A stretch of DNA of 31,949 nt, from positions 1 to 31,949 of the IMG/VR virus record IMGVR_UViG_3300032373_000078; one strand, 5' to 3'. Numbering within the stretch: the first letter of the stretch is position 1; every line of letters begins with the position of its first letter. Of this stretch, positions 1-31,949 are shown one piece after another. The DNA is from a virus (taxonomy: Duplodnaviria > Caudoviricetes). Position numbers and translations under genes: made by a program. Under the pieces are notes generated by a model. That model was not told the DNA's origin. It did no database searches and saw only the letters and a program-made list of their open reading frames with translations.

Positions 1-1
1 T

Positions 2-481
2 GGCGGTGGTAGCGGGGGCTTTACACTTATCGAGCTAGATGTGACCGCTTTTGCGACCCTGACGGTCACAATCGGCTCCGGCGGTTATGGGGGTTATGGG
101 GGTGGCAGTGGCGGCTCTGGAGGCCATACTTCCCTGCTGGACGGTGCGACCGTGAAAGCCCGCGCCAATGGGGGCGGTGGGGGGAGTGAGGGGTCTACAA
201 ATGCAGTTGAGGGTGGGTTTGGCGCAAGTTCAAACAACACGGGAACACCTGATATTTTCCTTGCTGGCGTTTACGGTGGAAACGGTCTGACCTTGTGGGG
301 GGGCATAGGCGGCAACTCGCCTTTCAACGGATCATCCGCGAAATCCTACGTTTACAATTACAATGGTCATGAGGCCACGGCTTACGGCGGCGGCGGTGGC
401 GGGGCCTCTACTAATGGTACATCGTCGTATCAAGGTGGCAACGGTAAACCTGGCTTGATCATCATCGAGGAGTACGCCTGA
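2..481 (+). CDS. Glycine-rich phage tail-fibre-type protein, C-terminal part (5' truncated by window edge)
   Basis: Frame open from base 2 (GGGSGGFTLIELDVTAFATLTVTIGSGG...YGGGGGGA...GGNGKPGLIIIEEYA), the typical Gly-rich fibre C-terminal pattern; looks less GC-rich than its neighbours. Confidence 0.75.
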   Translation, partial: GGGSGGFTLIELDVTAFATLTVTIGSGGYGGYGGGSGGSGGHTSLLDGATVKARANGGGGGSEGSTNAVEGGFGASSNNTGTPDIFLAGVYGGNGLTLWGGIGGNSPFNGSSAKSYVYNYNGHEATAYGGGGGGASTNGTSSYQGGNGKPGLIIIEEYA

Positions 482-921
482 TGGCCCGATATGCGGAAAT
501 TAAAAGCGGTTCTGTGGTGAACGTGATCGAGGCGGATGCGACATTTGCAACCGCCTATGGCCTGACCGCTTGCCCGGATGAGGTCGGTCCGGGCTGGACC
601 TATGACGGGACAACCTTCACCGCCCCGGTGATCCCGCCGAAGGTCTACACGCTGGCCGAGCGGTATCCCATGGCGGCCGCGGAATGCGCCCGGCGCATTG
701 TGGCGGTGGCCGATGCAACGGCACAAATGAACATGGCCAGTTATCAGGCTGCGGGGCTTTTCAGCACGGCGCAGACCGCGACTTACGTCTCGGGTCTGAC
801 CTGGGTTGCGCAAATGCGCGGCACCTGGCGCGGCCTTGCCGAGGCCGATGCGGACCTTTCGGCCGATGCCAACTGGCCGGCTTGCCCGGCCGATGTGATC
901 GCGCTCGCGGCGCAGTTCTAG
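481..921 (+). CDS. Tail fibre assembly/chaperone-like protein
   Basis: TGATG coupling to the fibre gene; motifs VVNVIEAD, VGPGWTYDGTTFTAP and a C-terminal NWP resemble fibre-associated proteins. Confidence 0.6.
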   Translation: MARYAEIKSGSVVNVIEADATFATAYGLTACPDEVGPGWTYDGTTFTAPVIPPKVYTLAERYPMAAAECARRIVAVADATAQMNMASYQAAGLFSTAQTATYVSGLTWVAQMRGTWRGLAEADADLSADANWPACPADVIALAAQF

Positions 922-965
922 AACATATGGGCCGCGCGGGCGGGCCGGGGCGATGAGGTAACGCG

Positions 966-2105
966 ATGCGGTTTGGAAAGTCTCGTTTCGGGCTTGGGCG
1001 CTTTGCCGGCCCTGCCCGCCAATCGATCACCGGCACGGGCGCGTCGATCGCGCCCTTGGCCACGGGCACGGGTCAGGGCACGCGCGGCTCGAGCGGCACC
1101 GGCGCTTCCATCGCCCCTCTGGCCACGGGCACGGGTCATGGCACGCGCGGCTCGAGCGGCACCGGCGCTTCCATCGCGCCGCTGGCCACGGGCACCGGGC
1201 AGGGCACGCGCGGCTCGGCCGGCACCGGCGCGTCGATCGCCCCTCTGGCCACGGGCACGGGGCAGGGCACGCGCGGCTCGAGCGGCACCGGCGCGTCGAT
1301 CGCCCCTCTGGCCACGGGCACGGGTCAGGGCACGCGCGGCTCGAGCGGCACCGGCGCTTCCATCGCGCCGCTGGCCACGGGCACCGGGCAGGGCACGCGC
1401 GGCTCGGCCGGCACGGGGGCTTCCATCGCGCCGCTGGCCACGGGCACCGGGCAGGGTACGCGCGGCTCGAGCGGCACCGGCGCGTCGATCGCGCCCTTGG
1501 CCACGGGCACGGGTCAGGGCACGCGCGGCTCGAGTGGCACGGGGGCTTCCGTCGCCCCGCTGGCCACGGGCACGGGACAGGGCACGCGCGGCTCGAGTGG
1601 CACGGGGGCTTCCATCGCGCCGCTGGCCACGGGCACGGGGTATCACAACAGCGGAGATCGCGGCGCGTCGATCGCGCCTCTGGCCACGGGCACGGGTCAG
1701 GGCACGCGCGGCTCGAGTGGCACGGGCGCGTCGATCGCGCCTCTGGCCACGGGCAGCGGGCAGGGCACGCGCGGCTCGAGTGGCACCGGCGCGTCGATCG
1801 CGCCTCTGGCCACGGGCACGGGTCAGGGCACGCGCGGCTCGACCGGCACCGGCGCTTCCGTCGCGCCCTTGGCCACGGGCAGCGGGCAGGGCACGCGCGG
1901 CTCGACCGGCACCGGCGCGTCGATCGCGCCCTTGGCCACGGGCAGCGGGCAGGGCACGCGCGGCTCGACCGGCACCGGCGCGTCGATCGCGCCGGTGGTG
2001 ATCAGTTGGGGCACCAGTGCCGCGCTTTCGGTGGCGCGGGTCGCGAATGTGGATGCAAGCCCGAATGCGGCCTCGGGCACATACGGGCCGAACCGGACAC
2101 AATAG
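966..2105 (+). CDS. Gly/Thr/Ser/Ala-rich tandem-repeat protein, probable virion fibre/appendage
   Basis: GAGGT RBS before ATG; repeat units vary mostly at synonymous positions in this frame; co-oriented with its neighbours. Confidence 0.75.
   Translation: MRFGKSRFGLGRFAGPARQSITGTGASIAPLATGTGQGTRGSSGTGASIAPLATGTGHGTRGSSGTGASIAPLATGTGQGTRGSAGTGASIAPLATGTGQGTRGSSGTGASIAPLATGTGQGTRGSSGTGASIAPLATGTGQGTRGSAGTGASIAPLATGTGQGTRGSSGTGASIAPLATGTGQGTRGSSGTGASVAPLATGTGQGTRGSSGTGASIAPLATGTGYHNSGDRGASIAPLATGTGQGTRGSSGTGASIAPLATGSGQGTRGSSGTGASIAPLATGTGQGTRGSTGTGASVAPLATGSGQGTRGSTGTGASIAPLATGSGQGTRGSTGTGASIAPVVISWGTSAALSVARVANVDASPNAASGTYGPNRTQ
1032..1994 (+). repeat. 63-bp coding tandem repeat, 15 units plus a partial unit (GTGASIAPLATGTGQGTRGSS)
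   Basis: Counted from the translation; one interruption (YHNSGDR) near 1640-1660. Confidence 0.97.
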
Positions 2106-2129
2106 ACAACAAAAAGAAGGGGGCGCGGT

Positions 2130-2462
2130 ATGGCGTTCATCATGGCCGAGGGCGATCTTTCGCCGATCGTTGAAAAGACCTTGCAGGATGGTGCCGGCGC
2201 CGCGATCGATCTTACCGGCGCGATAAGCGTCACCTTCCTGGCCGAGGCGATCGATCCCGGCATTGCCTCGATCGAGGGCGCGGCGGTGGTGATGAATGCG
2301 GCCGGCGGGGTGGTGCGCTATCTCTGGGCCGCGGGCGATACCGCCGCGCCCGGGCTTTACCGGATGCGCTGGCGCGTGGTCTATTCCGACAGCAAGCCCG
2401 AGAATTTCCCCCAGGCGGGCACCGATTGGCTCGAGGTCACACCGGCGCTCGCCCCGGCATAG
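2130..2462 (+). CDS. BppU N-terminal-like (baseplate/fibre adaptor) protein
   Basis: Motifs GDLSP..TLQD..GAAIDLTGA..V.F, GVVRY.W.AGDT..PG.Y and a terminal FP match this family pattern. Confidence 0.65.
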   Translation: MAFIMAEGDLSPIVEKTLQDGAGAAIDLTGAISVTFLAEAIDPGIASIEGAAVVMNAAGGVVRYLWAAGDTAAPGLYRMRWRVVYSDSKPENFPQAGTDWLEVTPALAPA

Positions 2463-3460
2463 GCGCCCTCGCGAAAATCCCAGCCAAAATCAAGCAAACG
2501 CTGGCCGAGATCGGCCGGCGCGGTCTTGCGATAGCGCATCGCCATATCGGATTTGCGCCACCCGCCAAGATCGAGAAGCCCGCCGAAATCGCGGGTCTGG
2601 GCATAAAACCACGTTGCCCATGTGTGCCGCATCGTATGGGGCACCACATCGCGCCCGAGCCCGGCCGCATCGCACGCCTTGCGAAACGCGCCCGAGATCT
2701 GGCCGCCCCCATTTTCCCGAATGACATAGGGTTTGCCTTTCGGCGTCCGGGCGATCGGCCCGAGATCCGGCACGCCCGCGCCCAGAATCATCGCGCGCGC
2801 GCGCGGTGGAAGCCTGACCATGCGCGCCTCGCCGTTTTTGGCGCGGGCGATGAAGGCCTCGCCCGTGGCGGGATAAAATTCCTTTGCCTGGATCGCGAGC
2901 GCCTCGGAAACCCGGGTGCCCGCGCCAAGGCAAAACCCGATCGGCGCGGCAAGATGCGGATCGAGCGCGGCAAGAAGCGCCTCGGCCTCCTCGGGGGTGA
3001 GCCAACGGGTTCGGGCGTTGTTCTCTTTGCGTTTTTTCAAGCGCCGAAATTGGGCAAGGCCTTCATGGGCGGCGTGATTTATCACGGCCGAGATCGGGGT
3101 GATCACCTGGCGATTGATCGTCGCCGGGGCGGCCGATGGATAAAGCGCCGCGGCCGCCCGGTTCGCGGCCTGGTTGCCGATCTCGCCCAAAAGCGTCTCG
3201 GTGCCGAAATGCAAAAGCAGGGGCTCGAGAAACCGCGCCTCACCGCCGGCGATCATATAGGTCTCGGCGGCCTCGCAAAACGTCAGCGTGGCGCGCGGGC
3301 CATGGGCGTGACGGTTGCGGATCTCCTGTTCGCGCCGGTGGCGGATCGCTTCGGCTTCCCCGCGCGCGCGAGTTCCAGTGCTCTCGAATAGGCGGTGGCC
3401 CTGGACGGTGCCGCGCAAGTACCAGTTTTCGCGGCCCGGCCGCCGGATGAGCCTAAGCAT
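2381..3460 (-). CDS. int: Tyrosine recombinase / phage integrase
   Basis: Catalytic set GTRVSEAL (R), AKNG (K), HTMRH (HxxR), LGGW (W), MRY (Y); N-terminal arm-binding-like segment WYLRGTV...ESTGT. Confidence 0.95.
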   Translation of the reverse strand: MLRLIRRPGRENWYLRGTVQGHRLFESTGTRARGEAEAIRHRREQEIRNRHAHGPRATLTFCEAAETYMIAGGEARFLEPLLLHFGTETLLGEIGNQAANRAAAALYPSAAPATINRQVITPISAVINHAAHEGLAQFRRLKKRKENNARTRWLTPEEAEALLAALDPHLAAPIGFCLGAGTRVSEALAIQAKEFYPATGEAFIARAKNGEARMVRLPPRARAMILGAGVPDLGPIARTPKGKPYVIRENGGGQISGAFRKACDAAGLGRDVVPHTMRHTWATWFYAQTRDFGGLLDLGGWRKSDMAMRYRKTAPADLGQRLLDFGWDFREGAYAGASAGVTSSQSVPAWGKFSGLLSE

Positions 3461-3666
3461 GGGGTGCCTTCCTGAATGAACACGGCCTTGAGATCCGCGC
3501 GCCGGTAAAGGATGCGGATGCGCCCGCGCGCGCGGATGAATGGCAAGGTGCCGCGCGCGCGCAGATCATCCAGAAGGCTCCGAGACGTTTCGACGCCAAA
3601 TCCGCGGAGCCACAGGATCGCCGCATCCGTGCCCAGAAATGGCCCGGTTTCGCTTTCTACCTCCAC
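3283..3666 (-). CDS. Excisionase-like winged-helix protein overlapping the int start
   Basis: Immediately upstream of int; basic segment SRSLLDDLRARGTLPFIRARGRIRILYRRADL; GTG at 3666 overlaps the end of the upstream small ORF. Start inferred. Confidence 0.6.
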   Translation of the reverse strand: MEVESETGPFLGTDAAILWLRGFGVETSRSLLDDLRARGTLPFIRARGRIRILYRRADLKAVFIQEGTPCLGSSGGRAAKTGTCAAPSRATAYSRALELARAGKPKRSATGANRRSATVTPMARAPR

Positions 3667-3785
3667 GGGAGTACCCCGAGCCAATGGGCCGCCATGTAAA
3701 GCGCGATCGCGGCGATGGTGCAGGAGATCGCGCGGGTTGTGGCCTTGTCGACAAGGGCCAGCCGGCGTGCCTTTTGGGGGTCCAT
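3657..3785 (-). CDS. 42-aa single-pass membrane protein (not in the ORF track)
   Basis: GAGAGG RBS, then MDPQKARRLALVDKATTRAISCTIAAIALYMAAHWLGVLPWR*; first gene of the leftward operon. Confidence 0.6.
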   Translation of the reverse strand: MDPQKARRLALVDKATTRAISCTIAAIALYMAAHWLGVLPWR

Positions 3786-3818
3786 GAAATTGCCTCTCTC
3801 GTTCGTTGAGAGAGGTTT

Positions 3819-3836
3819 TGCACGTTTTGATGTGCA
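3819..3836. promoter_or_regulatory. Putative repressor operator (leftward promoter region)
   Basis: TGCAC-GTTTTGAT-GTGCA palindrome in AT-rich DNA upstream of the xis/int operon. Confidence 0.65.
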
Positions 3837-3937
3837 ATGAAAGATATTTTGTGTCTTGCGCTTAATAAGGGAGTTTTGCTAGGGATGCGTTGAGCCGCTC
3901 GCAGAAAGGGGCCGTGCACAAAATAAATTACAGGAAT

Positions 3938-4180
3938 ATGATGATGGAAAAGCCTGGGATCCAACGGATCCATGACGCAACCGCCGATCTTTCCGAGACC
4001 GCCCTGAACCGGCTGGCCGCGCGCCTCGATGCGCTGGCCCTGCTCGATGAGGCGTGCGCCGCGCACCGGGTCAGTCCTGGTCCCGCCCGCGCTCCTCGCG
4101 GGCAATCTGGTACACTTTTTCGGCCAGGTGCTCGGGCAGGCGTTCGAGGGTCCGGTGCAGGCGGATCCGGCCCGGCGTGA
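3938..4180 (+). CDS. Small hypothetical ORF convergently overlapping the repressor 3' end
   Basis: AGGA RBS and a helical-looking N-terminal half; the C-terminal half lies antisense to the repressor. Confidence 0.3.
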   Translation: MMMEKPGIQRIHDATADLSETALNRLAARLDALALLDEACAAHRVSPGPARAPRGQSGTLFRPGARAGVRGSGAGGSGPA

Positions 4181-4415
4181 TCCCGTCCGTTCGGCTGATG
4201 ATGCCAATGGGCACGCCAAGCGCCTCGCAGATCCTGAGCATATTGGCAAAGCTGAGACTGGTTTTGCCGGCGACGAATTGCGACAGCGCATTGCGCGACA
4301 GCCCGGCCTCGAGCGCCACTTCCGAATAGTTCCGGTTTTGCAGCGCGCAGACCACCCGCAGGTTTTCACGCGCCGCGGCAAGCCCTTGTTCCGCCCGATC
4401 CTTGATCCCGTCCAT
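4071..4415 (-). CDS. XRE/Cro-CI HTH repressor with no S24 peptidase domain
   Basis: NYSEVALEAGLSRNALSQFVAGKTSLSFANMLRICEALGV HTH_3 pattern; GAGG RBS; divergent from the cro-like gene. Confidence 0.85.
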   Translation of the reverse strand: MDGIKDRAEQGLAAARENLRVVCALQNRNYSEVALEAGLSRNALSQFVAGKTSLSFANMLRICEALGVPIGIISRTDGITPGRIRLHRTLERLPEHLAEKVYQIAREERGRDQD

Positions 4416-4477
4416 GGTGCCTCATCGTGATTTTCCGCCCCGGTTCGCCCGTGGCCTGTATTTGGCAAAGGTAATTT

Positions 4478-4575
4478 CGCACAACAAAAAGAGCAAGGCG
4501 CACTGAACCTGCCTTTTTCGGCAGGTTTCCCCTTGACCCGCACAATATATTGTGCGCTGCATATTAAACAGGGCA
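4478..4575. promoter_or_regulatory. Divergent cI/cro control region with three operator-like sites
   Basis: CGCACAACAAAAAGAGCA (4478-4495), perfect palindrome CGCACAATATATTGTGCG (4539-4556) directly after TTGACC (4533-4538), and TGCATATTAAACAGGGCA (4558-4575). Confidence 0.75.
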
Positions 4576-4612
4576 AGCACTGTGCGGGCCTGCCAAAATC
4601 TAGGGGCAGAGA

Positions 4613-4906
4613 ATGAACCAAGCAATACGGCCTGAGCAAACCGGCCTGCCGAGTTCGATCGAGTTTCGCGACTGGTTGCAGCGCGCGCTGGTTATCACCG
4701 GCTATTCGGCGACACGGCTGGCGCATGAAACCGGCCGGCACCGCAACTCGATCGGCGGCTTCCTGCGTGATCCAGAGCGCCAGATCATGCTTGATAACGC
4801 GCGGGCGCTGATCTCGCATTTGCGCACCGTCGCGCTCGAAAAGGGTCTCGAATTGCCACCCGTTCCGCGCCTCGAGGCGGCGGTCGGGACGGGTGGCCAT
4901 GGGTGA
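4613..4906 (+). CDS. Cro-like HTH protein
   Basis: SATRLAHETGRHRNSIGGFL HTH; first gene divergent from the repressor. Confidence 0.7.
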   Translation: MNQAIRPEQTGLPSSIEFRDWLQRALVITGYSATRLAHETGRHRNSIGGFLRDPERQIMLDNARALISHLRTVALEKGLELPPVPRLEAAVGTGGHG

Positions 4907-5129
4907 GGCCGCCGAGATCCTCGGTGCCCTGACCGCCCGCGAGCGCGGGCTTGTCGAGCGACTGGCCGCGGCCAGCGATGCAAGCCCGGCCGAAATGCTC
5001 GCCGCGATCGTGCAAGGCTGGTTGCGCCTGGCCGAGGACGCGCCCGAGGCCCTTCCACCCGATCCGATGAAAGACCTTGCCGCCCGGTTGCGGCCCTTGC
5101 GCGCCCGGATGACCCGGGGGGCGGCATGA
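4899..5129 (+). CDS. Small hypothetical protein (possibly ribbon-helix-helix-like)
   Basis: Overlap-coupled in the early operon; LVERLAAASDASPAEMLAAIVQGWL pattern. Confidence 0.55.
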   Translation: MGEAAEILGALTARERGLVERLAAASDASPAEMLAAIVQGWLRLAEDAPEALPPDPMKDLAARLRPLRARMTRGAA

Positions 5130-5371
5130 GCGGCGTGCGCGCGGGCGTGCAATTGCCGGCGTCTCGCTTCCGGTTGCGTGACCCGATCGAAAACCCACTC
5201 ATGCGCAGTTGCAAGCTGCACCTGCGCCGGGTCTGTGGCGTGTGCGCGGATTTCGACGGCGAGTTGCGCCAGGAAGGTGAGGGCATGTGCCGGCGACATG
5301 CCGCGCCGACAGGCCCGCGCCGGGATGCGCGGGATTGTCCCGATTTCGATCGAAAGACGGCGCGGCCATGA
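5126..5371 (+). CDS. Small Cys-rich hypothetical protein
   Basis: ATGA overlaps at both ends; CGVCADF...C...CPDF. Confidence 0.6.
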   Translation: MSGVRAGVQLPASRFRLRDPIENPLMRSCKLHLRRVCGVCADFDGELRQEGEGMCRRHAAPTGPRRDARDCPDFDRKTARP

Positions 5372-6501
5372 ACGCGCTCGAGGATCGTCTGAGGGATGCA
5401 AAGGCAATCCCGATCCTCGAGATCGCCGCGCGCCTCGGGATCGAGGGGCTGCGCCGCACCGGGCGCGAGCATGTCGGGCCCTGTCCGGTCTGCGGCGGCA
5501 AGGATCGGTTTTCGATCAATGATGCCTCGGGCGTGTTCAATTGCCGGATCTGCGCGCGCGGCGGGGATCAGGTTGCGCTGGTCGAGCATGTGCTCGGGGT
5601 CGATTTCAAAAGCGCGATCGACTGGATCGACGGCGGGGCGGTCTCGGTGGCCGATGCCGCCGCGCAGGAACGGCGCCGGCGCAAATGGGCCGAGGCGGAA
5701 AAGAAAAAGGAACGCGCGGCGCAGGCCTATCGCGACCGGGCGACTGACCAGGCGCGCGCCATGTTTCGCGCGGCCGTCGATGGCCGGGGCACGCTGGCCG
5801 AGACCTATCTAGCCGCGCGCGGGATCCGGCTCGAAACCTGGCCGCCAAGCCTGCGGTTTATCGCGGCGCACAAGATGTATGGCAGGGCCGGCGATCGGTT
5901 CGCGGTGATCCATGAAGGCCCGGCGATGATTGCCGCGGTGCAAAATCCCTTTGGCCGGATTACGGCGGTGCACCAGACTTGGCTTGATCCCGACCGGCCC
6001 GGCCAGAAAGCCCGGATCCGTGATCGCGCCGGCGACCCGGTGCCCGCGAAAAAGGTGCGCGGGTCGAAAAAGGGCGGCGCGATCCGCTTCACGCGGGTTG
6101 GTGGCACCGGCGTCATGGTGATGGGCGAGGGGATCGAAACCACGCTTTCGGTGATGGTTTCGGGTGCCTGGCCGGGCGCGTGTTTCTGGGCCGGGGTGGA
6201 TCTCGACAATATGGGCGGGAAAATGATCCGGCTCTCGGGGCTCAAATGGTCGGGCCTGCCCGATCTCGGCGATACGCGCGCGTTCGTGCCGCCCGAGGAG
6301 ATCCGCAAGCTGGTTTATCTACAGGATGGCGACAGCGCGCCGGCAATGACCCGCGCCAAGCTGGAAGCGGGGCTTCGCCGGGCCGGCACGGTGCGGCGCG
6401 GGGTCGAGGGCCTGATCGCGCCGGCACCGGCGGGGCAGGATTTCAACGATCTGATCAAGAAAAAAACACACGGGGCAAGCGATGATGATGAGGGGCAGTG
6501 A
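5368..6501 (+). CDS. Phage DNA primase (P4-alpha-type zinc finger plus TOPRIM)
   Basis: GPCPVCGGKDRF...FNCRIC zinc finger; GEGIETTLS, QDGD and GQDFND TOPRIM motifs; start at the ATGA overlap (5368). Confidence 0.9.
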   Translation: MNALEDRLRDAKAIPILEIAARLGIEGLRRTGREHVGPCPVCGGKDRFSINDASGVFNCRICARGGDQVALVEHVLGVDFKSAIDWIDGGAVSVADAAAQERRRRKWAEAEKKKERAAQAYRDRATDQARAMFRAAVDGRGTLAETYLAARGIRLETWPPSLRFIAAHKMYGRAGDRFAVIHEGPAMIAAVQNPFGRITAVHQTWLDPDRPGQKARIRDRAGDPVPAKKVRGSKKGGAIRFTRVGGTGVMVMGEGIETTLSVMVSGAWPGACFWAGVDLDNMGGKMIRLSGLKWSGLPDLGDTRAFVPPEEIRKLVYLQDGDSAPAMTRAKLEAGLRRAGTVRRGVEGLIAPAPAGQDFNDLIKKKTHGASDDDEGQ

Positions 6502-8273
6502 GATCGATGACAGATGAGCGCGACGGACTGGAAAAGGTCAAGGCACTGGCCGAGGCGGCCGAGCCGGTCGGACCGGCTGAAACCGACCCGCCCGGGGCCG
6601 ATCCCGGCCCGCCCGATGATGGTGAGGAGGCCCGCGCGGCCGCGCTTCTCGCGCGCGGCGGGTCTTTCCCGCTAAACGATTTCGGCAACGGTCAACGGCT
6701 GATCACCTATTTCGGTGAAAATCTGCTTTTCGTGCCGCGGCTTGGCTGGTTCCGCTGGGATGACAGGCTATGGGCGCCCGATGAGGATGCGATCGCGGTG
6801 CGGGCCGACGCGCAAAAGATCGGCGGCAAGATCCTCGAGGAGGTCGCGTATCTGGCGCTTGAGCCCTGGGAGGACCAGGCTCTCGACCTGGCGCGCGATA
6901 CCGCATCCGAATTGGCCACGCTTGAGGCTGAAAGCAAGGGCGAGACCGATCCGCCGGCGCGGCTCAAGGAATTGCGCAAGACCGCCGATCGGGCGAATGA
7001 CATTCGCTCATACCTTGCGACCCGCAAGCGCGATCACCGCAACCACGCCAAGACAAGCGGCAATTCCGGCCGAATTGCCAATATGATGATCGAGGCCCAG
7101 GTGCAGCGCTGCGTCGGGATCGATGATCTCAATTCCGACAAGACGGCGATCAACACGCTGGGCGGGATCCTGCGGTTTCGCGGCCTGGTCGACGAACATG
7201 AGGCGAGTTTCGGCAACACCGATCCGATCTGGTGGTGCGAGATCTCCGAACATGACCGGGCCGCGCGCATGACAAAGATCTGCGATGCGACCTATGAGCC
7301 GGGGGCCAAAGCGCCCGAGTTCGAGGCCTTTCTTGAGCGGATCCAGCCCGATTTGCAAATCCGGGCCTTCCTGAAGCGCTGGTTCGGTTATTGCCTCACG
7401 GGGCTCACGACCGAACAAAAGACCACGTTTTTTTATGGTGCGGGCCGCAACGGCAAATCGACCCTGGTCGACCTTATCGCGAAAATCATGGGCGGCTATT
7501 CGACCACGATCCCGATCGAGAGCCTGACCGGGGCCGAGCAACGCAAGGGCTCGGACGCAACGCCCGATCTCGTGCGCCTGCCCGGCGCGCGTTTCGTGCG
7601 CGCCTCGGAACCCGAGCGCGGCACCGGGCTCAAAGAGGCGCTGGTCAAGCAACTGACCGGCGGCGAGGCGATCCTGGTGCGCCGGATGCAGCAGGAATTT
7701 GTCGAGGTTTCGCCCGAGTTCAAACTGACGATCCAGGGCAACTACCTGCCAAATATCAAGGGCGGCGACGATGGGATCTGGCGCCGCCTGGTCCTGGTCA
7801 ATTTTGATGAACAAATCCCGATCGATGAGGTTGATCCCCTGTTGCCCGAGCGGCTCTGGGCCGAGCGCGACGGGGTGCTGACATGGCTTGTCGAGGGCGC
7901 GCTCGAGTGGTTCAGGCTGGGCCTGGCGATCCCCGAGACGATCCAGACCGCGACCGAGAATTACCGCCAGGCGAGCGACTTCATGCGGGTTTTCCTGACC
8001 GAGGAATGCGAGATCGACGGCGAGACCTTCGAGGAGGGCAAGGACATGGCCGATGCGTTCAACGCCTGGATGATCGCGAGCGGACAGGCGACATGGCGGC
8101 GCAAGACGATCACCGATGCCCTGAAAGAGCGCACCGGCGTCGTGTTCGGCAAGGGCGGCGCGCGGTTCAAGGCGCACAAGCGCTCGGTGCATGGCTGGTA
8201 CGGGATCAGGATCAACGAGGAGGCCCGCAACCGCATCGCGGCGTTCTCCGACGAATTGAGGGCGCGGCGATGA
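6498..8273 (+). CDS. P4/D5-family SF3 helicase with C-terminal winged-helix (origin-binding-type) domain
   Basis: NDFGNGQRL (D5_N), Walker A GAGRNGKST, ASE, VKQLTGGE, GIWRRL motifs. Confidence 0.93.
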   Translation: MRSMTDERDGLEKVKALAEAAEPVGPAETDPPGADPGPPDDGEEARAAALLARGGSFPLNDFGNGQRLITYFGENLLFVPRLGWFRWDDRLWAPDEDAIAVRADAQKIGGKILEEVAYLALEPWEDQALDLARDTASELATLEAESKGETDPPARLKELRKTADRANDIRSYLATRKRDHRNHAKTSGNSGRIANMMIEAQVQRCVGIDDLNSDKTAINTLGGILRFRGLVDEHEASFGNTDPIWWCEISEHDRAARMTKICDATYEPGAKAPEFEAFLERIQPDLQIRAFLKRWFGYCLTGLTTEQKTTFFYGAGRNGKSTLVDLIAKIMGGYSTTIPIESLTGAEQRKGSDATPDLVRLPGARFVRASEPERGTGLKEALVKQLTGGEAILVRRMQQEFVEVSPEFKLTIQGNYLPNIKGGDDGIWRRLVLVNFDEQIPIDEVDPLLPERLWAERDGVLTWLVEGALEWFRLGLAIPETIQTATENYRQASDFMRVFLTEECEIDGETFEEGKDMADAFNAWMIASGQATWRRKTITDALKERTGVVFGKGGARFKAHKRSVHGWYGIRINEEARNRIAAFSDELRARR

Positions 8274-8734
8274 GCGCCTATGAGGCGGCCGGCAAGAGCG
8301 ATGACTGGTACACGCCGGCCTATGTTTTCGAGGCGCTCGGGCTTGAGTTCGATCTCGATGTTGCCGCGCCGGTTGACGGGCCGCGCCATGTCCCGTGCCG
8401 GCATTGGTGGTCGAGCGCGGGCCTGGAAAACCAATGGTTCGGGCTGGTCTGGATGAACCCGCCTTTCGGCCACCAGAAAACCAAGCGGGCCTGGCTCTCG
8501 AAATTTTTTGAGCATGGCAACGGGGTGGCGCTTGTTCCCGATCGTACCTCGGCGCCGTGGTTCCAAGAGTTCGCGCCGCGCGCAAATCTGATATGCTTTG
8601 TCGCCCCGAAAATCAAGTTCGAGCGGCCGGACGGGACCGTTGGCGCATCGCCCGGCACCGGCACGGCCTTGCTCGCGTCCGGGGTTCGGGCGGCCCAGGC
8701 CTTGCGCGCTTGTGGCCTGGGGATGGTGCGATGA
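8270..8734 (+). CDS. Phage DNA N6-adenine methyltransferase (orphan)
   Basis: SDDWYTP, FDLDVAA, VWMNPPF and LVPDRTSAPWFQ motifs; ATGA overlap with the helicase stop. Confidence 0.88.
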   Translation: MSAYEAAGKSDDWYTPAYVFEALGLEFDLDVAAPVDGPRHVPCRHWWSSAGLENQWFGLVWMNPPFGHQKTKRAWLSKFFEHGNGVALVPDRTSAPWFQEFAPRANLICFVAPKIKFERPDGTVGASPGTGTALLASGVRAAQALRACGLGMVR

Positions 8735-8946
8735 AAAAACCCGACCCGCGCGATCATCCTTGCGATCTTTGCGGCGATCCGCACGCGCCTTACGGGTTCG
8801 AGCGCGCCGGCGGCCGCGCCGCGCGCCGGCCGGGGCAGCGACGGCTCTGGGCCTGCAAGAAGTGCCGCGCGGCCGCCGAGGCGCGCAAGGAAGCGGTTGA
8901 CCGGCCGTTGAGTGATTTTCAACAGATCAACACAAGGGACGTATGA
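8731..8946 (+). CDS. Small zinc-finger-like protein
   Basis: HPCDLCG..APYGF...WACKKC; ATGA-coupled. Confidence 0.7.
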   Translation: MKKPDPRDHPCDLCGDPHAPYGFERAGGRAARRPGQRRLWACKKCRAAAEARKEAVDRPLSDFQQINTRDV

Positions 8947-8947
8947 A

Positions 8948-9298
8948 ATGCAGATTGGCGAAAAATACCTGATTACGGCCGAAGATTGGTTTTTTGCCCC
9001 GGACGGTGAAAACTATCGGGCGGTGTTCGGGACGGTTCACGGCGTAATTGATGCCGCCGAGGCGCTTGGGGTCAAGGCAAACGCCCGGTCAACAAACTGG
9101 TATGTGCTGATCGGCGATATGCTTCTGGCCGGTTGCAGGGTTCACTATGTGCTTCGGGCGGATCACTACAATCCAAGGCCGAGCGTGCTTGCGGAGATCG
9201 ATCACGATGGGTTGCGCCTTGTCGCGCAGAACGCAACGTCACGTATCTACAATGCCGATGCGACAGGTCTGATTGCACACGGCAAAGTGAGCACCTGA
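8948..9298 (+). CDS. Hypothetical phage protein
   Basis: Contiguous in the operon; globular composition (KYLITAEDWFFAPDG..YRAVFG). Confidence 0.75.
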   Translation: MQIGEKYLITAEDWFFAPDGENYRAVFGTVHGVIDAAEALGVKANARSTNWYVLIGDMLLAGCRVHYVLRADHYNPRPSVLAEIDHDGLRLVAQNATSRIYNADATGLIAHGKVST

Positions 9299-9313
9299 AT
9301 GCGGACACATCGA

Positions 9314-9700
9314 ATGGCCTACGCCGAACGCACAAAGGTTCCGGTTACACAGTCAAAGGCTGAGATCGAGAAGCTGGTCAAACGATACGGCGCGGATGCG
9401 TTCGCGGTCATGGAGCGCCAGGGGCGTGTTCAGATCGCCTTTTCGCTGATGGGCCGCAACATCCTGTTTCGCATGGACCTGCCCGAAGGTGCCCAGGCAG
9501 AGCGCTCGATCTGGCGCGCTATGACGCTGACGATCAAAGGCAAACTGGAAAGCGCAGAACGTGGCATTGAGACCTTCGAGGAAGCCTTCCTCGCGAACAT
9601 CGTCATGCCTGACGGGCGGACGGTTTCAGAGGCGACCCGACCAGCCATTGAGAACCACTACAAAGGGCGCGCGGACGTTCCGTTGCTGCCTGCTACTTAA
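9314..9700 (+). CDS. Hypothetical phage protein
   Basis: MAYAERTKVPV..SKAEIEKL...KGKLESAE.GIETFEEAFLANIVMPDGRTV, a recurrent phage early-gene pattern. Confidence 0.75.
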   Translation: MAYAERTKVPVTQSKAEIEKLVKRYGADAFAVMERQGRVQIAFSLMGRNILFRMDLPEGAQAERSIWRAMTLTIKGKLESAERGIETFEEAFLANIVMPDGRTVSEATRPAIENHYKGRADVPLLPAT

Positions 9701-9715
9701 AGGACCGGCTGACCA

Positions 9716-9862
9716 ATGGCTGAGAACTCAAGCATCGAATGGACAACCCACACGTTTAATCCGTGGATTGGATGCACGAAAGTCAGCGCCGCGTGTGACC
9801 ACTGCTATGCGGAGGCATGGGACAATCGCTTTGGCGGCAAACGCTGGGGGCCTCACGCACAT
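9716..9862 (+). pseudogene. Truncated Gp37/Gp68-family (DUF5131) gene, first ~48 codons only
   Basis: [33 protein letters not shown] is the family N-terminus (CX6CX2C); similarity ends at a C8 run and terminator, and the rest of the ORF is the antisense of the lipoprotein gene. Confidence 0.8.
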
Positions 9863-9874
9863 CCCCCCCCAATC

Positions 9875-9908
9875 AAGCCCGCCCCGATCGCCCCGGGGCG
9901 GGCTTTTT
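9875..9908 (+). terminator. Rho-independent terminator between convergent genes
   Basis: AAGCCCGCCCCG-loop-CGGGGCGGGCTT followed by a T run. Confidence 0.8.
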
Positions 9909-9913
9909 GCGTT

Positions 9914-10333
9914 CTAGGTCGGTTCGTCCGCGGGTTGCGTGTAAAACCGGCTCTCGCCCTGGTTTGTGTTGACCCAGCACGAGTTCGGTTGAATGTTCAG
10001 GCGCTGGTTCGGGCGCTTCATCGAGCCGAAACCGTTCTCGGTCGCCTCGACCGCGTTCTTGGTGCAATAGGGCAATTCGACCTGCGTATAGCCCTTGTCC
10101 CTCATGCAGATGCCCATCGCGGACTGGCGCAGCTTGTCGTTGCGATCCGTCGAATAGATCCAGAACGTGATGGGGTCGAAGGTCACTTGCGTGTTTGAAG
10201 GAATGGCCTGCGTCACCTCGGTCTGACAGGCCACCACGTCCCGGTTGTACCGGTCGAAGGTGACATTCGATTTCACGTAAAATTCCTGACTGACACAGCC
10301 CGACAGGGCCAGGAATGCGATAACGGCGCGCAT
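9914..10333 (-). CDS. Lipoprotein moron
   Basis: GGAGGA RBS; signal peptide [13 protein letters not shown] (lipobox); opposite strand to its neighbours; four further Cys. Confidence 0.8.
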
Positions 10334-10435
10334 GAGATCCTCCAACTTCGATTAATCAATCCGGCTACCTTGGCCGGGATGGCGGACGGCGGCAATGTGC
10401 AAAACTGGCGCGCTTGCCCTTGCATGGCCACGCAT

Positions 10436-10516
10436 CGCACAATAAAAGGTGCGGATCACAACATAAAAGGCAAGCAGCATGATTACATTGACAGAGGCCG
10501 CGCGCGCGGGCAGCGT
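10436..10516 (+). promoter_or_regulatory. Operator-like palindrome and promoter of the C4/antirepressor operon
   Basis: CGCAC-AATAAAAG-GTGCG at 10436-10453; TTGACA at 10488-10493 (the -10 element is weak). Confidence 0.6.
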
Positions 10517-10610
10517 CCCGGTGCAACCTGCGAAATGGTGGGTTGTCGGGTTTGGAAGCTCGTTTGTCTCTAGGCGCTCTGAAAGCCGCGCCATTCGTCG
10601 CGGCTTTGCT

Positions 10611-10689
10611 ATGTCCGGGCGCAATGGGGTGCCTTCGGGCACGCCGGTTTCTAGAGGCCGGTCTTCCAACCTGTTGTTGCCCGGGCACC
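10611..10689 (+). ncRNA. C4-type antisense RNA (P1/P7 c4, P4 CI-like); ends approximate
   Basis: Cloverleaf-like fold: GTGCC-TTCG-GGCAC hairpin, CCGGT..GCCGG stem with CTAGAG in the loop, then CTTCCAA. Complementary targets TTGGAAG (10552, 10693) and CTCTAG (10568, 10721) lie on both sides. Confidence 0.85.
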
Positions 10690-10736
10690 CGTTTGGAAGC
10701 GGCCCCGGGTTCAATTTGAACTCTAGGAGGCCCTTC

Positions 10737-10958
10737 ATGGCTGACACAATCAATCCGCATAACCTGGGAATGGATCTGGCCTATGCCGCCACCCTGACCC
10801 GCCACATTCAACACCTGGTGCTCGAGGCCGGCGGCGCGGCCGATCGCACCGTGCTCGACGTGATCGAGGGGCTGGCGCACTTCCTCGCGCGCATCCTCGG
10901 CGTGATCGCCACGGATCTCGAGGAGATCGAGGCAGTGAAAGGCGGTCATCATGTCTGA
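10737..10958 (+). CDS. 73-aa ORF in the icd/kil position of a c4-icd-ant operon
   Basis: AGGAGG RBS (10725-10730) overlapping the downstream CTCTAG target; stop overlaps the BRO gene start. Confidence 0.75.
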   Translation: MADTINPHNLGMDLAYAATLTRHIQHLVLEAGGAADRTVLDVIEGLAHFLARILGVIATDLEEIEAVKGGHHV

Positions 10959-11751
10959 TCTGTCTTTCGTTTTCAATACGCGCCGGGTGCGCGTGATCCT
11001 CGATGAGGCCGGTGAACCCTGGTTCGTCGCAAAAGATGTTTGCGAGGTTTTGGGCACCGGCCTGCCTGCCAATCATCTTCGCAATTATCCGGACTGTGAA
11101 AAGGGTGTGTGTTCGGTACCTACCCCCGGCGGACGCCAGGAAGTGCTCACGGTCAGCGAAGGCGGGCTCTATCGTATGGTCGTGAGGTCTCGCAAACCCT
11201 CGGCCGAGCAGTTTCAGGCCTGGGTGTTCAACAAGGCTCTGCCCGAGATCCGGCGCACGGGTTCCTATCAGGGGCCGCCACAAGCTGAGGACGTGTCCAG
11301 CCCGCCCGCCGCGCCCGCACTCGACCCGCTGGCGGTCGAAATGGATGACGACATGCGCGACTGGCTGGCGATGGTGCGCGAGGCGCGCATTTCCTACGGG
11401 CGCAAGGCGGCGCAACGGCTTTGGGCGCGATCGCCCCTGCCCGCGGTCTCGACAACACCGCCAGACAAGTCGGACCTGGGCCGCGCGATCCGGGAGTTCC
11501 TTGATAAACAATGTGTTATCACCGGAAGTTCGGCCGATTTCGTGTCGCTTGGCGATCTGACCCGCGCCTATGGCAAATGGGCGATCAGCACCCATCGCGA
11601 GGTTCCCGCCGGTCGCGGCTTCAACCGCGCCCTGGCCGCGCTGGCGGTGGCCTATGTCCATCCCGAAACGCTGGAAGTGATCCGCCCGCACAAGCGCAGT
11701 CACCACGGCTATGTCGGTCTCAGGTTGCGCAAGGCCTCTGCGGCCGCCTGA
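10951..11751 (+). CDS. BRO-N antirepressor-like protein fused to a D5/P4-helicase-type C-terminal DNA-binding domain
   Basis: GEPWFVAKDVCEVLG, VSEGGLYRMVVRSRKPSAEQFQAWV..LPEIRRTGSY (BRO-N); the last ~85 aa align by eye with the helicase C-terminus. Confidence 0.85.
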   Translation: MSDLSFVFNTRRVRVILDEAGEPWFVAKDVCEVLGTGLPANHLRNYPDCEKGVCSVPTPGGRQEVLTVSEGGLYRMVVRSRKPSAEQFQAWVFNKALPEIRRTGSYQGPPQAEDVSSPPAAPALDPLAVEMDDDMRDWLAMVREARISYGRKAAQRLWARSPLPAVSTTPPDKSDLGRAIREFLDKQCVITGSSADFVSLGDLTRAYGKWAISTHREVPAGRGFNRALAALAVAYVHPETLEVIRPHKRSHHGYVGLRLRKASAAA

Positions 11752-11776
11752 TCCCTCGCCTCAGCGCCGTTATCTG

Positions 11777-11808
11777 GCCCGTTCCGGTTAGCACCGGGGC
11801 GGGCTTTT
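11777..11808 (+). terminator. Rho-independent terminator after the BRO gene
   Basis: GCCCGTTCCGGT-TAGC-ACCGGGGCGGGC-TTTT. Confidence 0.75.
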
Positions 11809-11915
11809 CGCGTTTCCGGGGCCGCCTGGTGAGGCTCTCGCGGCCAATCTGCGCGGCCGGTTGGCCGGTGGTGCGGGTCGCCCGGCCGGGCGCGCTCGGG
11901 CCTCGTTGATTCAAT

Positions 11916-12270
11916 CCCCGCACCCCGCACCCCGGTTTATTTAGATCGTCCCGCGTTGAAAAACTCCCTTTCTCCCTGATTTCAGGTTCAAAACTCCCTG
12001 ACGATCAGGGCAAGTTTCGGAAACAAAAACAAGGGGTTGAGATTTCGCGACCGTGTTTCAGGGAGCGCAGGGAGAAAATTCACGGGGCTTATTTCTATAG
12101 AGGGGCAAGGGGTGCGGGGTCAGGATTTGCTCACACGTCAGGCGACAAAAAACCTCCCTGCGCTCCCTGATCCCGGAAAGCGGCGTTAATTCAATGACTT
12201 ATAGGTTTGAAACCTCCCTGATTACTGTTTTGAAAACTCCCTGAAAATCATAAAACTCCCTGAGTAATCA
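11916..12270. repeat. Iteron array, putative replication origin
   Basis: CTCCCTG forward at 11972, 11994, 12154, 12163, 12214, 12237, 12256 and inverted (CAGGGAG) at 12059, 12068; ORF-free and relatively AT-rich. Confidence 0.8.
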
Positions 12271-12305
12271 ACATATGGCGCGGCTACATTCGATCCGCAC
12301 AAGAT

Positions 12306-13028
12306 ATGGAGCAGGCCAAAATGCAAACCACACCGCACCACCCTCGGGCGCTGATCGAGGGGATCAATATCGCGATCATCGCCCGTCGCGCCGCCCGTCG
12401 CGCCGGGGTTGGGCAGGGTGATGGCGCCCGGCCGGTGCCGGGCCTTGCCGCGCGCCCGGTTGTCCTGTCAGAGATCGCGGCGGAAACCGGGCGGTTCGAT
12501 GAGCCTGCCACACCGCCCGGTTACAGGACGGCGCGCCGGCGTGAGCCGATGCTATTGGCGCGCCTGCCCGAGAAAGACACGCGCCGGATTGCCGCCCGAA
12601 TCTTCGCCGATACCTGCGAAAAGATCGGGGCGAGTTCATGTGCCGCGATCGAGGGGAGTATTTCTAGCGCCGGTATTCCCGATGGTGGCGCGACAACAAA
12701 AATCAAGCACGCGCAGCGCCTCGCGGCCTCGCTGAAAGCGATCCGCCACCTGGTGCGCACCGAGGGCGAAAAGGGCGGTATCGCATGGCGGCCCCGGGTG
12801 GTCCTGCCATTGGGCCGCCCATCGCCAAAACGCCATGAAATAAAGGCGCTTGACCTGTTGGTCGCGGTCGCGATCGAGGGCCGGGACATTGCCGAGATCC
12901 TGCGCCGCGCCGGGTGGTCAAAGCAGGCGCACACGACCCGGTTGCTTGGCGCGGCGGCGCTCCTGATGCTCGACGATCTGGCCGAATGCTATGGGCTTGG
13001 GCGCATGGTACCGCGCGAAAGTTCTTGA
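12306..13028 (+). CDS. Putative late transcription regulator (Q-position; C-terminal HTH-like domain); start uncertain
   Basis: Last early gene before the packaging genes; LLVAVAIEGRDIAEILRRAGW...LDDLAECYGL; TTGACG overlaps its stop. Confidence 0.6.
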   Translation: MEQAKMQTTPHHPRALIEGINIAIIARRAARRAGVGQGDGARPVPGLAARPVVLSEIAAETGRFDEPATPPGYRTARRREPMLLARLPEKDTRRIAARIFADTCEKIGASSCAAIEGSISSAGIPDGGATTKIKHAQRLAASLKAIRHLVRTEGEKGGIAWRPRVVLPLGRPSPKRHEIKALDLLVAVAIEGRDIAEILRRAGWSKQAHTTRLLGAAALLMLDDLAECYGLGRMVPRESS

Positions 13029-13136
13029 CGGCAGGCAATACGCTCGCCAGCTAAGTGCCCAACGGTCCAGAACTGCGACCGGCGAAACCTGACCCAGGCG
13101 GCCGCCCTCGAACCCCGAGGCGCGGCCGCTGCATTT
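13025..13136 (+). promoter_or_regulatory. Candidate late promoter and leader hairpin
   Basis: TTGACG at 13025-13030; GC-rich hairpin GCGGCCGC-CCTCG..CGAGG-C-GCGGCCGC at 13098-13129, in a pR'/tR'-like position. Confidence 0.45.
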
Positions 13137-13151
13137 CCGGGGTGCCGCGCG

Positions 13152-13376
13152 ATGCTCACGTTTCTCGGCCGCTATGTGCTCAACATTCTGATTGCGGTCG
13201 ACCAGTTGGCGAATGCGCTGATGTTCGGTGATCCCGATGAGACGATTTCAAGCCGCTGCGCCAAGGCCTCCTATGGCTCGGGCTGGTGGCGTCTTGGTCG
13301 CCTCCTCGAGGCAATCGACCCCGGCCACCTCAAGCTGACGCGCGAGGATGACGAGGGCGGAGACGCTCTGTTGTGA
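13152..13376 (+). CDS. Small conserved phage protein
   Basis: NILIAVDQLANAL..GDPDETISSR motif; hydrophobic N-terminus. Confidence 0.75.
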   Translation: MLTFLGRYVLNILIAVDQLANALMFGDPDETISSRCAKASYGSGWWRLGRLLEAIDPGHLKLTREDDEGGDALL

Positions 13377-13729
13377 GCGCCCCGGACACCCGCCGCGCTG
13401 CGTTCCGCGACCGGGACAGGTTGCGGCGCAAGAATGAACCATGGCGGCGCTGGTACAACTTAAAGCGCTGGAAGGTGCTCCGGCTTGAAATCCTGGCGCG
13501 CGATGGCTGGACCTGCCAGCAAACCGGCGCGCTTCTGACCGGCACGCCTAACAGGGCGCATAGTGCGGTTGTCGACCATGTCGAACCGCACCGTGGCGAT
13601 CCGGTTCGGTTCTGGAACCCTGCGAACCTGCAAGCGGTCGCGAAATGCTGGCACGATAGCGAGAAGCAACGGCGAGAGAAGGAAGCCGCGCGGGTCGATA
13701 AAAGGCCCGGGGGGTGGTCCAATCTCTGA
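13373..13729 (+). CDS. HNH endonuclease (terminase-associated)
   Basis: RDGWTCQ, VVDHVEPHRGD..FWNPANLQAV.K.WHD; directly before terS. Confidence 0.9.
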   Translation: MSAPDTRRAAFRDRDRLRRKNEPWRRWYNLKRWKVLRLEILARDGWTCQQTGALLTGTPNRAHSAVVDHVEPHRGDPVRFWNPANLQAVAKCWHDSEKQRREKEAARVDKRPGGWSNL

Positions 13730-13780
13730 AAACCACCCATCTCGCAGACCCACGCACCACACATGCGGAGACTTTTTTTC
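13705..13780. other. Candidate cos packaging region
   Basis: G-run GGGGGGTGGTCCAATCTCTG ... GGAGACTTTTTT between HNH and terS, the usual cos location in HK97-like phages. Confidence 0.45.
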
Positions 13781-13782
13781 CC

Positions 13783-14247
13783 ATGACAGCGAAAACCAAG
13801 GCCAAAACCGGGGATCTTGACCTATTCGGCTTCCCGGCTGACCAGATCCGCGACCGATGGGGGCGCCCTTCCTTTGCTAAAACCAAAGAAAATCAAATGC
13901 TTGTGGCGGCATTGCGGGCAAAGGATTGGAGCCAGGAGCGGATTGCGCGCTACATGGGAACAAGCGAAAAAACGCTACGCAAACATTTTTCCCGAGAGTT
14001 GCGGGCCGGGCGCGACATGATCGAGGGCGATGCAACGGCCGTCATGCTGCACCGGATGCGGCAAGGCAATGTCTCGGCGGCGCGCCACTTTATCAGCGCG
14101 ACCAGGGCGCCCGGGATCGTGCCGCTCGAGACCGAACTCGCCGCGCCGGTCGAGGCCGTCGCGCCCGAGGAGAAACTCGGCAAGAAAGCCCGGCTCGAAA
14201 AAGAGGCGAAAAACCCGCGCGGCCGATGGGCGGGCCGGGTGCACTAG
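13783..14247 (+). CDS. Terminase small subunit (HTH)
   Basis: Position before terL; WSQERIARYMGTSEKTLRKHFSREL HTH. Start inferred. Confidence 0.75.
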   Translation: MTAKTKAKTGDLDLFGFPADQIRDRWGRPSFAKTKENQMLVAALRAKDWSQERIARYMGTSEKTLRKHFSRELRAGRDMIEGDATAVMLHRMRQGNVSAARHFISATRAPGIVPLETELAAPVEAVAPEEKLGKKARLEKEAKNPRGRWAGRVH

Positions 14248-15978
14248 ATGCCGCTCGATTTCTCCTGCACCGATTGGGCTGATCGGCTCAAGGCCGGGCT
14301 TCCGCCCATGCCGGTTCTTCCGCTTGATGAGGATCTCGCGGCCGATGCGGCCTGGTATTTTGACAGTTTCCGCATTCCAGATGTTGCCGGGCAACCGCTT
14401 CTGGAAGATGCGGCCGGCGATTGGTTCCGCGAGATCGTGCGCCGCGCGATCGGGGCGATCGATCCAGAAACCGGCGCGCCGGCGGTGGGTGAGGTCTTTT
14501 GCCTGGTGCCGAAAAAGAACGGCAAAACGACCTATACCGCCGCGCTTGGCTTGACCGCCCTGGTGATGAACAAGACGCCGGGCGTCGAAATGATGATCGT
14601 CGCGGCAACACAGGAGATCGCAAACACCTGCCTGAAACAGGCGGCCGACATGATCCGCGCCGATCGGCCCGATGAGGAGGGCGCCGATCCCTATCTTCTT
14701 TTCCGTTTTGATATTCAGGAGCACAAAAGCCGGATCGTAGATCGCAGCAACGGCGCGAGCCTGTCGATCAAGACCTTTTCCATGAAGATCGTGACCGGGA
14801 AAATTCCGGTCCTGACGATCGTCGATGAATTGCACTTGCTTGGAACCACGGCCCAGGCCGATCGGATCCTCACGCAGTTGCGGCAAAACATGATCACAAG
14901 GGACAATTCGCTCCTGGTCTTTATCAGCACGCAAAGCGATGAACCGCCGGCCGGTGTGTTCAAAACCGAACTGGACTATGCGCGCTCGGTGCGCGACGGC
15001 GAAACCTTCGATGAGGTCAACACGCTGGTTTGCATCTATGAGTTTCCCGAGGCCTGGCAGATCGATGAAAACCGGCCCTGGGCGGATCCTGAAACCTGGT
15101 ACATGGTGCAACCGAACCTCGGCCGATCGGTCAAGCTTGACCGGCTGAAACGGGAATACCGCAAGGCCGAGGACAAGGGCAAAGAGGCGTTCCGGCTCTG
15201 GGCAAGTCAGATGCTCAATATCCAGATCGGACTTGCGTTGCACGGCACGCGCTGGATCGGGGTCGATTACTGGCCCAAGCCGGTTGAGGATCTCGACCTC
15301 GAGGCGATCCTGACGCGCTGCGCGGTGGCGGTGGCCGGGATCGATCTCGGCGGTCTCGATGACCTTGCCTCGATCTCGGTGATCGGGCTCGAACGCGCTA
15401 CGGGCGATTGGCTGGCCTGGTCGCGGGCCTGGGCGCATAAGCCGGTATTCGAGCGGCGCAAGGATATTGCGCCGAGGCTTTTGGGTTTTGTCGCCGATGG
15501 CGACTTGATCAAATGCGATCGTGCGGGCCAGGATCTCGATGAAATGGTCGAGATCTGCGCGCGCCTCCTCGAGGCGGGGATTTTGCCCGCGACAAACGCG
15601 ATCGGGATCGACCCGTATTCCGCCGAGGGGCTGAAACAGGCTTTGGCGGCGGCCGGGATCACCGAGGCGATGATCGAAATGGTTCCCCAAGGGGTGAAGC
15701 TTTCACCGGCGATCTGGGATCTTGAGCGGATCCTGATGCTCGAGCGGTTCCGCCATGGCGGGCAACCGCTTCTGGATTGGTGCCTCTCGAATGCCAAGGT
15801 CGAGCAAATCGGCGACGCGGTTGCAATGCGCAAATCCACCAACGGCAAAGCGAAGATCGACCCGCTTATCGCGCTTGTGATGGCCGGAAAACTGATGAGC
15901 CGCGGCCCGGTCGCGGCGGTGCCGCTGGTATCGCCCTGGGACGATCCGAAATTTTCGCTCGTGAAAGGGGCCGCATGA
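14248..15978 (+). CDS. terL: Terminase large subunit
   Basis: Walker A VPKKNGKT, Walker B IVDELH, ISTQ, nuclease GIDLGGLDDL and KIDPLIA. Confidence 0.95.
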   Translation: MPLDFSCTDWADRLKAGLPPMPVLPLDEDLAADAAWYFDSFRIPDVAGQPLLEDAAGDWFREIVRRAIGAIDPETGAPAVGEVFCLVPKKNGKTTYTAALGLTALVMNKTPGVEMMIVAATQEIANTCLKQAADMIRADRPDEEGADPYLLFRFDIQEHKSRIVDRSNGASLSIKTFSMKIVTGKIPVLTIVDELHLLGTTAQADRILTQLRQNMITRDNSLLVFISTQSDEPPAGVFKTELDYARSVRDGETFDEVNTLVCIYEFPEAWQIDENRPWADPETWYMVQPNLGRSVKLDRLKREYRKAEDKGKEAFRLWASQMLNIQIGLALHGTRWIGVDYWPKPVEDLDLEAILTRCAVAVAGIDLGGLDDLASISVIGLERATGDWLAWSRAWAHKPVFERRKDIAPRLLGFVADGDLIKCDRAGQDLDEMVEICARLLEAGILPATNAIGIDPYSAEGLKQALAAAGITEAMIEMVPQGVKLSPAIWDLERILMLERFRHGGQPLLDWCLSNAKVEQIGDAVAMRKSTNGKAKIDPLIALVMAGKLMSRGPVAAVPLVSPWDDPKFSLVKGAA

Positions 15979-17288
15979 GACTTTTCAGACGCAATCGGGC
16001 CGCGCCGCCCGCGCCGCCCGCATCGCCGGCGATCACCAAGGCGCCCGAGCCCGAGGCGCGCGCGGATAGCATTTCGGGTTCCATGTCGCTCGGCAATTCC
16101 GGGATCATGGAGTTTCTGGGATTTGGCACGCCGGGGGTCTATGGCGGGGGCGCCTTGTCGATCGAGGCGGCGTTGCAGGTTCCGGCGATCTGGGCGGCGG
16201 TCAATTTTTACGGCCGCACGCTGGCGGCGCTTCCGATCAAGATTTATGAAAAAGGCAAGGACGGCGCCCGGTCCGAGGTTTCCGATCATCCGGCCGCCTA
16301 TGTGTTCAACCAGGCCGCCCATGCCGAATTGACCGCGTTCGATTGGCGGCAACAGGCTTTCACCGACTTTTCGACCTATGGCCGCCACGTCTCGTTTCTC
16401 GAGTTCAACGGCAAGAACGAATTGCTTGCGGTCTGGCCGCTCGAGGTCTCGCGCCTGGACGTGCGCCGTCCGGGCGGCAAACTGTCCTATGCCTATCGGG
16501 ACGCGCGCGCCCATCGCAAATACGTTGCGAGCGAGGTGATCGATCTGATGATGATGCCGAGCGGCAACGGTCTCTCGGCCCGCTCGCCGATCTTTTCAAA
16601 TAGCGAGGTGATCGGGCTCGCGCTCGCGGTTTCGCGCTATGGCGGGCGGTTTTTCGACAAGGGCGGCGTGCCGTTCTTTGCGCTCGAGGGGCCGATCGCC
16701 ACGCCGGCCGGGGCCACCCGCGCGGCCGAGGATATGACGGCGGCAATCCAGGAGGCGGCCGAAACCGGACGCAACGCGATTGCCTTGCCGACCGGACACA
16801 AGATCTCGCCGCTCGGGGTCGAGCCCGAAAAGATGCAGATGGTCGAGGTCAAGAAGTATCTTGTCGAGGAGTTCGCCCGGATCTGGAACCTGCCGCCGGT
16901 GTTCTTGCAGGACTTGAGCAAGGGCACTTATTCCAACACCGAGCAACAGGATTTGCACGCGGTCAAGCATTCGATTTTTCCGCTGGTGCGCAAGTTCGAG
17001 CAACAGGTCAACCTCAAGGTCTTTGGTCCCGGCGCGCGGCTTTACGCCGAGGTCAATCTCGACGCCCTGGCGCGCGGGGCCTTGAAGGATCGCGCCGAGG
17101 CGCTTGCACGACAGATCTCGACCGGTCAGATCACGCCAAACGAGGCGCGGCGGATGGACAACCGGCCCGACATTGCGGGCGGTGAGGGGCTTTATATGCA
17201 GGGCGCAATGATGCCGATCGCCGATCTCGGTCTCGGCAAGACGCCCGGCGCAACACCGAAAGAGGGCGAAGGCGATGACGAAACCTAA
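15975..17288 (+). CDS. HK97-family portal protein
   Basis: ATGA overlap with terL; ALQVPAIWAAV...LAALP, EEFARIWNLPP, YSNTEQQ, TPNEARR motifs. Confidence 0.93.
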   Translation: MRLFRRNRAAPPAPPASPAITKAPEPEARADSISGSMSLGNSGIMEFLGFGTPGVYGGGALSIEAALQVPAIWAAVNFYGRTLAALPIKIYEKGKDGARSEVSDHPAAYVFNQAAHAELTAFDWRQQAFTDFSTYGRHVSFLEFNGKNELLAVWPLEVSRLDVRRPGGKLSYAYRDARAHRKYVASEVIDLMMMPSGNGLSARSPIFSNSEVIGLALAVSRYGGRFFDKGGVPFFALEGPIATPAGATRAAEDMTAAIQEAAETGRNAIALPTGHKISPLGVEPEKMQMVEVKKYLVEEFARIWNLPPVFLQDLSKGTYSNTEQQDLHAVKHSIFPLVRKFEQQVNLKVFGPGARLYAEVNLDALARGALKDRAEALARQISTGQITPNEARRMDNRPDIAGGEGLYMQGAMMPIADLGLGKTPGATPKEGEGDDET

Positions 17289-17856
17289 TTTTGAGACCCG
17301 CGGCGGGTTGCCGATCGAGTTGCGCGCCAAGAAGGGCGAAACCAGGGTTTCCGGCCATGCGGCGGTTTTCGACGAATGGGCCGATATTGGCGGCTGGTTC
17401 GAGGAGCGGGTCGTGCCGGGGGCGTTCGACAATGTGCTCGAGGATGATTGCGTTTTCCTGATCGAGCATAAGGGGCTTCCCCTGGCCCGCACCCGGTCTG
17501 GCACGCTCTCGCTTTCGGTCGATGCGCGCGGGCTTTTCGCCGAGACAAGCCTGATCGATGCCGACCCGGACGTTGCGCGGATCCTGCCCAAGATGAGCCG
17601 CGGCGATCTTGACAAAATGTCCTATTCCTTCCGCGTCGGTCGCGAGGAATGGGACGAAACCGGCGAGATCCCGAAACGGACAATCCTCGAGGTCTCGAGC
17701 CTGATCGACGTTTCGATCGTGACCTACCCGGCATTCGAGGGCACGGATATTGGTCTGCGCTCGCTGGCCGATCACCGTGCCGGCCTGATCGCGCCGATGA
17801 ACGCCCGCCAGGCAACCGCCCTCGATCTGCGTTTGCGCGCGCTCGCGCTCACCTGA
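17275..17856 (+). CDS. HK97-family prohead protease
   Basis: GHAAVFD, F.E...PGAF, LARTRSGTL, MSYSF, DVSIVTYPAF. Confidence 0.93.
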   Translation: MTKPNFETRGGLPIELRAKKGETRVSGHAAVFDEWADIGGWFEERVVPGAFDNVLEDDCVFLIEHKGLPLARTRSGTLSLSVDARGLFAETSLIDADPDVARILPKMSRGDLDKMSYSFRVGREEWDETGEIPKRTILEVSSLIDVSIVTYPAFEGTDIGLRSLADHRAGLIAPMNARQATALDLRLRALALT

Positions 17857-17940
17857 TCCGACCTTAGCGAAATGACCGGCCGCCGGTGGCGGCCGCACCC
17901 GAGCAACCCCGGGCGCCCGGCCTTACAGCCATGCCCGGAT

Positions 17941-17958
17941 TGCACAACAAATCGTGCG
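17941..17958. promoter_or_regulatory. Operator-like palindrome in the capsid gene leader
   Basis: TGCAC-AACAAATC-GTGCG, followed by a second TGCACAAACAATC half-site and AGGAGG. Confidence 0.6.
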
Positions 17959-17995
17959 CTGCACAAACAATCCGCGCTTAGGAGGCGCATGAGTT

Positions 17996-19279
17996 ATGAC
18001 ACCGAAGGAATTGCGCGAGAAAAAGGCGCGTTGTGTGACCCAGGCCCGCGGCTACATGGCCGAGGCCGAAAAGGAAAAGGATGAGGCCAAGAAGGCCGAT
18101 CTTCTGCGCCAGGCCGATGAGGCGATTGCCGAGGGCGAAGGCTATGAGCGCCAGGCCGAGACAATGGAGCGCGAGGAGCGCATGGGCCGGCTCGAGACGG
18201 GCCAGGACGCCGGCGATCCGCGTCGCCCGGTACCGAGCGATGGTGAGGGCCGCGCCCAGGAGGGCGGTGAGGCGATCACCTACCGGCAAGCGTTCATGGA
18301 TTACGTTCTGGCCGGGGGTCTGCAATCGGAGTTGCTTCCCGAGGCGCGAAACGTGCTGCGCGCCGGTTTTACGCCGGTTTCGGGAGAGCAACGGGCGCAA
18401 ACCTCGACCAATGCCGAGGGCGGTTTCCTGATCCCCGAGGAGGCAATGCCCGGCCTTGTCCAGGCCATGATTGATTGGGGGCCGATGTATGACGATGATT
18501 TCTGCACGGTTCTCAACACCACGGGCGGCGGTACGATCCCGATCCCGGGTATCGATGACACGGCCAGCACCGCCGAGGCAACTGCGACCGAGGGCGCGGA
18601 TCTGACCGATGACGGCGGCAAGGACATTGTTGCGACCCGCAAGGAACTTGGCGATTACATGTTCGATACCGAGTGGTTGCGGATCTCGCCGCAACTGGCC
18701 TCGGGATCGTTTATGAATTTCGAGACGATCCTGAACGGGCTTTTGGGTGAACGCCTGGGCCGCAAGGCCAATGCGCAACTGACCCTGGGCACCGGCACGG
18801 GACAGCCGCAAGGGATCGTGACCGGAGCCACGGCGTCCGGTGTGACCACGGCGGCAACGGACGGCGTGACGGGCGATGAGCTGATCGCGTTTTTCCACTC
18901 GATCGGCAGCGCTTATCGGCGCTCGCCGAAATTCCGTGCGATGTTCAACGACAATACGCTTGCCGCTTTGCATAAGCTGAAAGACGGTCAGGGGAACTAC
19001 CTGATCCGCCTGGCACCGGATGGATCGGGCCGGATTGTCGTTGGTGCCGTGACGATCCCCTATGCGGTCAATGATGATATGGCGAGCATGGGCGCAAGCG
19101 CGACCCCGATCGTCGCTGGTGATTTCTCGCGCTACTATGTGCGCAAGATCGGCGGGATCATCCTCGGTGCGGCGCGCGAGAAATTCTGGCCGAATGTCGG
19201 GATCGCAGGCTATGCGCGCCTCGATGGTGTTGTCGCAGATACCAAGGCGATCAAAACGCTCGCGAACGCGGCCGTATAA
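17996..19279 (+). CDS. HK97-fold major capsid protein
   Basis: Coiled-coil delta domain, EGGFLIPE, GTGTGQPQGI, KLKDGQGNYL, GDFSRY, RLDG. Confidence 0.95.
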   Translation: MTPKELREKKARCVTQARGYMAEAEKEKDEAKKADLLRQADEAIAEGEGYERQAETMEREERMGRLETGQDAGDPRRPVPSDGEGRAQEGGEAITYRQAFMDYVLAGGLQSELLPEARNVLRAGFTPVSGEQRAQTSTNAEGGFLIPEEAMPGLVQAMIDWGPMYDDDFCTVLNTTGGGTIPIPGIDDTASTAEATATEGADLTDDGGKDIVATRKELGDYMFDTEWLRISPQLASGSFMNFETILNGLLGERLGRKANAQLTLGTGTGQPQGIVTGATASGVTTAATDGVTGDELIAFFHSIGSAYRRSPKFRAMFNDNTLAALHKLKDGQGNYLIRLAPDGSGRIVVGAVTIPYAVNDDMASMGASATPIVAGDFSRYYVRKIGGIILGAAREKFWPNVGIAGYARLDGVVADTKAIKTLANAAV

Positions 19280-19293
19280 GGCCCTGAAACCTG

Positions 19294-19327
19294 AGACCGC
19301 CGGGGCGATCCTGGCGGTCTCGCTTTC
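19294..19327 (+). terminator. Terminator after the capsid gene
   Basis: GAGACCGCCGGG..CCTGGCGGTCTC followed by GCTTT. Confidence 0.6.
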
Positions 19328-19359
19328 CCAAAATGTTCGGAAAATTCGGAGTGTGAGAC

Positions 19360-19596
19360 ATGGCCAAGACTGTGCCTGTAATTCTTAATGTCGCGATCTC
19401 GGGCGGTCGCGGTTCCTTTGCTAGGGGCGATGAGTTCCCGGCAAGCCCGGCCGAGGCCAAGCGCATGATTGCGCAAGGCATTGCGGCCAGGAAGCCTGCG
19501 GCGGGAAAGCCCGCGGCCAAAAAGCCTGCGGCGGAAACGGCCGCGAAAGCGCCCGCGCCCGATGCAGAAACGGCCAACGCCGGACGCGAGGTCTAG
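19360..19596 (+). CDS. Small Ala/Lys/Pro-rich head-associated protein
   Basis: GGAG RBS; position after the capsid gene; EAKRMIAQGIA followed by KPAA repeats. Confidence 0.7.
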   Translation: MAKTVPVILNVAISGGRGSFARGDEFPASPAEAKRMIAQGIAARKPAAGKPAAKKPAAETAAKAPAPDAETANAGREV

Positions 19597-19599
19597 GCC

Positions 19600-20184
19600 A
19601 TGTGGGGCCGGGTGCAAGTGACCACGCCCGCAACGGCCTTGCCGGTGCTGGTGATGGATCTCAAAACGCATATGCGGGTTGAGAATGACGACGAAAACGC
19701 CTTGCTCCCCGGTTTCCTCGCGGCCGCGATCGCCGCGATCGACGGGCCGAACGGGCTCGGCGTGGCGATGATGGCGCAATCCTGGACCCTGACGCTCGAC
19801 GGGTTCGCCCGCGAAATTCGCCTTCCGGGCTGGCCGGTCAAATCCGTGACCGCGATCACCTATCTCGATGCGGATGGGCTTTCGCAAACCGTCGCCTCGG
19901 ACGTGTACCGGCTCGATGCGGGTCGGGATCCGGCGCGGGTCTATCTGAAAAACGCGAAAGCCTGGCCGGCGCATTCCGGCGAACCCGGCGCAGTGCAAAT
20001 CGAGTATGTGCTCGGCGAGACCGATCGGGCCAATGTGCCGGCCGATCTCGGCACGGCCGTGCGGCTTTTGGCGGCGCATTATTTTGAAAACCGCGAGGTA
20101 GCGATTATCGGCACGACCACCGCCGAGTTGCCGCTCGGGGTGCAATGGGTCTTTGACCGCTATCGCCGCGGGGTTGTCGCGTGA
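19600..20184 (+). CDS. Head-tail connector (gp6-like)
   Basis: LKTHMRV..DDEN.L, QSWTLTLD.F, VPADL..AVRLLAAHYFENRE. Confidence 0.88.
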   Translation: MWGRVQVTTPATALPVLVMDLKTHMRVENDDENALLPGFLAAAIAAIDGPNGLGVAMMAQSWTLTLDGFAREIRLPGWPVKSVTAITYLDADGLSQTVASDVYRLDAGRDPARVYLKNAKAWPAHSGEPGAVQIEYVLGETDRANVPADLGTAVRLLAAHYFENREVAIIGTTTAELPLGVQWVFDRYRRGVVA

Positions 20185-20531
20185 CACGGGCCGGCCGGTT
20201 GCGCGAGCGCGCCCGGTTTCAGCGCCTTTCGGGCACCGGGGGCACCGATCGTTTCGGCAATTCCGACGCGGCCGCCTGGGGCGATCTCCTCACCGTCTGG
20301 GGGGATCTGCGCGAGGCGCCGGGCAAGGAGCGAATTGCGGCCGGGCGGCTCGAGGGGCCGGTGCAGGCCACCTTACGGATCCGTGGCACGGGCCAGGCGA
20401 TCACGATCACCGCGGCCGATCGCGTCGTGATCCGCGGCAACACCTGGGCGATCGTGTCCGAGCCGATCGCGCTCGATGCAAGAAAGCAGTTGCTCGAGAT
20501 CGGTCTCGAGCGCGGGGGGGCGGTCGAATGA
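20181..20531 (+). CDS. Head closure / head-tail adaptor
   Basis: AGRLRER..FQR, TVW, IR...ITAADRV; synteny. Confidence 0.85.
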   Translation: MTRAGRLRERARFQRLSGTGGTDRFGNSDAAAWGDLLTVWGDLREAPGKERIAAGRLEGPVQATLRIRGTGQAITITAADRVVIRGNTWAIVSEPIALDARKQLLEIGLERGGAVE

Positions 20532-20926
20532 GGGTCGAAGGCCACAAGCGATTGATCCGCAAGATGCGCCAACTGACGCCGGAAATCCGGCGCGACGTGG
20601 CAAAGGCGATCGACAAATCATTGCAGGAGGGTGCCAGCACGGCGCGTGTCCTGGTGCCCGAGGCCTCGGGTGCGCTCGCCGAAACGATAAGTTATGAAAT
20701 GCACCCCTCTGGGCTTTCCGGCAAGATCACGGCCGGAGAAAAAACAGGCGATGGCCAGCAAAAGGCCCTGACGGTCGAGGGGGGGCGGCGCCCGGATGCG
20801 CGCGCGGGCGCCATGGCCGCACAACCCTATATGTCGATTGCGCGCAAAGCGCTGGCCAGGAAACACAAGAACAGGGTCGCACGCGCGGTGCGCAAGGCCG
20901 CGAAAAGGGTTTCTAACAGTGGCTGA
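20528..20926 (+). CDS. HK97 gp10-family neck protein
   Basis: ATGA overlap; VPEASGAL..TI, VEGG...MAAQPYM. Confidence 0.8.
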   Translation: MRVEGHKRLIRKMRQLTPEIRRDVAKAIDKSLQEGASTARVLVPEASGALAETISYEMHPSGLSGKITAGEKTGDGQQKALTVEGGRRPDARAGAMAAQPYMSIARKALARKHKNRVARAVRKAAKRVSNSG

Positions 20927-21335
20927 ATATGACGTTGCAAGCGAGACCCAGGCCGGGATCCGCGCCGCGCTTCTGGCGGATGCGGATTTCGCGGCTCTCG
21001 ATCTCGCGATCTACGATGAGCCGCCGCAAGATGAGCCGGCGCCCTTTGTCCGGTTCGGTCGGATCGAGGCCCGGCGCGACGATACCGATGGTTTTCTCGG
21101 CTGGATCGTGGCGCTCGGGCTCGAGGCGCATTCACGGCCCAAAGCCGGGCGGATCGAAGCGCAACAGATTTGCGGCAAGATCGCCGCGGCACTACATCGG
21201 CAACCGGGACTTGTGACGGTCACGGGCTTTGCGGTGATCGAGGTCGAGGCCGGCCCTATCACCGCGACCAGGGCCGTCGATGGGGCCACCTATACCGGCA
21301 CGGTTGCCGTCTCGGTGCGGCTCGACGCCCTCTAA
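20919..21335 (+). CDS. Tail completion/terminator protein (DUF3168-like)
   Basis: Q..IRAAL.AD, IYDEPP...PFVRFG, HSR..GR.EA..I; GTG start inferred. Confidence 0.8.
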   Translation: MAEYDVASETQAGIRAALLADADFAALDLAIYDEPPQDEPAPFVRFGRIEARRDDTDGFLGWIVALGLEAHSRPKAGRIEAQQICGKIAAALHRQPGLVTVTGFAVIEVEAGPITATRAVDGATYTGTVAVSVRLDAL

Positions 21336-21383
21336 ACCCTCGCGCCTCGGGGCGGCGCAATCATGTAAAAATGGAGAAAACCC

Positions 21384-21800
21384 ATGGCAAAGCAATTGGG
21401 GCGCCTGTTCCTGATCAAGATCGAAAATCAGGGCGTGCCTGGAACCTATGTAAGCCTCTGCGGTCTCACGTCGAAAAAACTGGCGATCAATAATGCGCCG
21501 ATCGACGTGACGACGCCCGATTGCACCACGCCCGGCGGCGTGATGTGGGAGGAAAGCCTGGCCGGCGTCAAATCGGTGAGCGTTTCGGGTGATGGCAAAT
21601 TCACCGATGAGGCCTCCGAGGCGGATCTCAACACGGTGGCCATGTCGGCTACTGCAACGGCGAATTTCCAAATTATCATCCCTGATTTCGGCACCTATGC
21701 CGGCACATTCCGGGTTAACGTGGAATTTTCCGGCGGTGATGGGGTCGATTTCTCGCTCTCGCTGCAAAGCACCGGCACGGTCACGTTCACGGCCGCCTGA
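21384..21800 (+). CDS. Major tail tube protein
   Basis: GRLFLIKI, IDVTT.D...W.E.LAGVKSVSVSGDG.F, IPDFGTY.G.F; GGAG RBS. Confidence 0.9.
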   Translation: MAKQLGRLFLIKIENQGVPGTYVSLCGLTSKKLAINNAPIDVTTPDCTTPGGVMWEESLAGVKSVSVSGDGKFTDEASEADLNTVAMSATATANFQIIIPDFGTYAGTFRVNVEFSGGDGVDFSLSLQSTGTVTFTAA

Positions 21801-22219
21801 TGGGAGTTTTGACTGAGGCGCCGCGCGGCGGCCTGGCCGAGGAATTGGCCGGCACCGTGCGGCCGCTCCTCTTGCGCAATGGCGAAATCGAGCGGTTCGA
21901 GGATGCCCATTGCGGCATTTTTGAGGTTTGGGACGGGTTCATGGGCCGCGGCAAAAAGCCGGGCGCGGTCCAGGTGCGCGATCTGATCGCGCTGGCCCTG
22001 GTCGGGGGCGGCATGGCCGAAGATGACGCGGGCGTTTTGGTCAACGGGCTTGGTCCTGGCGAAAATCTGCGCCTCTATGAGTTGGCGCAAGGCGTTCTCG
22101 GGATCGCCTTTCTGCCCGACATGATCGAGGCCGATGAGCGCGATCTCGCCGAGGCGGCCGCGGCCGAGGAGCCTAAAAAAAAACGGATCGATCCCGGCGA
22201 TGGGGTGTCCGAACCATAG
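21800..22219 (+). CDS. Tail assembly chaperone (gpG-like)
   Basis: Between the tube and tape-measure genes; A9 slippery run near the 3' end. Confidence 0.8.
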   Translation: MGVLTEAPRGGLAEELAGTVRPLLLRNGEIERFEDAHCGIFEVWDGFMGRGKKPGAVQVRDLIALALVGGGMAEDDAGVLVNGLGPGENLRLYELAQGVLGIAFLPDMIEADERDLAEAAAAEEPKKKRIDPGDGVSEP

Positions 22220-22389
22220 CACGCAGCGCAGCACCGCTCGGGATCTTGCCGGACGCGGTGCGCGCGATGATCCCGCGCGATTGGCTGATTATCAAGCAGG
22301 GCTACGACGCCCAGGCCCGCGCCGGGCGGCCTGGCGCTGATGCGCCCTCGGCGGCGCAAGTGGCCGAATTGGTTGAAAGGTATGGGTGA
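22175..22389 (+). CDS. gpT-like extension reached by -1 programmed frameshift
   Basis: A9 at 22175-22183; the -1 frame reads KKTDRSRRWGVRTIARSAAPLGILPDAVRAMIPRDW...VAELVERYG* and its TGA overlaps the tape-measure ATG. Confidence 0.8.
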
Positions 22390-24428
22390 TGGGCGACGAT
22401 TTTGAAAAGCTGAATATCGTCCTGGCGGCCCGTGATCGTGAATTTGCCCGGGCGATGGACCGCAACACTCGCCGGATCGAACGGTTTGCGCGTCAATCGA
22501 ATAAAAACCTTTCTCGCACATCCAGTCAATTTGCGGTGCTTTCCAAGGTTGCGGCCCGGCTGTTGCCGGCGCTCGGGGCGGCGGCGGTTGTTGCCCAGGT
22601 GCGCCGGGTTGTCGCCAGTCTCGATGATATTGGCAAAACCGCTGACAAGATCGGCCTGACCACGGATGCGTTGCAGGAATTGCGCACGGTGGCCGAAAGT
22701 GCGGGTGTTGCCCAATCGGCGCTCGATACCTCGCTCGAGCGATTTTCCAAGCGCCTTGGCGAGGCGACATTCGGTACCGGTGCGGCGGCGCGGGTGCTCA
22801 AGGAAATGGGGCTCAACGCCGAGGAGTTGAGCAATATGGGGGTCGATAAGGCGCTTTCGCGGGTGGCCGATGAGATCTCGCGCTTGCCAACACCGACCGA
22901 GCGCGCCGCCAGGGCGGCGGCCTTGTTTGGGCGCGAAGGTGTGACCATGGTGAACCTGATGCGCGTGGGTGCGGACGGTATGGCCGAAATGCGCGAAAAC
23001 GCCCGATCGCTCGGGGTGGTGATCGATGAGAGTTTGATCCGCGGCGCCGAGGAGGCACAGGACAAGCTTGACCTGATGGGTCGCGTGATCTCTAGCCAGG
23101 TGAGTTCGGCTCTGGTCGAACTGGCGCCGATCCTCGTTGTGGCGACCACGGCGGCGGCGAATTTTATTCGCGAAATCGCCGGTGGGGTGCGCGCCTTGCA
23201 GGAATGGCTCGAGCCGACTAGCGGTCTCGAAATCGCAACCGATAATCTGGTCGCGGCCATGGGCGATGAAATCCGTCAAAGCCAATTGCTCCAGGGGGCG
23301 CTTGGCAATGGGGCAACAATGTCGCTCGCGATGGCCGAGCAAAAACTCGAGGAGGCCCGCGCGCGGTATGCCAATGTCGCGGCGATTATCGAGGAGCGCC
23401 GGGCGCTGGCGCTTGATAGCGTCGAATGGTCCAATCTGAGTGACCAGATCCAAACCGCTGTTACGGCGCGGATGGGGATGGGTGAAAAAACGATCTCGAA
23501 TGCCGAGCAGATCGAGAATGTCGAGCAGGGATTGACCGAAATGCTCGAGCGGCGGCAACGGCTGATCGATGTTGATGCCGAAATGGCCGCGCAGCTCACG
23601 CGCACGGCCGAAAATATCGCAACGCTCGAGGCCGGGGTCGCGAACCATGCCGCCGGCGTGGTGACGATCGGCGGCGTGCCGGTTGAGCCGATCGATCCCT
23701 CGACGCGGCGCCCTGGCGGTGCCGGTGGCGGTGTGGCGGCGGACCTTGCCGCCGAGATCCCGGGGCTCGAGGAATATGCCGGCGTTCTGGATCTGGTCCG
23801 CGAAAAGTTCGGCGGGTTGATCGGCACCGGAGACCAGGCAAGGGAGGTGCTTGCCTTTATCAACGCGCTTTTCGAGAGTGGCGAGATCTCGGCCGGGGAG
23901 TATAAATCCGCGCTCGAGCATGTCGCCGACGAATTAAAGAACGTCGCGCGTACGGCCGAGACCATGGAGCGCGCGACCGAGGATATGTTTGTGGCGATCG
24001 TGACCGGCTCGAAAAGCGGCCGGGATGCCCTGGCCGATCTGTTGTCAACCTTTGCCCAGATGGCCGCACAGGCGGCGTTCTCGGGCATGTTTGGCGGGGC
24101 GTTTGATGGTGTGGCGTCGATATTCTCGGGGCCAAGTTTTGCCGGCGGTGGATATACCGGCAACGGGCCGCGCTCGGGCGGGCTTGATGGCCAGGGCGGC
24201 CGCCTGGCGATGATCCACCCGCAGGAAACAATCATTGACCACGCAAGCGGCCAGACGGTCTCGGGCGGTGGCGGGGTCTCGCTGGTTTATGCGCCGGTGA
24301 TCGATGCGCGCGGCGCGGATGCGGCAACGGTCTCGCGGATCGAGGCGGCGCAGCGCGCCGAGGCCGAGACGTTCGAGACCCGCGTTTTCACCGCGGTTCG
24401 GCGCGGCCAGGCAAGGCGGATGATCTGA
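22389..24428 (+). CDS. Tape measure protein
   Basis: Long Ala-rich helical protein; C-terminal FAGGGYTGNGPRSGGLDGQGG.LAMIHPQE motif. Confidence 0.92.
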   Translation: MGDDFEKLNIVLAARDREFARAMDRNTRRIERFARQSNKNLSRTSSQFAVLSKVAARLLPALGAAAVVAQVRRVVASLDDIGKTADKIGLTTDALQELRTVAESAGVAQSALDTSLERFSKRLGEATFGTGAAARVLKEMGLNAEELSNMGVDKALSRVADEISRLPTPTERAARAAALFGREGVTMVNLMRVGADGMAEMRENARSLGVVIDESLIRGAEEAQDKLDLMGRVISSQVSSALVELAPILVVATTAAANFIREIAGGVRALQEWLEPTSGLEIATDNLVAAMGDEIRQSQLLQGALGNGATMSLAMAEQKLEEARARYANVAAIIEERRALALDSVEWSNLSDQIQTAVTARMGMGEKTISNAEQIENVEQGLTEMLERRQRLIDVDAEMAAQLTRTAENIATLEAGVANHAAGVVTIGGVPVEPIDPSTRRPGGAGGGVAADLAAEIPGLEEYAGVLDLVREKFGGLIGTGDQAREVLAFINALFESGEISAGEYKSALEHVADELKNVARTAETMERATEDMFVAIVTGSKSGRDALADLLSTFAQMAAQAAFSGMFGGAFDGVASIFSGPSFAGGGYTGNGPRSGGLDGQGGRLAMIHPQETIIDHASGQTVSGGGGVSLVYAPVIDARGADAATVSRIEAAQRAEAETFETRVFTAVRRGQARRMI

Positions 24429-24429
24429 C

Positions 24430-25059
24430 ATGGCGCTGACCTTTCCCTCGGACCTGACAACGGCGCATAAGTGGCGCCGGGCGCGCCTGCGCCCGATGCT
24501 GCGTCAGGAATTGAGCCGCACCCGTGGCGGTGCGCTTCTCGCGGCGGATCTCGGCCATGCGCTCTGGACGGCGGATTTTGAAAGCCAGGGATTGCCGGAA
24601 TTGGAAGCCGGCGAATTGATGGCCGATTTCGACGCGCTTGGCGGCTCCTTGCGCAACTTTCTTGCCCATCCCGCACACCGGCGTTTCCCGGCCGCGGCCG
24701 CAAGTTCGGCCGGGATCGGGACGGGTTCCATCGCCTCGATCGGCGGCAATCGCGACACAGTAACGATCTCAGGTTTGCCGAACGGATTGGTGGTCTCGAA
24801 AGGCGATATGTGCTCCGTGACCACGGCCGCCGGCGGCTATGAGTTTTTCGAGTTTACCGAGGGCGGCACGGTCTCAGTGGGTTCAACCCCGAGCCTCGGG
24901 ATCAACCCGCCCTTGCGCGCAAGCGTCACCACGGGCCGCTCGGCCGAACTGGTCGATCCGCTGATCGAATTGAAACTCGAGCCCGGCACGCTTCAATTTG
25001 TCGAGATCGGTCTCGGCAAGCGCGCGGTTGCCTGGCGCGCGATCCAGGTGATCACATGA
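24430..25059 (+). CDS. Distal tail protein-like
   Basis: Position after the tape measure; size; GG....DLG..LW.A.F pattern. Confidence 0.7.
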   Translation: MALTFPSDLTTAHKWRRARLRPMLRQELSRTRGGALLAADLGHALWTADFESQGLPELEAGELMADFDALGGSLRNFLAHPAHRRFPAAAASSAGIGTGSIASIGGNRDTVTISGLPNGLVVSKGDMCSVTTAAGGYEFFEFTEGGTVSVGSTPSLGINPPLRASVTTGRSAELVDPLIELKLEPGTLQFVEIGLGKRAVAWRAIQVIT

Positions 25060-25676
25060 GAAATACGGACGCAGCGACCACGGCGGCGCTTGCCTCGGGG
25101 GCGTTGGTCCCGCGCGATTTCATCTGGGTTGGCGCGCGCAACCGCGCAACGGATGCGCGGGTCTGGTTCGGGCTTTGGTCCGATCTCGGCACGATCTCGG
25201 CCGATGTGATCGATCCCGATACGGGCCTCACGGTCTCGCGGACCTATGAAGGCGCCGGGGATCTGGTTTCGGTTGGGGCCTTGCCGCTCTCAACCGGTTT
25301 TGGCGTGCAAACCGTGCCGATCCAGTTGAGCAAGGTGAGCGCGACGGTCGCGACGATGGTGCGTACCCATGATGTGCGCCGGGCACCGATCCAGATGCAC
25401 CGGGCGTTTCTCGACCCGGCAAGCATGATCCAGGTTGCCGATGCGGAGTGCTACTTTACCGGCGAGATCGATGAGGCACCGATTACCACGCCGGCCGAGG
25501 GCCAGGAAGGGGCGGTGACATTCACCGCGACTTCGCTTGCCCAGGAGTTGACGCGGGTGAACACCGCGACCCGCAGCGCGGCCGACCAGGCCCGGCGCGC
25601 GGCAACGGATACCTTTTTCGATCACGCGGCGACCGTGGGCACCTGGCAAATTTTCTGGGGCCAGAAACGCGCATGA
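25056..25676 (+). CDS. Tail tip/hub protein (gpL position)
   Basis: GLWSD, YEGAG, F.G.ID, RS.ADQ.RR...D.FF...WG motifs; synteny. Confidence 0.72.
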   Translation: MRNTDAATTAALASGALVPRDFIWVGARNRATDARVWFGLWSDLGTISADVIDPDTGLTVSRTYEGAGDLVSVGALPLSTGFGVQTVPIQLSKVSATVATMVRTHDVRRAPIQMHRAFLDPASMIQVADAECYFTGEIDEAPITTPAEGQEGAVTFTATSLAQELTRVNTATRSAADQARRAATDTFFDHAATVGTWQIFWGQKRA

Positions 25677-26116
25677 TCCGCGCTGCAACGATCGATGATT
25701 TTCCCGCGATCGACCGGATGCGGGCCGATTTCGAGACGGCAACCGGGCGCGCGGACCTTTCGGAGAAAGTGCCATATTCCTCGGCGCATTTTCACGCGGC
25801 GGTGAGTGCAATGATTTCCGGGCCGTTTGGCTTCGCGGCGCTCTGGGAACCTGGCGACGTTTGCGGCGTATTCCTGGCAACCGCCGGGGTTTCGCCTTTC
25901 CGGCCTTGCCGGATCGCGCGCGAGGTCATGTTCTGGATTGACCCGGACGCGCGCGGCGCTGGTGGCCCGCGGCTTTTGCGCACCTATCTGGCCTGGGCCA
26001 GGCAGGTCGGAGCGGCCGGCGCGGTTGGGATCGCGCTCGATGCGCGTGCGGGCAAACTATATGAGCGCGCGGGTCTTTCGGCGCTCGAGACCGGCTTTCT
26101 CAAGGTGTTTGAATAA
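25673..26116 (+). CDS. GNAT-family acetyltransferase-like protein within the tail operon
   Basis: MIRAATIDD, FWIDPDARGAGGPRLL..Y.AWAR..GA, KLYERAG..ALET. Confidence 0.8.
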   Translation: MIRAATIDDFPAIDRMRADFETATGRADLSEKVPYSSAHFHAAVSAMISGPFGFAALWEPGDVCGVFLATAGVSPFRPCRIAREVMFWIDPDARGAGGPRLLRTYLAWARQVGAAGAVGIALDARAGKLYERAGLSALETGFLKVFE

Positions 26117-28455
26117 TGGCTTTACTGGCGGCGATCGGTTCCGCACTGACCTCGGTCGGGGCCTGGTTCGGTGGCCTGGGCGCGATCGGGCAATTTGCCG
26201 TGCGCATGGCGGTCTCGATCGGGTTCAACGCGCTGGCCGATGCGCTGCGCGGCAAGCCCAAGCCACCCGAGGCCCGGGGGATCGTTGGCCAGGTTCAGCA
26301 AGGGGCAGACGTGCCGCGCTCTTTCATCGTGGGACGGTATGCAACCGCCGGTTCGCTGGCGTTTCACACCGAATGGGGTGAGGCCGGCGACGTGCCCAAC
26401 GCCTATTACAGTCAGATCGTGGCGCTCTCGGATATTCCGGTCGATGGGCTGGTCGCGATCTGGGTCAACGGCCAGAAATGTGCCCTTGACACCGGCAACC
26501 CGGATCCGGGCGGCAAGGGATACCCGGTGATCCAGCTTGCCAAAACCTTCGATCAGACCGATTGGGCGCAGGTCTATGACGCGCCGAGCGACACTTATCG
26601 ATGGACCGCGACCGAGACCACACCGACCGAGGATCGCGCCTGGATCAAGTTCTATGACGGCACGCAAACCGTCGCCGACAGTTTCGCGACCGGCACGCTC
26701 TCGAGCACCGAGCGGCCCTGGCCTTCGAGCGCCGTGGGCACCGGCGTGGCCTATGCGATTGCGACTTTTCTGCGGGATCCCGAGGTTTTCCAAAGCTTTC
26801 CTTCCGTGATCTATGAAATCGACGGGGTTGCGATGTACGACCCTGACAGCGCCTTGACCGAGACAAGCCGCAATCCGATTGTTGCGGCGCGCCATATCCT
26901 CGCAGGGATCTCCTATGGTGGTGAGTGGTTTTATGGGCCACAGGCCACGGGTGCCGGGCGGTTGCGTGATGCGGAATTGATCGCCGAGGTCCAGGCGTGC
27001 AATGCGGACGTGCCGGGGGCGGCGGCGATGACCTCGGCCGAAAAGATCGCGGCCTTTGGCGTCGATGCGATCCCCGAGAGGTATCGCTGCGGCCTCGAGG
27101 TCAGGGTCAACCGGCAACCGGCCGATGTTCTGGGCGATATTCTGGCGGCCTGCAACGGGCGCTTTGCCGAGATCGGCCCGGCCTTTCGGATTGCGGTCGG
27201 GGATCCGGCGGCGGCGGATCTGACATTTACCGATGACGACATAATTTCGACCGAGCCCGAGACCTTCCGGCCTTTCGTGGGGCTGGCGCAAACGATCAAC
27301 GGGGCCTCGGCCAGCTATCCCGAGCCCGATGAGGCATGGCAGACGCAAACCGCGCCGCCCTATTACGTCGCCGATCTCGAGGTAGAGGACGGCGGCCGAC
27401 GGCTTCTGACCGATGTGGGGCTTGCGGCCGTGCCCTATCGCGAGCAAGTGCAACGCTTGCTGAAATCGGCCGTCGAGGAGGCGCGTCGCGAGCGCACCCA
27501 TACGCTTGTGATGCCGCCGGCATTTTCGCCGCTCGAGCCGCTCGATTATGTCGAATGGACAAGCGCTGCGAACGGCTATGCCGCCAAGCGGTTTCGGGTC
27601 GATGGGGCCTCGCCCTTGCCAAACGGAAACGTGGTGCTCGAGATTTCCGAGGTCGATCCGGCGGATTACGATTGGGATGCGAACGCGGATTTTCAGCCCG
27701 TCGCCTCGGGTTCGATCGCGCCCTTGCCGCTCGCGCCGCGCACGGTTGCGGGCTGGGCGGTTGTGGCGCAATCGATCCAGGATGACGGGGCCGGCGAGCG
27801 CCGCGCGGGGCTGGCCTTGTCCTGGACCGCCAGCGCGGCGGGCGTGGACGGGGTGCAATACGAGATCCGGGTGAAGGCCACGGGCGCGCTGATCACGCAT
27901 GGCGCGGTCGGGATCGGCGGCGGGGTCAAGCTGGTTTCCGAGGGGATCCTGGGCGCGGTCACGTATCAGGCGCGCGCGCGCTACCTGGTGAGTTCGGGTG
28001 CGCCGGTGGATTGGACGGCCTGGACCGATGTTATCACGCCCGATCTGCGGATTGCGGCCGCCGATCTCGATGACGGGGCGGTGACAACCCCGCGCCTTGC
28101 GAGCAACGCGGCCAACACGCCTCTTTCGGAAACGCTTTCAAACAGCATTGCCGGCGATGGCACCTGGCAGGAAATCCAGTGGCTCAATCTGACCCTGCCC
28201 TATGATGGCGAGATCCTGGTGCAGTGGTCCGGCCGGCATAGCTACACGGCGGGCGCTCAGGCCCATGATATTGAGATCCGGGTCGATGGGGTTGCGGTTC
28301 AGGCCCGGGGCGGCACCGCGATCAACGATTATCCGACAATCCTTTATTCGGGCGCCTATACCGCCGGCACCCGGCGGATCTCGATTTATTGGAAAACGAG
28401 TTGGCAGGTTACGGTGAGCGGTCGCACGCTTTCGATCCAGGGGATCATGCGATGA
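26116..28455 (+). CDS. Central tail fibre / host-specificity protein (gpJ-like)
   Basis: PRSFIVGRYATAGSL, NPIV, FN3-like LSW...YEIR..., distinct C-terminal beta domain. Confidence 0.85.
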   Translation: MALLAAIGSALTSVGAWFGGLGAIGQFAVRMAVSIGFNALADALRGKPKPPEARGIVGQVQQGADVPRSFIVGRYATAGSLAFHTEWGEAGDVPNAYYSQIVALSDIPVDGLVAIWVNGQKCALDTGNPDPGGKGYPVIQLAKTFDQTDWAQVYDAPSDTYRWTATETTPTEDRAWIKFYDGTQTVADSFATGTLSSTERPWPSSAVGTGVAYAIATFLRDPEVFQSFPSVIYEIDGVAMYDPDSALTETSRNPIVAARHILAGISYGGEWFYGPQATGAGRLRDAELIAEVQACNADVPGAAAMTSAEKIAAFGVDAIPERYRCGLEVRVNRQPADVLGDILAACNGRFAEIGPAFRIAVGDPAAADLTFTDDDIISTEPETFRPFVGLAQTINGASASYPEPDEAWQTQTAPPYYVADLEVEDGGRRLLTDVGLAAVPYREQVQRLLKSAVEEARRERTHTLVMPPAFSPLEPLDYVEWTSAANGYAAKRFRVDGASPLPNGNVVLEISEVDPADYDWDANADFQPVASGSIAPLPLAPRTVAGWAVVAQSIQDDGAGERRAGLALSWTASAAGVDGVQYEIRVKATGALITHGAVGIGGGVKLVSEGILGAVTYQARARYLVSSGAPVDWTAWTDVITPDLRIAAADLDDGAVTTPRLASNAANTPLSETLSNSIAGDGTWQEIQWLNLTLPYDGEILVQWSGRHSYTAGAQAHDIEIRVDGVAVQARGGTAINDYPTILYSGAYTAGTRRISIYWKTSWQVTVSGRTLSIQGIMR

Positions 28456-28640
28456 TTTTCTATATCAAGTTCGATCGGCTGACAGGAGCGGTGATCGGGC
28501 ATGGCCGCGCGCAAACCTGGATTGACGTGATCGCGATGGCCGACGCGGCGACGGACGTGCTCAAACTCGATGCGAGCCCGGAGCCTTTCGACCACGCGAA
28601 ATGGCGTGTCGAAAACGGGGCATTGGTCGCGGCCGGCTGA
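28452..28640 (+). CDS. Small tail-associated protein
   Basis: ATGA overlap; FDRLTGAVIG...WRVENGALV. Confidence 0.65.
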   Translation: MIFYIKFDRLTGAVIGHGRAQTWIDVIAMADAATDVLKLDASPEPFDHAKWRVENGALVAAG

Positions 28641-28683
28641 TCCCGGTGATTTACGAAAAACCGGATTTAAGGGGGTGCGCGCC

Positions 28684-29091
28684 ATGGCGTTGACCGCTCA
28701 GGATTTTATTGGCTGGTTCCACAGTGACGCGGGGCAGGCGTTTCTTGCCGGTGCCGCGGGCGGTGCGATCCGCTGGGTGACGCTGCGCGAACGCCCGCGC
28801 GATGGGGCTGTTTCGCTGATCGTGGGCGCGGTGTGCGCGATCTATCTCGGCCCGCTGGTCGAGCCATTTCTCTCGCCGCTCGTGGGCAAGATCTCACCGA
28901 CCGAAGATGCCGCCGGGTTCGCGGCCTTTGTCGTCGGGATCGGCGGAATTTCCCTGACCGGAGCGGTGATCGATATTTTTCGCGGGGTTTCCTTGCGCGC
29001 CAAATCGCGCGCGGGTGGCACGTCGCCGGCCCCGGGCGACGTGCAATCGCAGATCCCGCCGGATAGCGAAGGGGGCGCAAATGGATCGTAA
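28684..29091 (+). CDS. Holin-like membrane protein
   Basis: Three hydrophobic segments (LAGAAGGAIRW, LIVGAVCAIYLGP, FAAFVVGIGGISL) upstream of the endolysin. Confidence 0.7.
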   Translation: MALTAQDFIGWFHSDAGQAFLAGAAGGAIRWVTLRERPRDGAVSLIVGAVCAIYLGPLVEPFLSPLVGKISPTEDAAGFAAFVVGIGGISLTGAVIDIFRGVSLRAKSRAGGTSPAPGDVQSQIPPDSEGGANGS

Positions 29092-29197
29092 AGGAATGGA
29101 GCGCGGGCCGAAGGATACGGCAAAGCGCGAGGGGTGGTTCTGGTTTTGGGCGCTCCTGTTTGCGATCGGGTATCTCATAGCATTGGCGGTGTTCTGA
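29081..29197 (+). CDS. 38-aa single-TM protein in the lysis cassette
   Basis: GAAGGGGG RBS; MDRKGMERGPKDTAKREGWFWFWALLFAIGYLIALAVF. Confidence 0.55.
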   Translation: MDRKGMERGPKDTAKREGWFWFWALLFAIGYLIALAVF

Positions 29198-29198
29198 C

Positions 29199-29984
29199 AT
29201 GACAAAAGAGGTTGTACGGCTGGCGCAACGGGCGCTTGCCAAGGGGGCCGCCTATGACGGCGATCTCGACGGGATTGCCGGGGCGCAGACCCTTGCGGCG
29301 GTCTGGCGCGTGGACGGGCCGAGGCCGGCGGGAATGCGCGCCTGGCCGCGCGAGCGCCAGGCGGTTGCCGGGGCGCAAATGATCCTGCGCAATCTTGGTT
29401 ATGCGTTCGGGGCGATCGACGGTTATCTCGGCCCGCGCACCGATGCCGCGCTCGAGGCCTGGCTCGATCCCGAGTGGATCCGGCCGGCGGATGCTGGCGG
29501 GGAAGCTGGCGGGGATTGGGGCACCGAGGCGACGGTGCGCGAGTTCCTCGGGCCGCCGGCGGGGCCTGATTGCACGGCGGGCGCGATCCGGGTGCCGTGG
29601 CGAATGGTGTTGGCCTGGGCCCCCGAGACGGTGATCGAAACCATTTATTGCCACGCGCTTCTTGCCCCCTCGGCGGGGCTGGTGTTCGAGGCGATTGCCG
29701 ACACGATGAAAACCACGGAAATTCGCAAGCTGGGCCTGCATCTTTTCGGCGGGTGTTACAACCCGCGACGCAAGCGCGGCGGTTCGGCCTGGTCGATGCA
29801 CGCCTATGGCGCGGCGATCGACTTTGATCCAGGCAGGAACCGGTTGCGCACCCGTGCGCCCGAGGCCCGGCTCTCGCGCCCAGATGCGGTGCCGTTCTGG
29901 GCGGCCTGGGAGGCGGCGGGCTGGACAAGCCTCGGACGGGCGCGTGATTTTGACTGGATGCACGTGCAGGCGCCGGGCCTGTGA
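29199..29984 (+). CDS. Endolysin: peptidoglycan-binding domains plus M15-family peptidase
   Basis: Two DG..G..T motifs; catalytic GCYNPR, SMHAYGAAIDFD, DWMHVQ. Confidence 0.9.
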   Translation: MTKEVVRLAQRALAKGAAYDGDLDGIAGAQTLAAVWRVDGPRPAGMRAWPRERQAVAGAQMILRNLGYAFGAIDGYLGPRTDAALEAWLDPEWIRPADAGGEAGGDWGTEATVREFLGPPAGPDCTAGAIRVPWRMVLAWAPETVIETIYCHALLAPSAGLVFEAIADTMKTTEIRKLGLHLFGGCYNPRRKRGGSAWSMHAYGAAIDFDPGRNRLRTRAPEARLSRPDAVPFWAAWEAAGWTSLGRARDFDWMHVQAPGL

Positions 29985-30337
29985 TCTGGCTCAATCTGGC
30001 ATTCTCGATGGTGCCGGGTTTGCGCAACCTGGGGCGCTATGGGGCGCTCGCGGCAAGTGCCGTGGCGATCGGGGTCGCGGTGTTCCTGGTGCCCTACAAG
30101 ATGGGCGTGCGGGCCGAGGCCGGGCGTCAGGCGCTCGAGCGGGTGCGCCTTGAGGGCGCGCTTGTGCGCCAGGCGGAAACCTTTGCCGCAGATTTGCGGC
30201 TTGTGGAAATGGCCCGGGCATACCGGGCCGCCGATCTCGAGAGGTTGCGAAATGAAGCAAGCAATGCGCCGGGCGCCGATCGCCTGGCTTTGCCTTCTGA
30301 CAGCGTGCGGCGGATCCGGCGCCATTGGGCTCGGTGA
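29981..30337 (+). CDS. Inner-membrane spanin (Rz-like)
   Basis: N-terminal TM segment followed by coiled coil, after the endolysin. Confidence 0.7.
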   Translation: MIWLNLAFSMVPGLRNLGRYGALAASAVAIGVAVFLVPYKMGVRAEAGRQALERVRLEGALVRQAETFAADLRLVEMARAYRAADLERLRNEASNAPGADRLALPSDSVRRIRRHWAR

Positions 30338-30545
30338 AGCCGCGCCCGATTTTTCGGTGCCCAAGGAGGCGGCCGCGCCTTGTGGAGATCCGCTGGCGAT
30401 GGTGCCGGCGCGTGCGTTGTCGCAGGCCGATGCCGAGATCGCGATCGCGCGCCTGGGCGATGGGCTGATCGATTGCGAGGCCCGCCGCGCGGCGGTTGTG
30501 GCCGCGCTCGAGGCAATGCTCGGGGATATTTCGGGGCCGCGATAA
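30252..30545 (+). CDS. Outer-membrane lipoprotein spanin (Rz1-like)
   Basis: GAGG RBS; MKQAMRRAPIAWLCLLTA-C lipobox; overlaps the i-spanin 3' end. Confidence 0.75.
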   Translation: MKQAMRRAPIAWLCLLTACGGSGAIGLGEAAPDFSVPKEAAAPCGDPLAMVPARALSQADAEIAIARLGDGLIDCEARRAAVVAALEAMLGDISGPR

Positions 30546-30571
30546 GCGGTCGATTTTCGGAAAGGTGAAAC

Positions 30572-31015
30572 GTGGCAAGCGTCAACAAGGTAATTCTGGT
30601 GGGCAATCTCGGGCGGGATCCCGAGGTTCGGACATTTCAGGGCGGGGGCAAGGTCTGCAATCTTTCGATTGCCACCTCGCAAAAGTGGAAAGACAAGGGC
30701 ACTGGCGAGACGCGAGAGCGCACCGAGTGGCACCGGGTCGCGATCTTTGCCGATCGTCTCGCGGATCTCGCCGAGCGCTATCTCAGGAAAGGCTCGCGCG
30801 TCTATCTCGAGGGCAAACTCGAAACCCGCAAATGGCAGGATCAAGCCGGCCAGGATCGCTATTCGACCGAGGTGGTGTTGCGGCCCTATTCCGGCGAGAT
30901 CGTGTTTCTAGATCGCGTTGAGGGCGGGCAGGGCGGCGCGCCGTCAGGCGGTCGGGACAACCCGGATCCGGGCAGTCAGTCCCGATCCGATCTCGATGAT
31001 GAGATCCCGTTTTGA
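30572..31015 (+). CDS. ssb: Single-stranded DNA-binding protein
   Basis: [43 protein letters not shown] and DLDDEIPF tail. Confidence 0.97.
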
Positions 31016-31527
31016 GCGCATCGATCAAGATCCCGGATCTCGACGGCGCGCGCCCGGCGATTGCGATCCTCGGCCATGGTGGCCACGGCAAGGATGCGGC
31101 CGCCGCGATCCTGGCCCGGCTTTGCGGTTTGAAGGTTTCTTCTTCCTCGAAGTTTTGCGCCGCGCGCGCGGTTTATCCGCTTGTGAAAGACCTCTATGCG
31201 GACGCGGCGGCCTGCTATAGGGACCGGCGCAATCACCGCGCGTTGTGGTTTCATGCGATCACCGCTTACGGTTTTCGACCCGGCCCGAGCCTGACAGAAC
31301 AGATCCTTGCGGAAAATCACATCTATGTCGGCCCGCGCAATCTGGCCGATTTCATGCTTTCCCGGCATTTGTTCAACCTGGTGATCTGGGTCGATCGCTC
31401 GGAGATTTTGCCGCCCGAGCCGGTCGGATCGATGGAACTGAGCCCGGACCTGGCCGACTGGTTTCTCGACAATAATCGGACGCTTGACTATCTCGAGGCG
31501 CAGATCCTCGAGCGGCTCTTTGGATGA
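31012..31527 (+). CDS. P-loop nucleotide-kinase-like protein (dNMP kinase type)
   Basis: [12 protein letters not shown] Walker A, YVGPRN, VIWVDR, DW.LDNN.TL. Confidence 0.7.
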
Positions 31528-31555
31528 AAAAAAGGCCCGGCATGAGAGCCGGGCC
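31527..31555 (-). terminator. Terminator hairpin with its U-tract on the minus strand
   Basis: AAAAAAA-GGCCCGGC-ATGAGA-GCCGGGCC; no T run follows on the plus strand. Confidence 0.6.
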
Positions 31556-31672
31556 AGTCCAACAGGGAAGATGATGGGGCACTCGCGCCGCATCTAGGAC
31601 CGTGCATAGCCCAATAAAAAGGGCATTGCAATTGAAAAACCGCGCTCGGGAAAAGAACAAATCGCGGACAGG

Positions 31673-31706
31673 ATGGCACGGATTTGGCACAGATTTGCCG
31701 TGCCAT
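31673..31706. repeat. Integrase arm-type-like repeats
   Basis: TGGCACGGATT (31674-31684), TGGCACAGATT (31685-31695), and inverted CCGTGCCAT (31698-31706). Confidence 0.55.
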
Positions 31707-31769
31707 TGGCCTGAAAACCGCCGAAAACGAACAAAAACAAAGGAAAACAGGCACTTAGGTTTCCGGGCA

Positions 31770-31817
31770 AAAAGAACAAAAAAAGCGCTTGTGTATCAAA
31801 GGCTTGAAAGCTATTCC
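31770..31817 (+). promoter_or_regulatory. tRNA promoter overlapped by an IHF consensus
   Basis: A-tracts, TTGTGT(31789)-N17-TATTCC(31812); TATCAAAGGCTTG (31794-31806) fits WATCAANNNNTTR. Confidence 0.6.
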
Positions 31818-31824
31818 CGGCCTT

Positions 31825-31914
31825 GGAGATGTGGCCGAGTGGTCGAAGGCGCTCCCCTGCTAAGGGAGTAGGCCCGGAAGGGTCTCGATGGTTCGAATCC
31901 CTTCGTCTCCGCCA
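31825..31914 (+). tRNA. tRNA-Ser (anticodon GCT), 90 nt, encoded CCA
   Basis: Acceptor GGAGATG/CGTCTCC-G-CCA, anticodon arm CTCCC-CTGCTAA-GGGAG, long variable arm, TTCGAAT loop. Confidence 0.96.
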
Positions 31915-31949
31915 CTTTTTTCATATAATATTTTGTAATATAACGGCTT

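Follow-up and report, generated by a model that had tools for sequence, protein, structure and literature searches.

The locus considered here raises the question of why a phage gene of the antirepressor type should end in a domain resembling the C-terminus of the phage's own helicase, and why it should lie in front of an array of short repeats. The window, by which we mean the whole stretch of DNA that was analysed, is a linear virus record of 31,949 bases that is 72% complete. Since it carries genes for an integrase (2381-3460) and a repressor together with terminase, portal, capsid and tail genes, besides those for a primase, a D5-type helicase and a tRNA-Ser, it belongs to a temperate tailed phage. 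The nearest named kin of its helicase are found in Rhodovulum, Leisingera, Cribrihabitans, Epibacterium and similar genera, and the host is likely to be a member of this group. The tRNA-Ser(GCT) lies at the end of the record (31825-31914), and an ORF of 379 aa (966-2102), with 78-80% G+C in its middle, lies between the tail-fibre genes and the integrase and gives a weak, repeated signal of a CI-type HTH. The replication genes, both on the + strand, are a Zn-ribbon/Toprim primase (5368..6501; Pfam Zn_Ribbon_Prim, DUF7146 and Toprim_3; phrog_510) and a D5/P4-alpha-type SF3 helicase (6498..8273; Pfam D5_N and DUF5906; phrog_1156, phrog_6088), which ends in a winged helix (WH) placed by alignment and profile-profile comparison at about 7983-8225, residues 496-576. 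Helicases of this type bind the origin with their C-terminal WH (PMC4889955).

The gene in question (10951..11751, + strand) encodes a regulator of 266 aa, in which Pfam, alignments, an AlphaFold model and profile-profile comparison delimit a Bro-N domain (residues 13-98), a conserved two-helix linker (about 133-164) and a D5-type WH (about 180-262). The Bro-N domain is recognised as PF02498 (E 2e-19, 70 bits against a cut-off of 25.6) and the protein matches anti-repressor PHROGs; by this annotation it would act as an antirepressor, through the inactivation of a repressor. The homology between its C-terminus and that of the helicase, proposed by eye in the initial annotation, is borne out: regulator residues 180-263 and helicase residues 496-576 share 22 of 84 positions (about 26%; E 2e-6 in pairwise alignment), and the comparison of a profile of 22 regulator-type domains with one of 29 helicase WH domains gives a probability of 99.9% and an E-value of 1e-32. 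The tail of the window protein matches no family of Pfam or PHROG; the Pox_D5 cut-off is reached by its relatives L003, L006, L047 and P0004, and the window copy stays below it. In an AlphaFold model of the C-terminal part, built from 5 sequences (pLDDT 77.5), the two-helix linker is followed by a three-helix WH. Compared with 48,161 solved chains, this WH came closest, at Z values that are moderate throughout, to RFX5 (Z 9.0, rmsd 2.6, 75 residues aligned), RFX1 (Z 8.2, rmsd 2.2, 69 aligned) and, third, the origin-binding domain (OBD) of P4, 1ka8 (Z 7.8, rmsd 3.0, 80 aligned), the next row having a Z of 6.9. Foldseek returned nothing for the same model at E<=1e-3, with a D5-family viral helicase and RFX ranked first, and a sequence search of the PDB with a 5-row alignment gave no meaningful match. 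The predicted fold is thus of the RFX/P4-OBD type, in agreement with the origin-binding-domain-like fold that had been suggested for the tail; the description of the domain as stand-alone has to be given up, since it is fused to an antirepressor-type N-domain.

The regulator had also been described as gated by an antisense RNA, and the layout of the cassette, all on the + strand, conforms to this. A TTGACA at 10488..10493, which also precedes the C4 RNA in L002, L003, L006, L021 and L047, is likely the -35 box of the cassette promoter, although a consensus promoter and terminator scan of the window does not list it. There follow an isrK-like upstream target region (10523..10610) with TTGGAAG (10552) and TCTAG (10569), scoring 33 bits with the Rfam isrK model and hence below its cut-off of 50, and the C4 antisense RNA itself (10607..10692), recognised by its fold and by RF01695 at 68.5 bits against a cut-off of 45. 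The motifs in its loops, TCTAG (10650) and CTTCCAA (10663), are complementary to targets both upstream and downstream; the downstream targets (10693..10729) are TTGGAAG (10693) and TCTAG (10722), of which the second overlaps the ribosome-binding site belonging to a 73-aa icd/orf45-like ORF (10737..10958). This ORF, which has no PHROG family and is matched by a small ORF at the same place in relatives, overlaps the start of the Bro-N gene at 10951, and the two are likely to be translationally coupled. RNAs of the C4 class keep the downstream gene off in the lysogen, and by analogy the Bro-N regulator would be kept off in a lysogen of the window phage. Past the end of the gene, a hairpin of 13 bp with a short run of T (11776..11812, + strand; -24.7 kcal/mol), 84% like a hairpin at 9883-9913, is probably a terminator shielding the origin; it does not appear in the consensus terminator scan of the window.

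The repeats stand where they had been placed, right after the Bro-N gene and about 3.7 kb from the helicase. All nine copies of CTCCCTG in the 32-kb window, seven on the + and two on the - strand, fall in 11972-12262, with a chance mean of 2.8 per whole window and none of 100 shuffles reaching nine; the array begins 3.7 kb past the helicase and 220 bp past the Bro-N stop. Repeat counts, fold and motif positions delimit a likely replication origin, not assigned to either strand, at 11916..12262, with the nine CTCCCTG in both orientations and one CTCCCT, and we infer that the C-terminal WH of the helicase reads this array. The stretch 11940-12280 has 52% A+T, being AT-richer than the genome, and the region contains inverted 17-mers (12058-12074 and 12154-12170). 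A further inverted pair, CCCCGCACCC / GGGTGCGGG, at 11916 and 12110, is common to the origin-like regions of relatives and is kept in L003, L005, L013, L014, L046, L047 and L153 though the short repeats differ. In the loci selected by their helicase, the short-repeat cluster usually lies right after the helicase or before a homologue of the gene at 12306, and the origin belongs to the helicase lineage, with arrays at the same place in most relatives. The gene itself (12306..13028, + strand) encodes a conserved 240-aa protein with homologues in about 20 loci and no PHROG family; it always follows the origin in the window's phage subgroup, and a role as late-gene regulator would be a guess.

Between helicase and origin lies a variable slot (8270..10333), defined by Pfam and PHROG matches and by relatives with other inserts or none. 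In the window it holds a dam methylase, three small ORFs, a DUF5131 gene, a terminator-like hairpin (9875-9905) and a minus-strand lipoprotein-like ORF (9914-10333); in relatives it holds methylase genes, a block that by eye resembles restriction-modification genes (L005), or nothing. Homology of the DUF5131 (Gp37-like) gene (9716-9913) extends only over the first 47 codons or so, and the gene breaks at the hairpin of 9883-9913, the one resembling the hairpin after the Bro-N gene; break and hairpin may mark the left edge of an inserted cassette.

The reading that we prefer, and to which we give an even chance, is that the RNA-gated regulator restrains replication in the manner of Cnr of phage P4. 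Upon opening of the C4 gate, in early infection or at induction, the Bro-N/WH regulator would be made; its WH, devoid of a motor, would compete for the repeats of the origin or pair with the helicase's own WH, and the outcome would be a brake on origin firing, similar to the action proposed for Cnr towards P4 alpha. The binding of the regulator to array or helicase, as well as the negative sign of the effect, is an inference.

The fusion recurs as an optional family. Single-sequence searches with the C-terminal part of the regulator found the window's own protein and no viral locus, and relatives of the tail were reached only via helicase-selected loci and profiles. A word-index search with the 5-row alignment gave 4 longer proteins, and when a profile was run against 1.84 billion representatives, 430 of them matched at E<=1e-3; among the best 150 of these, 68 carry linker and WH at a length of at least 230 aa, each representing an intact cluster at less than 50% identity to the others, and 16 are shorter. 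The N-domains of 58 scanned matches are Bro-N, Rha, P22_AR_N or unnamed, and the ESM Atlas holds a Bro-N cluster of 148 members with Pox_D5 on 13%. Of 31 viral loci selected by their helicase, 5 have the fusion gene (they represent 4 distinct phages, and a few of the loci are incomplete); of 56 genome loci, 2 have it, and a sample of 401 genomes from one family, with 10 candidates scored per genome, yielded it in the seed genome only. In all ten D5-type loci with context, which take in the window and the annotated Rhizobium phage RR1-A, the fusion gene is the last before the repeat array, and in nine of the ten a C4 or C4-like RNA lies upstream. The recurrence of the Bro-N/D5-type architecture and its co-occurrence with a downstream array, which the initial annotation had proposed as a check, are both borne out. 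An antirepressor of Gordonia phage Mellie, which aligned over its full length with RR1-A Ant but scored with no profile, was dropped.

This distribution also bears on the role of helicase loader that had been suggested for the protein. It argues against an essential loader, because most relatives lack the gene and some of them have an equally displaced origin; on the other hand, since the gene is dispensable in most relatives, the role of a modulator fits. A non-essential version, a positive accessory factor, made early, that aids recruitment or loading of the helicase now that its gene and the origin lie 3.7 kb apart, would have its expression coincide with the lytic decision and would account for the position as last gene before the origin in ten of ten loci, but we consider it unlikely, given that most relatives do without it, including L005 and L074 with the origin displaced by 3-4 kb, and that the related SaPI helicases are described as self-loading (PMC9371898).

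The WH is not confined to Bro-N proteins, and its other carriers bring in a different explanation. D5-type WHs are fused also to unrelated small proteins, with Gp49-like and Arc domains, and the domain is thus a mobile DNA-binding module. Fusions with an N4 Gp49/Sf6 gp66-type domain occur on the minus strand of L006 (1837-2445), L046 (1615-2217; the N-domain has a Pfam match) and L047 (1625-2245), at some 6 kb upstream of the helicase gene; further small carriers are found in L122, L126 and L070, and P0009 (857 aa) contains seven tandem matches to WHs of the RFX/D5 type. In L146 two regulators (81-1115 and 9620-10483) have near-identical tails and N-domains that are Rha-like in one and Bro-N-like in the other, which is direct evidence of N-domain swapping. 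The WH could accordingly be one more exchangeable part, taken from a helicase and conferring DNA binding on an antirepressor or transcription regulator of the Bro network, and would then act at promoters or with the repressor and not in replication. Proteins of this network swap domains and often regulate genes (PMC10111431); the N-domain of the fusion varies freely, and the origin region could also hold the promoter of gene 12306. We regard this as a somewhat unlikely explanation, and what speaks against it is the correspondence between the tail and the resident helicase, first of all at the level of the helicase family, although shared descent explains part of it.

In fact, two genomes carry Bro-N and the same linker with a tail different from the D5 WH, and this second tail matches the C-terminus of another primase-linked NTPase (phrog_21086/phrog_35358) resident in the same prophages, the gene of which is followed by its own repeat array. 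A suspicion that the family is DUF927-like found no support in Pfam, where it has no match, and it is named by the two PHROGs only. When loci were picked by the linker alone, the 23 loci obtained encoded 24 such proteins, of which 5 end in the D5 tail and 19 in the second one, and a C4-like RNA was present in 17 of the 23. The type of tail equals the family of the resident helicase in all 12 of these loci that show a helicase or part of one (5 D5, 7 second), a figure that counts loci and not events, so that two captures could suffice. Loci with the second tail are L123/L127, L124, L135-L138, L140-L144, L146-L151 and L154; they form a second, larger group of C4-gated Bro-N/Rha genes, often inserted among structural genes. 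Over the whole domain, the matching of tail and cognate helicase in this family was not significant (p 0.079, 8 pairs). The fusion gene of the second family lies mostly away from the origin, and adjacency is therefore not required; a tie of the homologues to origins holds for the ten D5-type loci and for the most part not for the second family. Because the slot takes many unrelated inserts and because of this second family, a place beside the origin counts for little as evidence of function.

The second level of correspondence is that of the wing, for which the age of the domain has to be considered. In a tree of 44 domains the window regulator WH falls together with the domains of six other regulators (95/95), apart from that of its own helicase; a single origin of all ten regulator domains takes 3 changes on the tree and is neither shown nor rejected (AU p 0.198), and several regulator domains have long branches. 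A recent duplication or gene conversion from the window helicase was ruled out by the identity of 27%, the separate clade and the use of different Ser codon families in the two wings. The term duplicate, used for the tail in the initial annotation, is therefore right as to homology and wrong as to a recent copy: it is an old homologue grouping with the domains of other regulators. Capture of the 3' end of a helicase in front of an origin is likely to be the history of the fusion under every reading, and a non-functional relic of such an event, in which a C4-ant cassette would have been joined to the 3' part of an older helicase gene, had been offered as the alternative. The tail does sit where the end of the helicase would be, as the helicase lies directly before the repeat array in many relatives, and the long branches would suit a domain without function. 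However, the WH is under purifying selection in relatives (dN/dS 0.13 between L006 and L047, with 15 synonymous and 8 non-synonymous changes), the 68 clusters are intact, the tail ends at a domain border, its wing fits the present helicase and in the second family the fusion persists well away from the origin, all of which makes a relic very improbable.

Compared over 14 columns, the wing of the regulator has its own helicase as first of 34 in 6 of 10 pairs, the window included, and at ranks 3, 8, 10 and 12 in the other four. The pairs are few and mutually related, and the permutation p rises from 1e-4 (8 pairs) to 0.007 when two distant pairs are taken out (6 pairs) and to 0.04 when the closest pair is also out (5 pairs). 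In the window the two wings are each other's best match among 83 further regulators and 81 further helicase tails; the margin is small (49 against 44 and 46), and the Ser codons of the two are of different families. For the non-wing part the own helicase ranks 26 of 34 and for the predicted recognition helix 15 of 34. The sequences thus indicate a regulator wing similar to that of the resident helicase. This similarity is a second point against a generic DNA-binding module, even if shared descent explains part of it, whereas the recognition helix, which in the window does not match that of the own helicase, is a point in favour of that explanation.

The wing may also be related to the repeats. 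Across 47 loci examined, of which 3 were under the count threshold, 5 gave no wing and several wings starting with R-K were misregistered, the helicase residue after K-x-S in the wing correlates with the base before TCC: with D or N this is a purine in 12 of 13 loci and with V, I or T it is the pyrimidine C in 5 of 6 (Fisher p 0.003, counting the loci as independent and ignoring descent), which possibly reflects a recognition code. The window helicase has V at this position and its repeat is CTCCC; the window regulator has H, which also occurs before a GATCCC array in L153 and speaks against the reading preferred here. The imperfect match to the own helicase at this one position, together with the fact that wing tips among the regulators cover the same range as those in the helicases of other phages, might suggest an incompatibility or competition factor, blocking the origins of related co-resident or superinfecting phages with slightly different repeats. 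This seems quite improbable to us, as the C4 gate should keep the regulator off in the lysogen and the regulator wing is closest to the own helicase and not to those of others.

As regards the pairing of the two WHs, which the restraint of replication may involve, a model of the regulator WH in complex with the helicase WH reached a score of 0.62, the best of 3 controls having 0.00; in calibration, 116 of 157 solved pairs passed the mark used for such scores, as did 2 of 215 mismatched ones. The runs agree in at least 98% of contacts, with a partner pLDDT of at least 86. The closest contacts run from wing to wing and from the last strand of one wing to the first strands of the other, in what may be read as a strand swap that would involve the same segment as the co-conserved wing; a like homodimer has been solved (1ka8). 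The model raises the odds only slightly, because homologous domains can model as swaps without real binding and the controls, being unrelated proteins, do not address swaps between homologous domains. The predicted contact would also suit a positive accessory factor.

Taken broadly, temperate phages of alphaproteobacteria would repeatedly have equipped antisense-RNA-gated antirepressors with the domain by which their own helicase reads the origin, the helicases concerned belonging to at least two families, and would have kept the wing matched, and such a dominant-negative mimic of the initiator would couple the lysis/lysogeny switch to origin firing; this wider proposal we put forward tentatively, at somewhat less than even chances. 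Genes for Bro-N, Rha and similar "antirepressors" abound in phages, and their functions are mostly untested. Should the proposal be true, a sizeable subfamily of them would be replication-control proteins, the immunity RNA switch would be wired directly to the origin, and the principle of P4 Cnr would hold in full temperate phages and for a second family of helicases as well. With helicase wing, regulator wing and repeat available as matched sets, the code by which a D5-type WH reads DNA also becomes directly testable.

No description of a fusion between Bro-N and a helicase WH was found in the open literature searched, and the elements of the locus can each be compared with a known system. 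The gate has the layout of the P1 c4, P4 CI-seqA (PMC10111431) and Gifsy-1 isrK-orf45-anrP (PMC4825925) cassettes, with promoter, upstream target, C4 RNA, downstream target over the ribosome-binding site and a small ORF overlapping the antirepressor gene, but the window antirepressor ends in a helicase-type WH and not in KilA-C/ANT or similar. The array resembles the SaPI Rep/PriRep origins, which consist of 6-12 short repeats in both orientations with an AT-rich centre and are read by the C-terminal WH of the helicase (PMC9371898); the window array likewise has short repeats in both orientations and is AT-richer than the genome. The SaPI array follows rep directly and no extra component is known there, whereas the window has 3.7 kb of inserts and a second WH. 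A named phage with a comparable locus is Rhizobium phage RR1-A, in which a D5 helicase, a C4-like RNA, a small ORF and Ant (YP_008130212), with Bro-N, linker and a WH-like tail, are followed by a GGACAG array; its tail is divergent, giving no score with the D5-WH profile and being placed by alignment, and Ant is annotated only as anti-repressor.

The comparison that carries the proposed function is with P4, in which Cnr was reportedly proposed to be a WH protein that heterodimerises with the OBD of alpha and lies within the operon controlled by the CI RNA. The cnr gene controls copy number (PMC8628076), and the likeness extends to the D5-family helicase with its C-terminal WH and to the match of the regulator model with 1ka8. 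The tail of the window regulator matches no Cnr family in Pfam or PHROG, and unlike Cnr the regulator has a tail recognisably homologous to the helicase domain, behind an N-domain of antirepressor type, and belongs to a full temperate phage, where it is optional among relatives and lies beside the origin.
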